Positions 1 through 64,000 of a stretch of DNA of 64,000 nt are shown here, one piece after another. The notes under the pieces are model-generated. The model saw only the letters and a list, made by a program, of their open reading frames with translations, searched no databases and was not told where the DNA came from. Position 1 is the stretch's first letter. Every line of letters starts with the position of its first letter. A program made the position numbers and the translations under genes. This DNA comes from an uncultured Chitinophagaceae bacterium (GTDB taxonomy: Bacteria > Bacteroidota > Bacteroidia > Chitinophagales > Chitinophagaceae), in contig CALLZY010000042.1 in NCBI GenBank assembly GCA_937858715.1, positions 55,271 through 119,270 on the forward strand, in the 5' to 3' direction.

Positions 1-1
1 A

Positions 2-730
2 CATCCTGTAGATAAGACAGACAACTACATAAAAAGATGCGTGGCTGTAGCCGGTGATTCGTTGAAGATCGTTAATGGAATCCTGTATATTAATAATGAA
101 AAGGCTTTTGTGTCACCTACATCAGCCACTTATTACTATTTCAATGCGACAAAATCATTAAGTGAATTTGACCTCAGGGATGCAGGCATATCGTTAAACC
201 AGAATGAGGATAATGCGATGGCTAACGATTTTCAGCCTGTAAGTGGTAATACATACAGGGTGAATCTTACACTTGGCGAAGTAGAAAAACTAAGAAAAAT
301 TAGTGGAGTGGAAGCTAATTCAGTTTTGCCTGAGATAGATTCTTCACGGTCGGGTCAGACTTTTCCTTATGACACAAACTACTTCCACAACACCCGTGAT
401 AACTTTGAAAGTATCTGGGTTCCTAAAAAAGGCGGAGTTATTCAGTTATCACCAAAGAATATTGCACTGTATAAAAGGTGTATTGCTTTCTACGAGGGCA
501 ATAAGTTCGAGGTTAGCAATGGTAAAGCGTATATAAACGGTAATGAAGCTACCAGCTACACCTTTAAGATGGATTATTATTGGATGATGGGTGATAACAG
601 GCATAAGTCACAGGACAGCCGCTACTGGGGTTTTGTACCTGAAGACAGAATTGTTGGCAAAGCCTGGCTCATCTGGTTCAGCTATGAGAATGGCCCCCGC
701 TGGAAACGGTTGTTCCGTATTGTAAAATAA
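2..730 (+). CDS. lepB: Signal peptidase I, 5'-truncated by the window edge
   Basis: Frame is open from base 2 (HPVDKTDNYIKRCVAVAGD, catalytic Lys box); C-terminal GDNRHKSQDSRYWGFVP box E. Confidence 0.95.
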   Translation, partial: HPVDKTDNYIKRCVAVAGDSLKIVNGILYINNEKAFVSPTSATYYYFNATKSLSEFDLRDAGISLNQNEDNAMANDFQPVSGNTYRVNLTLGEVEKLRKISGVEANSVLPEIDSSRSGQTFPYDTNYFHNTRDNFESIWVPKKGGVIQLSPKNIALYKRCIAFYEGNKFEVSNGKAYINGNEATSYTFKMDYYWMMGDNRHKSQDSRYWGFVPEDRIVGKAWLIWFSYENGPRWKRLFRIVK

Positions 731-746
731 AAAGTTGTACTTTTAT

Positions 747-773
747 ATGCCCCTGTTGACCACAGGGGCATTT
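747..773 (+). terminator. Probable intrinsic terminator after lepB
   Basis: ATGCCCCTGT-tgacc-ACAGGGGCAT stem followed by TTTGTGTCTTT. Confidence 0.6.
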
Positions 774-794
774 GTGTCTTTAACAGGATAGATT

Positions 795-1280
795 ATGAAG
801 GAAAAAAAGTTTGAATTCGCCTACAAGGTTTTTGATAATATCAGTGAGTTGAACGATGAAGATGCTTCATTGCTGGACAAGGCAAGAGAAGTTACCAAGC
901 AGGCCTATGCTCCGTATTCTAAATTTAATGTTGGTGCGGCTGCTTTATTACAAAATGGCGAACTAATTACAGGAACTAACCAGGAGAATGCCTCATACCC
1001 TGTTGGTATTTGCGCCGAAAGGGTTTTACTCGGTACTGTTGGCAATCTTTATCCCGGTGTTCCGGTTAAAACACTTGCTATCAGCTATGACAGCATTAAT
1101 GTAAAAAGCGACCATCCCATTTCACCATGTGGCATGTGCCGCCAGGCCATACACGAATATGAATTAAGGACTGAATCACCTATTCGCTTAATCCTGAGCG
1201 GTCAGGAAGGGAATGTGTTTATTATAGAAGATGCCAGCCAGTTGCTGCCTTTCGCATTCACCAGCGATGAGTTGAAATAG
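795..1280 (+). CDS. cdd: Cytidine deaminase
   Basis: AYAPYSKFNVGAA, ICAER and PCGMCRQ zinc motifs. Confidence 0.95.
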   Translation: MKEKKFEFAYKVFDNISELNDEDASLLDKAREVTKQAYAPYSKFNVGAAALLQNGELITGTNQENASYPVGICAERVLLGTVGNLYPGVPVKTLAISYDSINVKSDHPISPCGMCRQAIHEYELRTESPIRLILSGQEGNVFIIEDASQLLPFAFTSDELK

Positions 1281-1299
1281 AAAAATGAAATATCTTCTC

Positions 1300-1905
1300 T
1301 TAAAGGCGCTTGATAGTACAGCCCACTGATTTCGATTCTTTCACTGTTATATCTTTTCCGCCCAGCATTTCATCAATTGCCACTAACAGGTGTTTACGGG
1401 TAACAGCATTGGCATCTGATGGGTTATCGTCAATAGCTCCGTGGTAAACCAATTTACCATTGGCATCAAAAAGGAAACACTCCGGTGTGCGGTTGGCACC
1501 AAAAGCATCGGCCAGTTTATGGTTCTTGTCAACTAAGTACTTCCAGTGGTAACCCTGCGCATCGGCGTATTTTTTCATTTCGTCAAAAGAATCATCATCG
1601 CCTCTTTTTGCTTCGTTTGAGTTAAGCAGTGCCACACCCACACCCATACCGTTGGCATATTTGCACACTTCATAAGTGCGGGACTGGTTCTTAATTACAT
1701 AAGGACAGGTATTGCAGCTGAACATCACCAGCAATCCTTTTTCTGTTTTTACATCGCTGAGCGAAACTTCCTGGCCGGAAATGTCCTGCATCTTCACATC
1801 AGAAGAGGGGAGGGAGGCTCCCAGCGGTATCGGGTCTATAGCGGGTTTCAATGCCATAAAAATGATGGCGGCAACAGGCAGCAGGGCCAAAAGTATTTTC
1901 TTCAT
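1300..1905 (-). CDS. Exported thioredoxin-fold redoxin (AhpC/TSA-like)
   Basis: Signal peptide, CNTCPYV motif, TPECFLFD, YHGAIDD, C-terminal GCTIK. Confidence 0.85.
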   Translation of the reverse strand: MKKILLALLPVAAIIFMALKPAIDPIPLGASLPSSDVKMQDISGQEVSLSDVKTEKGLLVMFSCNTCPYVIKNQSRTYEVCKYANGMGVGVALLNSNEAKRGDDDSFDEMKKYADAQGYHWKYLVDKNHKLADAFGANRTPECFLFDANGKLVYHGAIDDNPSDANAVTRKHLLVAIDEMLGGKDITVKESKSVGCTIKRL

Positions 1906-1947
1906 GGTTTTTATTTTTGTATTTCCAAATATCGTTAATCAGGCTGA

Positions 1948-2901
1948 TTATGCGTTACCATTTGCAGAATTTTCTGCCCTTTCATCGGCAATTTTTTTCA
2001 GCGATGTGATGCTTACGTTCAGCTCAAAACCTATCAGCAGCACCAGCGAGTTGATGAAGATTAAAATCATCAGTATCAACACCGTTCCGATGGAGCCATA
2101 GAGCTGGTTGTAGTTGCCAAACCTTGTTACCCACCAGGAAAAGAGCAATGTCATCAGCAGCATCAGTACGGTGGCCAGTATGGAGCCGGGGTTTATCAGC
2201 GGCCACTTCTTATGCACAGCCGGGGCATGCCGGTAGATATACGAGATACTGGCGAAAAACAGCAGCACAATCACCAGCCACCTTGCATTGCGGATGATGG
2301 CCAGCACAGTTTCATTCTCCACGCCTAAGTATTCAAGCACGGCACCACGGGCAATTAACAAAAGAATGGAAGCGAACACCAGCACATACAATATCATGGT
2401 GATTTTAATCGCCACCCACCGCATATGCAGGCCCTTCCTTTTTTTAAAGCCAATATAGTTTTTGTCGAACGAACGCATGATGCCCATCATGGCGTTTGAA
2501 GAAAAGTACATAGACAGTGCCACACCCACTGATAATAATTCGTTTCTCGGCTTGTTGATGAAATCCTGGAGGAAGCCGATCAGGTTGGCGTTGTCCTTCT
2601 CGCCTGGTATCACATCCTTTATCAGTCCGAACAGTTCGGCCTGGAATTGTTGGGTAATCGGCAGGTAGGGGATTAAGGTAAACAGGAAGATGATAGCTGG
2701 TGGTATTGCCATTACAAAGTTGAACGAAATGGCCGAAGCCCTCTCCGTCATCCCGATGGTTTTTACCTGCTGCACAAAAAAGTTCACCACATCAAACAGC
2801 GGAATACCCCTGAAGCCCGGCAGCGATGTTTCCTTGCTCTTTTGTATCACCTGCTTTACAGGAGTAATACCAGCCAGTTTATTTCCAATCTTATTTATCA
2901 A
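1948..2901 (-). CDS. YihY/virulence factor BrkB family membrane protein
   Basis: Multiple TM segments, YNQLYGSIGTVLILM motif; exact start uncertain. Confidence 0.9.
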   Translation of the reverse strand: MINKIGNKLAGITPVKQVIQKSKETSLPGFRGIPLFDVVNFFVQQVKTIGMTERASAISFNFVMAIPPAIIFLFTLIPYLPITQQFQAELFGLIKDVIPGEKDNANLIGFLQDFINKPRNELLSVGVALSMYFSSNAMMGIMRSFDKNYIGFKKRKGLHMRWVAIKITMILYVLVFASILLLIARGAVLEYLGVENETVLAIIRNARWLVIVLLFFASISYIYRHAPAVHKKWPLINPGSILATVLMLLMTLLFSWWVTRFGNYNQLYGSIGTVLILMILIFINSLVLLIGFELNVSITSLKKIADERAENSANGNA

Positions 2902-3946
2902 GTGCAGCGTTTTTTTCTTTCTCTTTCCGTGCAGCGGTGCGGCGGTTCAGTTCCTGCTGGTACAGCTTTGCATACTTCATGTGGTCGTTGTAGTTGGTGG
3001 TAAATATGCTGCTGCCGTCAAACTGGCTGCTGGCTACAAAATAAAGGTATCCGGTTTTCGGCGCATTCAGCACCATGTCAATCGTTTCCCTGGCCGGTGT
3101 GCAAATGGGGCCGGGGGGCAGGCCCTCATGCTGGTAAGTATTAAAAGGCGATTTCGTTTCTAAGTGGGCATTCAGTATGCGGGTAAGGCCAAAATCTTTC
3201 AGTGCAAACTTAATGGTGGGGCAGGCCTGCAGTTTCATTCCTGTGTTCAGGCGGTTCAGGTAAGTGCTGGCAATATTTATCTTGTCGGCCTTTACATTGG
3301 TTTCCTCTTCCACTATCGAGGCAAGGGTAACCACCTGCAGCGGTGTCATGTTCAGGTTTTTGGCTTTGGCCTTTCTTTCTTCTGTCCAGAATTTGGTATA
3401 GGCGTTGTAAAACTGCTGCACTAATTTTTCAGGGCTGCTGTTCCATTTGTTTATGTATGTGTCGGGCAGCAGCAGGGCCATCACGGTATTGCTGTCCACG
3501 CCAAATTTTTGCAGCGAGTCGTTGTTGTTCAGGTAGTGCATCATTTGCAGCGAGTCGAAAATAAAATCGTAGCGCCTGCCGGTGCCCACTTTTCCGGCAA
3601 AGGCCTCTTTGGTTCTTTCTTTGTTCACCACCACTTTTACCTGCTCCTGGTTGCCGTTGCGCAGCATACGCACCAGGGCAAAAGCACTCATGCCATCTTT
3701 CAGTTTGTAGCGGCCCGGGCGGGGATTGCTGAAGCGCAGCAACTTGCAGGCAAGGCCATAGCCGCTGCCACTTATATAGTTGCTGTCTTTAAGCTGCCGG
3801 GTAAGGGTGGCCATGTCTGTGCCGGGGTAGATGTACAAAAAGCTGTTTTGCTTATTGTGCACTGCGGGGCGCATCACCTTAAAGGCAACAAAGCCGGCCG
3901 CAACCGCCAGCAACAGCACAGCACCAATAATTATCTTTTTTAGCAT
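2891..3946 (-). CDS. mltG: Endolytic transglycosylase MltG
   Basis: N-terminal anchor, LASIVEEET, YLNRLNTGMKLQACPT, SPFNTY..GLPPGPI, YLYFV. Confidence 0.95.
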   Translation of the reverse strand: MLKKIIIGAVLLLAVAAGFVAFKVMRPAVHNKQNSFLYIYPGTDMATLTRQLKDSNYISGSGYGLACKLLRFSNPRPGRYKLKDGMSAFALVRMLRNGNQEQVKVVVNKERTKEAFAGKVGTGRRYDFIFDSLQMMHYLNNNDSLQKFGVDSNTVMALLLPDTYINKWNSSPEKLVQQFYNAYTKFWTEERKAKAKNLNMTPLQVVTLASIVEEETNVKADKINIASTYLNRLNTGMKLQACPTIKFALKDFGLTRILNAHLETKSPFNTYQHEGLPPGPICTPARETIDMVLNAPKTGYLYFVASSQFDGSSIFTTNYNDHMKYAKLYQQELNRRTAARKEKEKNAALDK

Positions 3947-3948
3947 GG

Positions 3949-3957
3949 GGCAAAGGT
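3949..3957 (-). promoter_or_regulatory. Bacteroidota -7 promoter box immediately upstream of mltG
   Basis: Minus strand reads TACCTTTG (TAnnTTTG) 3 nt before the ATG. Confidence 0.55.
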
Positions 3958-3996
3958 AATGTTAGTTGTTGCTGCAATTTACTTGCTTATAGTTAA

Positions 3997-4686
3997 TTAT
4001 GAAGGGGTGGGGAGTATGGTTTCGGTTTTTGATTTTGCAGATGCGGGGTCGATGATGATGCGGTTGTTTTTGTAGTTGAGATAAAATTCGGGATGGGTTG
4101 ATTTGAAGAGGAGAACCAGTTTGTCCATGCGGTAGCGCAGCAGGTTGCCTGCCTGGCGGAAGAGTGTGACGAGTGCGGTTCCCTGTGCGGACCTGTTGCT
4201 TACAGCGTTGCGGGGTTCGGGTGCTGCGGATTCGTAGGCCAGGATTGCGGTCATGAACTCGTCGAGGCGGGACTGAGAGATACCATATGCTGAAAGTGCG
4301 GGCAGGTTTTCAGTGGCGGCTGCATGAATATTGCGGCAGATGGCGGGGAGCAGCAAATCCTTCTTCCGCATTAAAGTGGTGTAAGAGAAATTTACCTTAT
4401 ACCTGAGTTCCATATTGCCGGATGCAACGGCACTGGCGAAGACGGCAGCCGCAACGGTGGTGGCGGCGGTGCTTACTGTTTTTTTCTTTTGGGTTTTATC
4501 TTCGGTGACACCGAGGATAACGAGGATTTCGGCACGGGCTGCGGCCCTGATGGCATCAACCAATGAGGTGAACTCGGCAGTTGCCTGTTGAAAAGCGGGG
4601 ACGGTGGCGATGACAGCAGTGTTTGCGGCGCAGTAAGTGCTTACTGCATTGAACATACCAAGCCTTGCTTCCTGTTTTGCATTCAT
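3997..4686 (-). CDS. Conserved Bacteroidota hypothetical protein, Ala-rich and helical
   Basis: 229-aa ORF resembling a recurrent Bacteroidota family (MN.KQE...MF.AV...; MDKLV..FK..HPEFY..YK..R.IIDP); visibly more GC-rich than its neighbours. Confidence 0.75.
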   Translation of the reverse strand: MNAKQEARLGMFNAVSTYCAANTAVIATVPAFQQATAEFTSLVDAIRAAARAEILVILGVTEDKTQKKKTVSTAATTVAAAVFASAVASGNMELRYKVNFSYTTLMRKKDLLLPAICRNIHAAATENLPALSAYGISQSRLDEFMTAILAYESAAPEPRNAVSNRSAQGTALVTLFRQAGNLLRYRMDKLVLLFKSTHPEFYLNYKNNRIIIDPASAKSKTETILPTPS

Positions 4687-4723
4687 AGTTTAAGGTTTAG
4701 AGGAGAATGTTATGATTACAGAA

Positions 4724-4772
4724 CAAATTTACCAGATGACAGAGTCTTTTGCAATACCACTTAAGTGGTATT
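4724..4772 (-). promoter_or_regulatory. Promoter (-7 TAAATTTG, -33 TTGC) with a perfect 20-bp palindromic operator
   Basis: AATACCACTTAAGTGGTATT at 4753-4772; -7 box at 4724-4731; same layout at 31983-32031. Confidence 0.7.
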
Positions 4773-4830
4773 CTTATTAGCAAGTTGTTAATGTTTTAAA
4801 GACAGAGAGACATGCTTTAGAGGCATGGGC

Positions 4831-5049
4831 GTATGCTTGACAGACAAAGTTCTTTGCTTAGCAGACAGAATCGTATGCTTAGCAGGCAAAGTCGTATGCT
4901 TGATTGACAAAGTCGTATGCTTGACAGGCAAAGTCGTATGCTTGACAGACAAAGTCGTATGCTTGACAGACAAAGTCGTATGCTTGACAGATAAAGTGGT
5001 ATGCTTAACAGACAAAATGGTATGCTTAACAGACAAAGTTGTATGCTTG
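4831..5049. repeat. 21-bp tandem repeat, 10 full copies plus 1 partial (consensus GTATGCTTGACAGACAAAGTC)
   Basis: Units start at 4831, 4852, 4873, 4894, 4915, 4936, 4957, 4978, 4999, 5020, 5041; degenerate units extend back to ~4789. Confidence 0.97.
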
Positions 5050-5108
5050 GTTGTAAATGGCTTATGACAGGCTGAAAGTGAGTGTTTTGGGTGGAATGGG
5101 GTTGTTTT

Positions 5109-5224
5109 TTAACCGCAAAGGGAATACAAGGAACACTGAGGACACGGAGAAGGCACGGAGTTGCACGGAGGGTTTCTGTATTTTCTCTGTGGTTCTCTGG
5201 GTTTGCTCTGCGTGGCTCTGTGTA
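5109..5224. repeat. Long imperfect palindrome built from ~9-bp CACGGAG/CTCTGTG units
   Basis: Left arm aaccgcaaag..acactgag gacacggag..gcacggag ttgcacggag; right arm ctctgtgg ttctctgg..ctctgcgtg gctctgtg. Confidence 0.7.
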
Positions 5225-5329
5225 AGTATTTTTTGTGTTGGAAGTTGAGAGATTGGCGATTGCTATCGGCTCACAAGAAGCAATTTATTGCCGCAGGCAT
5301 GGCATTGTCCATGCCTTTATTATTTTTTT

Positions 5330-5545
5330 TTATTTACTTTTTGGCATTGCCCTCCCGATTTTCATCGGGACAGGCGCCAAGTAACAAAAAGGTCTAGGCA
5401 AACCCGAACGGCTCCGCCCGTTTTGCCGGCCAGCGCACAGTAGAGGCTTTAACTATGAGATTGTTTATTGTTGGCAAGGGGATTGCTTGAGACCCTGCTG
5501 CTTGTTATGCTGGACAACGAAAGGCGCTGTGCCCCGCCTTGAAAG
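5330..5545. repeat. Structured dispersed-type repeat with an inserted TCCCGAT-N4-ATCGGGA palindrome
   Basis: tttactttttggc..gccaagtaacaaaaa arms interrupted at 5353-5370; GC-rich stems gcgcacag..ctgtgc; boundaries approximate. Confidence 0.45.
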
Positions 5546-5696
5546 TGTTTATAGTATTGTATGGATTTAAGTACGGCGGTTCCGCCGGGAGGCGGACACG
5601 GCATAGCGCTTTGAATGGCTGAACCGTTGTTGCGGTTTTGGAAAGCTGTAAATTTGGTGACGGGTTGGTGAAGGAGTGTTAGAGGATGAATTACCA

Positions 5697-5747
5697 GCGT
5701 CCCTACAAGGCACATGGCCAGTGAAGGAGACGCCGGGCGGGAAAAAA
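5697..5747 (+). repeat. Cassette-leader element, copy 1
   Basis: GCGTCCCT-acaaggcacatggccagtga-AGGAGACGCCGGGCGGGAAAAAA, followed 3 nt later by an ATG at 5751. Confidence 0.75.
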
Positions 5748-5750
5748 CTA

Positions 5751-5939
5751 ATGAAAAAAGTAGAGGCTATTGTGTGGTCTGATTTGAAGGTTGGCGACAA
5801 ATGGGTGCCCTCTATAGATCGTATTGATGCGACATTGGATGATCGGAAAAAATATTTTGAAAATAATCGATCTCCAGGGTTAGAACCACCAAAGAAAGAG
5901 AAAGAGAGTCCAAAGAAGAACTCAAAATCTTTAAATTAA
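5751..5939 (+). other. Short ORF or gene remnant (62 aa), possibly the C-terminal tail of a captured gene
   Basis: Starts right after element copy 1; Lys/Pro-rich tail; stop 11 nt before the next gene. Confidence 0.35.
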
Positions 5940-5950
5940 ATGCAGTTAAA

Positions 5951-6619
5951 ATGAAAATTACTTTTGTATTATTAAGCCTTTTATTTTCTTCGGTTGGCCA
6001 TACTCAAAGATTTTCATTGGAGCATATTAATAAAAAAAAGTATTGCCCAGACTTTTTATATGCTGAAGTGGATTGCTTAATGAAACTAAAAACCAGAGAC
6101 AAAAAAATTGACTTAGCTACGATTGACCTTTCGGGAGAGACTACATCTGTAAGAAAAGTCAATGATAGTGTGTATAGTGTTAGACCATTGGTATTAAATT
6201 CTGAAATAACTATTACTGTTATTGACAATAATTCTTACAAAGTAATTGACTCTGTTTTGATTAGAAGCGGTGACTACCCTTTTAAGTTTGGAATTACACA
6301 GTTGAATATAAGAGATATGGCGCATTCATATAGGGACATTTTTTCTCAAATGAAAAGGCTTTATTTTTACTCTCTCAATAAGGAGTGTATGGATTATGCA
6401 AGCATATGGCAGGTTATCTCATATGAGCTTGTACTTAAAAGGGGAAGTTCATCAATACTAAGAATTAGGATGCATGGCAACGAGGTAATACCTAATAAGT
6501 TTAAGCAAAACCTGATTATGAAATTCCAGCAGGAAGATGTATTAATGGCTCAAAATATTCATTTGAAGAACTCTATTGGTGAATGTATTAGAGTTGATAG
6601 TTATGGAGTATATAAGTAG
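5951..6619 (+). CDS. Exported hypothetical protein with GldM C-terminal-like segments
   Basis: Signal peptide; FLYAEVDCLMKL and VISYELVLKRG..GNE..NKF...KFQQEDVLMAQNIHLK resemble GldM Ig-like domains (by eye). Confidence 0.7.
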   Translation: MKITFVLLSLLFSSVGHTQRFSLEHINKKKYCPDFLYAEVDCLMKLKTRDKKIDLATIDLSGETTSVRKVNDSVYSVRPLVLNSEITITVIDNNSYKVIDSVLIRSGDYPFKFGITQLNIRDMAHSYRDIFSQMKRLYFYSLNKECMDYASIWQVISYELVLKRGSSSILRIRMHGNEVIPNKFKQNLIMKFQQEDVLMAQNIHLKNSIGECIRVDSYGVYK

Positions 6620-6658
6620 AGGTATTAGCCCTTGCTGGTGTTCTGCAAAAAGCAGTAC

Positions 6659-6820
6659 GCCGCTGTCATGTCTACGGCAGATAAATTGTGTTTTTCGCAG
6701 CCGAGTGTTCGTTGAACTTTCATAGGCGATGTGTCGAATGGCTATGTGAGTTTCTCCATGCCGAGTGTCGGTTCAACGCAACTTCATAGGCGTAGTCTCG
6801 GCGTATAGCTATTTGTGATT
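6659..6820. repeat. Two or three tandem ~60-bp imperfect repeats with GCCG(AG)...(CT)CGGC hairpins
   Basis: gccgagtgt..ttcataggcg..gctat.tgtga.tt at 6700 and 6760; shorter related unit at 6659. Confidence 0.7.
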
Positions 6821-6826
6821 TGGCTG

Positions 6827-6862
6827 CCGGACTCAGGATGTAACAATACCGGTTTTTTTTAT
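6827..6862 (+). terminator. Possible terminator closing the + strand cassette
   Basis: ccgg..ccgg stem followed by a run of T. Confidence 0.4.
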
Positions 6863-6963
6863 ATCTTATTTTTTTAATTTGCGATAACCTTTGAGTAATA
6901 TTTATTATTGTTGCTAATAAACTTAAGAATAAAAGTAGGACAGGCTAAGCACACAGGAACAGT

Positions 6964-7746
6964 TTAAAAGGAGTTTTTACAAATACCTTCAGATAATAAA
7001 TACTCTCCGAAGCTTAAAAAATTCAGTTTTAGCAAATCGTCCACTTTAACATTAGTATTTTTATATTCATCGAACAATAGTTTAAGTGAATTGCAGTTCA
7101 ACTGTAAGCTGAAAACTAAGTCTTTATCAAGTGTAATCATCACTGACCTTTTTAAATCAATAATATTCCCTTTTGTGCCCTCCCCCTCACACGACATGAC
7201 AACATATTGTGGAATAAAATGACTATCGCAAACAGAGACTACGAATTGTGTTCTACTAATAATTTTATTGAACTTAAAAAGCGTATCATTTTCAATGTAA
7301 CTGATAAACAGGTTGTCTTTTGCATTTACTGTTGAAATCGCAATACCCATTAGCATTGATCCGGGATAGGGGATGCCATCAAATTTTACATCTTCTTTTG
7401 AATCGCCATTTGAACTGTACACAGCGCCAATTAACATATTTTCTTTCTTGGAGTAAAAAGATTGAAAATTTCTTGCATCAAGTTTTGAATAATACAGCTT
7501 TGTCTTAACCAGTGTCCCATTTTTATCTGAATATCTTTTTACTGCAAATTTCTCGCCTAATTGGTTATTCCATTTTTTGACACTTGTTTTTTTAATAACG
7601 CCGTTCACATCATTCGGAAATCCTAAATCAAAAACGGGCTGATTTTGTACAAACACTGAGTCTAGTAAATTAAGTGTAAATAATTTTTGACAGAAACAAT
7701 TAGCAGAAAATGTGGCTGCGACTATTAGTAGTGTTACTCTTTTCAT
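6964..7746 (-). CDS. Exported hypothetical protein (cassette cargo)
   Basis: 260-aa AT-rich ORF with a signal-peptide-like N-terminus. Confidence 0.75.
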   Translation of the reverse strand: MKRVTLLIVAATFSANCFCQKLFTLNLLDSVFVQNQPVFDLGFPNDVNGVIKKTSVKKWNNQLGEKFAVKRYSDKNGTLVKTKLYYSKLDARNFQSFYSKKENMLIGAVYSSNGDSKEDVKFDGIPYPGSMLMGIAISTVNAKDNLFISYIENDTLFKFNKIISRTQFVVSVCDSHFIPQYVVMSCEGEGTKGNIIDLKRSVMITLDKDLVFSLQLNCNSLKLLFDEYKNTNVKVDDLLKLNFLSFGEYLLSEGICKNSF

Positions 7747-7767
7747 TGTTTAAAGTTTGATTCCGAG

Positions 7768-7823
7768 TTTTTTTTCGCCCCTGCATCTTCCATGCTGCAG
7801 ACTTGTGCCAGTCAGGAACGCCG
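7768..7823 (-). repeat. Cassette-leader element, copy 2
   Basis: Minus strand CGGCGTTCCTGACTGGCACAAGTCTGCAGCATGGAAGATGCAGGGGCGAAAAAAAA, ~22 nt before the ATG at 7746. Confidence 0.85.
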
Positions 7824-7869
7824 AGTCCGCTACACACAAGGCTGGTCAATGAGACTCGGCTGGGAAGAG
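7821..7869. repeat. Extension module A, copy 1 (49 bp, identical to 8441-8489)
   Basis: CCGAGTCCGCTACACACAAGGCTGGTCAATGAGACTCGGCTGGGAAGAG; CCGAGTC/GACTCGG stem. Confidence 0.95.
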
Positions 7870-8382
7870 GGAGACACCGGGCGGAAAAATTTCATATAAT
7901 CCGCTGCCATCAAATTCAAACTCACTATTCGTTCCTGGTGCTAAAATTACTCCACATTGATGCTCTCCAAAATTTTTCTGAAACTGTTCCCAATAACCTT
8001 TATTCAATAACTCTGTTTCTCCTTCAACTAGCTTGTCATAATTAAATAGATTTATGAAGTCTATGAAAATAGATTTTTCGATAATTACTACAAGTCCAGA
8101 ATCTGTTGAAAAGTTTCGGGCATTAATATTCTCATCATTGCTCTTTTTAATATCACTCACTTTTATACTTGCCAATAAGTTTCCAGAATTAATGGATATT
8201 ATGGCAAACGGAGCTTCTGTATAAGGAAATATCTTGCTTTTGATCTCCTCTTCTATATCGTTAGCAATTGAAGTATTTGACAATTCTTCTTTTATTCTGC
8301 CAAGATATAATGCGTCAATAACGTAGTAAGACTTGCCCACCTCTATTGAAATATCTTCTCCATGTAATGAAATATTAGCCAT
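7846..8382 (-). CDS. Acidic cytoplasmic hypothetical protein (cassette cargo)
   Basis: Likely start MANISLHGED at 8382; the longer ORF start lies inside repeats; the C-terminus reads into repeat DNA. Confidence 0.7.
   Translation of the reverse strand: MANISLHGEDISIEVGKSYYVIDALYLGRIKEELSNTSIANDIEEEIKSKIFPYTEAPFAIISINSGNLLASIKVSDIKKSNDENINARNFSTDSGLVVIIEKSIFIDFINLFNYDKLVEGETELLNKGYWEQFQKNFGEHQCGVILAPGTNSEFEFDGSGLYEIFPPGVSLFPAESH
7868..7889 (+). repeat. Half copy of the cassette-leader element in inverted orientation
   Basis: GGAGACACCGGGCGGAAAAA matches the 3' half of the other copies. Confidence 0.75.
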
Positions 8383-8390
8383 CTTAAAGG

Positions 8391-8443
8391 TTTTTTCGCC
8401 CGGCGTCTCCTGTGCTTCGGACTTGTGCCAGGCAGGGACACCG
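8391..8443 (-). repeat. Cassette-leader element, copy 3
   Basis: Minus strand CGGTGTCCCTGCCTGGCACAAGTCCGAAGCACAGGAGACGCCGGGCGAAAAAA, 8 nt before the ATG. Confidence 0.9.
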
Positions 8444-8489
8444 AGTCCGCTACACACAAGGCTGGTCAATGAGACTCGGCTGGGAAGAG
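8441..8489. repeat. Extension module A, copy 2
   Basis: Identical to 7821-7869. Confidence 0.95.
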
Positions 8490-8497
8490 AAAAAAAA

Positions 8498-9214
8498 CTA
8501 CCAAAAACTTAATAAATAATATACAAATGAGCCCCTCCCAAAACTATATTCCAATGTGTTAGTATATTCCGTGATTTCCTTTTTATTCGACATTTCTTTG
8601 GTCACAGTTTTTATTCGGTTATCAGAAAGAAATATTTCTTCACTTTGCCATGGGTGAAATGTGGAGTTCTGATAATAAGTGGTATCCCAAATACTCAAAT
8701 CTCTAAGATTCGAAATTTTCATCCTAATAATATTATAGCTTTCACAATGGATGCTTTTTGGGTGATTTGTATACTTATAACACCCAACAATATCGGCATA
8801 TTCTGAATCTTTACCTGAATGGACCTTGGCCATGTGAAAGACAGTACTGTCATTCTGCAGGATAATATAGTCGATCGTTTTTCTGCCACCCTGATATTCC
8901 CTGTCGATTGAGTTTTTTTGGGCAACCCATTTTCCATTTTTCCACTTTTTGAAAGCGATGTCGTTGCTTTTATTCTTATTAATCCAGGATTTTATTGTAA
9001 TAACTGTATCAGTTTTAATAATAGTTAACAGAGGGAAAGAAATCTTTTCCTCTGGTGAAAATTTTATTCCCCGAAGTTTGAATATGTCAAAATCTTTGTA
9101 GATTACTGATGTATCTCCGTTAGAGATATTCTGAATATTAACGCTGTTTTCGTAATCCTTACAGCTAAAGAGAAATATTCCACCTGTAATTATTAAACTA
9201 AGCCAGGATTTCAT
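8498..9214 (-). CDS. Hypothetical lipoprotein (cassette cargo)
   Basis: Lipobox IFLFSC followed by KDYE; AT-rich. Confidence 0.75.
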   Translation of the reverse strand: MKSWLSLIITGGIFLFSCKDYENSVNIQNISNGDTSVIYKDFDIFKLRGIKFSPEEKISFPLLTIIKTDTVITIKSWINKNKSNDIAFKKWKNGKWVAQKNSIDREYQGGRKTIDYIILQNDSTVFHMAKVHSGKDSEYADIVGCYKYTNHPKSIHCESYNIIRMKISNLRDLSIWDTTYYQNSTFHPWQSEEIFLSDNRIKTVTKEMSNKKEITEYTNTLEYSFGRGSFVYYLLSFW

Positions 9215-9231
9215 AATTTTTTATAGAAAAA

Positions 9232-9286
9232 TTTTTTACCCCGGCGTTTCCCGTCTTTCGGACTAGTGCCAGGCAGGGGCACCGGG
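9232..9286 (-). repeat. Cassette-leader element, copy 4
   Basis: Minus strand CCCGGTGCCCCTGCCTGGCACTAGTCCGAAAGACGGGAAACGCCGGGGTAAAAAA, ~17 nt before the ATG at 9214. Confidence 0.85.
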
Positions 9287-9359
9287 TTTTATGACTTCTT
9301 ACCTGAAATGAAGTTCCTAAACTTTCTCAATCGAAGCAAGTTTGGTTTCTTGTAAGACC
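9281..9359. repeat. Extension module B, copy 1 (79 bp, near-identical to 10259-10337)
   Basis: ACCGGGTTTTATGACTTCTTACCTGAAATGAAGTTCCTAAACTTTCT...GGTTTCTTGTAAGACC. Confidence 0.95.
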
Positions 9360-9489
9360 GGGATGATAAGGCACTAAACAAAATTCTGAAAGGCAAAACA
9401 GCTTGCATTTCTGCACCCAGTAAACGACATGTTTCAACAACTATATCCAACTATTTCGAGGCAATGCCTCTATTATACATCACTAAAAT

Positions 9490-10179
9490 CTATCTGTCTA
9501 TTTTGTTTTTCAACCTTTTAACTGATTTCTCAATTTGGCTTTTTATTTGACCTTTATATCCCATTATTTTTTTTTGCAAGAAAACAAGAGTATTAGTGTT
9601 GCCAATAATTGTAAGTGCATCTGCAACCTGTAATGGATGTTTGTCAAAAATCGGCAACAACAATTCCATCGTTTTCTCCTTTTCAAAATACTTTAGTGCA
9701 GCATAAACGAGCATTTCATTTTCTTTGGGCTGTTCGTCAGCGGTTAACTTTTCTTTTAGCCATTCTGAAATATTCATAGCCCGGCCAACTGCAACTGTAT
9801 TCGCTATCGCCCACTTTAAATTCGCAGAACTTTCTTGTGATTCAAATAATCTCATTAAAACAGTTCCATCAAATGGGAATTCGGCTTTTCCTAAAGCCCT
9901 TACAAGAGTTTCTTGAGAATTATGTTTATTATCAAGTTGAATAAGCCAATTTAGAATTATATCGGTAAGCCGACTATCAACTTTATCTAATTTTAATATA
10001 TCATCAGAATCGCTAATTTTTTTATATCCCTCCTTATGTAAACTTTCAATGAAAGGCTTTTCGATATTCCTTATCTCCAAAGTCTTTTTTATGCCCTCAC
10101 TTTCTTTTATTTTCAGCATTTGCTTGTATTCGCTATTTTCTTTAAACTTGCTTAAAAACTCATCTGCTTTCATAATCAT
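9490..10179 (-). CDS. HEAT/ARM-repeat-like hypothetical protein (cassette cargo)
   Basis: Helical repeats QETLVRALGK, LKWAIANTVA, QVADALTIIGN. Confidence 0.7.
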   Translation of the reverse strand: MIMKADEFLSKFKENSEYKQMLKIKESEGIKKTLEIRNIEKPFIESLHKEGYKKISDSDDILKLDKVDSRLTDIILNWLIQLDNKHNSQETLVRALGKAEFPFDGTVLMRLFESQESSANLKWAIANTVAVGRAMNISEWLKEKLTADEQPKENEMLVYAALKYFEKEKTMELLLPIFDKHPLQVADALTIIGNTNTLVFLQKKIMGYKGQIKSQIEKSVKRLKNKIDR

Positions 10180-10208
10180 TATTTAGTCAGGTATTATTTT
10201 TTAGACAA

Positions 10209-10264
10209 TTTTTTCGTCCTGCCGTCTCCCGTGCTGCTGACTTATGCCAGGCAGGGACACCGGG
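10209..10264 (-). repeat. Cassette-leader element, copy 5
   Basis: Minus strand CCCGGTGTCCCTGCCTGGCATAAGTCAGCAGCACGGGAGACGGCAGGACGAAAAAA, ~30 nt before the ATG at 10179. Confidence 0.85.
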
Positions 10265-10337
10265 TTTTATGACTTCTTACCTGAAATGAAGTTCCTAAAC
10301 TTTCTTAAATGAAGCAAGTTGGGTTTCTTGTAAGACC
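10259..10337. repeat. Extension module B, copy 2
   Basis: Near-identical to 9281-9359. Confidence 0.95.
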
Positions 10338-10351
10338 TGACAGTCAGACCA

Positions 10352-10380
10352 AACAAAAACCCCGGCGCAGGGCCGGGGTT
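10352..10380 (-). terminator. secG terminator
   Basis: Minus strand AACCCCGGC-cctgc-GCCGGGGTT-TTTGTTT. Confidence 0.85.
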
Positions 10381-10404
10381 GGAGTATGCTGTATTGCTAT
10401 ACGA

Positions 10405-10767
10405 TTATTTAGGAGGCTGCTGTTGTGCAGGGGCTGGTGTGGCCGGTGCTGTATTAGCAGGGGTGGTGTTCAGTGTTCCCGGTGCAGGTGCTGTTTGTGT
10501 GCTGGTTGGGGCACCTTTAATATCAATTGTTTTTTCAGTTGTCCGGTTGATGAACATTACCGAGATCATGCAGAGCAGTGCTACCACGCCGCCAAAGATC
10601 CAGGTGCCTTTTTCAAGTACATCGGTGGTTTGCTTCACACCCATAAACTGATTGCTGAAACCGGCAATGTTTCCGGAGAGGCCACCGCCTTTGGGGTTCT
10701 GTACCAATACAATAAGACCAAGGACCACACAGGCAACGATAATAAGTATTACAAAAAGAAGGTTCAT
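10405..10767 (-). CDS. secG: Preprotein translocase subunit SecG
   Basis: VLVQNPKGGGLSG..QFMGV..TTDVLEKGTW. Confidence 0.95.
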   Translation of the reverse strand: MNLLFVILIIVACVVLGLIVLVQNPKGGGLSGNIAGFSNQFMGVKQTTDVLEKGTWIFGGVVALLCMISVMFINRTTEKTIDIKGAPTSTQTAPAPGTLNTTPANTAPATPAPAQQQPPK

Positions 10768-11591
10768 ATCAGTTTCTTTAATTCGTCAATTTTGGCTGCA
10801 AAATAAGTGCTTTTGGCGGGTTCAAGCAAACTTAATTTGGTATAAATGGCAATGGCCCGCTGGGGGCTGCCCTGTTTTTCCCATACTTCGGCCATAGCCT
10901 CGGTAACCACTTCCTTGTCGTCCAGCGAATGTTCGGCCAGTTCTTCCACCTTTTTCTCCGAAACAGGGGCTACCTGTTGCGTTATTTCTGCCAGCGGCTG
11001 CTTTTTCAGGGTTTTGAGCCAGTCGGTAAAGCTGCGCAACTGCTGGCCAAATTTATCCTGCGGTTTATCGTCTTCCCTGAGTTTAATGCCCTGCGAGGCA
11101 AAATAATCAACTGTATGGTAGGGTTCAAAAAGCAGTTCGTTGCCGGTGGCAGGCTGTATAGTCATGTCGGCAAGGCTGATGGCTGTTGCAGCCAGCGGAG
11201 TTTCTTCTACGGGGGCATCAGTATCGTCTGCTGAGCCGGTAATAAGTTCGGGTTCAGCAGCGGGCTGTTCAGCAGGTATTGCTTCAACCAGTGCAGCAAT
11301 TTCTTCAACCGGTGATGTTGTTTCTTTTGCCGGAGCAGTTTCGGTGGCGCTGCCTTTGCCGGTAAGCAGGTAATCGGCCCACAACGGATTGCTGAAATGC
11401 AGCAGGGTGCGGTGCAACTGCTTTTGATACAGCTCTTCGTTTCCTCCCTGTAGTTTTTTAGCCAGCAACAGTTGGGCAGGGGCAAAGTATGGATAGCTTG
11501 CAGCCAGTTGCTGCAGTTCTTCGATACTGCATTGCTCAACAGATTCTTTTTGCAAAAGGGATTGTGCCAGCTGGCTGACTTCGGAATTCAT
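10764..11591 (-). CDS. Conserved Bacteroidota hypothetical protein (TPR-like C-terminus)
   Basis: YPYFAPAQLLL N-terminus; VVTEAMAEVWEKQG...AIAIYTKLSLLEPAKSTYFA C-terminus; usual neighbour of secG. Confidence 0.85.
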   Translation of the reverse strand: MNSEVSQLAQSLLQKESVEQCSIEELQQLAASYPYFAPAQLLLAKKLQGGNEELYQKQLHRTLLHFSNPLWADYLLTGKGSATETAPAKETTSPVEEIAALVEAIPAEQPAAEPELITGSADDTDAPVEETPLAATAISLADMTIQPATGNELLFEPYHTVDYFASQGIKLREDDKPQDKFGQQLRSFTDWLKTLKKQPLAEITQQVAPVSEKKVEELAEHSLDDKEVVTEAMAEVWEKQGSPQRAIAIYTKLSLLEPAKSTYFAAKIDELKKLI

Positions 11592-11611
11592 GGCGGCAAT
11601 TTACGCTTAGC

Positions 11612-12136
11612 TTACCAGTTTGAGAAAAGTTGGTTGAAAATTTCATCAGTCATCGTCCGGATCATTTCATCCTTGAGCGAACTTTCGGCCTGCTGCAGGG
11701 TTTGGTTTCCCTTAAAGTCAAAACCTTTTGAAACATCATGTTCGCTCACCTTATCGGCCTTACGGTCATTTAAAACAATATGAATGCCTACTGTAATTCT
11801 GTTGTTGGCGGCCTGCTGCCCGGAAATAGCCGATGTGCTGAGCGAATAATCCCTTATCTCGCAACTCAGTTCCCAGTCGGCATTGTCGTTATTGGTCTGC
11901 GACATTTTTGTTTGGGAAAGAAATTTCTGGCGCAGCTTTTCTGTTAATGCCGGGGCCAGTTGCGGGTTGATGTATTGCGCCCGGTTTTCAACCAGGTTGA
12001 TTTTAATTGTCTTGATAGAATCGGGAACAGAGGCATCACTGAATTTATAAATGCCGCAACCTGTGTTGGAAGCAACAGTTATAAATACTGCGATGGCAGC
12101 AGCCAGAACGAAAGCTATGCGGGTTAAATTTTTCAT
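11612..12136 (-). CDS. LptE-family lipoprotein
   Basis: Lipobox-like NTGC-GIYKFS; usual position after the sigma-54 activator in Bacteroidota. Confidence 0.75.
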   Translation of the reverse strand: MKNLTRIAFVLAAAIAVFITVASNTGCGIYKFSDASVPDSIKTIKINLVENRAQYINPQLAPALTEKLRQKFLSQTKMSQTNNDNADWELSCEIRDYSLSTSAISGQQAANNRITVGIHIVLNDRKADKVSEHDVSKGFDFKGNQTLQQAESSLKDEMIRTMTDEIFNQLFSNW

Positions 12137-13389
12137 TATTCTTCTATGTCGTATTCTTTCAGTTTGCGGTACAGGGTTCTTTCGCTGATGCCCAGGTCGA
12201 GAGCGGCATCTTTTCTTTTACCCTTGTGTTTTTTCAGCGCCTTAATGATCAGTTCTTTTTCCTTATCAATAATGTTCAGGCTTTCGTCCACTTCTACATG
12301 CTCCTGTATGTCGCTCATGCCGATGGTAACAGGCACAGCAGGCTGTGTAATGGTATTGCCCGCCTGGTTTTGCAATACCGGCTGCTGCATCATTACGGGT
12401 TGCAGCATATCGGTTTGTTTCAGTTCGTTGATAAAGGCCGGGTTTTGCTGCGCCAGTGCCGGGTTCTGCACCACATCCAAAAACATCCGCTTCAGTTCTG
12501 TTACATCTTTCTTCATATCAAAGAAAAGTTTGTAAAGGATTTCTCTTTCGTTGGCAAATTCATGGCTGCTCACATTGTTGGAGGCCAGCACAGGCAACCT
12601 GTTGTTGGAATAAGGCTGCAAAAACTTGCTCAGCACTTTGGCCGTTATCAGTTTGTCTTGTGAAAGAACTGAGATTTGCTCTGCAATATTCTTCAATTCC
12701 CGCACATTTCCGGGCCAGGGGTAGTTTATTAACAGTTGTTTCGCTTCGTCATCAAGCTGCACAGAAGCAGTTTTGTATTTGTTGGCAAAGTCAGCCGCAA
12801 ATTTCCTGAACAGCAGGTGAATGTCTTCGGGCCTGTCGTGCAGGGCAGGCACCCGGATAGGAACGGTGCTGAGGCGGTAATAAAGGTCTTCCCTGAACTT
12901 ACCGGATTGTACCTGCTGCAACAGGTCTTTATTAGTGGCGGCGATCACCCGCACATCAGTTTTCTGTGTTTTGGAAGAACCCACACGGATGAACTCACCG
13001 GTTTCAAGCACACGGAGCAATCTTGCCTGTGTGCCGAGGGGCAGTTCGCCTATTTCATCAAGAAAGATGGTGCCGCCGTTTACTGTTTCAAAATAACCTT
13101 TGCGGGCATCTACAGCACCGGTAAAGGAGCCTTTCTCGTGGCCGAACAATTCTGAATCGATAGTGCCTTCGGGTATTGCACCGCAGTTAACAGCAATGAA
13201 GGGGTTATGTTTCCGGGCAGAAAGGGAATGAATGATCTGCGAGAAAACTTCTTTACCCACACCGCTTTCACCATTAATTAAAACAGTAAGGTCGGTATTG
13301 GAAACCTGTGACGCCACCTGCAACGCATAGTTGAGGGCAGGGGAGTTACCAATAATGCCAAAACGGTTTTTTATACTTTGAATGTCCAT
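12136..13389 (-). CDS. Sigma-54-dependent Fis-family activator (AAA+ and HTH, no receiver domain)
   Basis: GESGVGKE, ELFGHEKGSFTGA, FLDEIGE, FREDLYYRL, WPGNVREL, LGISERTLYRKL. Confidence 0.93.
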   Translation of the reverse strand: MDIQSIKNRFGIIGNSPALNYALQVASQVSNTDLTVLINGESGVGKEVFSQIIHSLSARKHNPFIAVNCGAIPEGTIDSELFGHEKGSFTGAVDARKGYFETVNGGTIFLDEIGELPLGTQARLLRVLETGEFIRVGSSKTQKTDVRVIAATNKDLLQQVQSGKFREDLYYRLSTVPIRVPALHDRPEDIHLLFRKFAADFANKYKTASVQLDDEAKQLLINYPWPGNVRELKNIAEQISVLSQDKLITAKVLSKFLQPYSNNRLPVLASNNVSSHEFANEREILYKLFFDMKKDVTELKRMFLDVVQNPALAQQNPAFINELKQTDMLQPVMMQQPVLQNQAGNTITQPAVPVTIGMSDIQEHVEVDESLNIIDKEKELIIKALKKHKGKRKDAALDLGISERTLYRKLKEYDIEE

Positions 13390-13400
13390 CTTTATTTTTT

Positions 13401-13435
13401 TAATTATTAATTAATAATTACTAATTAATAATTTC
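13401..13435. repeat. Solo heptamer tract (5 x TAATTAN) overlapping the miaB stop
   Basis: taattat taattaa taattac taattaa taatttc. Confidence 0.6.
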
Positions 13436-14962
13436 TCCGATTAAGGTCGCCTGAGTACAATCGTCCACTCTCACATTTACATAGTCGCCTTTCTTTAATT
13501 CATAATTTCTTTTGGGAAACACCACCACCTTATTCTGCGAGTTTCTGCCCATCCAGTGTTCTTCGCTGCGCTTGCTGGTGTTTTCAATCAGTACCTTACA
13601 GGTTTTACCCAGGTCTTTCTGATTGCTCTCCAGCGACAGGCGGTTTTGCATATCCACAATTTCCTGCAGCCTTCTTTTCTTTACCTCAGTGGGCACATCA
13701 TCCTTATATCTCCTTTCAGCCAGTGTGCCGGGGCGTTCGCTGTAGAAGAACATATAGCTCATATCGTATTTGCTGTATTCCATAACACTCAGCGTATCCT
13801 GGTGGTCCTGTTCTTCTTCGGTACAGAAACCGGCAATAACATCTGAAGAAATACCGCAGTCGGGCATAATTTCCCGGATGCGGTCAACCCGGGCCATATA
13901 CCATTCACGGGTATAGGTTCTGTTCATCAGTTGCAACACTCTTGTAGAACCGCTTTGCACCGGCAGGTGAATGTATTTGCAGATATTTTCATGCTTCGCC
14001 ATGGTATGCAGCACATCATCCGTTATATCTTTTGGGTGAGAGGTAGAGAAGCGAACCCGCAGGTCGGGTGAAATAAGGGCCACCATTTCGAGAAGACGGG
14101 CAAAAGTAACTGCCTCCCTGCCCTCCAAAGGAGGGTTCTGAGAGCCTGATAAATCTGCAGCCGTTTTATCTATCGGAAACTTATTGCTTTCGGGTTCTGA
14201 AGCCCCTCCTGCGGAGGGATTTGGGGAGGCCTGATAATAATAGCTGTCCACATTCTGTCCCAGCAGTGTTACTTCCCGGTAGCCTTTTTCAAATACATCC
14301 CTGCATTCTGCTACAATACTTGCTGCATCGCGGCTTCTTTCACGGCCACGGGTAAAAGGTACCACACAGAAAGAACACATATTGTTGCATCCCCTCATAA
14401 TGCTGACAAAGGCACTTACACCATTTGAGTCTAACCGCACCGGTGAAATATCGGCATAGGTTTCTTCACGGCTCAGCAGTACGTTCACAGCCTTTTGACC
14501 TCCTTCGGCCTCGGCCACCAGTTCGGGAAGGGCACGGTAGGCATCCGGGCCTACAACGATGTCAACCAGCTTTTCTTCTTCCAGGAACTGCGACTTCAGT
14601 CTCTCGGCCATACATCCCAGCACACCCACCAGCATTCCTTTTTTCTTTGCCTTCAGCTTTTTGAATTCGGTGAGTCTTTTGCGGACAGTCTGCTCGGCTT
14701 TTTCCCTGATTGAGCAGGTGTTTACAAAAATCAGGTCGGCTTCTTCAATATTGCGGGTAGCGCCAAATCCTTCCTTATTAAGAATGGACGCCACGATTTC
14801 GCTGTCGGCAAAATTCATTGCACAGCCATAACTTTCTATAAAAAAACGCTTTTTATATTCGTTGGGGTCGTTCTGAAATGGGGCATAGGCTTCCCCTTGC
14901 CGGGATTCATCATGCTGGTCCCTGTTGCTCAGGGGAAACTTATCTGTCACTGTATCAATCAT
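13421..14962 (-). CDS. miaB: tRNA-2-methylthio-N6-dimethylallyladenosine synthase MiaB
   Basis: [33 protein letters not shown] radical SAM motif, C-terminal TRAM domain. Confidence 0.97.
14112..14230. repeat. Palindromic REP-like element inserted in frame in miaB
   Basis: GCCTCCC...GGGAGGC termini; internal hairpins CCCTCC-aaa-GGAGGG (14121-14135) and CCCTCC-tgc-GGAGGG (14204-14218). Confidence 0.8.
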
Positions 14963-15139
14963 AAATCAATTTTGAGGGGCGAAAGCAGTTTGCAAATATA
15001 AAGCTAAGTGCGGATTTTGTGACAGTATGGCAGTTCCGGAATTGGAAATAACCGCCCATCATAATAAAAGGGATTTTATGGAATGGCGTCTAAATAGTTA
15101 GTTTCTTGACGGTTATCTTTACAACATAAACGGTTTACA

Positions 15140-17539
15140 TTGATTAAGTACAGGTTATTGGTATTTCTGCTGTTTTTGGTTCCGGTCTTTTCTTATGGCC
15201 AGGGTGTATTGTCTGGTAATGTTACCGACGAGAAGAAAAAGCCGTTGGAAGGAGTGACTGTTGAACTGATACCATTTGTGCAACAGGATAAAAAAACAAC
15301 GCAAACAGACAAGGAAGGGGAGTTTGGCTTAAACGATATTCCTTATGGTTATTATAAGCTGAAGCTGAGCTATGTGGGATTACAATCGCTGGATATAGAC
15401 AGCATCAATTTCAGGAAAGAAAGGGCCGACTTTAACCTGCCCGATTTGGTATTGAAAGCCAAAACCAATGATACGCTGGGCGAAGTGATAGTGTATGCAG
15501 AAAAGCCGCTGATACAGTCAAAAGAAGGCAATATCACTTTCAACGCTTCTGAATCCGCACTGGCCGCAGGAAGTAATGCCAGTGATTTGCTGACCAATGT
15601 GCCGCTGGTATCGAAAGACCCCGGTGGAAAGATTACAGTAAGAGGAAAAGAGCCGAAGATATTGATAGATGACAAGCCAGTAGTGCTGAACATGCAGCAG
15701 TTGCAGGACTTGCTTGAATCAATGCCCGGCAGTTCGATTGAAAAAATAGAAGTGATGACCAACCCGCCACCGCAATATGCCAATGAACAGGGCGGAGTAA
15801 TCAATATTGTTACCCGGAAAGGGAAAGTGGGCAAAAGCGGCAGGATAAACATATCTGCCGGAACAAGAGGTGAAACAGCTATCAGCGGTAACTATACCTA
15901 CCGTAAACAGGGATTTGCCCTGCACCTGATGGGCGGGCTTGGCTACAGCCGGCTGGAAGGCGAAGGCTACTCAACCCGGAATAATATCTATACTGATTCG
16001 TCAAACTACTTTAATACCACCAACAATTACCTGAACAAAGGCTGGCGGCCCAACTTCAGGGTGAATATGGATTACGATTTCAACAAGTACAGTTCGCTGA
16101 ATTTTGTGGTGCAGTATAATCAAAGCAAATATGATAACGTAAGTACCACTGAATATAAAAACATAAACCGTTTTGATGAAATTTACCGGCTCAGCCAGCG
16201 AACAATAACCAGTTCGGGCAACAGTTATACACCTTCAGCCTCGCTTTCATTTTTACACAGGGGAAAGAAACCCGGAGAGTCGTTTAAGATTATCACCAGC
16301 TCAAGTATATCGCCAGCTAAGTCGGACAGGGATTTCTACCAGCAGTATTTCAATCCTGATTATACACCCAAAGGAATTGATTCTACCCAGAAGCAGCTAA
16401 ATGATAACCGCAACAGTGCTCATAACGTTACAGTTGATTATAACCATCCGCTGAACGAGAAGAAAACATTTATGTCTGTTGGCGGATATTATAACCGGAG
16501 CAACAGCAGTGTAAATACAGATGCCAGCTACCTGAAAAAACCGGAAGGAGAGATGGTGTATTCGCCGCAGCTAAGCCGGGAATTTGATTTTCATCAGACT
16601 ATTGTAAACTTCAGGGCTTCCATCCGGCAGGTGATAAAAGAGAACTTCAGTGTAACAGTTGGTTCATCGGCAGAGCAAACGGCAATCTGGTTTGAGCTGT
16701 ATGACCAAAACCGTGATGTGAAGAATAACTACTGGACGTGGCTGCCTTTTGCAAATATTAACCGCAACTGGAAAGATAAACTGAACCTGACATTGGCTTA
16801 CCGCCGCAGCATAAGCAGGCCGGGCATCAACCACCTGAACCCGACGATTGACTTTGGCGACCCATATAATATCCGCTTTGGTAATGAAAACCTGGTGGCG
16901 GCCACTGCACACAACTTTGATTTTATATTGGGAAGAACCAAGACCACTTATTTTGTAAATCTTGGTCTTGGTTACAATATTGTTGAAGACGTTTTTGGAC
17001 AAGTGAGAACATTGCTTGCTGATGGCAAAACACAAATTACCTGGGAAAACATCAGCGGCAGAAAAGAGTACGAAGTAAGTGCCTGGGGTGGATTAACGAT
17101 TAGTAAAAAGCTGAGGTCGAATATGAGTGCCAGCTACAACTACAATGAGTATAGCAGTTTTGACAAAACGGTGAACCGCTATCGTAATGGTGGTTCTTTT
17201 ACATCAAATGCAAGTGCTGTTTATACTCCAAATGACCGGATGAGTTTTACAGGGAGTTTTAATTTCAACCGTTTTGCTAACCCACAGGGATATGCCCGCT
17301 GGAACTGGAGTATGAATCTGGGTATTCAACGCAGATTTTTCCAAAAGAGACTTTCTGTTACGCTGAATGTGATAGATCCTTTTTCTCAGAAGAATACTAA
17401 TTATACTTATGGCTCAAACTTTGTGCTGTACAGTTATAATAATGCAAGGACAAAGAACTACAGGATAAACCTGGGCTACAACTTTACAAAAACTCCCAAA
17501 AAGAAACCGTCAATAGTTCTGCCTAAAACCAATAAATAG
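15140..17539 (+). CDS. TonB-dependent receptor / outer-membrane beta-barrel family protein
   Basis: Carboxypeptidase-regulatory-like N-terminus, plug IEKIEVMTNPPPQYANEQGGVINIV, C-terminal YNF. Confidence 0.9.
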   Translation: MIKYRLLVFLLFLVPVFSYGQGVLSGNVTDEKKKPLEGVTVELIPFVQQDKKTTQTDKEGEFGLNDIPYGYYKLKLSYVGLQSLDIDSINFRKERADFNLPDLVLKAKTNDTLGEVIVYAEKPLIQSKEGNITFNASESALAAGSNASDLLTNVPLVSKDPGGKITVRGKEPKILIDDKPVVLNMQQLQDLLESMPGSSIEKIEVMTNPPPQYANEQGGVINIVTRKGKVGKSGRINISAGTRGETAISGNYTYRKQGFALHLMGGLGYSRLEGEGYSTRNNIYTDSSNYFNTTNNYLNKGWRPNFRVNMDYDFNKYSSLNFVVQYNQSKYDNVSTTEYKNINRFDEIYRLSQRTITSSGNSYTPSASLSFLHRGKKPGESFKIITSSSISPAKSDRDFYQQYFNPDYTPKGIDSTQKQLNDNRNSAHNVTVDYNHPLNEKKTFMSVGGYYNRSNSSVNTDASYLKKPEGEMVYSPQLSREFDFHQTIVNFRASIRQVIKENFSVTVGSSAEQTAIWFELYDQNRDVKNNYWTWLPFANINRNWKDKLNLTLAYRRSISRPGINHLNPTIDFGDPYNIRFGNENLVAATAHNFDFILGRTKTTYFVNLGLGYNIVEDVFGQVRTLLADGKTQITWENISGRKEYEVSAWGGLTISKKLRSNMSASYNYNEYSSFDKTVNRYRNGGSFTSNASAVYTPNDRMSFTGSFNFNRFANPQGYARWNWSMNLGIQRRFFQKRLSVTLNVIDPFSQKNTNYTYGSNFVLYSYNNARTKNYRINLGYNFTKTPKKKPSIVLPKTNK

Positions 17540-17596
17540 ATTTTTAAAACCGGGTATCATTTTCTGTTTTAACTTGTGTGTCAAATTAAACAGGAG

Positions 17597-18925
17597 ATGA
17601 AACGAATCTGCGCTTTACTTGCCGGTGCGATAATATCTGCACAACTCTTTGCACAAACATATACACCAACAGAAGATAACCTTGCCAGCCGCAAGCAGTT
17701 TCAGGATGATAAATTCGGGATGTTTATACACTGGGGTGCATCCAGTGTGCTGGGGCATGGTGAGTGGGTGATGAACAACAGGAATATACAGGTGAATGAT
17801 TACCGGCGTTTAATCAACGTATTTAATCCGCAAAATTTTGATGCAGCCAAATGGGTGGCTGCCGCCAAATCAGCCGGAATGAAATACATTACGTTCATTA
17901 CCCGTCATCATGATGGCTTCAGCAACTGGGATACCAAACAATCGGACTGGAAGATAACCAACACACCATACGGAAAAGATGTATTGAAGATGCTGGCTGA
18001 AGAATGCCATAAGCAGGGAATAAAACTGTTCTGCTATTACTCGCTGCTTGATTGGTACCGCGGCGATTACCAGTATGAAACCGGGAGAACCGGAAAAGGA
18101 ACAGGCCGCACAGAAAAAAGTAACTGGGAAAGCTATATCAGTTTTATGAAAGCACAGTTAACAGAAATCCTTACTAATTATGGTGAAATTTCAGGCATTT
18201 GGTTCGACGGGCATTGGGATCAGTTGGATAACGATAATGACAAAGCACTCAAGTCAAAAGTGAACTGGCACTATGATGAAATTTACCAGCTTATTCATAA
18301 ACTACAGCCAAAATGTTTAATCAGCAATAATCATCACCTTACGCCATTGCCCGGTGAAGATTACCAGGCATTTGAAAAAGATTTGCCCGGCCACAACACT
18401 ACAGGATTCGGAGGAGCTTCTGTATCTGAGCTCCCGATGGAAACCTGCGAAACAATGAATGACAGCTGGGGTTATAATATTACAGACAGGCGGTACAAAT
18501 CGGTGAAGAACCTGGTGCAATACTTAGTGAAAGCGGCAGGTTATAATGCCAACTTTCTGCTGAATGTGGGCCCTATGGCTGATGGAACCATACAGCCGGA
18601 GTTTACAGATACGTTGGCTGCATTAGGAAAATGGATGGCGAAAAATGGCGAAACGGTTTATGGCACAAGAGGAAATGTTGTTCCGCCAAAGGACTGGGGT
18701 GTGGTTACATTGAAGGAGAAAACTGCTTACCTGCATATACTCGACAAACCAGAGCAACCCGGTTTTCTGTTTATCCCTGAACTGAAAGAAAAAATCAACA
18801 AGGCAAAATTGTTTGCTACCGGAAAAGAAGTAAAATTTAAGCAACAGCCCGAAGGCACTTTCGTTTATCTTGATGGAATAATATTAGATGAAACAGATAC
18901 AATTATCCAGGTAGATTTGAAATAA
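17597..18925 (+). CDS. Alpha-L-fucosidase (GH29)
   Basis: KFGMFIHWG, TRHHDGF, WFDGHW, ETCETMNDSWGY, NFLLNVGP; signal peptide. Confidence 0.92.
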   Translation: MKRICALLAGAIISAQLFAQTYTPTEDNLASRKQFQDDKFGMFIHWGASSVLGHGEWVMNNRNIQVNDYRRLINVFNPQNFDAAKWVAAAKSAGMKYITFITRHHDGFSNWDTKQSDWKITNTPYGKDVLKMLAEECHKQGIKLFCYYSLLDWYRGDYQYETGRTGKGTGRTEKSNWESYISFMKAQLTEILTNYGEISGIWFDGHWDQLDNDNDKALKSKVNWHYDEIYQLIHKLQPKCLISNNHHLTPLPGEDYQAFEKDLPGHNTTGFGGASVSELPMETCETMNDSWGYNITDRRYKSVKNLVQYLVKAAGYNANFLLNVGPMADGTIQPEFTDTLAALGKWMAKNGETVYGTRGNVVPPKDWGVVTLKEKTAYLHILDKPEQPGFLFIPELKEKINKAKLFATGKEVKFKQQPEGTFVYLDGIILDETDTIIQVDLK

Positions 18926-18932
18926 GGAGAAG

Positions 18933-19005
18933 AGCGGAAGACGGGACTCGAACCCGCTACCTACAGCTTGGGAAGCTGTCGCTCTACCAGGTGAGCTACT
19001 TCCGC
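18933..19005 (-). tRNA. tRNA-Gly(CCC); CCA not encoded
   Basis: GCGGAAG/CTTCCGC acceptor stem, ACAGC-TTCCCAA-GCTGT anticodon arm, GGTTCGAGTCC T arm, U73. Confidence 0.97.
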
Positions 19006-19019
19006 TTGTTTTGTAAAGT

Positions 19020-19538
19020 TTAATCAGCAGCCTGTGAAAAAGAAATCCTTTTTGCCAGCCAGCTTTCTTTTAATGGAATTATCCAGTTGCTTTCCAATTC
19101 AGCCCTGGTTGCCACCAGGTTGTTGAAGTAAAGTGTATCGCTGTTAATAAAACCATTGTCAGCAGCATATTGTACCTGCTGCATTGGCAATAGTTGTATT
19201 TTATCCTTTACAATAAAAGCTAAACTGGTACGGTCAAACATATTTACACCAAAGCGTTGTTCAATTTCTTTAATCATCCGTACAGAGGTATCGGTGCTGC
19301 AGCCTCCAACAGTAGTTGCAGTTTCATCAGCGATTAGGACAATAAACTGGCCAAAAAACAGATGTGCTTCACCTTTTACTGCAGCGCCGTGGCTGGTCCA
19401 TTTGCTGATGAAATCTTTCAGCAGGTCTTCAATTTCAAGGGCTTCACCCATTGAAAAAAGCCGGTTGCACTGGTACACCCACACTTTGGAGCCGGGATGA
19501 AAATTACCGTCAAGAAGGTATTTGAATTCAAGGTTCAT
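19020..19538 (-). CDS. Conserved Bacteroidota hypothetical protein
   Basis: SKVWVYQCNR, WTSHGA, GGCSTD, FDRTSLAF motifs. Confidence 0.8.
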   Translation of the reverse strand: MNLEFKYLLDGNFHPGSKVWVYQCNRLFSMGEALEIEDLLKDFISKWTSHGAAVKGEAHLFFGQFIVLIADETATTVGGCSTDTSVRMIKEIEQRFGVNMFDRTSLAFIVKDKIQLLPMQQVQYAADNGFINSDTLYFNNLVATRAELESNWIIPLKESWLAKRISFSQAAD

Positions 19539-19568
19539 GCCGCTAATTTACAACCAAATATTGTCCTG

Positions 19569-19949
19569 ATGCAAGAAACTAAAGCAACTACTGAAGATGT
19601 GATAGCCCGTTGGGTGTATTTGCCTGAGGAATGGCGGCAATTCAGGCTTTGGCAGGCAAGAAAAAAAGGCTGGCTTTCAGGTATGTTATGCAAGCTGAAG
19701 AGTTACCGAAATAAAGAAATGGCAGTTGTAACCATCGGGCCATCAGAAGTAATGATAAATAATGAACGGTTATCTATTTCGGTTACAGGCAGGCAAAAAA
19801 GACGGGTGGATATCCGTGATGCCGGCAAGATGAACATATTATGTATATGTAATGACGATACATCAAATCATGGGCATTCAATACAGGTGCCTGTACCCAA
19901 AGGGAAACTGCGGGAGGCGGTGGAGGTGTTAAGAAGGTTAGAGACCTGA
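19569..19949 (+). CDS. Hypothetical protein
   Basis: ORF; start moved to MQETK to avoid overlap with the divergent gene. Confidence 0.5.
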   Translation: MQETKATTEDVIARWVYLPEEWRQFRLWQARKKGWLSGMLCKLKSYRNKEMAVVTIGPSEVMINNERLSISVTGRQKRRVDIRDAGKMNILCICNDDTSNHGHSIQVPVPKGKLREAVEVLRRLET

Positions 19950-20177
19950 TTTTTCGCCCCTTTGTTTATCAATGTAATCTCCCCAGGTAAACCATAAACT
20001 AATCAATAACCCTGTTGTGATATTTCGCAGTGTTGTTGATGTGCTGAACTCAGTTTCAGCATCGAACAGATAAAAAAGAAAGTTGACAAAAATACTAACC
20101 CCGGCAAAAGTTAAAAACCATTTGCCAAATAATTTCCAATTGAACGTTTTCCAGAAACCTTTTTTTATTTTGTCCAT
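19938..20177 (-). CDS. Small two-TM hypothetical protein
   Basis: Two hydrophobic segments; follows the CCG-domain gene. Confidence 0.5.
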   Translation of the reverse strand: MDKIKKGFWKTFNWKLFGKWFLTFAGVSIFVNFLFYLFDAETEFSTSTTLRNITTGLLISLWFTWGDYIDKQRGEKSGL

Positions 20178-20178
20178 A

Positions 20179-20964
20179 TCAGTTGCTTTCAATTGCCTGG
20201 GCAATTAATTCAGCAATATCCAGCACTTGTACACTTTCTTCTTTTTCGGCCAGTTTTACACCGTCAGTCATCATCGTATTGCAAAAAGGGCAGGCAGATG
20301 CAATTACTTCAGCACCGGTGCCTATAGCTTCATTGCTGCGTTCAATATTAATGCGGGTAGTGCCTTTCTCTTCTTCTTTAAACATTTGTGCGCCACCGGC
20401 ACCGCAACACATGCCATTGCTGCGGCAGCGTTTCATTTCCACCAGTTCGGCCTTCAAAGCTTCCAGTACTTTGCGGGGCGCATCGTAAATATCATTTGCC
20501 CGGCCTAAATAGCAACTGTCGTGGTAGGTTATCTTTTTGTTCTTCAGGTCAGAGTCCTCTTTCAGCCTGATCTTTCCATCGTCAAGCAGTTGCTGTAGCA
20601 AAGTGGTGTGATGGATAACTTCGTAAGTTCCGCCGAGGGCCGGGTATTCATTCTTCAGCGTATTATAGCAATGAGGGCAGGCCGTAACAATTTTCTTTAT
20701 TCCATAATTATTCAATACCTGGATGTTCTGGTAAGCCATCATCTGAAAAGCAAATTCATTGCCGGCACGGCGAACCGGGTCACCGGTACACATTTCCTCT
20801 TTGCCAAGGATGGCATAATTAATTCCGGCCTTATCAAGTATCAGTGCAAATGCTTTGGTTATTTTTTGTGCCCTCTGGTCAAAACTGCCGGCGCAGCCCA
20901 CCCAAAAAAGGATATCAGGGCTTTCGCCATTGGCAAACATTTCAGCAACCGTACGAACCTGCAT
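20179..20964 (-). CDS. CCG-domain Fe-S protein (GlpC/HdrD C-terminal-like)
   Basis: WVGCAGS, CTGDP, TACPHC, YHDSCYLGR, CCGAGG, ASACPFC. Confidence 0.9.
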   Translation of the reverse strand: MQVRTVAEMFANGESPDILFWVGCAGSFDQRAQKITKAFALILDKAGINYAILGKEEMCTGDPVRRAGNEFAFQMMAYQNIQVLNNYGIKKIVTACPHCYNTLKNEYPALGGTYEVIHHTTLLQQLLDDGKIRLKEDSDLKNKKITYHDSCYLGRANDIYDAPRKVLEALKAELVEMKRCRSNGMCCGAGGAQMFKEEEKGTTRINIERSNEAIGTGAEVIASACPFCNTMMTDGVKLAEKEESVQVLDIAELIAQAIESN

Positions 20965-21055
20965 GAAGTATAATTTCCTTCAAAGCTAAAAGAAAAAGGC
21001 ATTTGATACACATAACAGAAATTCTTTCCTTTATTTTGCCGGGAAGTAAAAACGG

Positions 21056-22093
21056 ATGAAGAAATTTTTTCAAAAAATAACTAACTGGGAACTCTGGAAT
21101 TTTTATGTACTGTATTTTCCAATCAGTCCGTACTGGTTCTGGAACTGCCTGAAGAGCGGTTCTTTCTGGTATTTCAGTTCATCCAATCCGACCATTACTT
21201 TCGGTGGTTTTGAAGGCGAGGGCAAGAAAGAAATGTATGAGCAATTGCCGCCGCACCTGGTGCCTAAGACAATTTACATCATGCATGACCTGCCTTTTGA
21301 AGAGGTTCTTAAAAAAGTACAGGAGGCGGGGTTCTCGTATCCTTTCATTGCTAAACCTGATGTAGGGATGAAAGGGATTTTGTTCCGCAAAATAGAAGAT
21401 GAGGCTCACCTGCGAAAATATCATGAGCATATCCCGGTTGAATACATTATCCAGGATTTGATTGAATTGCCTGTTGAGGTAAGTGTGTTTTATTACCGAT
21501 ATCCCTGGGAGCAAAAAGGAGTGGTGAGCGGATTTATTCATAAAGAACTGTTGCAGGTAAAAGGCGACGGAACTTCAACCTTAAAACAATTGGTAGAGGC
21601 TCACCCGAGGGCCAAGTTCAGGATGGAGGAGATGCAGCACCGGCATAGCCACAGGTTTGACAGGGTGATACCGGAAGGTGATATTTTTTATCTTTCATAT
21701 GCAGGCAATCATAACCGGGGGGCACACTTTACCAATCTGCATAATGAGATTGATGAAGGTATGCACAAAGTTTTTGATGAACTGAGCCATTACACCGATA
21801 AATTCTTTTACGGCAGGTACGATATTAAGACTACTTCGATAGAAGATTTAAAGCAGGGAAAGAACTTTCAGATTATTGAATTTAACGGTTGTGGTGCTGA
21901 GCCTAATCATATCTACGATTGCGGGATGAGCATCTGGCAGGCCTATAAAGTCTTGTTGCACCACTGGAAAGTACTATACAAAATCAGCCGCTATAACCAT
22001 AAAAACGGCACTCCTTACTGGTCGTTTAAGCGGGGCCTGAGGTTTTTGAAAGATGCCCGTGCCCATTTCAAAATGCTTGAAAAGTTTGATTAA
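21056..22093 (+). CDS. ATP-grasp-like protein
   Basis: FIAKPDVGMKG, YIIQD, GDG.STL, GRYDIK, IIEFNG. Confidence 0.75.
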   Translation: MKKFFQKITNWELWNFYVLYFPISPYWFWNCLKSGSFWYFSSSNPTITFGGFEGEGKKEMYEQLPPHLVPKTIYIMHDLPFEEVLKKVQEAGFSYPFIAKPDVGMKGILFRKIEDEAHLRKYHEHIPVEYIIQDLIELPVEVSVFYYRYPWEQKGVVSGFIHKELLQVKGDGTSTLKQLVEAHPRAKFRMEEMQHRHSHRFDRVIPEGDIFYLSYAGNHNRGAHFTNLHNEIDEGMHKVFDELSHYTDKFFYGRYDIKTTSIEDLKQGKNFQIIEFNGCGAEPNHIYDCGMSIWQAYKVLLHHWKVLYKISRYNHKNGTPYWSFKRGLRFLKDARAHFKMLEKFD

Positions 22094-22172
22094 GTATTAA
22101 TGATTTATAGCTTATAGACAAAGCCGCAGGGCTCAGCTTCCCATATCGCTTTACTCGTTGTATATTCGCTGT

Positions 22173-22925
22173 ATGCAAAAACTGGTAAAGATATTTTTTA
22201 TTGGAATGCTCATCAGCTTTCTCGGTTCTCTGCCATTGGGAACGCTGAATATCGCCGCCATGCAGATATCTATCTCAGATGGTGTTAATGCAGCTTTGCT
22301 TTTCTCAGTGGGTTCTTTGCTGGCCGAAATTATTTATGTACGCCTCTCACTTGTGGCGATGGACTGGATTCGTAAACAGGAAAGAATATTCAAAATACTT
22401 GAATGGATTACACTTCTTGTGGTGCTGGCACTTGCAGCAGCCAGTTTTTATTCTGCAATGCATCCGTCCGAAGAGAAGAATGTAATTCTGAGCAGTACAT
22501 TACCTAAGTTCATTTTAGGATTTACCATGAGTGCTGTTAACCCGGTTCAGATACCGTTCTGGTTTGGCTGGAGTACTGTTTTGTTTACAAAAAAAGTTCT
22601 TTTGCCGAAACGTTCTCATTATAATACTTATATAATCGGAATTGGCATCGGAACTTATATTGGAAATCTTGTTTTTATCTATGGTGGCCGGGCAATTGCG
22701 GATAAGATTCAAAACAATCAGCATGTCCTGAACTGGATTATTGGCGGAATATTTGCAATAACGGCCCTGATCCAGGTCTGGAAAATGGTTAAGAAAAAAG
22801 ATGCTGTTCACAAAATTGAACACCCGGAAGAAGTGGCAGAGAAATTTGCTGTTCAAATGGAAAAATTTGAAGAGAAGATGACTAAAGGGAATGGAAATAA
22901 ACATCAGAATAATAAAGAAAATTAA
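22173..22925 (+). CDS. LysE-family transporter
   Basis: SFLGSLPLGTLN, SAVNPVQIPFW; multiple TM segments. Confidence 0.85.
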   Translation: MQKLVKIFFIGMLISFLGSLPLGTLNIAAMQISISDGVNAALLFSVGSLLAEIIYVRLSLVAMDWIRKQERIFKILEWITLLVVLALAAASFYSAMHPSEEKNVILSSTLPKFILGFTMSAVNPVQIPFWFGWSTVLFTKKVLLPKRSHYNTYIIGIGIGTYIGNLVFIYGGRAIADKIQNNQHVLNWIIGGIFAITALIQVWKMVKKKDAVHKIEHPEEVAEKFAVQMEKFEEKMTKGNGNKHQNNKEN

Positions 22926-22935
22926 ATAACAAACT

Positions 22936-23427
22936 ATGGCAATAAAAGACTTACTTATTCCCGAATGGGAAAACGAAATCAAGATAACCCGGCGGATGCT
23001 GGAACGGGTACCTTTTGAGGAAGGAGACTGGAAGCCTCACGAAAAATCATTTACGCTTGGCCGGCTGTCCACCCATGTGGCAGAGATACCAGGCTGGTTA
23101 ACCATGACACTTACAACCAATGAACTGGATTTCGCCGCAGGCGGAAAGCCAAACAAACCAGCAACCAAAGAAGAATTGATTCAGTTGTTTGAAACAGAAG
23201 CTGCAAAAGCTACTGCCTTATTACTGGAGGCAACTGATGAGAATTTTCAAAGCAACTGGACATTGAGAAATGGGGAAACAATCTATTTTACACTTCCAAA
23301 AACAGCTGTTGTCAGGAACTGGGTTTTAAATCATATTGTCCACCACAGAGCACAACTTTCTGTTTATTTACGTTTACTGGATGTACCTGTTCCGGGTGTG
23401 TATGGCCCCAGTGCTGATGAGTTTTAG
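22936..23427 (+). CDS. DinB-family protein
   Basis: WKPHEKS, LSTHVAE, NHIVHHRAQLSVYLR. Confidence 0.9.
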   Translation: MAIKDLLIPEWENEIKITRRMLERVPFEEGDWKPHEKSFTLGRLSTHVAEIPGWLTMTLTTNELDFAAGGKPNKPATKEELIQLFETEAAKATALLLEATDENFQSNWTLRNGETIYFTLPKTAVVRNWVLNHIVHHRAQLSVYLRLLDVPVPGVYGPSADEF

Positions 23428-23960
23428 GGATTAAAACGGTAACCGGCAGAAAGGGAAGGGATGATTCTTCCTCCGTTGTCTTCATCAAGTGAATGATAAT
23501 CGTTACTGAATTTAATAGTGCGGCCGTACCCCACGGAAGGTGCAACGAAATATCTGTCTGCAAATAGAAAATGATAGCCAGCTTCGGCCCAAGGGGTAAT
23601 GAAGAGGCTGTTGTTTTTTGTTTGTCCTTCAAAGTTTTCTAATGAAAACAATATTCTTGCCCCTGCAAAAGGGCTGTTGCCATAGACTTTGTCAGTAAAA
23701 GAATAACGGTAGCCGAAATAAAGGCCCAATCCCCTTGATACAGAATAAGATTTGGATGAAGCCAGCTGATAGGTAATGCCGGCCGAGAAACTGCTTTTAC
23801 CGTTGTTAAACGATTCGCCACGGGCAGCTACTTTGGTGTGGTTATAGCCTTTTCCAAAAGAACGGATGTATTCAGCGCCAACCTCCATGGGATTTTGTGC
23901 ATATTCATGCAAAGAAGTAGTTATAAATGCAAAAAGGAACAGAGATTTTTTTTTCATCAT
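23424..23960 (-). CDS. Small outer-membrane beta-barrel protein
   Basis: Signal peptide, alternating aromatic strands, terminal AGYRF. Confidence 0.7.
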   Translation of the reverse strand: MMKKKSLFLFAFITTSLHEYAQNPMEVGAEYIRSFGKGYNHTKVAARGESFNNGKSSFSAGITYQLASSKSYSVSRGLGLYFGYRYSFTDKVYGNSPFAGARILFSLENFEGQTKNNSLFITPWAEAGYHFLFADRYFVAPSVGYGRTIKFSNDYHSLDEDNGGRIIPSLSAGYRFNP

Positions 23961-24152
23961 TTATTAACGGAATAACTAAAAGAATATTTTCCTTAAGTCT
24001 TAATCAACAATGAACTATTTACAGCCAGTTGCTGTGTAAGCATGAAGGTTCATTATTATCGCCAACGAATCAGCAAAGCCTATTTTTTGTTATTAGGGAC
24101 AGTTTATAGTTTGAAACGGGAAATGACTCAATTTCATAATATAGTGATTCTT

Positions 24153-25478
24153 TTAGGCATTTACCTCAGATATCCACTTATCCCTTTCGTCAGGGCTGAA
24201 TTGCCATGGGGCAAAGTTGTTCTCCACATTGCTGAACATGGCTGTCCATTCCTGCGGTGAATTGCTTTCCTCCATTACCAGGTAACGGCGTAGTTGTAAA
24301 ATAATATCGAGTGGGTTTATGCTTACCGGGCATTCCTGTACACAGGCGTTACAGGTGGTGCAGGCCCGAAGTTCTTCAACAGAAATGTAATCATGTATCA
24401 ATGATCTTCCGTCCTCTTTGATTTCTTTATGCCGGTTGATATTTCTTCCCACTTCCTCAAGCCTGTCACGGGTCATCATCATTATTTTCCGTGGTGAAAG
24501 TTGTTTTCCTGTCTGATTAGCCGGACAGGCAGCAGTGCAACGACCACATTCTGTACAACTGTAGGCATCCATGAGGTTTTTCCAGCTTAGGTCGGTTACA
24601 TCTTTCGCTCCAAATTTTTGGGGTGGTGCCTGCTCGCCGGTTGGAGCCAGTTCAGGCTGCATGGCATATAATACTTCATTCTGTACCGATGGCATGTTCT
24701 CCATTTCACCCATTGGCTTCAGGCTGGCGTAATACGCATTGGGAAAAGCCAGTACAATATGCAGGTGCTTGGAGTAAGGCAGGTAGTTAAGAAATGCGAA
24801 GATACCGGCGATATGCAGCCACCAGCATAGCCTTTCAACAGTAATCAAAAAGCTATCGCTGTAGCCACTCATCAGCGGATGCAGGTATTGCGATATGATG
24901 AAATTGCCGGTTGGGTTAGCCGCATAATGCTCTGAACCCCGCATTTGAAGAAGCGTATCAGCGGCATTCATTTTCAGAAACAGCGACATCAGAATGATTT
25001 CAGTAATAAGGATAAAATTGGCATCGCTGCGGGGCCAGCCGTTAAGGTCGCTGCTTTTGAAACGAGGCAGGCGGATAATATTTCTTCTTACTAAAAAGAT
25101 GATACAGGTTATAAGTACAAGCAGTGCCAGTACTTCAAATACGTTAATCAGGAAAATATAGAAGTTTCCAAGCGGTGCTGCAAAGAGGCGGTGTTTTCCG
25201 GTAATGCCGTCAAGTATAATTTCAAGCACTTCAATGTTAATGATGATAAATCCGCCATACACTACAAAATGCAGTAATGCCACAAGCGGATTACGGAACA
25301 TTTTTTTTTGACCAAGGGCCAGCAACAGCACATTCTTCCAACGCCGGCTTTTGTTGTCATTAATGATTTCGTTGCGGCCAATATGGATGTTGCGGCCAAT
25401 TTCCTTTACTTTTTTTGTAAAAAGAAAAATAGCTGTGGCACTGAGAAGTACAAAAAGAATTTGCTGAACAATTAGCAT
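24153..25478 (-). CDS. Membrane-bound 4Fe-4S dicluster oxidoreductase subunit
   Basis: TM region, YSKHLH, CTECGRCTAACP and CTTCNACVQECP. Confidence 0.9.
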   Translation of the reverse strand: MLIVQQILFVLLSATAIFLFTKKVKEIGRNIHIGRNEIINDNKSRRWKNVLLLALGQKKMFRNPLVALLHFVVYGGFIIINIEVLEIILDGITGKHRLFAAPLGNFYIFLINVFEVLALLVLITCIIFLVRRNIIRLPRFKSSDLNGWPRSDANFILITEIILMSLFLKMNAADTLLQMRGSEHYAANPTGNFIISQYLHPLMSGYSDSFLITVERLCWWLHIAGIFAFLNYLPYSKHLHIVLAFPNAYYASLKPMGEMENMPSVQNEVLYAMQPELAPTGEQAPPQKFGAKDVTDLSWKNLMDAYSCTECGRCTAACPANQTGKQLSPRKIMMMTRDRLEEVGRNINRHKEIKEDGRSLIHDYISVEELRACTTCNACVQECPVSINPLDIILQLRRYLVMEESNSPQEWTAMFSNVENNFAPWQFSPDERDKWISEVNA

Positions 25479-25531
25479 AGCAGTTTTTTACACTGCTAAT
25501 TTACGGGATTGGTTTCGAGTACCAATGTTTG

Positions 25532-26596
25532 TCAGAAGTGAATTGCATTCAACCTGAATTTTCCGTTTGAGAATTCAAGCGACGGTGCCGGAAACTTAAA
25601 AGCGCTGAGCACTGTAAAAAGAAACCTGAGTCCTTTTTTGTTGGTTTTTATTTTTGTAAGATCAATATCAGGAGCAAGATACCATTGCCGGTAGCGCTTA
25701 ATATCTCTCCTGTCGAATATGATGTTACCGTTTTCATCTTTGGCAATATTTTCTTCACCGCCAAACATTCCTTCAGCGCCGTAGCCAATGGATATACAAA
25801 GCCAATCAGGTAAATTGCTCTTCGGAAGAAAAGATTTTATGCTGGCACTGGCCCAATACGTTTGACCATTATAGTCTTTGATGAAACGTTCAGGTGAACT
25901 CTTTCCAAATAATACATCGCTGCGCCGGTTAAGCGAGGCATCACTATATGATTTTCGGTGGAATGACCATTTTGGCCGGATGCGCTGCTCATTCCAGGCA
26001 AGCTCCTGTGCGATGTAAGTGCCACTTCCCAGAATGTTAGCCCCGAAGTCGGCCCAGCTCCAGCCCCAGTCGGCACTATGACCATCGAGAAACTCTATGA
26101 CAGTTTGATATACAGCACCACTTAAACCGCCTATCCAGATATATTTTTTTCTGTCTATTCCGGTCCATTTCCAAAGTTCCGTGCTTGCCCTGCTCTCTAT
26201 GTAGGCACCGTAAAAATGTCCAACCTTGTCAACCTGTAACCATTCTTTTGAATCGTTGAAGGAATGAAATTTTGACTTTGGAAAATCTTTGTACCATGCT
26301 TGTGACAGTCCGTAAAGAATACCGCTGTAACCAACCACATTGGCTCCGCCTACCAGCCAGGTACGTTTTTTAATTTGAAGCGGTGTAAGTGATTGTTTGA
26401 TAATAAAGGGAGAATCTATAGCAACTATGGGACTGCCGGTTATTGAAATTACGGTTGAATCGGAATGAGTACTGTCGCTTTGTGCTGAAGAAACTACAGA
26501 AGACGATAAGAAAACTATCAGTATGCCCAGCAGCGAACGGGACGATGAACGGAGCGACGCAAGGAACGATGATAGTAGCAATACAGTTGACCTCAT
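25532..26596 (-). CDS. DUF2279/YfiM-like protein
   Basis: DKVGHF, DFGANILG, KDYNGQTYW, SIGYGA. Confidence 0.8.
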   Translation of the reverse strand: MRSTVLLLSSFLASLRSSSRSLLGILIVFLSSSVVSSAQSDSTHSDSTVISITGSPIVAIDSPFIIKQSLTPLQIKKRTWLVGGANVVGYSGILYGLSQAWYKDFPKSKFHSFNDSKEWLQVDKVGHFYGAYIESRASTELWKWTGIDRKKYIWIGGLSGAVYQTVIEFLDGHSADWGWSWADFGANILGSGTYIAQELAWNEQRIRPKWSFHRKSYSDASLNRRSDVLFGKSSPERFIKDYNGQTYWASASIKSFLPKSNLPDWLCISIGYGAEGMFGGEENIAKDENGNIIFDRRDIKRYRQWYLAPDIDLTKIKTNKKGLRFLFTVLSAFKFPAPSLEFSNGKFRLNAIHF

Positions 26597-26677
26597 AAAG
26601 CAAAAATCTGTATTTCCTGACGATTATCAGTTGATAAAAACGAAAATTCGATAACTTTCCGCTCTAAAATTTACAAT

Positions 26678-28399
26678 ATGAACGAAGCGATTGTTGCAAA
26701 AGTAAATGCTTGGCTTGAAGGTAATTTTGACGCTGCTGTAAAGGAGGAAATAAAAAGGATGCAGGCTGAAAACCCTGCAGAACTGGCAGATGCTTTTTAT
26801 CAGAACCTGGAGTTTGGAACCGGCGGGCTCCGCGGATTGATGGGAGTGGGTACGAACCGCATGAATAAATATACGGTTGGAATGGCCACTCAGGGTTATG
26901 CTAATTATCTTAAACAGTGTTTTCCTGAAGGTGTAAGTGTTGCAATAGCACATGACAGCCGCAACAACAGCCACTTTTTTGCAGAAACAACTGCGAATGT
27001 ATTTGCTGCCAATGGTATAAAAGTGTATCTGTTTGAGGCCCTGCGTCCCACGCCTGAATTATCGTTTGCCATCCGGCAGTTAAAATGCCAGGGTGGCGTC
27101 GTTTGTACTGCTTCTCACAACCCGAAGGAGTACAATGGTTACAAGGCTTACTGGGATGATGGCTCGCAATTAGTGCCTCCGCATGATAAGAATGTAATTA
27201 AAGAGGTGGATAAAATTGCATCAGTGGATGATGTAAAATGGAGTGGTGGTGAAGCGAACATTGTGCTCATTGGAAAGGAAATGGATGAGTTATATATGAG
27301 CATGGTGAAGGGACTGAGCGTATATCCTGAAGTGATTGAAAAGCACAAAGACCTGAAGATTGTTTATACACCAATACATGGAACAGGAATTGTTTTGGTG
27401 CCAGAGGTGCTGGAAAGATTCGGTTTCAAAAATGTTCACATTGTGAAGGAACAAAGTTTACCAGATGGAAATTTTCCAACAGTTGTATATCCCAACCCGG
27501 AGGAAAGTGAAGCGATGAGCCTTGGTTTAAAACTGGCTGAGGAACTGGATGCAGATATTCTTTGCGGTACAGACCCCGATGCAGACCGCATCGCCATTGG
27601 AGTAAAGGACAGCCACGGAAAATGGGTGCTGATGAACGGTAACCAAACTGCTGTACTGGCTTTTAATTATATAACTGAAGCGAGAAAGGCAAAAGGGATT
27701 AATAAGCCAAACGATATGGTGGTGACCACGATTGTAACCACACCTATGATTGATAATATGGCCAAGGGAAATGATGTTGCCTGCTATAGGGTGCTTACCG
27801 GTTTTAAATGGATATCTGAACAAATAAGAGAGAAGGAAGGAGCAGAAAACTATATCGTTGGAGGTGAAGAAAGTTTTGGCCTGATGATTGGCGACCAGAT
27901 AAGGGATAAAGACGGCATCAGTGCGGTCGCACTGCTTTGCGAGATGGCTGCCTATGAGAAGGAGAAAGGCCGCAGCCTGTACGAAAAAATGATTGACCTG
28001 TATGTGCAATATGGATTTTATAAAGAGAAACTGATTTCTATTACCAAAAAAGGCATGGATGGCCAGCAGCAGATAGCTGCCATGATGGAAGGCTACCGCA
28101 ACAATCCGCCAAAAACAATCAATGGTTCGCCGGTAGTGAAACTGCTGGATTATGAATTGAGAAAAGGAACAAATCCGCAAACAGGTGAGGAGTGGGCCAT
28201 TGACCTGCCCAAATCGAATGTGCTGCAGTTTATTCTTGAAGATGGCACCAGCATTTCGGCCAGGCCAAGTGGTACCGAGCCTAAGATTAAGTTCTATTTC
28301 AGCGTAAATGACAAACTGAACAGTGCTGCTGAATATGATAAGGTTGGTGCACAGTTAGAAGAGAAGGTGAAGGCGGTGATTGCGGATATGAAGTTGTGA
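26678..28399 (+). CDS. pgm: Phosphoglucomutase/phosphomannomutase
   Basis: FGTGGLRG, TASHNP, DPDADR, GEES, RPSGTEPKIKFY. Confidence 0.93.
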   Translation: MNEAIVAKVNAWLEGNFDAAVKEEIKRMQAENPAELADAFYQNLEFGTGGLRGLMGVGTNRMNKYTVGMATQGYANYLKQCFPEGVSVAIAHDSRNNSHFFAETTANVFAANGIKVYLFEALRPTPELSFAIRQLKCQGGVVCTASHNPKEYNGYKAYWDDGSQLVPPHDKNVIKEVDKIASVDDVKWSGGEANIVLIGKEMDELYMSMVKGLSVYPEVIEKHKDLKIVYTPIHGTGIVLVPEVLERFGFKNVHIVKEQSLPDGNFPTVVYPNPEESEAMSLGLKLAEELDADILCGTDPDADRIAIGVKDSHGKWVLMNGNQTAVLAFNYITEARKAKGINKPNDMVVTTIVTTPMIDNMAKGNDVACYRVLTGFKWISEQIREKEGAENYIVGGEESFGLMIGDQIRDKDGISAVALLCEMAAYEKEKGRSLYEKMIDLYVQYGFYKEKLISITKKGMDGQQQIAAMMEGYRNNPPKTINGSPVVKLLDYELRKGTNPQTGEEWAIDLPKSNVLQFILEDGTSISARPSGTEPKIKFYFSVNDKLNSAAEYDKVGAQLEEKVKAVIADMKL

Positions 28400-28422
28400 T
28401 CATTCAATTAAATTGTTTTAAG

Positions 28423-28453
28423 AAAAGCAGTATAATCCTATGCTGCTTTTTTA
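28423..28453 (+). terminator. Terminator after pgm
   Basis: AAAAGCAG..CTGCTTTTTT. Confidence 0.6.
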
Positions 28454-28465
28454 TTTTTGCAGCGA

Positions 28466-29119
28466 ATGAGACCCACCGACGATTCATACCGCCACAAAGG
28501 ACTTAGAAAGAAGTTAGTTGATACTGTTCGCAGTAAAGGGATTACCGATGAAGCAGTTTTGGCTGCAATAGATAAGATTCCCCGTCACTTTTTTCTGGAT
28601 TCTGCATTTGATGAAGTGGCATATGAGGACAGGGCTTTCCCAATTGGCGAAGGACAAACTATTTCCCAGCCTTATACAGTAGCTTATCAAACACAATTGC
28701 TGGAAATTAAAAAGTTTGACAAAGTGCTGGAGATCGGCACGGGCAGTGCTTACCAGGCCGTGGTGCTTGCCGAACTGGGCGCACAGGTTTATACAATCGA
28801 ACGGCAGAAAAAACTTTTTGAAGCCAACAAGCAGTTTATGCTGCTAAAAAAATATCCTTCTGTGAAATTCTTTTACGGTGATGGCTTTGAAGGACTTCCT
28901 ACTTATGGTCCTTTTAATAAAGTGATCATTACTGCAGCAGCACCTGAAATTCCGGCCAAACTGATTGAGCAGCTAAAACCCGGAGGAATGATGGTTATAC
29001 CATTAGGCGCAGGAGATGTTCAGCAAATGCTCAGGATTACCAAATTGGAAAACGGTGCTCTGAAAGAAGAAGTTTTTGACCGCTTTTCATTTGTACCTAT
29101 GCTGGAAGGGAAAAAATAA
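28466..29119 (+). CDS. pcm: Protein-L-isoaspartate O-methyltransferase
   Basis: GQTISQPY, VLEIGTGSAYQA, GPFNKVIITAAA. Confidence 0.95.
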   Translation: MRPTDDSYRHKGLRKKLVDTVRSKGITDEAVLAAIDKIPRHFFLDSAFDEVAYEDRAFPIGEGQTISQPYTVAYQTQLLEIKKFDKVLEIGTGSAYQAVVLAELGAQVYTIERQKKLFEANKQFMLLKKYPSVKFFYGDGFEGLPTYGPFNKVIITAAAPEIPAKLIEQLKPGGMMVIPLGAGDVQQMLRITKLENGALKEEVFDRFSFVPMLEGKK

Positions 29120-29158
29120 GAGTTCCCCATAAATACTATTAAGAGGAGTGTAACTCAC

Positions 29159-29833
29159 TCAGGGTTTGGCACCATTTAGCATTTCCCATAAATCATGAGG
29201 TTTGATTTGAAAAAAGCCATTAAAGAAAAATGCCAGACCAACTGTCAGTAAAATGAAACCTAAAACCATCAGCAACTGTATGCCGGATGTTTTCTGAATG
29301 GGTTGCTTCGCTTTAATATCACAAACTTCACCGGGACAATACTGGGCTTTGTCTTTATAAATCCATTTATACATAATGCAACCCAGACAAATGCCAAAAA
29401 CAGATTCAAAAAAAAGAAAGAGTAAGCATATCAGGCAAATGATTCCTGTAATGATGCTGTAGGTATTCATTATTACCATTAAAAGAAACATAATGGCTGA
29501 TAAAATGACTCCGATTATCCAGGCTACTTTTTTTTGCGCAGCTCCAACATATTCCGGGTTTTGCCTGCTTACGATAAGCCTGCCAATAACCAGGGTAGGG
29601 GAATACCTGGGACTGACAAAGACCCTTATCACAAAATCTGTGAAAAATAATGTTATTACATATTTGATCGGCACAAAATTTTCTCTGAACACAATGAACA
29701 TTAATGATAAGAAAGTGGCGAAGAACAGGATACCTGCTGCCGCCCTGATTTCCCTCTCATTTAATACTGGTATGAAATAGCCGGGTACAGTTTCTCCAAA
29801 CCGGGTTGATTGGTTTCCTTTAGCTGTGGACAT
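29159..29833 (-). CDS. DUF4395 membrane protein
   Basis: NEREIRAAAG, FESVFGICLGC. Confidence 0.85.
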   Translation of the reverse strand: MSTAKGNQSTRFGETVPGYFIPVLNEREIRAAAGILFFATFLSLMFIVFRENFVPIKYVITLFFTDFVIRVFVSPRYSPTLVIGRLIVSRQNPEYVGAAQKKVAWIIGVILSAIMFLLMVIMNTYSIITGIICLICLLFLFFESVFGICLGCIMYKWIYKDKAQYCPGEVCDIKAKQPIQKTSGIQLLMVLGFILLTVGLAFFFNGFFQIKPHDLWEMLNGAKP

Positions 29834-29918
29834 AAAAAGAAATTCAGTGTATTTGAATACTTATTTACGGCTTCAAATTAAGACTAATTTGACCGAAGAA
29901 AGTTATTTGCAGAGGTTT

Positions 29919-30869
29919 CTACACGAACTGTTCTAATAGCTCAATTCTCTTTTCAATTGGCGGATGAGTGGCAAACAGGTTATCCCAGGAACCGGATTTT
30001 CTTGCCGAAACCTGCGGGTTATCAATGAACAATTGCGCCACATCACGGCTTTCCACTGCTTCAATGTATGGGTCGTCTTTTATTTTGCGTAAGGCATTTG
30101 CCAGTGCGTATGGCTTTTTGGTCATATCCGCACCGCCTGCATCTGCCAGGTATTCTCTCTTTCTGCTGATACCAAACCGAAGGAGAATGGAAATAAAATA
30201 AGCAATAGCTGTTACAACAATTGCAACAAGAATAATAGCACCTGAACCTTTTGAATCTTTGCTTCTTTTACCTGAACCAACAAACCGAAGGCTGCGAAAG
30301 GCCATCTCGGCAAGAAAAGCGAATATGCCTACAAATATGATGGATACAATCAGCAACCTGACATCCCTGTTCTTAATGTGGGTGAGTTCATGGGCTATTA
30401 CACCTTCCAGTTCATCATCATCTAAGCGTTCAATTATTCCTTTTGAAAGCGAAATGGAATAACTTCTCTCTCCAATACCGCTGGCAAATGCGTTCAGCGA
30501 ATCATCTTCAATGATGTATAGCCTGGGCATCTTCATACCCTGCGATATGCAGAGGTTTTCTAACAGGTTATACACCCTTTTGTTTTCTTTTCTGTCCAAC
30601 GACTTACTGTTGGTGGCCATTCGGATAAATGCAGCATGGCCGCCCCAGGCAATCAGAAACCATCCGCCGGTTACAAGAAGTACGAACGGAAGGGCCTGTA
30701 GAAAAAGTTCATTTGGATCCTGACCCTGTTCCGTTACAAAAAAAAGAAAAGCATAAACCATCCCAAGTAATACAGCAGGAAATAATACCAGCAGTATTAC
30801 TGAATTAAGGTTATTCTTCCGGATTTGCCGGTCTATGCCTGTGTATTGCATAATGTAGGTGGTGGGCAA
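29919..30869 (-). CDS. htpX: M48 metalloprotease HtpX
   Basis: NAFASG, AHELTH, REYLADA, FATHPP. Confidence 0.9.
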   Translation of the reverse strand: MPTTYIMQYTGIDRQIRKNNLNSVILLVLFPAVLLGMVYAFLFFVTEQGQDPNELFLQALPFVLLVTGGWFLIAWGGHAAFIRMATNSKSLDRKENKRVYNLLENLCISQGMKMPRLYIIEDDSLNAFASGIGERSYSISLSKGIIERLDDDELEGVIAHELTHIKNRDVRLLIVSIIFVGIFAFLAEMAFRSLRFVGSGKRSKDSKGSGAIILVAIVVTAIAYFISILLRFGISRKREYLADAGGADMTKKPYALANALRKIKDDPYIEAVESRDVAQLFIDNPQVSARKSGSWDNLFATHPPIEKRIELLEQFV

Positions 30870-30886
30870 ATTTCAGACTCAACAAT

Positions 30887-30921
30887 AATCTGCAATCTGC
30901 AACCCAAAATCTAAAATTGGA
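30887..30921. repeat. Solo heptamer tract overlapping the lemA stop
   Basis: aatctgc aatctgc aacccaa aatctaa aattgga. Confidence 0.6.
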
Positions 30922-31471
30922 TTTTCGGAGGTTCTTCCATTTGTTTCCTTGTGTCAGTACCAAGGTCAAACATGATTTCTCTGTTAAATCCAAAATTCTT
31001 TGCAATCAGGTTACCAGGGAACGATTCCACTGCATTATTGTATTCAGTGGTGGCACCGTTAAAGAACCTTCTGGCAGCAGCCAGTTTGTTTTCTATATCA
31101 CTGAGTTCTTCCTGTAGCTGAAGGAAGTTTTGATTGGCCTTTAAATCTGGGTATGCTTCCACCTGCACTTTCAGTCCTGCAAGGGCACTGCTAAGTTGCT
31201 GTTCGGCAGCTATTTTACCATCAATAGTGGTGGCACTCATTGCGGCCGACCGTGCCTCTGTAATTTTTGTCAGCAATTCTTTTTCATGCGAAGCATAACC
31301 TTTTACTGTTTCCACTAATTGTGGCACAAGGTCATGCCGCTGGCGAAGCTGAACATCAATATCGGCAAAAGCATTTTGCCTTCTGTTGCGCAGGCGTACA
31401 AGGCCGTTGTAAAGACTGATTACCCAAATTACAAGCAGTACGATAACCCCAATAATTATTACTACAGGCAT
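30911..31471 (-). CDS. lemA: LemA family protein
   Basis: YNGLV, QRHDLVPQLV, YPDLKANQNF, RRFFN. Confidence 0.95.
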   Translation of the reverse strand: MPVVIIIGVIVLLVIWVISLYNGLVRLRNRRQNAFADIDVQLRQRHDLVPQLVETVKGYASHEKELLTKITEARSAAMSATTIDGKIAAEQQLSSALAGLKVQVEAYPDLKANQNFLQLQEELSDIENKLAAARRFFNGATTEYNNAVESFPGNLIAKNFGFNREIMFDLGTDTRKQMEEPPKIQF

Positions 31472-31499
31472 ATTTTAAAATTTAGATATTGAAGTTATA

Positions 31500-31523
31500 A
31501 AAAAACCGGCATTGTGCCGGTTG
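31500..31523 (-). terminator. Terminator between the lipoprotein gene and lemA
   Basis: Minus strand ACCGGCA-caa-TGCCGGT-TTTTT. Confidence 0.7.
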
Positions 31524-31545
31524 TAAAATTGCTTTTGTCAGGAAA

Positions 31546-31953
31546 TCAGTTTTTTCTGTCCATATACCATGTTCCGCTTCCGGTAGGTGTGGCATTCGGT
31601 CCCCAGGTGCCGTTAGTCATTTTGCCATTGTTGCTCCAGTCTGCTTTAATTGAAAAAGTACTTCCGCCCGGAGTTGAATATGTATAAGTAGCAGAAAATA
31701 CATTACCGGTTAAGGTCCAAGTACCTGTTGCTTTGGATGAAGAGGTAATGTTGTCGCCATCGGCAATTGTGAGTTTTCCTCCCGATTCAATTACCATCGA
31801 GTAACCGGAATTGGGTGTGGCACTGGCGGTTCCGTATTTCCCAACCCAGAGGCCTTCGATCGGGTAAACAGGAACAGGACATTCATCTTTCTTGCAGGAA
31901 ATAAACGGCAATAATGCGAACAGCGCTACAAACGCTAAAGTTAACTTTTTCAT
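31546..31953 (-). CDS. Small hypothetical lipoprotein, beta-rich
   Basis: MKKLTLAF..FISC-KKDE lipobox. Confidence 0.8.
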   Translation of the reverse strand: MKKLTLAFVALFALLPFISCKKDECPVPVYPIEGLWVGKYGTASATPNSGYSMVIESGGKLTIADGDNITSSSKATGTWTLTGNVFSATYTYSTPGGSTFSIKADWSNNGKMTNGTWGPNATPTGSGTWYMDRKN

Positions 31954-31982
31954 TGATTTTTGTTTATGGTTAAAATAAGTGC

Positions 31983-32031
31983 CAAAAGTAAAAGACTGAA
32001 TGATAGCAGGCAATACCACTTTTGTGGTATT
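31983..32031 (-). promoter_or_regulatory. Promoter (-7 TACTTTTG, -33 TTGC) with palindromic operator AATACCAC-TTTT-GTGGTATT
   Basis: Operator at 32012-32031; same arms and spacing as 4724-4772. Confidence 0.7.
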
Positions 32032-32086
32032 TTTTCATTTGTTATACAAATAAATGATTGTATTTTCCGCTTTTAATAAGATTGCT

Positions 32087-34552
32087 ATGCGAATAGTTCC
32101 TTTTTTAGTTTCTGCTGTTGCCACTGCCGGCCTTGTATATGCTTTAAACAGACCATTGGGGTCATTACCGATGGCCGCAGGAAAATTTCTAAGTCCGCAA
32201 TATGGCTTTTGGCAGAATGCCGAACCGGCTTCAAAAAGTTTTGATGAAGAACTCAGCTTCTCCGGATTGAAAGGTAAAGCTGAAGTATATTTTGATGACA
32301 GGCTGGTGCCTCATGTTTTTGCAGAAAATGATGAAGACCTTTATTTTATCCAGGGATACCTGCATGCAAAATTCAGGTTGTTCCAGATGGATTTACAAAC
32401 AAGGGCTGCTGCTGGCCGTGCCAGTGAATTTGCCGGAGCTAAGGCAATAAATTTTGATAAAGAACAGCGCAGGCTGGGAATGGTGTTTGCTGCAGAGAAT
32501 GCCTTGAAGGAAATCGAAAAAGACCCTGTCTCGAAAGCAGCATTTGATGCATATACAAGCGGCATAAATGCTTATATAGGTTCGTTAAGAGAAGCAGATA
32601 TACCCATTGAATACAAACTGATGAATGTGAAGCCGGAAAAATGGAGCAACCTGCGTTCTGCATTGCTTTTGAAAATGATGGCTAAAATGCTTTCGTCAGG
32701 CACAGAGCATGATTTGGCCTATACAAATGCAAAAGCAGTGTTTATGCCAGAAGAACTGAACAAACTCTATCCACAGGTACCTGATTCGTTATTACCAATT
32801 GTTCCCAAAGGAACTGTGTTTGAGAAACCAGCGATAATACCTGTTCAGCCGGCTTCTGCCGACTCTTTATACTTCGGAAAAAAAGATACTGTTTCAGTAA
32901 AAGAAATATCGAGGCCTAATGAAAATAATGGCAGCAATAACTGGGTGGTGTCCGGAAGTAAAACGCAAAGCGGAGCCCCAATTCTTTGTAATGATCCGCA
33001 TCTCGAAATGTCCTTGCCTTCGATTTGGTATGAGATACAACTGCAAACGCCGGTCAGCAATGCTTATGGTGTGTCAATACCGGGGGCACCTTTTATCATC
33101 ATTGGTTTTAACGACAGCATTGCCTGGGGTGTTACCAATTCGCAGCGGGATGTAAAGGATTATTATGAAATAAGATTTAAAGACAAGACCAGAAAAGAAT
33201 ACTGGTTTAACAATCAGTGGACAGCAGCAAGGTTGCAGGTGGAAGAGATAAAAGTTAAAGGAGGTGCCGTTGTTTTCGATACTGTGGCTTACACCGTTTA
33301 CGGACCGGTGATGTATGACGAAAGCTTCCAGGGAACGGACAGTTCGGGCAGGGGAAGAAATCTTGCACTCCGCTGGACAGCCCACGACCCGAGCAATGAA
33401 GGGTTTACATTTTACAAACTAAACAGGGCAAAGAACTATGATGATTATGTAAATGCAATCGCCACATTCCAATGCCCCGGGCAAAATTTTGTTTTTGCTT
33501 CTAAAAACGGAGATATTGCCCTGTGGCAGCAGGGAAAATTTCCGGCAAGATGGAAAGGGCAGGGGTTGTATGTAATGCCGGGTGAAGACAGCAGTTATAT
33601 GTGGCAGGGTTTTATTCCTCAACCTGAAAACCCACATGCCAAAAATCCGGAACGGGGTTATTTGCAAAGCGGAAACCAGCGGCCTGCAGATTCAGCCTAT
33701 CCGTACTTTATTCCGGGAACATACCTGACAGCAAGGGCTATTACTATTGATAACAAACTGGCTGCAATGACCAGCATCACACCGGCTGACATGATGAAAC
33801 TGCAAAACGATTACTTTAATACGACGGCGGAAGATGTAAGGCCTTTGTTGATGAGGTACGTTCAAATGGATGAACTCAATGCAACAGACAAGAAATATCT
33901 TGATCTTATTAAGAAATGGGATCTTAATGCTTCAGCAGATTCAAAAGAACAAACAATCTATAATCATTGGTGGGGAATGGTAACTTATGGTATCTGGTAT
34001 TATTATGCCAACGGGCTTGATTCGTTAACCAGGGCAAAAATGGTAAAACCAACTGATCAAACAATACTGGAGATGATTATTAAAGATTCCTCTTGTCTTA
34101 ATGTGAAACTAAAAGGCAAGACGGTTAAATGGAACATTGTTACTTCGAGCTTAAAAGTTACTTCTGGTTTTTTTGAATTGAGGTTAAAAAAGGGAAACGG
34201 ACTTGAATGGTATAAGACTAATCACCCTGCCATCTATCATATTGCAGACGCTTCGAGAAACAGCCTGCTGCCTTTTGCGAGAACCAAACTTCATATCGGC
34301 GGAAACAATGACATCATCAATGCTGTAAAGGGCAGCCATGGCCCAAGCTGGCGGATGATTGTGCACATGACAACACCGACCGAGGCTTATGCAGTTTATC
34401 CTGGTGGACAAAGCGGTAATCCAGGCAGTAAGTTCTACGACAGTTTTGTAGATAAATGGGTCGAAGGCCAATATAACAAGCTTTGGTTTATGCGTGAAGG
34501 AGACAAAACAGATAAGAATGTGAAATGGGTAATGAAATTTAAAAAGGGATAA
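32087..34552 (+). CDS. Penicillin acylase (Ntn hydrolase, S45) family protein
   Basis: GSNNWVVSG..NDPHL, GQSGNPGSKFYD. Confidence 0.93.
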   Translation: MRIVPFLVSAVATAGLVYALNRPLGSLPMAAGKFLSPQYGFWQNAEPASKSFDEELSFSGLKGKAEVYFDDRLVPHVFAENDEDLYFIQGYLHAKFRLFQMDLQTRAAAGRASEFAGAKAINFDKEQRRLGMVFAAENALKEIEKDPVSKAAFDAYTSGINAYIGSLREADIPIEYKLMNVKPEKWSNLRSALLLKMMAKMLSSGTEHDLAYTNAKAVFMPEELNKLYPQVPDSLLPIVPKGTVFEKPAIIPVQPASADSLYFGKKDTVSVKEISRPNENNGSNNWVVSGSKTQSGAPILCNDPHLEMSLPSIWYEIQLQTPVSNAYGVSIPGAPFIIIGFNDSIAWGVTNSQRDVKDYYEIRFKDKTRKEYWFNNQWTAARLQVEEIKVKGGAVVFDTVAYTVYGPVMYDESFQGTDSSGRGRNLALRWTAHDPSNEGFTFYKLNRAKNYDDYVNAIATFQCPGQNFVFASKNGDIALWQQGKFPARWKGQGLYVMPGEDSSYMWQGFIPQPENPHAKNPERGYLQSGNQRPADSAYPYFIPGTYLTARAITIDNKLAAMTSITPADMMKLQNDYFNTTAEDVRPLLMRYVQMDELNATDKKYLDLIKKWDLNASADSKEQTIYNHWWGMVTYGIWYYYANGLDSLTRAKMVKPTDQTILEMIIKDSSCLNVKLKGKTVKWNIVTSSLKVTSGFFELRLKKGNGLEWYKTNHPAIYHIADASRNSLLPFARTKLHIGGNNDIINAVKGSHGPSWRMIVHMTTPTEAYAVYPGGQSGNPGSKFYDSFVDKWVEGQYNKLWFMREGDKTDKNVKWVMKFKKG

Positions 34553-34583
34553 TGAATTGCAGTTAACCAAAAAATAATTTGAA

Positions 34584-34940
34584 ATGAAATTTATTACAGC
34601 AACTATATTAACAGTTTTATTAGCCTTTATTGCAGGGATTCTGTCTTTTTCTCCCTGGTGGGGTTTTGCTATCACATCTTTCCTTGTTGCTATTCTTGTT
34701 CATCAAAAAGGGTGGAAGGCATTTCTTTCCGGTTTCCTGGGACTGTTTCTGTTGTGGGCCGGACTTGCCTGGTGGATTGATATGCAGAATAACAGCCTCC
34801 TGTCTTCAAAAATAGCTGCCATACTTCCGCTGGGCGGAAATAGTGTGCTGCTCATATTGGTTACCGGGTTCGTTGGCGGTTTGGTTTCCGGGTTGGCGGC
34901 TATCACCGGCAGCTATTTACGGGTAAGTTCCCATAAATGA
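34584..34940 (+). CDS. Hypothetical membrane protein
   Basis: About four TM segments. Confidence 0.75.
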   Translation: MKFITATILTVLLAFIAGILSFSPWWGFAITSFLVAILVHQKGWKAFLSGFLGLFLLWAGLAWWIDMQNNSLLSSKIAAILPLGGNSVLLILVTGFVGGLVSGLAAITGSYLRVSSHK

Positions 34941-35053
34941 GTGATAAATGCCCAACATGTATCTTTGTGCCGCTTTAGAATTTTGCCTGACCTGCAATCA
35001 GGGTTCTTAGCAGTCCTTTGTGAAAAGGGACACAGAAACAAAAATTCAACAAC

Positions 35054-36094
35054 ATGGCACAACTGCACAACCGCATTTCCCGGAGGGAACTGAAAGAACG
35101 TATTCAAAACGACCCGACACCACGGACCACCATTTCTTTTTACTGTTATTTTAGAATTGCCGAACCTGTTTCTTTCAGGAATGAATTGTACAGGGATTTA
35201 AATGAACTTGGAGTTCTTGGGCGTATTTACCTGGCTACAGAAGGTATTAATGCTCAGATCAGCGTTCCTGCTGAAAATACTGAATCTCTTCGTTCGTATT
35301 TATATTCTTATCCCGAATTAAATAACCTCCGCCTGAACATTGCGGTGGAGGATGATGGAAAATCTTTTTATGTACTGGATGTGAAAGTACGGAACAAGAT
35401 TGTGGCAGATGGTATCAATGATTCATCATTTGATATGGCCAACAAGGGCAGGTATGTAAATGCCCGGCAGTTTAATGAGCTTACTTCTGACCCCGAAACA
35501 GTGATAATTGACATGAGGAATCACTACGAATTTGAAGTGGGACATTTTGAGAACGCCATTGAAATACCGAGTGATACTTTCAGGGAGCAATTACCGATGG
35601 CAGCAGAAATGATGGCTGCTGATAAAGAAAAGAACATAATAATGTATTGTACTGGCGGCATCCGTTGCGAAAAGGCATCTGCATACATGCTGCACAAAGG
35701 ATTCAAAAATGTCTTTCACCTGGAAGGCGGTATTATTAATTATGTAAACCATGTGAAGAAAGACAGGCTGGAGAATAAATTTCATGGTAAGAATTTTGTG
35801 TTTGATCAGCGTTTGGGAGAAAGGGTAACCGATGAAATTATTGCTCACTGCCACCAATGCGGCAAACCTGCAGATACCCATGTAAATTGTGTAAACGATG
35901 CCTGTCACCTGTTGTTTATCCAATGCGATGGTTGCCGGGAAAAGATGAAACAAACCTGTAGCCAGGAGTGTTATGACTTTATTCATCTGCCGGAAGAAGA
36001 TCAGAAGAAGTTGCGAAGCGGCGTTGACAAGGGCAGGAATATATTTAATAAGTCAAAACAAAAACTTCAGCAAAAAACAGGATGCGGCGGGTAA
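35054..36094 (+). CDS. trhO: Rhodanese-related tRNA U34 hydroxylase TrhO
   Basis: [42 protein letters not shown]. Confidence 0.92.
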
Positions 36095-36096
36095 CA

Positions 36097-37239
36097 TTAT
36101 TTGGTCTTTATCCACTTAATGCAAACAGGTTTTCCCACTTTTATTCTGTTTTGAGTATCTGTCAATAGCCCTGTTTTTTTATCAACGCTGAAAACAACAA
36201 TTTCATCGCTGTTTTGATTGGCCACAAGCAGGAATTTACCCGTTGGGTCAAAATTAAAATTACGGGGAGCTTCGCCGCCGGAATATTCATGCCCCACCAG
36301 GCTAATCATTCCTGTTTTGGCATCAATTGAGAATATGGCGATGGAATTGGAACCGGCCCGGTTACTCGCATACAAGAATTTGCCATCTGGTGAAACATGT
36401 ATATCTGCCGAACCGGCCTTTCCTTTATAAGTAACAGGAAGGGAAGAATGCGATTGTATTTCCTGTAAATCGGCATTGCCAAAGTCTTTGAAAACAGAAA
36501 TTGAGCCGGAGAGTTCATTAAGTAAGTAAACATATTTGCCGCTTGGATAAAAATCAAGATGTCTTGGGCCGCTTCCGGCACTTACAGATGTATATTTAAG
36601 TTTGGAAGGGAAGAGCTTTCCATTTTTATTATTCTGATGATACGTCATTATCTTATCAGTGCCCAAATCTGTAACATAAAAATAGCTGCTGTTTTTCTTT
36701 GGAAAGATACCATGCACATGTGGCGATTTCTGTCTTGTTGAATCAGGCCCTGAACCTTCATGCTGAATAACCTGGATGACCTTTCCCAGTTTTCCACTCT
36801 TTGCAACAGGCAAGACTGAAAGGTTTCCGCTGCTGTAATTGCCTGCATAAATCCATTTGTTCGACTTGTCTTTTGTTATATAACAGGGATGATTGCCTTC
36901 TGAAGATTGTGAATTGATATAAGTCAGGAGACCGGTTTTCTTATTAAAAATGAAAGAGGAAACTTTTCCTCCTTTGCCGGTTGAGTCGGCATTTTCATTT
37001 ACCGCAAATACATATTTCTCATTACTGGAAACGGTAAGAAAAGAAGGATTGGGGGTTTTAACATGGCTTATCTCTTCGGCGCTTCCATCGCCGGAGCTGA
37101 ATTTATAAACATAAATACCCTCACTCTTTGGAGAATCGTATGTTCCCACAAGCAAATAATATGATTGTGCATTTGCTTTGGCAAGGAGTAACAGAAAGAA
37201 TACGATGAAAGCGTCTTTTCTGAAAGTATGCTTTAACAT
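36097..37239 (-). CDS. Exported lactonase (6-phosphogluconolactonase-like beta-propeller)
   Basis: LVGTY, NPSFL, GSGPRH, LYASNR, PRNFNF. Confidence 0.88.
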   Translation of the reverse strand: MLKHTFRKDAFIVFFLLLLAKANAQSYYLLVGTYDSPKSEGIYVYKFSSGDGSAEEISHVKTPNPSFLTVSSNEKYVFAVNENADSTGKGGKVSSFIFNKKTGLLTYINSQSSEGNHPCYITKDKSNKWIYAGNYSSGNLSVLPVAKSGKLGKVIQVIQHEGSGPDSTRQKSPHVHGIFPKKNSSYFYVTDLGTDKIMTYHQNNKNGKLFPSKLKYTSVSAGSGPRHLDFYPSGKYVYLLNELSGSISVFKDFGNADLQEIQSHSSLPVTYKGKAGSADIHVSPDGKFLYASNRAGSNSIAIFSIDAKTGMISLVGHEYSGGEAPRNFNFDPTGKFLLVANQNSDEIVVFSVDKKTGLLTDTQNRIKVGKPVCIKWIKTK

Positions 37240-37363
37240 GAGCTTAAAGTTGTTTTAACAAAACGATATAAAAATAATCAAGCTTTGGCACAATCTTCTG
37301 AATAGTATATGCAGAACAAAATTATTAACCAGTCCGCCGCAGGCGAACATAAAACGAAAAACT

Positions 37364-37786
37364 ATGAAACGGATATTTACACTTTCAGCCCTGGCAATCA
37401 CACTTACTGTTTTCCTGGCAAGTTGTATTAAAAGCGATACCTATTATGGTTATGACGACAGCTACTGGCTTACTAAAGAAAGGGGAGAAGTGGTGTACAG
37501 CGACAGCTATTGCAACTACTATGTTATTGAAACATACAACGGATATACTATTGTGAGAAGTTATGGCGGATACAAACCTTATGAAGGCAGCATTGTTTAC
37601 GGAAACTTCAGCAATTTGGGTACAAGGGATATGTATAACCGCTCATCAGGTGTGGTGTTTACGGGTACTGTTACCGACTACTGGCTTAGCTATACAGAAG
37701 CGCAGGATGCCCTGGATTATTACTGTCCTTTGTATGGAGGGAAAGGAGCCAAAAGAGAATTTAAGAAGTCAACCATTACTCAATAG
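37364..37786 (+). CDS. Hypothetical lipoprotein
   Basis: Lipobox LASC; Tyr-rich. Confidence 0.75.
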   Translation: MKRIFTLSALAITLTVFLASCIKSDTYYGYDDSYWLTKERGEVVYSDSYCNYYVIETYNGYTIVRSYGGYKPYEGSIVYGNFSNLGTRDMYNRSSGVVFTGTVTDYWLSYTEAQDALDYYCPLYGGKGAKREFKKSTITQ

Positions 37787-37804
37787 CCTGTGATAATTTA
37801 AAGC

Positions 37805-37838
37805 AAACTGCCTGTCGCTCAGACAGGCAGTTTTTTTA
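37805..37838. terminator. Bidirectional terminator
   Basis: AAACTGCCTGTC-gctca-GACAGGCAGTTT-TTTT between convergent genes. Confidence 0.85.
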
Positions 37839-38748
37839 TAGTTTCTGTAATTCGTTTATAAGTTTCTTCTTCAGTTAAAGGTTCGGGTACGAACTTCTGC
37901 CCAATCACTTTTTCATACAGTTCTATGTAGCGTTGCGAAATCGTTTGCACCCATTCATCAGTCATTTCAGGAACAGTCTGGCCTTCTTTTCCCATAAAAT
38001 TGTTGGCAATCAGCCATTCCCTTACAAATTCTTTGCTGAGTTGTTTTTGTCTTTCTCCGGCTTTCTGCCTTTCATCAAAACCATCAGCATAAAAATACCT
38101 TGAGGAATCAGGTGTATGTATTTCATCCATCAGCACAATTTCCCCGTTCAGGGTACCAAATTCATACTTGGTATCAACCAAAATGAGGCCTTGTTTGGCG
38201 GCAATTTTCTTTCCTCTTGCAAATAACTGCAAGGCATAATGGCTTAGTTTTTCCCACTCATCTGCAGTAGCCAGTCCGGATTTTATGATTTCCTCCGGCG
38301 AAATATCTTCATCGTGACCTTCGGCTGCCTTTGTGCTGGGAGTAATGATTGGAGAAGGGAAATAATCGTTTTCTTTCATTCCATCCGGCATATTGGCTCC
38401 GCAAAGGGTTCTTTTTCCTGAAGAATAAGTTCGCCAGGCATGCCCTGTCAGATTCCCTCTTACCACCATTTCAATTTTGAAGGGAATGCATCTTTTACCT
38501 GTAGAAACATTTGGAGCAGGCACCTCAAGCAGCCAGTTTGGGCAGATATCTGCCGTTTTTTGCAGCATATAAGCAGCAATCTGGTTCAAAACCTGACCTT
38601 TAAAGGGTATTGGCCGGGGTAAAATGACATCAAAAGCAGAAATCCGGTCAGAAGCCACCATTACCAGCCAATCATGACCGATAGAATAAACATCTCTGAC
38701 TTTACCTCTGTAAAAGGCCGTTTGATGCGGAAAAGTAAAAGGAGCCAT
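37819..38748 (-). CDS. purC: SAICAR synthase
   Basis: GKVRDVY, SDRISAFD, DTKYEFG, DEIHTPDSSR. Confidence 0.96.
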   Translation of the reverse strand: MAPFTFPHQTAFYRGKVRDVYSIGHDWLVMVASDRISAFDVILPRPIPFKGQVLNQIAAYMLQKTADICPNWLLEVPAPNVSTGKRCIPFKIEMVVRGNLTGHAWRTYSSGKRTLCGANMPDGMKENDYFPSPIITPSTKAAEGHDEDISPEEIIKSGLATADEWEKLSHYALQLFARGKKIAAKQGLILVDTKYEFGTLNGEIVLMDEIHTPDSSRYFYADGFDERQKAGERQKQLSKEFVREWLIANNFMGKEGQTVPEMTDEWVQTISQRYIELYEKVIGQKFVPEPLTEEETYKRITETIKKLPV

Positions 38749-38919
38749 AAACCGAAAGTAACATGCCCCGATGCAGCAGCCAATGAGTTCAGGTTTAAGA
38801 TTTCAACAATTTATCCCTGCCCTTTCACCAGCCGGGCTTACCCCTTAAAAATTAAATTTTTAGATAAACCCGACAATGCTTATTTTTCCACCAAATTCCA
38901 AAACTAAAATCTCCATATT

Positions 38920-41883
38920 ATGAGAAAAAGTTACCGCTATTTAACTGCCGGGCTTATAGCAGTGTTGTTTACTATATCCGCTTATGCTCAGTCAGTTACT
39001 GTTTCCGGTACTGTCCGTAACGAATCGACGAAAGAAATTGTACCCGCAGTTACTGTGGCGTTAAAAGAAAATGCCAACCAGGGCACATACACCGATCAGA
39101 ATGGTGTATTCTCATTAAAAGTACCTAAACTTCCAACCGTTTTAGTTGTATCATCAATCGGTTTTGAATCACAGGAAATCACTGTGACCAGTGCAACTCA
39201 GGTAATTGAAGTTAGTTTGAAGATCAACAGTTCATTCGGCCAGGAAGTTGTTGTGGCAGCTACCCGCAGCCCGCAGCGTTTGCTGGAGTCTCCCGTAACC
39301 GTTGAAAGACTCAGTGCAGCTAACATTAAATCGTTGGCGGCCCCAACTATTTACGAGTCAATCGGAAACCTGAAAGGTGTGGATGTACACACTGCCAGTC
39401 TTACCTTCCGTACTGTAACTACCCGTGGTTTTGTATCCAGCGGAAACACCCGTCTTAATCAATTGGTAGATGGAATGGATAACCAGGCTCCGGGCTTAAA
39501 CTTTGCGGTAAGCACAATCGTTGGTCTCACAGACCTTGATGTGGATAACATCGAAATCTTATCCGGAGCTTCTTCAGCCTTATATGGTTCAGGTGGTATG
39601 AACGGTACAGTACTTATTAACAGCAAGAGTCCGTTCAAATATCAGGGATTGAGCTACAATGTGAAACAAGGTATCATGCATGTGGACAGCAGACAAAGAA
39701 GGGCTGCCCCTTATAATAATATCTCGATGAGATGGGCGAAAGTAATCAACAACAAGCTTGCTTTCCGCCTTTCCGGAGAATTGATACGTGGTAATGACTG
39801 GGAAGCTGAAGACTACCGCAACAAACAACAAATTGGCATCCTGAGTAAAGTGGTTGGTGGCAACCGCCAGAATGATCCCAACTATAACGGTGTAAACGTT
39901 TATGGTGATGAAACAAGCGTAAACCTAAACCAACTGGCTGCAGTGCTGGCAGGTGGCATTAACAGCACAGTATTGGCGCAAACCAGTGGTGCATTGAACC
40001 TTCAGAACCAAGCTAACGCTTATTACGCTTCAATCGGTAACCCGCTGTATCCTACAACAGCTCAGAATACTGCATTCATTTCCGCTTTGCCAGCTGCTGT
40101 TCAGCAAACAGCCGGATTCTGGCTGCCATTCTATCTTGGTTTGAGCCGCAACTATTTTGGTACGCAAACTAATGTTACCAGGACTGGTTATAATGAAGAT
40201 CAACTGGTTGACTACAATACGATCAACGCCAAATTGAATGTGGGTGTGCATTACAAACTGACTGAAAAAATTGAAGCTTCTTTCAATACATATTTTGGAA
40301 CCGGTACAACCGTTTATACCGGTGCTAACCGTTATTCACTCCGTGGCTTCAAAATGGCACAGCACAAGGCTGAATTAAAGTCTAAGAACTGGATGGTAAG
40401 GGGTTATACAATTCAGGAGAATGCCGGCGATTCATACATCGGTGATGCTCTTGGCACTTTCATTAACGAAGCATGGAAACCAAGCGTAAATAATGCTAAC
40501 CTGTCTGGTTCATGGTTCCCTCAGTATATTTATGCTTTTTCTGAAGGCAGAAGACAATCTGCCGGTTCTCTCAGTGATATCCAGTTGCATCTTGCTGCCC
40601 GTGGCACTGCAGATGCCGGACGCTTCCTTCCTGGTAGTGCTGCCTTTAATAATGCTGCTGCAATCATCAAGAAAACACCGGTTAGTAAACCCGGCGGTGC
40701 TTTATTCCTCGATAAATCCGACCTGTATGTTGCGGAAGGACAGCTGAACCTGTCTGAAGTTGCCCATTTCTCTGATGTTGTTGATCTGCTTGTTGGTGCA
40801 AGCTGGAAGCAATGGGTAATGAACTCTCAGGGAACACTGTTTGCTGATACTAATGGAAACATCCGTGTTAACGAACACAGTGGATACATTCAGTTGAAAA
40901 AGAAATTGTTCAATGATGTTCTTACAATGACAGCATCCGGACGTTTTGACAAACAAACGAACTTTAAAGGAAAATTCACTCCAAGGGTAACTGCTGTATT
41001 CAAGGTTGCCAATGAGAGTAACATCAGGCTTTCTTACCAAACAGCTTATCGTTTCCCCACTAACCAAAACCAGTATATCAGTCTGCAACTGGGTGGAGGA
41101 AGCAGCTACCTTATCGGTTGTTTGCCTGAGTTCCAGAGCTATTATAAATTAAGCACTACCAAACCAGGTTACACAGCCGCAAGTATCCTTGCTTACAGGG
41201 CCGGTGCTACTTCTGATTCCAGCCGTTTAGTAAGGGCAGTTTATAAAGAAGTGAAGCCTGAAACAATGAATTCTTATGAGATTGGTTACAAAGGCGTGGT
41301 AGCTAAGAAACTTCTTGTGGATGCTTATGTTTATTACAGCCGTTACAAAGACTTCCTGTTAAGCGAAGCTGTTGGTCAGTCGCAAAGTGAAGCATTAGGC
41401 AAACTTGGCCTGTATTCTCCATTCAGCACAAACAATCTTTCTTATGTGCAGAATTCAAGCCAGACTGTTAAGTCAATTGGCTGGGGTATCGGTCTTGAAT
41501 ATAAAGCTTTCAAGAATTATGTGTTCTACGGTAACGTATTCTCAGATGAGCTGAGAGATGTTCCTGCAGGCACAGTTACTTTCTTCAATGCTCCTAAATA
41601 CCGCTTCAACATCGGTTTAAGAAATGAAAGCGTATTTAAAGGTATTGGCTTCAACGTAGTGGCCAAGTGGCAGGATAACAACTACTATGAGGGCACATTT
41701 GTTTCCGGTACACTTCCTTACTTCACATGGGTTGATGCGCAGATTACCTATCACCCGATTGGTACAAAAGCTACCTTCCGCATTGGAGGAACAAATCTGG
41801 GTAATAATTATTACCGTACAGGTTATGGCAGTCCGGCTGTTGGCGGTCTCTACTACATCAGCTACGGCTACAATCTATTCTAA
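38920..41883 (+). CDS. TonB-dependent receptor
   Basis: N-terminal carboxypeptidase-regulatory-like domain, plug GASSALYG, C-terminal YGYNLF. Confidence 0.92.
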   Translation: MRKSYRYLTAGLIAVLFTISAYAQSVTVSGTVRNESTKEIVPAVTVALKENANQGTYTDQNGVFSLKVPKLPTVLVVSSIGFESQEITVTSATQVIEVSLKINSSFGQEVVVAATRSPQRLLESPVTVERLSAANIKSLAAPTIYESIGNLKGVDVHTASLTFRTVTTRGFVSSGNTRLNQLVDGMDNQAPGLNFAVSTIVGLTDLDVDNIEILSGASSALYGSGGMNGTVLINSKSPFKYQGLSYNVKQGIMHVDSRQRRAAPYNNISMRWAKVINNKLAFRLSGELIRGNDWEAEDYRNKQQIGILSKVVGGNRQNDPNYNGVNVYGDETSVNLNQLAAVLAGGINSTVLAQTSGALNLQNQANAYYASIGNPLYPTTAQNTAFISALPAAVQQTAGFWLPFYLGLSRNYFGTQTNVTRTGYNEDQLVDYNTINAKLNVGVHYKLTEKIEASFNTYFGTGTTVYTGANRYSLRGFKMAQHKAELKSKNWMVRGYTIQENAGDSYIGDALGTFINEAWKPSVNNANLSGSWFPQYIYAFSEGRRQSAGSLSDIQLHLAARGTADAGRFLPGSAAFNNAAAIIKKTPVSKPGGALFLDKSDLYVAEGQLNLSEVAHFSDVVDLLVGASWKQWVMNSQGTLFADTNGNIRVNEHSGYIQLKKKLFNDVLTMTASGRFDKQTNFKGKFTPRVTAVFKVANESNIRLSYQTAYRFPTNQNQYISLQLGGGSSYLIGCLPEFQSYYKLSTTKPGYTAASILAYRAGATSDSSRLVRAVYKEVKPETMNSYEIGYKGVVAKKLLVDAYVYYSRYKDFLLSEAVGQSQSEALGKLGLYSPFSTNNLSYVQNSSQTVKSIGWGIGLEYKAFKNYVFYGNVFSDELRDVPAGTVTFFNAPKYRFNIGLRNESVFKGIGFNVVAKWQDNNYYEGTFVSGTLPYFTWVDAQITYHPIGTKATFRIGGTNLGNNYYRTGYGSPAVGGLYYISYGYNLF

Positions 41884-41914
41884 GGAGAAATTATAAATTG
41901 GGTTATAAGTAAAT

Positions 41915-41946
41915 AGCCCCCTGCTGTTGCGGGGGGCTTGTTTTTT
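41915..41946. terminator. Terminator between convergent genes
   Basis: AGCCCCC..GGGGGGCT-TGTTTTTT. Confidence 0.75.
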
Positions 41947-41979
41947 CCCTATCGGAAATAAAAAAGTGTTTAACTGGTT

Positions 41980-43470
41980 TTATTCGGCCCTTGTAACTTT
42001 TACAACATTGGTATGAAGATGAAGGTGAACAGGTGTGCTTCCTGTACTTACCACTACATCACCTTTTTTGATGTACCCTTTCTCTTTTAAAATATCAATT
42101 TGGTCGGCGAAAATGTCGTCAAGACTTTCTTCTTCTTCATAATAGAAAGCCCTTACGCCCCAGCTAAGGCTTAACTGGTTCAGCAGGCTTTTCTCTTTTG
42201 TAAAGATGAACAAATGCGATTTTGGCCTGAAACTGCTCAGCATAAAACCGGTATAGCCGCTTTGCGTCATTCCAATAATGGCATCTGCTCCCACATCCTC
42301 GGCCAGTTTGCAGGCATTATAACAAATAGCATCACTTAAGAGTGATGGTGAGTGGGGCTGGGGCTTCAGCATTTCCTGACGGTTATAATCATATGCCTTC
42401 TCCTCAATCTCTACTATAATCTTTGTCATTGTCTCCACCACCAGCTTTGGATATTTTCCGGTAGCTGTTTCACCGCTCAGCATTACGGCATCGGCTCCTT
42501 CCAGTACTGCATTGGCAACATCAGTTATTTCGCTTCGGTTGGGTTTTGTCCGGTCAATCATACTTTCCATCATCTGCGTAGCCACAATTACAGGCTTTGC
42601 CCGGTGGATGCATTTTTTGATGATATCTTTTTGAATCAACGGAACCTCTTCAACTGGTAGCTCTACACCTAGGTCGCCACGGGCCACCATGATGGCATCG
42701 CTTTCTACAATTATGTCACGAAGATTCTTTAACGCTTCGGGCATTTCAATTTTTGCAATCACTTTTGCTTTGCTGCCGCCTTCTTTAATTCTTTTCTTCA
42801 GGTCTTTGATATCAACCGGTTTCCTTACAAATGATAAGGCAATCCAGTCAACCTTTTGAGTAAGTATAAAATTCAGGTCAGCAAGGTCTTTCTCGGTAAG
42901 TGCCGGTAGCGAAATTTTCGTATCTGGCAGGTTTACCCCTTTCTTCGGGAGTAAAATGCCTCCCAGCAGTACCTCAACCTTAACATCATTTTCAGGGGTT
43001 ATTTCCCTTACAATTACTTCCATTTTCCCGTCATCGAGCAGGATTTTTTCGCCAACCTTAACATCCTGGTGAAGATTAGGGTAGGAAACAAAAATCTTTT
43101 CCTTGGTGCCCACCAGTTTTTTGTTAGTGAAAGTAAGGATATCTCCTTCATCGATCTGAAGCGACCCGTCTTTCAGTTCGCCAACCCTTAGTTTTGGGCC
43201 CTGCAGGTCTGCAAGTATAGAAATGTTGTAAGGCTCAGAACTGTTGATCTGCTTGATACGCTCAATAATCTTTTTCTTGTCTTCATGTGAACCATGAGAA
43301 AAGTTAAGCCTGAAAACATTTACACCGGCCTTTACCAGGTCCAGCAGTTGTTCATAGCTGTCGCAGGCAGGCCCGACTGTAGCAACAATCTTTGTTCTTT
43401 TCAGTGGCCTGATCCTGCCGTCAGGATAAATAACCGAACTGGCAGGTTGTTGTTTATTGATAGTACTCAT
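41980..43470 (-). CDS. pyk: Pyruvate kinase
   Basis: RTKIVATVGPA, RLNFSHG, DLQGPKLR, MVARGDLGVE, DAVMLSGETA. Confidence 0.97.
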   Translation of the reverse strand: MSTINKQQPASSVIYPDGRIRPLKRTKIVATVGPACDSYEQLLDLVKAGVNVFRLNFSHGSHEDKKKIIERIKQINSSEPYNISILADLQGPKLRVGELKDGSLQIDEGDILTFTNKKLVGTKEKIFVSYPNLHQDVKVGEKILLDDGKMEVIVREITPENDVKVEVLLGGILLPKKGVNLPDTKISLPALTEKDLADLNFILTQKVDWIALSFVRKPVDIKDLKKRIKEGGSKAKVIAKIEMPEALKNLRDIIVESDAIMVARGDLGVELPVEEVPLIQKDIIKKCIHRAKPVIVATQMMESMIDRTKPNRSEITDVANAVLEGADAVMLSGETATGKYPKLVVETMTKIIVEIEEKAYDYNRQEMLKPQPHSPSLLSDAICYNACKLAEDVGADAIIGMTQSGYTGFMLSSFRPKSHLFIFTKEKSLLNQLSLSWGVRAFYYEEEESLDDIFADQIDILKEKGYIKKGDVVVSTGSTPVHLHLHTNVVKVTRAE

Positions 43471-43517
43471 CTGTTGATTTGTGTTTCCTCCCAGGGGAGA
43501 AATTTGCGGACGATTAA

Positions 43518-44738
43518 TTAATCCCAGTTCAAAATCTTTTTAAACTGGTATTCTTCAGGATCCCTCAGAAATTTCCTGGCTTCATCCATATCTTCAGGAC
43601 AGAGATATTGCAAACTGTCTTCGAACACCATTTTAGCTTTCTGGCTGTTCATCGACACCATCCTTGTTTTAACTTTTCCGTTAGCATCTTCCACATCTTT
43701 CAGGAATAATGGATATATGTCACCGGACGGATCGGAAGTTACCACACATCCTGAAAGGCCTTGGTCAAACAATTTTTTAACGCCGATACCTAAGAAACTG
43801 CAATACATCAGATCGTAAGCAGTGGGTGCAATGCAACGAAGCTCATAACCCATTTCAACCGGACGGCTCTTGATATTAATTCCAAGCTGCTTCAGCTTAA
43901 TCTGCAAAAGCATATTATAAATGTGTGCCTTACTCACAGTACCCAGTTCAGGGTGGCCATGTTCGTCATATGTAAACTGGATACCGGAAGATTCAATGTC
44001 CTCATCGCTCATAAAGTGGAACACACCCTCACTTACGATGGCACATCCATAGGGAATACCCAAAACCCTTCTTTTAATAATTGAAGAGATGATCAGTTTG
44101 GTGATTTTATCAAGTGATACTTTTGTTTTGTTAAACATCTCCGGGATAATAATCATCGGGTAGTGACAGGCGGCACCGATACCAAAGGCAAGGTGACCTG
44201 CCTCACGGCCCATTGCCGAAACTACAAACCAGTTGGCTGAAGTACGGGCATCTTCATAAATCGTTCTTCCTATGCGTACACCTTCCTGCTTGGCACTTTG
44301 GTAACCAAATGTGGGCTGTCCTTCCGGAAGTGGTAAGTCGTTATCAATTGTTTTTGGAACGTGGATATTCTGAATCGGGATTTTTCTTTCAACCAGAAAC
44401 TTGGATATCCTGTTAGCTGTGGAGGCAGTATCATCTCCGCCAATGGTAACCAGCAGCTTTACATTGTTCTTTATAAAAAAGTCAGGCTTAAACTCAAGAT
44501 CAGCAGGTTTGTAACGGCTCATTCTTATGGCAGAACCACCCATACTGAAAAACAAGTCGGCCATTTCAAAATCTATATCAATGGTAGCAGGGTTTTCTGT
44601 GAAGAGATTTTTGTAGCCATCATGCAGGCCAATTACTTTATAACCATCTCTTAAAAAAACTTTGGCAACAGAACTGATTACTGTATTTATTCCGGGTGCG
44701 GGACCACCACCAGCCAGAATGAGGACATTTCCTTTCAT
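43518..44738 (-). CDS. 6-phosphofructokinase, predicted PPi-dependent
   Basis: GGGPAPG, GGDD (Asp) and PKTIDND (Lys), the PPi-type specificity residues. Confidence 0.85.
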   Translation of the reverse strand: MKGNVLILAGGGPAPGINTVISSVAKVFLRDGYKVIGLHDGYKNLFTENPATIDIDFEMADLFFSMGGSAIRMSRYKPADLEFKPDFFIKNNVKLLVTIGGDDTASTANRISKFLVERKIPIQNIHVPKTIDNDLPLPEGQPTFGYQSAKQEGVRIGRTIYEDARTSANWFVVSAMGREAGHLAFGIGAACHYPMIIIPEMFNKTKVSLDKITKLIISSIIKRRVLGIPYGCAIVSEGVFHFMSDEDIESSGIQFTYDEHGHPELGTVSKAHIYNMLLQIKLKQLGINIKSRPVEMGYELRCIAPTAYDLMYCSFLGIGVKKLFDQGLSGCVVTSDPSGDIYPLFLKDVEDANGKVKTRMVSMNSQKAKMVFEDSLQYLCPEDMDEARKFLRDPEEYQFKKILNWD

Positions 44739-44973
44739 AAAAGCTTGATATTTATATTAATGAATTGCGCAAAACTAACCAATTTGAATAAAATATCTCA
44801 TCCAAATACTGAAATGGCCGTAAGCTGAAACTCAGGCAGATATAATATATTAAGTAAGAATAAATTAACAAATACATGTTTTGGCCTGATTAATTGTAAT
44901 GCACTACTTTTGCGGCCTGAAACGATTTGCTCAGCCATTAGAAAAAATTTTTGTGTAACTAAATGAAAGCAAA

Positions 44974-45954
44974 ATGGCAAAAAAAGTAACTAAGATTGGT
45001 GTGCTTACATCTGGTGGAGATGCACCCGGAATGAATGCGGCTATCAGGGCAGTTGTAAGAACAGCTCTGTATCATGAAGTGGAAGTGTACGGAATCCTGC
45101 GTGGATACAGCGGAATGGTGGAGAATGATATGGTAAAAATGGACAGCAAGAGTGTTTCCAAAATAATTCAGTTAGGTGGTACAATTTTGAAGACGGCAAG
45201 GTGTAAAGAATTTTATGAGCCGGAAGGAAGGGCCAAAGCTTATGACAACCTGAAAAAACATGGAATTGACGGATTAGTGGTAATTGGTGGTGATGGCAGC
45301 TTCAAAGGTGCGCAACAGTTCAGCAATGAATTTGATATTCCCTGTATTGGTTTACCGGGTACTATTGACAAAGATATTGCGGGTACTGACTTCACGATTG
45401 GTTTTGATACAGCTGTAAATACAGCTGTGGAGGCGATTGATAAAATCAGGGATACGATGGAAGCCCACAACAGGCTTTTTGTGGTGGAAGTTATGGGTCG
45501 TGATGCCGGGTATATTGCATTGCACAGCGGCATGGCCACAGGTGCAGAAAACATTCTGATACCGGAAAGGAAAGCAAACCTGCCGGAACTGATCCAGTCG
45601 CTAACACAGGCAGAAAAAAATAAGAAATACGTAAACCTGATTGTGGTTACTGAAGGTGATGAATATGGCGGAGCAGATGGTATTTCCAATTACCTGAAGT
45701 TAAGCTTACCCGGTGCTGATATTCGTACTGCCATCCTTGGTCACATACAGAGAGGTGGCAGCCCCACTGCCAACGACAGGATTATTGCCAGCCGCATGGG
45801 CTATCATGCTGTGCAGTGCCTGCTCGAAGGACGCTACAATGTAATGGTTGGTATTGTTAATGATGAGATGCGCTATACACCGCTTGATAAAGCTGTTAAA
45901 GCCAAACAGTCAATCAATGATGAGTGGCTGCAGATAGTGGAAGCACTCCATTAA
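44974..45954 (+). CDS. pfkA: ATP-dependent 6-phosphofructokinase
   Basis: TSGGDAPGMNA, GGDGS, PGTIDKD, EVMGR, LGHIQRGG. Confidence 0.96.
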   Translation: MAKKVTKIGVLTSGGDAPGMNAAIRAVVRTALYHEVEVYGILRGYSGMVENDMVKMDSKSVSKIIQLGGTILKTARCKEFYEPEGRAKAYDNLKKHGIDGLVVIGGDGSFKGAQQFSNEFDIPCIGLPGTIDKDIAGTDFTIGFDTAVNTAVEAIDKIRDTMEAHNRLFVVEVMGRDAGYIALHSGMATGAENILIPERKANLPELIQSLTQAEKNKKYVNLIVVTEGDEYGGADGISNYLKLSLPGADIRTAILGHIQRGGSPTANDRIIASRMGYHAVQCLLEGRYNVMVGIVNDEMRYTPLDKAVKAKQSINDEWLQIVEALH

Positions 45955-46000
45955 AGTCATTCTGTGATGCTGGTTTCAGCATCCATTCATATAAGAAACT

Positions 46001-46026
46001 GCCCTCTTGTACAGGGGGCTTTTTTT
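46001..46026 (+). terminator. pfkA terminator
   Basis: GCCCTCT-tgta-CAGGGGGC-TTTTTTT. Confidence 0.75.
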
Positions 46027-46071
46027 ATGTCCCTTTATCACATACTTTTATGTGAATCAATTTTTATAAAA

Positions 46072-48216
46072 ATGAAAAAGTTATTTTTTCTTTCAATGAT
46101 GATAGCACCTCTCTCCATGCTTGCTCAGCTCAGTTATCCGGCAACAAAAAAAACGGATTCTGCAACCAACTATCACGGTACAATTCTGGCAGACCCTTAC
46201 CGCTGGCTCGAGAATGATTACAGTGATGAAACAAAACAATGGGTGGCAGAGCAGAATAAAGTAACATTCGGTTATCTGGATAAGATTTCTTACCGGGCTG
46301 GCTGGTTGAAACGAATGGAAGAAATCAATAACTACCCCAAATATTCATCTCCTTCAAAAAAGAATGAATATTTCTATTTTTCAAAAAATGACGGCCTGCA
46401 AAATCAAAGTATTATTTACAGGCAAAAAGGCCTTGCCGGTAAACCGGAACTGGTGTTAGACCCCAATAAGTTTTCTGCTGATGGTACAACAGGGCTTGGC
46501 GCATTTGCACTATCCAAAGATGGCAGGTATGCTGTAGTGGGAAAAACAAAAGGTGGCAGCGACTGGCGCACCTTTTATGTAATGGATATGAAATCACTTA
46601 CATACTTGCCTGACTCAATCGAGTGGGTTAAAGTCTCAGGCGCCTCATGGCAGGGTGATGGTTTCTTTTACAGCCGTTATCCCACTCCTGAAAAGGGGAA
46701 AGAACTTTCTACAAAAAATGAAAACCATCAGGTCTATTATCATAAAGTGGGTACTGCACAGGATAAAGACATACTGGTATATGAAGATAAAGCAAACCCG
46801 CAGCGTTTTCATGGTGTATTTACTGATGAGAATGAACGCTATGTTTTTCTGAACATCAGCGACAGGGGAAAAGCTAAAGATGGTAATGCTTTGTGGTATT
46901 ACGACAGCAAGTCATCCGACAAGAAGTTTAAGCCCATCGTGGCTGAAGCAGATAAATACGACTACAACTTTATTGATGAATTTAACGGACGGTTTTTGCT
47001 GCTGACAAATGATGGTGCCCAGAACAACAGGCTTATCTCGGTTGACCCAAACAACCCGCAACCGGCAAACTGGAAAACAGTGATTGCAGAAAAACCTGAG
47101 AACATTTCATCTGTATCAGCCGCCGGGGGAAAAATTTTTGTAACCTATATGAAAGACGTTACCAGCCGTGTGTATGTATATGACTACAATGGTAAATTAG
47201 AAAGAGAAGTGAAATTGCCTGCATTGGGAACAGCTGGCGGCTTTGGCGGAGAGAAGGATGATAAATTTGTGTTCTATACATTCACTTCCATCACTTTTCC
47301 TCCTACCATTTACAGGTATGATATTGCCACCGGCAAGAGTACTGTTTTCAGAAGACCGGAAGTAAAATTCACTCCCGAAGATTATATCACAGAACAGGTA
47401 TTCTATCCCAGCAAAGACGGAACAAAAATTCCCATGTTCATTACTTATAAAAAAGGTGTGCTGAAGAATGGCAAAAACCCAACCATGCTGTATGGCTATG
47501 GCGGGTTTAATATCAGCAGCACCCCTTCATTCTCTCCAACCCGTATCACCTGGCTGGAGCAGGGTGGCATCTTCTGCATTGCCAACCTGCGGGGCGGCAG
47601 TGAGTATGGGGAAAAATGGCATGAAGCCGGGATGAGGTTTAAAAAGCAAAATGTATTTGATGACTTTATTGCTGCGGGAGAATTTCTGATAGCAAAGAAA
47701 TATACTTCATCAGAATACCTTGCTGTGCAGGGTGGCTCAAATGGAGGAACCCTTGTTGGTGCTGTCATTAACCAGCGTCCTGAATTGTTTAAAGTAGCCA
47801 TCCCGCAGGTGGGTGTTATGGATATGCTGCGCTTCCACAAGTTTACAATCGGCTGGAACTGGATTGCCGAATACGGCAGCAGCGATAACGCAGATGATTT
47901 TAAGAACCTGCTTGCATACTCACCTATGCACAATATAAAGCCGGGACTGAATTATCCTGCCACATTGGTAACCACAGCAGACCATGACGACAGGGTGGTG
48001 CCGGCACACTCATTTAAATATGCTGCTACATTGCAGGAGCATTATAAAGGAACTAATCCGGTAATGATCCGCATAGATGTAAACTCAGGCCACGGTGCCA
48101 GCAACCTGAAGAAAGGACTGGAGACGGCCGCCGATATTTATTCATTTACTTTTTACAATATGGGGCTGACACCAAAATTCAAAGAAGCAAAGCCCGCCCC
48201 CAAAAAAGGATTTTAG
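46072..48216 (+). CDS. Prolyl oligopeptidase (S9A), exported
   Basis: DPYRWLE, GGSNGG, ADHDDRV, GHG; signal peptide. Confidence 0.95.
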   Translation: MKKLFFLSMMIAPLSMLAQLSYPATKKTDSATNYHGTILADPYRWLENDYSDETKQWVAEQNKVTFGYLDKISYRAGWLKRMEEINNYPKYSSPSKKNEYFYFSKNDGLQNQSIIYRQKGLAGKPELVLDPNKFSADGTTGLGAFALSKDGRYAVVGKTKGGSDWRTFYVMDMKSLTYLPDSIEWVKVSGASWQGDGFFYSRYPTPEKGKELSTKNENHQVYYHKVGTAQDKDILVYEDKANPQRFHGVFTDENERYVFLNISDRGKAKDGNALWYYDSKSSDKKFKPIVAEADKYDYNFIDEFNGRFLLLTNDGAQNNRLISVDPNNPQPANWKTVIAEKPENISSVSAAGGKIFVTYMKDVTSRVYVYDYNGKLEREVKLPALGTAGGFGGEKDDKFVFYTFTSITFPPTIYRYDIATGKSTVFRRPEVKFTPEDYITEQVFYPSKDGTKIPMFITYKKGVLKNGKNPTMLYGYGGFNISSTPSFSPTRITWLEQGGIFCIANLRGGSEYGEKWHEAGMRFKKQNVFDDFIAAGEFLIAKKYTSSEYLAVQGGSNGGTLVGAVINQRPELFKVAIPQVGVMDMLRFHKFTIGWNWIAEYGSSDNADDFKNLLAYSPMHNIKPGLNYPATLVTTADHDDRVVPAHSFKYAATLQEHYKGTNPVMIRIDVNSGHGASNLKKGLETAADIYSFTFYNMGLTPKFKEAKPAPKKGF

Positions 48217-48227
48217 TTTGTTAATTT

Positions 48228-48253
48228 AGCCCTGCAAAAGCAGGGCTTTTTTT
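48228..48253 (+). terminator. Terminator
   Basis: AGCCCTGC-aaaa-GCAGGGCT-TTTTT. Confidence 0.75.
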
Positions 48254-49150
48254 ATGAAAGTATTAATCACCGGTGCAAATGGTTTTGTTGGTTATTATGT
48301 AACGAAACTTTTACTCGAAAAGGGTTATCAGGTAATAGCCACGGGCAGAGGTGATTGCAGGCTGCCATTTAGTAAAGAACATCTTTTCTCTTATTATCAG
48401 ATGGATTTTACAGATGCAGTTTCTGTTAAACAGGTGTTTGAAAAAACAGAACCTGATGCCGTTATCCATTCCGGGGCTGTCAGCAAGCCTGATGAATGTG
48501 AGTTAAACAAAGAAAAGGCCTGGAATATAAATGTGCAGGGCACTATCAACCTGCTGCGGGAAGCAGAAAATCTGAAATCATTTTTCTTATTTGTTTCTAC
48601 CGATTTTGTTTTTGATGGTGAAAAAGGCATGTACAGGGAAGAAGATATTCCGTTGCCTGTGAATTACTATGGCGAAACAAAACTGGCAGCTGAAAAAAAA
48701 GTGCTGGCTTATCCATATTTCTGGTCAATAGTAAGGACGGTGCTGGTATATGGCAAACCATTAACAGGAAGGGACAACCTGCTGACGATTGTAAAAAACA
48801 AATTGGAGAAAGGAGAGGAATATTCTGTTGTTAACGACCAGGTAAGAACTCCAACCTATGTCGTGGATCTGGCGCAAGGAATATTCTCAGTGATTGAGAA
48901 AAAAGCCGAAGGCATATTTCATATTTCGGGAGAAGATGTAACAACGCCTTATGAAATGGCCTGTAAAACTGCTGTATTGCTTGGGCTTAATGTGGGCCTG
49001 ATAAAAGAAGTAACTGCTTCCAGTTTTTCACAACCAGCTATGCGGCCACCCAAAACCGGGTTTAATATACAAAAGGCAAAGTCGGTGTTAGGTTATCATC
49101 CTGTATCTTTTGATGAAGGTCTGAGAAAAACTTTTTCTGAGAAGGATTAA
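48254..49150 (+). CDS. RmlD-like SDR (dTDP-4-dehydrorhamnose reductase family)
   Basis: TGANGFVG, STDFVFDG, YYGETK. Confidence 0.88.
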   Translation: MKVLITGANGFVGYYVTKLLLEKGYQVIATGRGDCRLPFSKEHLFSYYQMDFTDAVSVKQVFEKTEPDAVIHSGAVSKPDECELNKEKAWNINVQGTINLLREAENLKSFFLFVSTDFVFDGEKGMYREEDIPLPVNYYGETKLAAEKKVLAYPYFWSIVRTVLVYGKPLTGRDNLLTIVKNKLEKGEEYSVVNDQVRTPTYVVDLAQGIFSVIEKKAEGIFHISGEDVTTPYEMACKTAVLLGLNVGLIKEVTASSFSQPAMRPPKTGFNIQKAKSVLGYHPVSFDEGLRKTFSEKD

Positions 49151-49746
49151 TGCCCGTCACCAAATTTTTTCTCACCGGCTCTTATGGCTACTGCTAAATT
49201 GTTTTCTGCAGGCGGAACCGGGCAGTTATACACACCGCTTACATAAGCACAATAAGGATTATAGGCTTTGTTGAAGTCAATGGTATAAGTTCCGTTTTCC
49301 AGGTCCTGGATAGTCAGGTCAATATATCTGCCGTTTTCATAGCTTTCTTCACCGCTGGTCAGGTCGGTAAAAGGAATAAAGAGACTTTCAGCATATTCTT
49401 TTATGGCCATCAGCTTCTGCGACTGGTAAACATACAATTTGACAGCAGTATCATTTACATTAAAGTGAAGGATTGCATAAACCCTATGCACCTTTTTCAC
49501 CTTACCCGATGTTTCCATGGAAAACCAGGGAGCTTCATAAATGCGTTCAACACGGGCATTAATCCTGTACTTTTCACTGGCAGGGAAAAATTGCATTTTT
49601 TCTTTATCATTTCCCTTTACCACTTCATGCTCCTGCACATATTTAGCCTGGTATTCTGTGATATGGCGGATATAGGCGCTGTCCTGCGTATAGGATGTTT
49701 GTGCAACGAAGAGAATAAAAAGAGTTATAAATACTTTTTGCATCAT
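49147..49746 (-). CDS. DUF1684 protein
   Basis: FTDLTSGEESY..GRY, DFNKAYNPYCAY..CP.PP..N. Confidence 0.9.
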   Translation of the reverse strand: MMQKVFITLFILFVAQTSYTQDSAYIRHITEYQAKYVQEHEVVKGNDKEKMQFFPASEKYRINARVERIYEAPWFSMETSGKVKKVHRVYAILHFNVNDTAVKLYVYQSQKLMAIKEYAESLFIPFTDLTSGEESYENGRYIDLTIQDLENGTYTIDFNKAYNPYCAYVSGVYNCPVPPAENNLAVAIRAGEKKFGDGH

Positions 49747-49831
49747 AGTATGATTATTGATTGTTCTCAGGGATAGCCATTTTTTAACAGTATCGGTTTG
49801 TATTTAAGTAATTCATAGAGCCTGAGTTCTT

Positions 49832-49864
49832 AAAAAAGCCTTCCGTTTGAAGGGAAGGCTTTTT
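49832..49864 (-). terminator. Terminator
   Basis: AAAAAAGCCTTCC..GGAAGGCTTTTT. Confidence 0.8.
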
Positions 49865-49869
49865 AGTTT

Positions 49870-51213
49870 TTATTTCACCTGTAAATTGTGCTTCGCTACA
49901 AATTCATTTATCACACCGCTCAAATCCGGTTCACCAATTTCCTGTAAATCGTAATAAACCCTCACTGAAGGTTTGTCGATTTTTATAATCCTGTTCAGGT
50001 CAATAGGTGTGCCAATAACCACTGCATCGCATGGGGTGTTGCTGATAGTTGTCTCCAGGTCTTTCAGTTGTTGTTCTCCGTATCCCATTGCAGGCAGCAG
50101 TGTGCCGATGTTTGGATAAATACGGAATGTTTCACTGAGCTTGCCAGTTGTGTACGGCCGTGGGTCAACAAATCCGGCGGCACCATATTTCTGCGCAGCA
50201 ACAATACCGGCACCAAGCTTCATTTCACCATGTGTAAGTGTAGGGCCATCCTCAACCACAAGTACATTCTTCCCTTTAATTATGGATGGGTCATCAACCT
50301 TAACGGGAGAAGCACCATCAATAACAACTGCTTTTGGATTTACCTTGGCAATATTATTTCTTACTATCTGAATCGCTTCCGGTGCAGAGGTATCTATCTT
50401 GTTTATCACTACCACATCGGCCATACGCAGTGTGGTTTCGCCGGGATAGTAGGACAGTTCATGACCTGCACGGTGAGGGTCTGTTACAGTAATCATTAAA
50501 TCCGGCTGGTAGAACGGGAAATCGTTATTACCACCGTCCCAAACAACCACATCACATCCGTTCGGGTCTTTTTCTGCGGCACGCAAAATCGCTTCGTAAT
50601 CAACGCCGGCATAAATCACATTGCCCCTTACCACATGTGGTTCATATTCCTCCATTTCTTCAATGGTGCATTTGTGTTTGGCCAGGTCTTCAACTGTGGC
50701 AAAGCGCTGCACTTTTTGTTCGGCCAGGTCGCCATAAGGCATCGGGTGACGGACGGCAACAACCTTTAATCCTTTTGCCATCAGCAGTTCCACAACTTTT
50801 CTTGAGGTCTGGCTTTTGCCGCAGCCTGTCCTTACAGCGCCTATGGCGATAACAGGTTTGGTGCTTTTTATTTGTGTGTCTTTGGCACCCAGCAAAACAA
50901 AATTGGCACCGGCCGCATTAACCCTTGAAGCCAGGCTCATAATTGTGGTATAGGTCACATCGCTGTAAGAAAATACACAGTCATCAACTTTCAGGTCTTT
51001 GATCAATTTTTCGAGGTCTGATTCCACATGGATGGGAATTCCTTTTGCATATAAATCACCGGCCAGTTCTTTGGGATATTCCCTTCCGGCAATGTCAGGT
51101 ATTTGTGCAGCAGTAAATGCCACTACATTATAGTTTTCGTTGTTCCTGAAATAAGTGTTGAAATTGTGAAAGTCTCTTCCGGCAGCGCCGATAATTATTA
51201 CGTTTCTTTTCAT
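49870..51213 (-). CDS. Cyclic 2,3-diphosphoglycerate synthetase-like P-loop NTPase
   Basis: IIGAAGRDFHNFN, RTGCGKSQT, RHPMPYG, WDGGNND, VEDGPTLTHG. Confidence 0.8.
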   Translation of the reverse strand: MKRNVIIIGAAGRDFHNFNTYFRNNENYNVVAFTAAQIPDIAGREYPKELAGDLYAKGIPIHVESDLEKLIKDLKVDDCVFSYSDVTYTTIMSLASRVNAAGANFVLLGAKDTQIKSTKPVIAIGAVRTGCGKSQTSRKVVELLMAKGLKVVAVRHPMPYGDLAEQKVQRFATVEDLAKHKCTIEEMEEYEPHVVRGNVIYAGVDYEAILRAAEKDPNGCDVVVWDGGNNDFPFYQPDLMITVTDPHRAGHELSYYPGETTLRMADVVVINKIDTSAPEAIQIVRNNIAKVNPKAVVIDGASPVKVDDPSIIKGKNVLVVEDGPTLTHGEMKLGAGIVAAQKYGAAGFVDPRPYTTGKLSETFRIYPNIGTLLPAMGYGEQQLKDLETTISNTPCDAVVIGTPIDLNRIIKIDKPSVRVYYDLQEIGEPDLSGVINEFVAKHNLQVK

Positions 51214-51521
51214 ACATCAATCGTTTAAAATGGTTGGGATATTTTCTTTTTTTATTTGGGTAAACAGTATTTCAGCAATTGAAACTGCTTTCTTTTCATA
51301 TACTATTGTATCATGTGGAGGTACAGACTGTATTTAGCCTGGCAGATAGAAGTTAGCAGGCAGGGAAAGTTCAGCAAAACTGAAAATGCGATAATATTTT
51401 TTTCCGCAATTTTTCATACAGAAGCGGGGCAAAGTTAGGTATTTAACACTTCACAAATATTAAGTTGTGGTGAATTACAGGTTTCTGACGGGTTTTTGGT
51501 GACTATTCAACCCTTCAGGGG

Positions 51522-52448
51522 TCAGTGTAAAGTTTTTGCAGTTTGCCCGATCAGGCTGCCATTATGGTAAAGCTGCAAAGAATAGGTGCCTTTTTGGAAC
51601 TCATCAGGTGTAAGGGAGAAGAAAAGCCGCTTTATTTCCCCTTTTGCGTATTCAAATTTGATTTTCCGGGTGTATATTTTTTTTTCACCATTCTTTGTTT
51701 GCAGGGCAGAGGAAGACTCCCAGGCATCTGTTTTCAATACATAACCATCAGGCTGGGTGATGATGACAAATACTTCGGCATCATTGTAATCGCTGATATT
51801 ATTTAGTACGGTGAAAGAGATAATAAACTTGCTGACTTTATTGGTGTTGGTGGTTTCCTGTTCCTTGTCATTTTTTACGGCTACGGGTGATAATTTAATT
51901 TCCGACGACATAAAAGTGGATGCAAGGCTGACTTTCTCAGACAACATTTTATTTTCTCTCGTCAGTTGCTGCATGCCGCCTTCCAGGTCTTTTACCTGCA
52001 GGTTTACCTTGTCCAGCACAGCACTGATCTGCTGTTTCTCTTCTTCAATGCTGCTGTTCTTGCTTTGCAGGTCCAGTACAAGGGTTTGCAGCTCGGCGGT
52101 TTTTCTTCTCGCCAGTTCCAGGTCTTCTTTCTTGGCATCTGTCTTTTTCAGTATCGCAGCAATCTCACTCCGAAGCCGGTAAATTTCTTTTAGCTTTTCA
52201 TTCAGTTCTCCTTTAAGCAGCCCTTCTGTATTGATTGAAGAATCCAGTTTTGCATCCAATGAATTAATGGTAAGCGAATATATCCTGTGCAGCGAATCTT
52301 CCACACCCTGCGCAACGGCCAAAGAGTCTTTTATGAATATTTCTTTCCGCTGGCTGGAATAATAGGCCTTATCGTACAGGTGATACACCCATGTGCCCAC
52401 AAGTGCGGCAGACAGGAGTATCATAAGTATGAGTTTTGAATCTTTCAA
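51522..52448 (-). CDS. Membrane-anchored coiled-coil protein, paralog of 53755-54741
   Basis: N-terminal TM, long coiled coil, C-terminal beta domain. Confidence 0.8.
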   Translation of the reverse strand: MKDSKLILMILLSAALVGTWVYHLYDKAYYSSQRKEIFIKDSLAVAQGVEDSLHRIYSLTINSLDAKLDSSINTEGLLKGELNEKLKEIYRLRSEIAAILKKTDAKKEDLELARRKTAELQTLVLDLQSKNSSIEEEKQQISAVLDKVNLQVKDLEGGMQQLTRENKMLSEKVSLASTFMSSEIKLSPVAVKNDKEQETTNTNKVSKFIISFTVLNNISDYNDAEVFVIITQPDGYVLKTDAWESSSALQTKNGEKKIYTRKIKFEYAKGEIKRLFFSLTPDEFQKGTYSLQLYHNGSLIGQTAKTLH

Positions 52449-52463
52449 AAGTGTGTTCTGAAA

Positions 52464-53612
52464 TTATTTGTCTATGTACTGATCCACATAGGCCGATACC
52501 CAGCCAACCTGGCCGTTCTTCACTAAGTAAAAGTGTTTTGTTTCAAATGCTGATTCAAACTGCCGCATTATTTTTATCATCAGCCCGGTGCCTGCCAGCA
52601 GCGCTTTATGGTCAAATACTTTCAGCACACGGTTTATCTCTGCGGTTGCAGCATCCTTCTCGGCTTTCCTGTTGATGGCTCCTGTAAGAAATGTGGCATT
52701 AAAGACGTCAAAATTCCTGTAGAGCTTCTCACTGAATTTTTTTACTTCATCAAAACTTACTGATACAATGGGGTTGTCAATCAGTTCAGGGTGGGTGAGG
52801 GTGGCCACAGCCCAGGCAATACCGCCGCTCACAGCAATGTTATCGCTCAGCGGATAGGCCCCGCTGGTATTTACTGCGTAAACTATATCTGTGTTTTCAG
52901 CACCGGCCAGCACTCTTGCCAGTTGTTTGTAATAATTGGGCAGTGAGTTATCAGCTTCGCAGCGTTTCTCTGTCAGGTTGGCAACACTTTTTGTGCCCCA
53001 GTCTAATTGAAACAGGTGGAATGTTTCTGTATCGTTACCAGGAAAAAAACCTCCCTTTGTATTGCCACTGCCGATATCAAAAAGAAAAGTGCTGAACCGG
53101 CGGTTTTCAGGAATAATGCCCAGGTGAGACAGTTTCGCCTCTTTCATTACATCCACGACTTCTACCTGGCGGGAAGGTTCGTTAATTCTCAATCTGAAGG
53201 AATCAGTAAGGTTATTGATTTGGCCGTACTTGTTGTCTTTTTCTGCCTGCATCTTTACACCGCTGCTTACAACAGTAAAGATGTTCTTCGCAGGAATCTG
53301 GTAGCCTGAAAGGGCTGTTTGATACAGGGAGGTTAACCCGTTGAGTGTCGCAGAAAATGTGGCCGGTGTAAAACTGATAAAGTCAGTATTCACCGATGTG
53401 TCCTTCAGTATGTAAAAAGCTCCGCTGCTTTTGGCATTATTGCCAATTTCTATCACACTCATTTTTACTCCTTTTGAGCCCACTTCAATTCCTGCGCAAA
53501 TCCTGGAGTTAGCATACCGGGGCCTGATGTTTGTTTGCGAATTCACCAAAAGGGAAGGTGCAAAAACCATCCACACCGGAAAGATCAGCCGGAGCATTTT
53601 TTTGTTTGTCAT
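52464..53612 (-). CDS. Exported ASKHA-fold (Ppx/GppA-like) protein
   Basis: GIEVGSKGVK (phosphate-1), DIGSGNT (phosphate-2), SGG; hydrophobic N-terminus. Confidence 0.65.
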   Translation of the reverse strand: MTNKKMLRLIFPVWMVFAPSLLVNSQTNIRPRYANSRICAGIEVGSKGVKMSVIEIGNNAKSSGAFYILKDTSVNTDFISFTPATFSATLNGLTSLYQTALSGYQIPAKNIFTVVSSGVKMQAEKDNKYGQINNLTDSFRLRINEPSRQVEVVDVMKEAKLSHLGIIPENRRFSTFLFDIGSGNTKGGFFPGNDTETFHLFQLDWGTKSVANLTEKRCEADNSLPNYYKQLARVLAGAENTDIVYAVNTSGAYPLSDNIAVSGGIAWAVATLTHPELIDNPIVSVSFDEVKKFSEKLYRNFDVFNATFLTGAINRKAEKDAATAEINRVLKVFDHKALLAGTGLMIKIMRQFESAFETKHFYLVKNGQVGWVSAYVDQYIDK

Positions 53613-53703
53613 ATTCTGATAATTACTTAGGTAAAAATACCGTAATAGTGCCGGTTATTTACGCACCGGCGTTCAGCGGGTTTTTTTTGTTAATAACATG
53701 GGT

Positions 53704-53737
53704 AAAAAAAATGCCCCGTATCCGGAGCATTTCTTTT
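53704..53737 (-). terminator. Terminator
   Basis: Minus strand AATGCTCCG-gata-CGGGGCATT-TTTTT. Confidence 0.75.
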
Positions 53738-53754
53738 TAAAAAAGAAAATATCA

Positions 53755-54741
53755 TCATCCGAAGATTCCGCCTTTTTTCAGGCTTCTCAGGCCTTCACCG
53801 ATTTTAAATCCGTTGTGATAGATTTCAATTCTGTAATCACCTGTATTGAAGTCTGTTTGTTTAATCGGAAACTGCACAGATTGCTTTTTACCCTGCTCAT
53901 AATTCACCGGAATTTTAGCAGTAAATGGCCTGTCGCCATCAGCTCTGGTGCTGAGGGTGCCGCCTCCTTCTGATATAGCCTTGCCATCCGGACCTGTTAC
54001 AATCAGGTACATATCGGCAGGGCCTGATTTGGCAATACGGTTTTCAATATCGAAGGATACAACCAGTTTATCCACCCTTTTGGCAGTGGTGGTTGTTTTC
54101 TCTTTGCCGCTCTTTCTTTCATTTACCGGTACAATCTGAATATTGGAAGCACTGAATGTAGAGGCCACATCCACTGTTTTTTCCAGTTCCTGCTTTTCTG
54201 AGGTTCTTGTTGCCAGGTTGGTTTCAAGGTCAGACTTTTCCTGCTTTAATGTGGTATTGGCGGCTGTCAGTTCCTGGTTTTCACCGGTAAGCCTGGCCAC
54301 TTCTGTTTCAAGAGTGGTGATTTTGTCGTTCAACTCCGCAATCATTGTTCTTGCCTTAGTAAGCTCGGCCTGCGAAGCATTCTTGTCATTCAGTATTTTC
54401 CTGATCTCTGCTTTCTTTGCTTCTATATCTTTCAGGTATTTGGCCTGTAATTCTGCGTTTTCGCCACTCAGTGTGTTATTGGCGCCTGTTAAGGAATCCA
54501 GGCGGGTAAGTGCATTGTCATAGTCCTGGCGCAGGTCAGCTATTTCCGTACTTTGTGTGGTGATAGTTGATTGCTGGCTTTCAATTTTATCGCCTGCTTT
54601 GTTCTTGTCGTACAGGAAGTATCCCCATGATCCTAATACTACTGCAGCCAGTGCGCCAATGATGAGATTCTTGCTTTTATTGTTTTTTGATGGCTCAGTT
54701 TGCGGCGTATTGGTAGCCGAGGGATAATTTGTGTCGGTCAT
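53755..54741 (-). CDS. Membrane-anchored coiled-coil protein
   Basis: TM helix, heptad-rich stalk, C-terminal domain ASTF..SNI..TGPDG..IYHNG. Confidence 0.85.
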   Translation of the reverse strand: MTDTNYPSATNTPQTEPSKNNKSKNLIIGALAAVVLGSWGYFLYDKNKAGDKIESQQSTITTQSTEIADLRQDYDNALTRLDSLTGANNTLSGENAELQAKYLKDIEAKKAEIRKILNDKNASQAELTKARTMIAELNDKITTLETEVARLTGENQELTAANTTLKQEKSDLETNLATRTSEKQELEKTVDVASTFSASNIQIVPVNERKSGKEKTTTTAKRVDKLVVSFDIENRIAKSGPADMYLIVTGPDGKAISEGGGTLSTRADGDRPFTAKIPVNYEQGKKQSVQFPIKQTDFNTGDYRIEIYHNGFKIGEGLRSLKKGGIFG

Positions 54742-54937
54742 TTTATTATGTTTTAAAATTTGAAATGCAAGTTACGCCTGTTGTACAGAAAACAATTCCC
54801 TCTTTTCAGGGATGTTTCTGAAGTTTTGTTAAAAAATCAGGCCTGTGCATCCTTTTCCTAAAACCGTGCCAGTTTCTCACAGGGTATTCCCGGTGCTGCC
54901 AAAAGATTAAAATATAAACCATGTATCTTAGCCGATT

Positions 54938-55936
54938 ATGAGCATCGAAAAGATTATCACAGACTGGAAAAAAGGTGCTTTCAAACCTGTTTACTGGCTT
55001 GAAGGGGAGGAAGAATATTTCATAGATAAGGCGGTTGATTATGCGGAGCACCATATTCTCAATGAGAGTGAGTCATCTTTTAATCTCAGCATTTTTTATG
55101 GTAAGGATGCAAACTGGGCCGATGTGGTGAATGCCTGCCGCCGTTATCCCATGTTTGCCGAAAGACAGGTCGTTATCCTGAAAGAAGCACAGCAGATGAA
55201 GGACGTGGAAAAACTCGAACCATACGTAGAGAATCCTTCACCCAGTACTGTTTTCGTAGTGTCGTATAAAGATAAAAAACTGGATGCCCGTAAGAAGTTT
55301 GCCAAAACGGTGAAGGAAAAAGGCGTACTGATTACGACAAAGAAAATGTATGACCGGGAACTGCCCGAGTGGACAAAGGATATGGTGCAGTCTAAAGGGC
55401 TAACCATTACCCCTAAGGGCCTGGCACTGCTGGTTGATCATATCGGCAACGATCTTACCCGTATTGAAAACGAGATTGACAAGATCTCGGTGAACCTCGG
55501 TAAACGAACCGGCATCACCGAAGATGATATTGAGAATTTTATCGGTGTCAGCAAGGAGTTCAACATATTCGAACTGCAGTCGGCCATGGCAGCAAAAGAC
55601 CTTGCCAAAAGCATCCGCATCATTCAGTATTTTGAAGCCAATCCCAAGTCGGCACCTGTTCAGTTAGTGCTGCCTTCCTTATATAGTTTTTTCAGTAAAG
55701 TGTTTATGGTGTTTGGTGCAGGCACCAATGATGAAAAAACAATTGCCACTGCCATTGGGGTGGCACCGTATTTTGTGAAAGACTATATACAGGCTGCCCG
55801 GCTGTATTCATACCAGGGTGCAGAAAAAGCATTGCTGCTGCTGCACCAGTATAACCTCAGAAGTATTGGTATTGGTAACGTAAATACCGAAGATGGTTCT
55901 TTAATGAAAGAACTGGCAGTAAAAATGATGAGCTGA
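54938..55936 (+). CDS. holA: DNA polymerase III delta subunit
   Basis: PVYWLEGEEEYFID, RYPMFAERQVV, GVSKEFNIFEL. Confidence 0.93.
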   Translation: MSIEKIITDWKKGAFKPVYWLEGEEEYFIDKAVDYAEHHILNESESSFNLSIFYGKDANWADVVNACRRYPMFAERQVVILKEAQQMKDVEKLEPYVENPSPSTVFVVSYKDKKLDARKKFAKTVKEKGVLITTKKMYDRELPEWTKDMVQSKGLTITPKGLALLVDHIGNDLTRIENEIDKISVNLGKRTGITEDDIENFIGVSKEFNIFELQSAMAAKDLAKSIRIIQYFEANPKSAPVQLVLPSLYSFFSKVFMVFGAGTNDEKTIATAIGVAPYFVKDYIQAARLYSYQGAEKALLLLHQYNLRSIGIGNVNTEDGSLMKELAVKMMS

Positions 55937-55965
55937 TTTACTGCCAGTCCGGTAGTAAATATTTC

Positions 55966-56487
55966 TTAGTCTTTTACAAACAGAGCCTTTAGCTCTGTAG
56001 CATCATCCGGCTTCAGTTTTCCGCCGAGGATCAGCCTTAGCTGCCTGCGGCGCAGTGCACCTTCGTACAATCTTTTTTCTTCTTCTGTTTCAGGAACCAG
56101 TTGCGGTACAGGTCTTGGTTTGCGGTTGGGGTCAAGCGCCACAAATGTGTAATAAGCTTCGTTGCTTTTGTACTTATACTGGTGGGTGAGGTCTTCACCC
56201 CACACTTTCATGTGTATTTCCATGGAGGAGGTGAAAGCCCTGGTTACCTTAGCTTCGATATGCACCACATTACCCAGTTTTATCGGGTTTTCAAATGAAA
56301 TATTATCTACCGATGCCGTCACCACCGGCGCATTGCAGTGTTTCTGTGCCGACAGGGCGGCAGCAATATCCATCCAGTACATCAGGCGGCCACCCATCAG
56401 GTTCTCATACAGGTTGGTATCGTTGGGTAATACGAGTTCAGTCATTACGGTAAGACTCTCATGCGATTTCTTTGTTTCCATACTCAA
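55966..56487 (-). CDS. Acyl-CoA thioesterase (hotdog fold)
   Basis: PNDTNLYENLMGG, VTASVD. Confidence 0.92.
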   Translation of the reverse strand: MSMETKKSHESLTVMTELVLPNDTNLYENLMGGRLMYWMDIAAALSAQKHCNAPVVTASVDNISFENPIKLGNVVHIEAKVTRAFTSSMEIHMKVWGEDLTHQYKYKSNEAYYTFVALDPNRKPRPVPQLVPETEEEKRLYEGALRRRQLRLILGGKLKPDDATELKALFVKD

Positions 56488-56540
56488 CTTTTGGCAAAGA
56501 TAGGTGGGAGGGAACGGATGATTTTCCGATATGTGAAATT

Positions 56541-56565
56541 AAAAAGGCATCCGGAGATGCCTCTT
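56541..56565 (-). terminator. Terminator
   Basis: AGGCATC-cgga-GATGCCT with an adjacent A run. Confidence 0.65.
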
Positions 56566-56585
56566 ATGCGGATAGTATTGGTTCA

Positions 56586-58106
56586 CTAAATCTTGAAACC
56601 AAGTGTGAGCAAAACGTTTCCGTTTGTTTCTTTCAGGTTGGCAAATGTATTGGACAAAGGTGCTGAAACCCTGTAAGGGAAATTGACATCCTTATTGATG
56701 CGGTGCACATAGGTCAGGTCAATGAAAATACCTTTATGCCTGTAACCAAGACCGCCGCTCAGGTTCATGCGGCTGGCTTTCAGATCAGCATTGTCTTTAT
56801 ACGGGTTGCCATAATAAGCAAATCCCAGCCGGGCCATAATGGTGTTGAATTTAAGTTCACCTCCTAACCTGAAATTAAAGGCACCTTTGTAGAGAACATC
56901 AATGGCCTCATTAAAGGGCTGGTAGTACTCTTTGCTGCCGGAGGTTTCCTCATCGTAAGAGGCAAACTTCATCCACTTATAATTGACATACTCTATATCG
57001 GCAGTTATAAACCCTTTCTGTTTGGTTACATCTTCCACTTCACGGAAAACATAAGAACCGCTCAGGATGATTTTGGTGGGGGAATAATTGGTATAACGGC
57101 TTTGTATTTCCCGGTCGCTGGTAAATTCAGAAGATGCCACGCTGTCGTACGAATTTGAAAACAGGTTCTCCACATCGGCAGCCATGCCCGAATTATACCG
57201 TTCTCTTACCATCATCATGTCAGGCGAATGAATGGCGAGGCCAAACCGCAGGTAATCCTGCGGCCTGTATATCAAACCAGCCCTCAGGTTAAGACCGGCA
57301 CCACGAAGACTGAAGTTTTCACGGAAAGCCATAAAGGAAAACTCGTTGATGTCACCAGTGGCATCCGACTCACGATAATAGGTGTTCCTGTCTAATTTTA
57401 CAATGGGTATGCCTAAGCTGGCCCCCAGCAAAAATTTCTTATTCAGTTCATGACCCATGCCCAGTGTGATTTCGGTAATGCCGCCGCTTATCTCGCTGTA
57501 ATGCTCCTGGTTCAGCATGGAAGTACCTTCAGACCGGGCAATTACCTGGCCGGCTGCTGTATCAACAAGATAGGTGTACAATGCCATCTTGGTGGGCAGC
57601 GAAATATTATCGCTGTTCAGTGCCTGATCAATGGTCAAATGCGAAGCGGCAAATTCATCAGCTAATGGTGTTGCAAAGCTGGACATATTGTTTTGACCAG
57701 TGTATGAAACCCGTTGGTTGAAGTTTGCTGTTTTGGTGACAGTGATGGCAAAACTGTTTTTAGCCTTGTAGCCAAAACCGCCAAACACCCAGCCCGAAGT
57801 GCCGATCAAAGTGCTGCCGTCATTCTTGCCGCTGTAATTTGTGCCGCGGAAATTATTCTTTTCTTTCCCAAACTGGAAGCCCGGTGTTAATACAAAGTCA
57901 GATGTTTTGAAGAAGGCAAGTCCTGCCGGGTTTACAATATTGGCAGTGGCATCTCCGCCCAGCGACCCCATGGCACCGCCGATTGCCTGGTTACGGGCCG
58001 TACCGGCCTGTGTTCTCCACGACAATCGTAAAGCCTCTTCCGGAACCTGGGCATAAATAGCTTGTACTGCCAGCAGCAGTGAGGGTATTATCAAAACTTT
58101 TTTCAT
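56586..58106 (-). CDS. FadL/OmpP1-like outer-membrane protein
   Basis: GTARNQAIGGAMGSLGGD..NPAGL, C-terminal LGFKI. Confidence 0.85.
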   Translation of the reverse strand: MKKVLIIPSLLLAVQAIYAQVPEEALRLSWRTQAGTARNQAIGGAMGSLGGDATANIVNPAGLAFFKTSDFVLTPGFQFGKEKNNFRGTNYSGKNDGSTLIGTSGWVFGGFGYKAKNSFAITVTKTANFNQRVSYTGQNNMSSFATPLADEFAASHLTIDQALNSDNISLPTKMALYTYLVDTAAGQVIARSEGTSMLNQEHYSEISGGITEITLGMGHELNKKFLLGASLGIPIVKLDRNTYYRESDATGDINEFSFMAFRENFSLRGAGLNLRAGLIYRPQDYLRFGLAIHSPDMMMVRERYNSGMAADVENLFSNSYDSVASSEFTSDREIQSRYTNYSPTKIILSGSYVFREVEDVTKQKGFITADIEYVNYKWMKFASYDEETSGSKEYYQPFNEAIDVLYKGAFNFRLGGELKFNTIMARLGFAYYGNPYKDNADLKASRMNLSGGLGYRHKGIFIDLTYVHRINKDVNFPYRVSAPLSNTFANLKETNGNVLLTLGFKI

Positions 58107-58262
58107 GTGTCTGTTTTATTGTTATCCGCCCTGGCGGATGGTGTTTTGCCACATGCTATACTCTGTTACTGCAATGGGTTAGTGTGAGCATGGGCATTTC
58201 ATTGGAAAGAATTTGTAACGGAAAGCAGGTGATTTCCGCACCTGCTTCCGGTATAGAACAGT

Positions 58263-59054
58263 TTAGTTTCTTACAGGCCTGCTTACGCCACCGCCACCTG
58301 ATGAAGACGAAGAAGAAGATGATGATGATGACGAAGATGATGACGAGGAAGAAGACGGTGTATAGGAAGAAGAACTGCTGCTGCTGTTCGATGGCGAATA
58401 AGTTCTTGTATTGCCACCGGAATTATTGCTGCTGCCGTTTACAATCGTTCTGATTGTGTTGCTTAATCCTTTGCCTCCTCCCTGGTTGTTGTTATAGTTG
58501 TTATTGTAGTTGCTGTTGTTATAAGTTGGCCTGGTACTGCCAACAGTGCCCATGCTATTCTTATAATTGCCGTTGTTATTATTGTTGTTATAACTGTTGT
58601 TGTTATAAGTGCCCAGGTTAAATGTTCTTGGTTTGTTAACCTGCGTTACTGCCTGGTTTTTGGGGTTATTGTAGTAGAAATGATACGGGTTGTAACTGTA
58701 GTGTGAATGATAGCCGTAGTAGGGGTTATAATAATAATTCCAGGAATTGTAAGGATTGTAATATGAGCCCCAGTAATAGTTGTAACCTGATCCCCATCTT
58801 TCATAATAATACCAGTCGTTCAGATCGTTCCACTGGTAACGGTTACGGACTTTCATACGCAGGTAGCGGTCGTCGTAATATTCGTCATCGTACCTGTACT
58901 GGCGGTCATCTTCTTTTTCCACTCTTACATATTCATCCCGCTGTGGCAGGGGAGAATAATATACATCATCGGGTGTTTGCCCGGTTTTGTATGCGGTTGT
59001 ACAACTGCTAAGTGCAGCCACAGTTAATGCGAGCAGCAATAGTTGCGGTTTCAT
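58263..59054 (-). CDS. Low-complexity lipoprotein (Tyr/Asn/Ser-rich)
   Basis: Lipobox LSSC, TPDDVYYS, poly-Ser tail. Confidence 0.85.
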   Translation of the reverse strand: MKPQLLLLALTVAALSSCTTAYKTGQTPDDVYYSPLPQRDEYVRVEKEDDRQYRYDDEYYDDRYLRMKVRNRYQWNDLNDWYYYERWGSGYNYYWGSYYNPYNSWNYYYNPYYGYHSHYSYNPYHFYYNNPKNQAVTQVNKPRTFNLGTYNNNSYNNNNNNGNYKNSMGTVGSTRPTYNNSNYNNNYNNNQGGGKGLSNTIRTIVNGSSNNSGGNTRTYSPSNSSSSSSSYTPSSSSSSSSSSSSSSSSSSSGGGGVSRPVRN

Positions 59055-59208
59055 GGCGGAGTGTTTTATCTTGTTAAGCATGAAGTTACTACATTTGTGC
59101 CACTTTGTGTATGACACCGTTATGTATATAATTGTACATCAAAGATTTGACCAATTCATGAAATATTGTCTTCCGGACTGTTAAATTAGTTCTAAGGTTT
59201 CCGGGTGA

Positions 59209-59243
59209 GGTTGCTGGTTGCAAGTACCTGGTTGCTGGTTGGG
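59209..59243. repeat. Left heptamer array (GGTTGCT) flanking the four-helix-bundle gene
   Basis: ggttgct ggttgca agtacct ggttgct ggttggg. Confidence 0.8.
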
Positions 59244-59288
59244 TGAACTAATTTTTGAGAATCTTATACATTGCCAAGAAGTAAAAGA

Positions 59289-59666
59289 ATGAGTTATAAA
59301 AACCTTGAAATATGGAAATTGGCAGATGATGCAGTTTCGGAAGTCCACGAGATGACCTTGTCCGAACTGCCCAAATTTGAGATGTATGAAGAGGGTTCCC
59401 AAATCAGGAGGTCGGTAAAGGCAGTAAAGTCGAACATTGTAGAGGGATATGGCCGTAAAAGATATAAGGCTGAATTTGTAAGGTTCCTGGTGTATGCCTT
59501 AAGTTCCAATGATGAAACCATAGATCACCTGGAAACACTGTATAAAACAAAGTCGCTGAAAAACGAAGAATTATATAACGGTATTCACAATAAACTCGGG
59601 ATATTAGGTAAAAAAATTAATCTTTTCATACGTGGTGTTGATAATGCTGACTGGGAGAAAAAATAA
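59289..59666 (+). CDS. Four-helix-bundle protein (23S rRNA IVS protein / bAvd-like)
   Basis: [40 protein letters not shown]. Confidence 0.92.
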
Positions 59667-59683
59667 GTAATACTTTATCTGAA

Positions 59684-59721
59684 GTAACCAGTAACCAGCA
59701 ACCAGCAACAAGAAACAAGAA
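59684..59721. repeat. Right heptamer array (GYAACCA), inverted relative to the left array
   Basis: gtaacca gtaacca gcaacca gcaacaa gaaacaa. Confidence 0.8.
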
Positions 59722-59724
59722 AAT

Positions 59725-61203
59725 ATGAGCAAAGAAATAACTCCAAGAGCAACAGATTATTCGCAGTGGTATAATGATTTGGTATTAAAAGGCGAACTGG
59801 CCGATTATTCCGCTGTTCGTGGCTGCATGGTCATCAAGCCGTACGGTTTTGCCCTGTGGGAAAATATGCGGGATGCATTAGACAAAATGTTTAAAGATAC
59901 AGGGCATGTAAATGCCTATTTCCCGCTGTTTGTACCCAAGAGCCTTTTTGAGGCGGAAGAAAAGAATGCAGAAGGATTTGCCAAAGAATGTGCCATCGTC
60001 ACACACTACCGCCTGAAGAACGACCCTTCGCAAAAAGGAAAGCTGATGGTGGACCCAGAGGCCAAATTGGAAGAAGAATTAGTTATCCGTCCAACCAGTG
60101 AGGCCATTATCTGGAATACTTATAAAAACTGGATACAGTCGTACCGGGATTTGCCCATCCTCGTTAACCAGTGGGCCAATGTGGTGCGCTGGGAAATGCG
60201 TACCCGCCTGTTCCTCCGCACCGCTGAGTTCTTATGGCAGGAAGGTCACACCGCCCATGCCACCCAAGAAGAGGCTGTGGAAGAAACCGTGAAGATGCTG
60301 GATGTGTATGCCGACTTTGCAGAAAACTGGATGGCGGTGCCGGTAATCAAAGGGGTGAAATCAGAGAACGAACGCTTTGCCGGTGCGGTGGATACTTATT
60401 GTATCGAAGCGCTGATGCAGGATGGAAAAGCGCTGCAGGCCGGTACTTCACACTTCCTCGGGCAAAACTTTGCAAAAGCATTTGATGTGAAGTTCAGCGA
60501 TAAGGAAAACAAATTAGAATATGTGTGGGCTACCAGCTGGGGTGTAAGCACAAGGCTGATTGGAGCATTGGTAATGGCACACAGTGATGACCAGGGACTG
60601 ATACTGCCGCCACGGATTGCGCCGTTGCAGGTGGTGATTGTCCCAATCTATAAAGGAGAAGAACAGAAGGCTGTTATTTCAGCTAAAGTAAATGAGATTG
60701 TAAAAGAACTGAAGGAAATGGGCATCCGGGTGAAATATGATGACAGTGATAACTCCCGCCCCGGCTGGAAGTTTGCCGAGTATGAGATGAAAGGTGTGCC
60801 GGTCAGGCTGGCCATCGGCGCAAGAGACCTTGCGAACAATGTGGTGGAAGTGGCCCGCCGTGATACGAAGGAGAAATCTTCTGTATCGCTGGATGGCATC
60901 GCCGCTTATGTGAAGAACCTGCTGGATGATGTGCAGCAAAGCATGTTCAACAAGGCCAAACTGTTCAGGGATGAGAACATAAGAAAGGCCGATACCTGGG
61001 ATGAGTTTGTAAAACTGCTTGATGAAAAGGGCGGTTTTGTGTCTGCCCACTGGGATGGTACTGGTGAAACGGAAGAAGAAATTAAGGAAAAAACAAAAGC
61101 TACCATACGCTGCATACCGCTCAATAACCCCGGGGAGGAAGGAACATGTATTCTTTCCGGCAAGCCATCCGCACAAAGGGTGCTGTTTGCAAGGGCCTAT
61201 TGA
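59725..61203 (+). CDS. proS: Prolyl-tRNA synthetase (archaeal/eukaryote-like type, as in Bacteroidota)
   Basis: [43 protein letters not shown]-terminus. Confidence 0.97.
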
Positions 61204-61249
61204 TGATGGCTGTTAATGTTTAAAGAAGGCGGTACCAAAATAACTTTTT

Positions 61250-61352
61250 TACCGCCAAGGTCGCAGGGTATCGCAGAGGCAGCAAAGAGATTCATATTGA
61301 CAAAAAAATCTTTGCATTCTTTGCGGTTCTGTTCTGCGAACTCAGCGGTTAA
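61250..61352. repeat. Long imperfect palindrome of the CGCAAAG/CGCAGAG type
   Basis: accgc..tcgcag..gcaaaga / tctttgc..ctgcga..gcggt. Confidence 0.7.
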
Positions 61353-61516
61353 TCATTTTTTGCTTTTGTGACAGCCTCTCTTATGTTTTTATCTCACTAC
61401 TTTTTTGCTGCTATCCCAACAGGCAGATTGTTCTTTTCATTCCGGCAGCGGAGCTTCAGGTTTTCTTGAATTTCTTTCAGGTTACTTCATATCATAGTGG
61501 CTAAAAAGAAACTGAA

Positions 61517-62419
61517 TTAATGGCTTCTTCTTTCCCTGTATTCATTAGGAGCAATACCCATTATCTTAGTGAACAACCTTGAAAAATAATACTGGTCTTC
61601 AATTCCCAGCTCCAGGGAAATCTCTTTGATCCGGAGATTAGTGAATAATAAGTATTGACAGGCTTTCTGCACTTTCAGATGGTTGAAATACTCAATAGGA
61701 GAGAACCCCGTTTTCTTCTTGAACAGGAAAGAAAAATGGGAGGGTGATAAATTTACTTCACCTGATATTTCACCCAGGGTCAGCACTTTACTGATGTTAT
61801 TACTCAGGTAATCAATAACAATGTCACAGGTGTCTTTGTTTCTCTGACCGCTCAACGTGTCGTACTTACCGTTATAAAGAAAGGTGGTGAGAAAGTGCCA
61901 CATACACATATTTGCGTACATCAGGTTGTCGTTACTGTAACCTCTTTCTAACTGTCCATATATCTCGTCAAATAATTCAATACTTTTTTCATTATGCTGA
62001 ATAAATCCCTTCAGTCTTGTTTGTTTTTCTATGAGGGACACAAGTTGTGCCGAAGCAGTTCCTTTAAAGTGCACCCAATAAATAGTCCATGGGTTTTTAT
62101 CATTAGCTTCATAAATATGCGGTGTTTTTGCCGGGATAACTATAAAATCTCCGGCTTCAATGGCATATTCTGTTTTTTTGAGGAGAACCCTTCCCTGTCC
62201 TTCATAACAGTAGATCAGAATATGCTGATCAGCGCCATGCGGTCTCTCCCGGTAATGAAATTTCGCTTTCGGATAATAGCCAATATCTGTTACATACAAA
62301 TTGCCTGTCACCTCATTTTTAGCACACTTTGCGTTTACTATTTGCCTTGGGATGACAATTGCTTTTTGTCCCTGGAAACCTTCTCTTTTTTTAGTTATTT
62401 CTTCTGTCATATTCGGCAA
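61517..62419 (-). CDS. AraC-family transcriptional regulator
   Basis: Cupin domain (TDIGYYP, YWVHF) plus double HTH (SPSHFS..FK, DQYYFSRLF). Confidence 0.95.
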   Translation of the reverse strand: MPNMTEEITKKREGFQGQKAIVIPRQIVNAKCAKNEVTGNLYVTDIGYYPKAKFHYRERPHGADQHILIYCYEGQGRVLLKKTEYAIEAGDFIVIPAKTPHIYEANDKNPWTIYWVHFKGTASAQLVSLIEKQTRLKGFIQHNEKSIELFDEIYGQLERGYSNDNLMYANMCMWHFLTTFLYNGKYDTLSGQRNKDTCDIVIDYLSNNISKVLTLGEISGEVNLSPSHFSFLFKKKTGFSPIEYFNHLKVQKACQYLLFTNLRIKEISLELGIEDQYYFSRLFTKIMGIAPNEYRERRSH

Positions 62420-62518
62420 AAGTAAGAATCGTGAAAAAATCCATCAAATCCGGGGTTTATTCCATTTATTATTTTTTCTGAATATTATTACTTTGACTTT
62501 ACAAAATTCAAATGCTTT

Positions 62519-64000
62519 ATGGATTATGATGTTAAAGCATGGGTGCAGGATGTAGTGATTCCTACCTATCCGGTTGGCAGCCCGGAGAAAAATCCCATGT
62601 TTCTGGAAAAGCGGGTTTACCAGGGGAGCAGTGGTGTGGTATATCCTCATGCTGTTATTGAAAAAATTTCAGATGATAAAACCGATAAAATTTACAAAGG
62701 CGTTTTTTTAGAGAATCAATATATCAGGGTTATGATTCTTCCAGAGCTTGGCGGAAGGATACAGATGGCTTTTGACAAGATAAAACAGCGGCATTTTGTT
62801 TATTATAACCAGGTCATCAAACCTGCACTTGTAGGCTTAACCGGGCCCTGGATTTCCGGCGGCATCGAATTTAACTGGCCACAACATCATCGCCCCTCCA
62901 CATTTGACCAGGTGGATTATACGATAGTTGAAAATGAAGACGGAAGCAAAACCGTATGGGTAAATGAAGTGGAACGGATGTTCCGTACCAAAGGAATGGC
63001 AGGTTTTACGCTTTACCCCGGCAAGGCTTATATCGAAATCAAAGGAAAGCTGTATAACCGTACGCCCTTCCCGCAAACTTTCCTGTGGTGGGCCAATCCT
63101 GCTGTGAAAGTCAACGATGACTATCAGTCCGTTTTCCCGCCTGATGTACACGCCGTTTTTGACCATGGAAAAAGAGATGTGTCAACGTTTCCAATTGCAA
63201 AAGGTGTTTATTATAAGGTGGACTATTCTCCCGGCACTGATATCTCCCGTTACAAAAATATTCCGGTGCCCACCTCATACATGGCGGTAAGTTCCAGGTA
63301 TAATTTTATTGGCGGATACGAGCATGATACAAAAGGGGGGCTGCTTCATATTGCAGATCATCATATTTCGCCTGGCAAGAAACAGTGGACCTGGGGATAC
63401 GGAGAATTTGGCCAGGCGTGGGACAGAAACCTTACCGACGAAGACGGGCCTTATATCGAACTGATGACAGGTGTTTATACTGACAATCAACCCGATTTTT
63501 CATGGCTGCAGCCTTATGAGGAAAAAACATTTGTTCAGTACTTCATGCCTTACCAGGAAGTTGGGGTGGTGAAAAATGCCACAAAGGAAGCTATTGTTAA
63601 TATTGCCTTTGAAGAGGGACAGGTTGCGATAAAGCTTTATGTCACTTCTGCATTTGAACGACTGAGCATCACACTGCATCACCAGGACAAAATTCTGTTC
63701 AGCGATGAAACAGCACTATCTCCTGCCACCCCTTATTTAAAAAACATCCGGTTAAGTGAGCCTGTTCATCCTGAAGATGTCCGGTTAACGGTAACCGACC
63801 TTGTACAAGGTAAAATACTGGTCACCTATCAGCAGGAGGAAATAACAGGGCAGGTAATTCCATCCCCTGCAAACGCCGCCAGGCGGCCTGCAGATACTGA
63901 GAATAATGAGCAGTTGTATTTAACAGGGCTTCACCTGGAGCAATACCGTCATGCAACCTATGTGGCTGCCGATTATTACGAAGAAGCCCTGCGCCGGGAT
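62519..64000 (+). CDS. DUF5107-domain protein, 3'-truncated by the window edge (absent from the ORF track)
   Basis: MDYDVKAWVQDVVIPTYPVG..NPMFLEKRVYQGSSG.VYP, LPELGGRI, GGIEFNWPQHHRP. Confidence 0.9.
   Translation, partial: MDYDVKAWVQDVVIPTYPVGSPEKNPMFLEKRVYQGSSGVVYPHAVIEKISDDKTDKIYKGVFLENQYIRVMILPELGGRIQMAFDKIKQRHFVYYNQVIKPALVGLTGPWISGGIEFNWPQHHRPSTFDQVDYTIVENEDGSKTVWVNEVERMFRTKGMAGFTLYPGKAYIEIKGKLYNRTPFPQTFLWWANPAVKVNDDYQSVFPPDVHAVFDHGKRDVSTFPIAKGVYYKVDYSPGTDISRYKNIPVPTSYMAVSSRYNFIGGYEHDTKGGLLHIADHHISPGKKQWTWGYGEFGQAWDRNLTDEDGPYIELMTGVYTDNQPDFSWLQPYEEKTFVQYFMPYQEVGVVKNATKEAIVNIAFEEGQVAIKLYVTSAFERLSITLHHQDKILFSDETALSPATPYLKNIRLSEPVHPEDVRLTVTDLVQGKILVTYQQEEITGQVIPSPANAARRPADTENNEQLYLTGLHLEQYRHATYVAADYYEEALRRD

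Follow-up and report, generated by a model that had tools for sequence, protein, structure and literature searches.

An in-frame palindromic miniature element in miaB of a Chitinophagaceae bacterium and its relation to hairpin-ended DUF559 cassettes

Rickettsia palindromic elements (RPEs), reportedly described by Ogata et al. in 2000, are said to be repeats that lie in frame within genes. In-frame palindromic repeats or MITEs of prokaryotes include these RPEs and the QMITEs of Coxiella (PMC10969869, PMC3184786, PMC5896051). The BoxC/PIT/TMECO motif of E. coli has the same three-block design as the repeats analysed below and forms a stable triplex in vitro, as seen by CD and NMR (Holder et al., 2015; PMC4666352), and its sites are linked to local rearrangement, of which they are reported to be hotspots; that paper is silent on endonucleases, reading frames and Bacteroidota (PMC4666352). 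Homing endonucleases with a Vsr fold, including I-Bth0305I, are also known (PMC3239194, PMC2677866), and a large survey of PD-(D/E)XK proteins groups the domain of unknown function DUF559 with Vsr and is silent on cassettes of the kind considered here.

The locus analysed here lies in a window of 64,000 nucleotides (the whole stretch of DNA under study, from an uncultured Chitinophagaceae bacterium), in which the gene for the tRNA-modifying enzyme MiaB carries an additional palindromic sequence. A preliminary description of this DNA had placed a palindromic element of ~120 bp in frame within the radical-SAM domain of MiaB, had read it as an insertion, and had pointed to a similar design in repeats that flank DUF559 endonuclease genes in Bacteroidota. 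We compared the element with the rest of its genome, with other genomes of the genus and with MiaB orthologues of the family, and we weigh below the explanations that bear on its origin.

The element and its host protein

The host gene is intact (Table 1), and a search of its own genome returned one miaB match. Its product has the Pfam domains UPF0004 (residues 39-138), Radical_SAM (186-391) and TRAM (451-512), matches the solved structure of B. uniformis MiaB (7MJV) with E = 6e-159, and contains all residues that are invariant across 54 MiaB orthologues. The alignment with 7MJV breaks at query residues 244/283, corresponding to chain residues 223/228, so that ~38 residues (query 245-282) have no counterpart in the solved enzyme. 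The miniature is a nested palindrome, in frame within miaB between the LLGQNVDSY strand and the VTFARLLE helix; the position inside the radical-SAM domain and the encoded peptide are as first reported.

Table 1. Positions of miaB, the inserted element and its parts (coordinates of the window)
Feature	Position	Strand	Description
miaB, tRNA-i6A37 methylthiotransferase	13421..14962	minus	ORF of 513 aa, intact, single copy in genome
LLGQNVDSY strand codons, just upstream of insertion point	14240..14266	minus	invariant columns L233-Y241 in 54 orthologues; model strand 230-234
Two-ended miniature element	14112..14231	minus	120 nt = 40 codons; residues A245-A284 plus last base of Q244 codon
5' end module	14187..14231	minus	coding orientation GGCCTCCCC-AAA-TCCCTCC-gca-GGAGGGG-CTTCAGAACCCGAAAG; 15 residues
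Interior, unique sequence	14141..14186	minus	46 nt with small central hairpin (inverted repeat I3); 15 residues
3' end module	14112..14140	minus	coding orientation CAGAA-CCCTCC-ttt-GGAGGG-CA-GGGAGGC; 10 residues
VTFARLLE codons, helix start just downstream of insertion point	14087..14110	minus	model helix 287-295; 7MJV alignment resumes at residue 283

The perfect 7-nt inverted termini (GCCTCCC / GGGAGGC, 14112-14230) and the two hairpins of the form CCCTCC-NNN-GGAGGG, namely CCCTCC-aaa-GGAGGG and CCCTCC-tgc-GGAGGG, are all present, the 29-nt arms being 72% complementary. An extra C at 14231 belongs to the repeat consensus GGGGAGGCC, and with it the element measures 120 nt, a multiple of three. 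The account of the ends as inverted repeats is correct as far as it goes and incomplete, since each end consists of a hairpin plus a third segment that is a mirror repeat. In the 5' end module the order is mirror pyrimidine segment, spacer, hairpin and conserved inner flank; in the 3' end module it is hairpin, short CA spacer and mirror purine segment. As RNA, the element folds at -50.7 kcal/mol, compared with -40.2 +/- 3.7 for shuffled sequences (z = -2.8; 0/200 shuffles as good). Of the coding-strand frames, the one in use alone is open through the element; one frame of the minus strand is open as well. The insert peptide, searched against the protein database, matched only this protein itself. 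Four MiaB variants of the same species, found on 14 contigs from several sources, carry an identical insert, and the element is therefore not an assembly artefact. Among these four variants, which make up the protein's 90% cluster, there is no presence/absence polymorphism of the insert, and a metagenome scan for an empty miaB allele of the same species returned nothing closer than 80%.

An AlphaFold2 model built on the 54-orthologue alignment (mean pLDDT 71.8) superposes on MiaB 7MJZ with a TM score of 0.76. It has residues 243-284 as coil, with pLDDT <50 for 251-280, between the strand at 230-234 and the helix at 287-295. The insert is predicted from this model to be read through as a disordered loop of ~40 residues, for which we infer a surface location from the model and from the tolerance of such loops in many species; that tolerance is in turn suggested by the recurrence of the inserts in many species and supported by the identical insert in the four species variants. 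In place of the earlier figure of ~40 aa added, the net gain is about 33 aa over a baseline loop of 12 aa.

A repeat family and its link to DUF559

The genome (4.4 Mb, 282 contigs) was scanned for the structural design of the ends, which gave at least 34 units at about 30 places; the inventory comprises these units, five two-ended miniatures and two cassettes, with about 25 solo units set against the 2 cassettes. Each unit consists of a pyrimidine arm and a purine arm joined by a loop, then a spacer (TTT or CA), then the purine arm in mirror image; all six frames of the consensus (TCT)AAAG-CCCCTCC-nnn-GGAGGGG-TTT-GGGGAGG-CC are free of stop codons. We counted 17 matches to the pattern CCCTCC-N3-4-GGAGGG-N1-5-GGGAGG in this genome, and 0 matches to its reversed control in the 81 genomes tested. 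The ends of the MiaB element recur at at least 13 other places in the genome with 87-97% identity. The 5' end is 90% identical over 40 nt to the 5' end of a DUF559 cassette in cinA (C40:21280-21319), 83% identical over 67 nt to an in-frame copy in an icmF-like gene (C214), and 94-97% identical over 32-36 nt to five solo copies (C6, C45, C32, C77, C214:17175), while the 3' end is 93-97% identical to ends of two other two-ended miniatures (C42:18374-18402, C69:12223-12249).

The third block of a unit is the mirror image of its purine arm, rather than its complement or a direct copy. Stems of different sequence preserve this relation, as in GGAGAGGGG-ttt-GGGGAGAGG, GGGGGA-ttt-AGGGGG, GGAGGGA-ttt-AGGGAGG, GGGAGG-ttt-GGAGGG and GGGGAG-tta-GAGGGG, and the mirror block is kept in all ten GGAGGGG hairpins (13 asymmetric stem types in total). 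The third segment matches as a mirror in 32 cases and as a direct copy in 14, the direct fits being near-symmetric sequences. Because the asymmetric stems keep the mirror and not the direct copy, we reject a direct repeat, or an alternative hairpin, as the identity of this segment. Judged by their letters, the blocks match exactly what an intrastrand purine-motif triplex requires, with the complementary strand fitting the pyrimidine-motif rules, and by the three-block definition the units would belong with the intrastrand triplex motifs of class II (TMECO/BoxC).

Copies of the repeat lie in other coding sequences too. Units are found deep in long open frames and flanked on either side by Pfam domains in ilvA (threonine dehydratase), recQ, aroA (EPSP synthase) and the genes for an FGGY kinase, an icmF-like mutase, an APH-like kinase and a Sno-like helicase, the occupant of the last being a two-ended miniature. 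The palindrome is thus multi-copy within one genome and in frame in intact conserved genes, with the site empty in relatives for miaB and aroA, as in elements of the RPE kind. In-gene copies in the pyrimidine orientation are nearly always read in the frame ...ASPNPSxGGA..., one metagenomic MiaB using another, and the ends are predicted to translate to Pro/Gly/Ser-rich linkers (ASPNPSxGG..., ...PPxEGxxEA). Since the ends encode such linkers and one frame is free of stops, a host protein would simply gain a disordered loop. Other units fill short operon spacers, between trpE and trpG, between leuC and leuD and among the pnt genes.

Two DUF559 (PF04480) domains are present in the genome. Neither is a free-standing gene; they lie in frame in cinA and leuS, and both are bracketed by units of the family to which the MiaB element belongs. 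The cinA host is an open frame of 581 aa (CinA/PncC) with the domain order MoCF_biosynth, DUF559, CinA_KH, CinA, and its cassette starts with GCCTCCCCAAACCCCTCCgcgGGAGGGGCTTTGGAACCCG, which is nearly the 5' end of the MiaB element, and closes with a C-rich unit built in the same way. In leuS, the ends that enclose the DUF559 domain within the leucyl-tRNA synthetase resemble TMECO in sequence. When the cinA cassette was used as a database query, 849 proteins of 320-1017 aa were found to carry a similar cassette, mostly CinA/PncC and some MetRS; at one and the same cinA site, the subfamily of the ends differs between species.

The same association is seen across the genus and bears out the suggested link between such repeats and DUF559. 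Open frames of 400-1180 aa contain about half of the DUF559 matches from the 80 other genomes of the genus, and strictly defined units lie within 90 nt of the cassette in 15 of the 18 in-frame cassettes inspected. The polarity is constant, with the pyrimidine form always 5' and the purine form always 3', and the flanking units are almost the only units in the 3-kb loci of the in-frame cassettes. Nearly every unit in 31 DUF559 loci is within 90 nt of the nuclease domain, whereas the background density is about one unit in 130 kb. Free-standing DUF559 genes of the genus are without strictly defined units in 9 of 13 cases. The 3' ends of cassettes are often of the short-spacer type R-CA-Rm, and the 3' end of one cinA cassette (genome G053), ...GGGAACCCTCCTTTGGAGGGCAGGGAGGC, is identical in sequence to the MiaB 3' end. 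The MiaB element has the cassette polarity, pyrimidine 5' and purine 3', together with both types of cassette end and no nuclease; in polarity and frame, and with the nuclease taken as optional, it is of the same kind as the hairpin-ended in-frame DUF559 cassettes.

Units (counted by the T-type pattern) and DUF559 occur together in 42 of 81 genomes of the genus, DUF559 occurs without units in 11, units without DUF559 in 0, and neither in 28, giving a Fisher value of 4e-13 that is not corrected for phylogeny; with genomes of at least 2.5 Mb the counts become 42/11/0/4 in the same order (p = 0.003), and as the genomes are related, both values overstate the evidence. Still, the absence of genomes with units only is the pattern expected if units depend on the nuclease.

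The units might instead be self-standing repeats of the REP/BoxC kind, spread or regenerated by some other enzyme or by a host process such as replication or repair at triplex-forming DNA, with DUF559 a later passenger that settles between paired units and the MiaB miniature a mere pair of units. Several observations are in line with this: solo units are more numerous than cassettes; like REPs, units occupy short operon spacers (trpE-trpG, leuC-leuD and the pnt operon); the miniature and the cassettes have unrelated interiors; no cassette occurs in MiaB among ~240 orthologues; most free-standing DUF559 genes have no units; and TMECO sites are reported as rearrangement hotspots (PMC4666352). 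We nevertheless think this reading unlikely, as units without DUF559 were found in 0/81 genomes, units in the 31 DUF559 loci cluster within 90 nt of the nuclease domain against the genomic background of about one per 130 kb, and the miniature has the 5'/3' polarity and the end types of the cassettes. A REP/REPIN-RAYT system was considered and rejected: the genome has a single PF01797 (Y1_Tnp) gene, on contig C75, none of the units found lies on C75, and the units flank DUF559.

The interior of the miniature, compared with the interiors of 28 DUF559 cassettes, gave a best score of 24 against a null of 21.6 +/- 2.3, which is not significant. The comparison thus gives no support for an internal-deletion derivative of a cassette, the ends alone being common. 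As the interior matches nothing else, there is no second full-length copy to serve as proof of recent transposition.

Removal of the element from the transcript or the protein, in the manner of an intron or an intein, is scarcely credible. The two ends can pair and would bring the flanks together; against removal, however, the search of Rfam found no intron or other family above chance in the element (the sole match was a sub-threshold plant miRNA hairpin), Hint/intein domains and splice-junction residues are missing from both the insert and the cinA cassette, and the length is always a multiple of three with one frame always open, neither of which an excised element would need. An intein or intron with a homing endonuclease was likewise rejected as an identity, as DUF559/MTES_1575 was the sole Pfam match of the cinA cassette, the MiaB insert had none, and Rfam showed no intron.

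Recurrent occupation and turnover of the MiaB loop

In most members of the genus, and in 49 of 80 orthologues from the Chitinophagaceae, the loop from GQNVDSY to (V/I)TFA is 11-12 aa long, in agreement with the view of the insert as an insertion with an empty site in relatives. The nearest relatives with a short loop (G003 and G018) lack the insert, and the closest relatives outside the sister species have loops of 15-17 aa.

The same spot has been occupied elsewhere. Of 79 genus genomes with a miaB match, 12 have a unit-ended MiaB loop of 27-52 aa at the same codon position, and long occupied loops are present at 8 of 80 genome loci (two of the 8 duplicate genus genomes) and at ~11 of 80 metagenome loci. 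About one in seven Chitinophagaceae orthologues has such an element at exactly this spot. In nearly all of these inserts, a pyrimidine-form unit follows directly on YYQ/YW and a purine-form unit stands just before (A)(V/I)T. The inserts of different species come from different repeat subfamilies, and their peptide is not conserved. In three genomes (G091, G062 and G046) one element is nested in, or abuts, the remains of another; in G023 and a few others a single unit is left in the loop; and in G021 and G054 the loop is long and the palindrome is gone. When the loop is left out of the MiaB tree, the carriers are spread over at least four clades, among short-loop species. A MiaB carrying a DUF559 cassette was found in none of the ~240 orthologues (79 genus genomes, 80 genome loci and 80 metagenome loci).

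The sister species G044 shares 93% protein identity with this genome (G000) in MiaB and 87% identity in the flanking DNA. Its insert has the same length and is 56% identical, with both ends from other subfamilies, whereas a unit in aroA that is common to both species, used as a control, is 86% identical, like its flanks. The low identity of the insert, set against that of the flanks and of the aroA unit, indicates that the occupant of MiaB was replaced or renewed since the two species split. The difference between them may reflect a fresh insertion or gene conversion of the ends; since the ends of cinA cassettes differ between species at one site, such conversion could explain it with no new insertion. 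No consistent target-site duplication or target motif was found at the junctions of ~25 occupied miaB loops and of the aroA site. A classical MITE was rejected as the identity of the element: inverted ends are present, but no duplication was recognised at the miaB and aroA junctions, and the larger relatives encode DUF559 and not a transposase.

The loop could also be an old, lineage-specific extension of MiaB, useful to the enzyme or to its mRNA, whose palindrome is kept by selection and not by mobility. All variants sampled from the species have the insert, long MiaB loops are common in one clade of the genus, and the hairpins stay perfect while the sequences differ between species, all of which such an extension would accommodate. 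It is nonetheless very improbable in view of the recurrence of these end sequences both at ~30 unrelated genomic sites and beside nuclease genes, the loops of 15-17 aa in the nearest relatives outside the sister pair, the different and sometimes nested subfamilies of the inserts, and the lack of conservation of the insert peptide.

Proposed origin and comparison with known systems

On the evidence of these sequence comparisons, we conclude that the insert belongs to a repeat family as a two-ended miniature form that lacks the nuclease, the larger members of the family being DUF559 (Vsr-fold) cassettes with the same end modules. The observations behind this are its membership of the family, its cassette-like ends and polarity, its in-frame state, the empty site, the recurrent occupation and turnover of the loop, and the co-occurrence of units with DUF559.

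The origin that we consider probable is that of a selfish miniature, aided in trans by a DUF559 nuclease and tolerated through read-through. The element would be selfish DNA that entered the loop, or replaced an earlier occupant, after the common lineage of G000 and G044 had split from the lineages of G003 and G018. A DUF559 nuclease supplied in trans would move or renew it, acting on the structured ends or on a conserved target, with repair by copying in a homing-like gene conversion. Translated through as a linker, the element would be nearly harmless, and it presumably persists for that reason. Counting against the nuclease step are the missing target duplication, second whole miniature and MiaB-borne cassette (~240 orthologues), the large excess of solo units over cassettes, the 9/13 free-standing DUF559 genes that have no strictly defined units, and the 11 genomes with DUF559 only; the uniform presence of the insert in the four species variants also speaks against the proposed origin.

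A broader proposal, possible though doubtful, is that the units are intrastrand-triplex signals processed by DUF559, forming a new class of mobile element that would settle in conserved loops of essential genes, be translated through with neither intron nor intein, and shed nuclease-less miniatures, and of which the BoxC/TMECO repeats of E. coli would be relics. One of these E. coli repeats adjoins the DUF559 gene ycjD. If the DUF559 link is causal, it would give a role to a very common domain of unknown function and an origin to the BoxC/TMECO triplex repeats, and harmless read-through would be a third route, besides introns and inteins, by which a selfish nuclease element can reside in essential genes. 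The MiaB loop itself is a natural experiment, with the site empty, occupied, nested or decayed across dozens of species, in which gain, renewal and loss can be dated, and it points to a site at which a radical-SAM enzyme can accommodate 30-50 additional residues, of use in protein engineering.

In-frame palindromic repeats, triplex repeats and Vsr-fold homing endonucleases are each known separately; we found no literature that unites them, and no description of the combination in print. Like RPEs and QMITEs, the element is a short, multi-copy palindrome in frame in intact housekeeping genes, where it is presumably translated as an extra surface segment. Unlike RPEs, it belongs to a free-living Bacteroidota lineage, has ends made of a hairpin plus a mirror repeat, and has larger family members that carry a DUF559 nuclease; the likeness to RPEs is one of design and lifestyle, and a relation in sequence is not expected. 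The units share with BoxC/PIT/TMECO the order of pyrimidine arm, loop, purine arm, TTA/TTT spacer and mirror purine block, and are likewise G/C-rich, multi-copy and sometimes arranged as inverted pairs. The TMECO motif, however, was described as intergenic, with no enzyme partner and no in-frame copies (PMC4666352), whereas here the motif forms the ends of in-gene cassettes and miniatures.

In common with REP/REPIN-RAYT systems, there are scattered solo hairpins and inverted doublets, units flanking a single-copy enzyme gene, and co-occurrence of repeat and enzyme. The enzyme differs, being a PD-(D/E)XK nuclease of the Vsr fold and not a Y1 HUH protein, and the units lack the GTAG/CGTC tag and have many copies in coding sequence. 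Finally, as with homing endonuclease genes, a small nuclease gene lies beside the most conserved motifs of its host, at a site that is occupied, decayed or empty among relatives. In contrast to the homing endonucleases of inteins and group I introns, the elements of this family have neither a Hint domain nor an intron RNA; they are apparently translated through, are bounded by structured inverted ends and include miniatures that carry no nuclease.

Length variation at the MiaB loop

In two relatives, G001 (locus L035) and G048 (locus L092), the MiaB loop is occupied by a GGGAGTC-type heptamer microsatellite (GTCGGGAGTCAGGAGTCGGGAGTCGGGAGCC), which translates as ...VGSQESGVGSQ... and is a second type of length variation at this position. 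In several fragmented same-genus MAGs (G043, G007, G058 and G002), the miaB match ends at a contig end, at or near the loop, as would be expected if loop repeats disrupt short-read assemblies. Downstream of miaB lie a short TTAAT/TAATT run and a regulator gene (see table).

Coordinates of features in the window, in G000 (the genome of the window's organism) and in E. coli
Feature	Location	Description
TTAAT/TAATT run	window 13390-13433	40 nt, nearly all TTAAT/TAATT words; between miaB stop and next gene's start
Sigma-54-type regulator gene	window 12136-13389	downstream of miaB
leuC-leuD spacer	G000:C42:18375-18515 (L298)	miniature/paired units
trpE-trpG spacer	G000:C10:23200-23343 (L297)	miniature/paired units
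pntAA-pntAB-pntB spacers	G000:C240:5604-6097 (L296)	miniature/paired units
cinA/pncC cassette	G000:C40:20830-22572 (L184)	intact DUF559 cassette within the gene
ycjD-side BoxC/TMECO region	L265:4195-4245 + 4330-4470	E. coli K-12 NC_000913.3, about 1351190-1351470

Operon spacers and DUF559 cassettes

Outside the window, the short spacers of the leu, trp and pnt genes listed are filled by two-ended miniatures or paired units, and the leuC-leuD copy supplies the final residues and stop codon of LeuC (...SLPNPSEGGL*). The arrangement of cinA/pncC with a DUF559 cassette recurs in hundreds of proteins in the protein database, where such proteins are labelled nicotinamide-nucleotide amidohydrolase and nothing more. 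Methionyl-tRNA synthetase also hosts close kin of the cinA cassette (56-64% identity).

A BoxC/TMECO motif beside ycjD

In E. coli K-12 the DUF559 gene is ycjD, and ~165 nt downstream of it is a copy of the BoxC/TMECO triplex motif, which shares the three-block design of the units; this copy reads CCCCTCACCC-taa-CCCTCTCCCC-aga-GGGGCGAGGGG. The stretch separating gene and motif contains another G/C hairpin and a partial second copy of the 3' end of ycjD. Since there are ~30 TMECO copies per 4.6 Mb, chance proximity of the motif to ycjD is unlikely.
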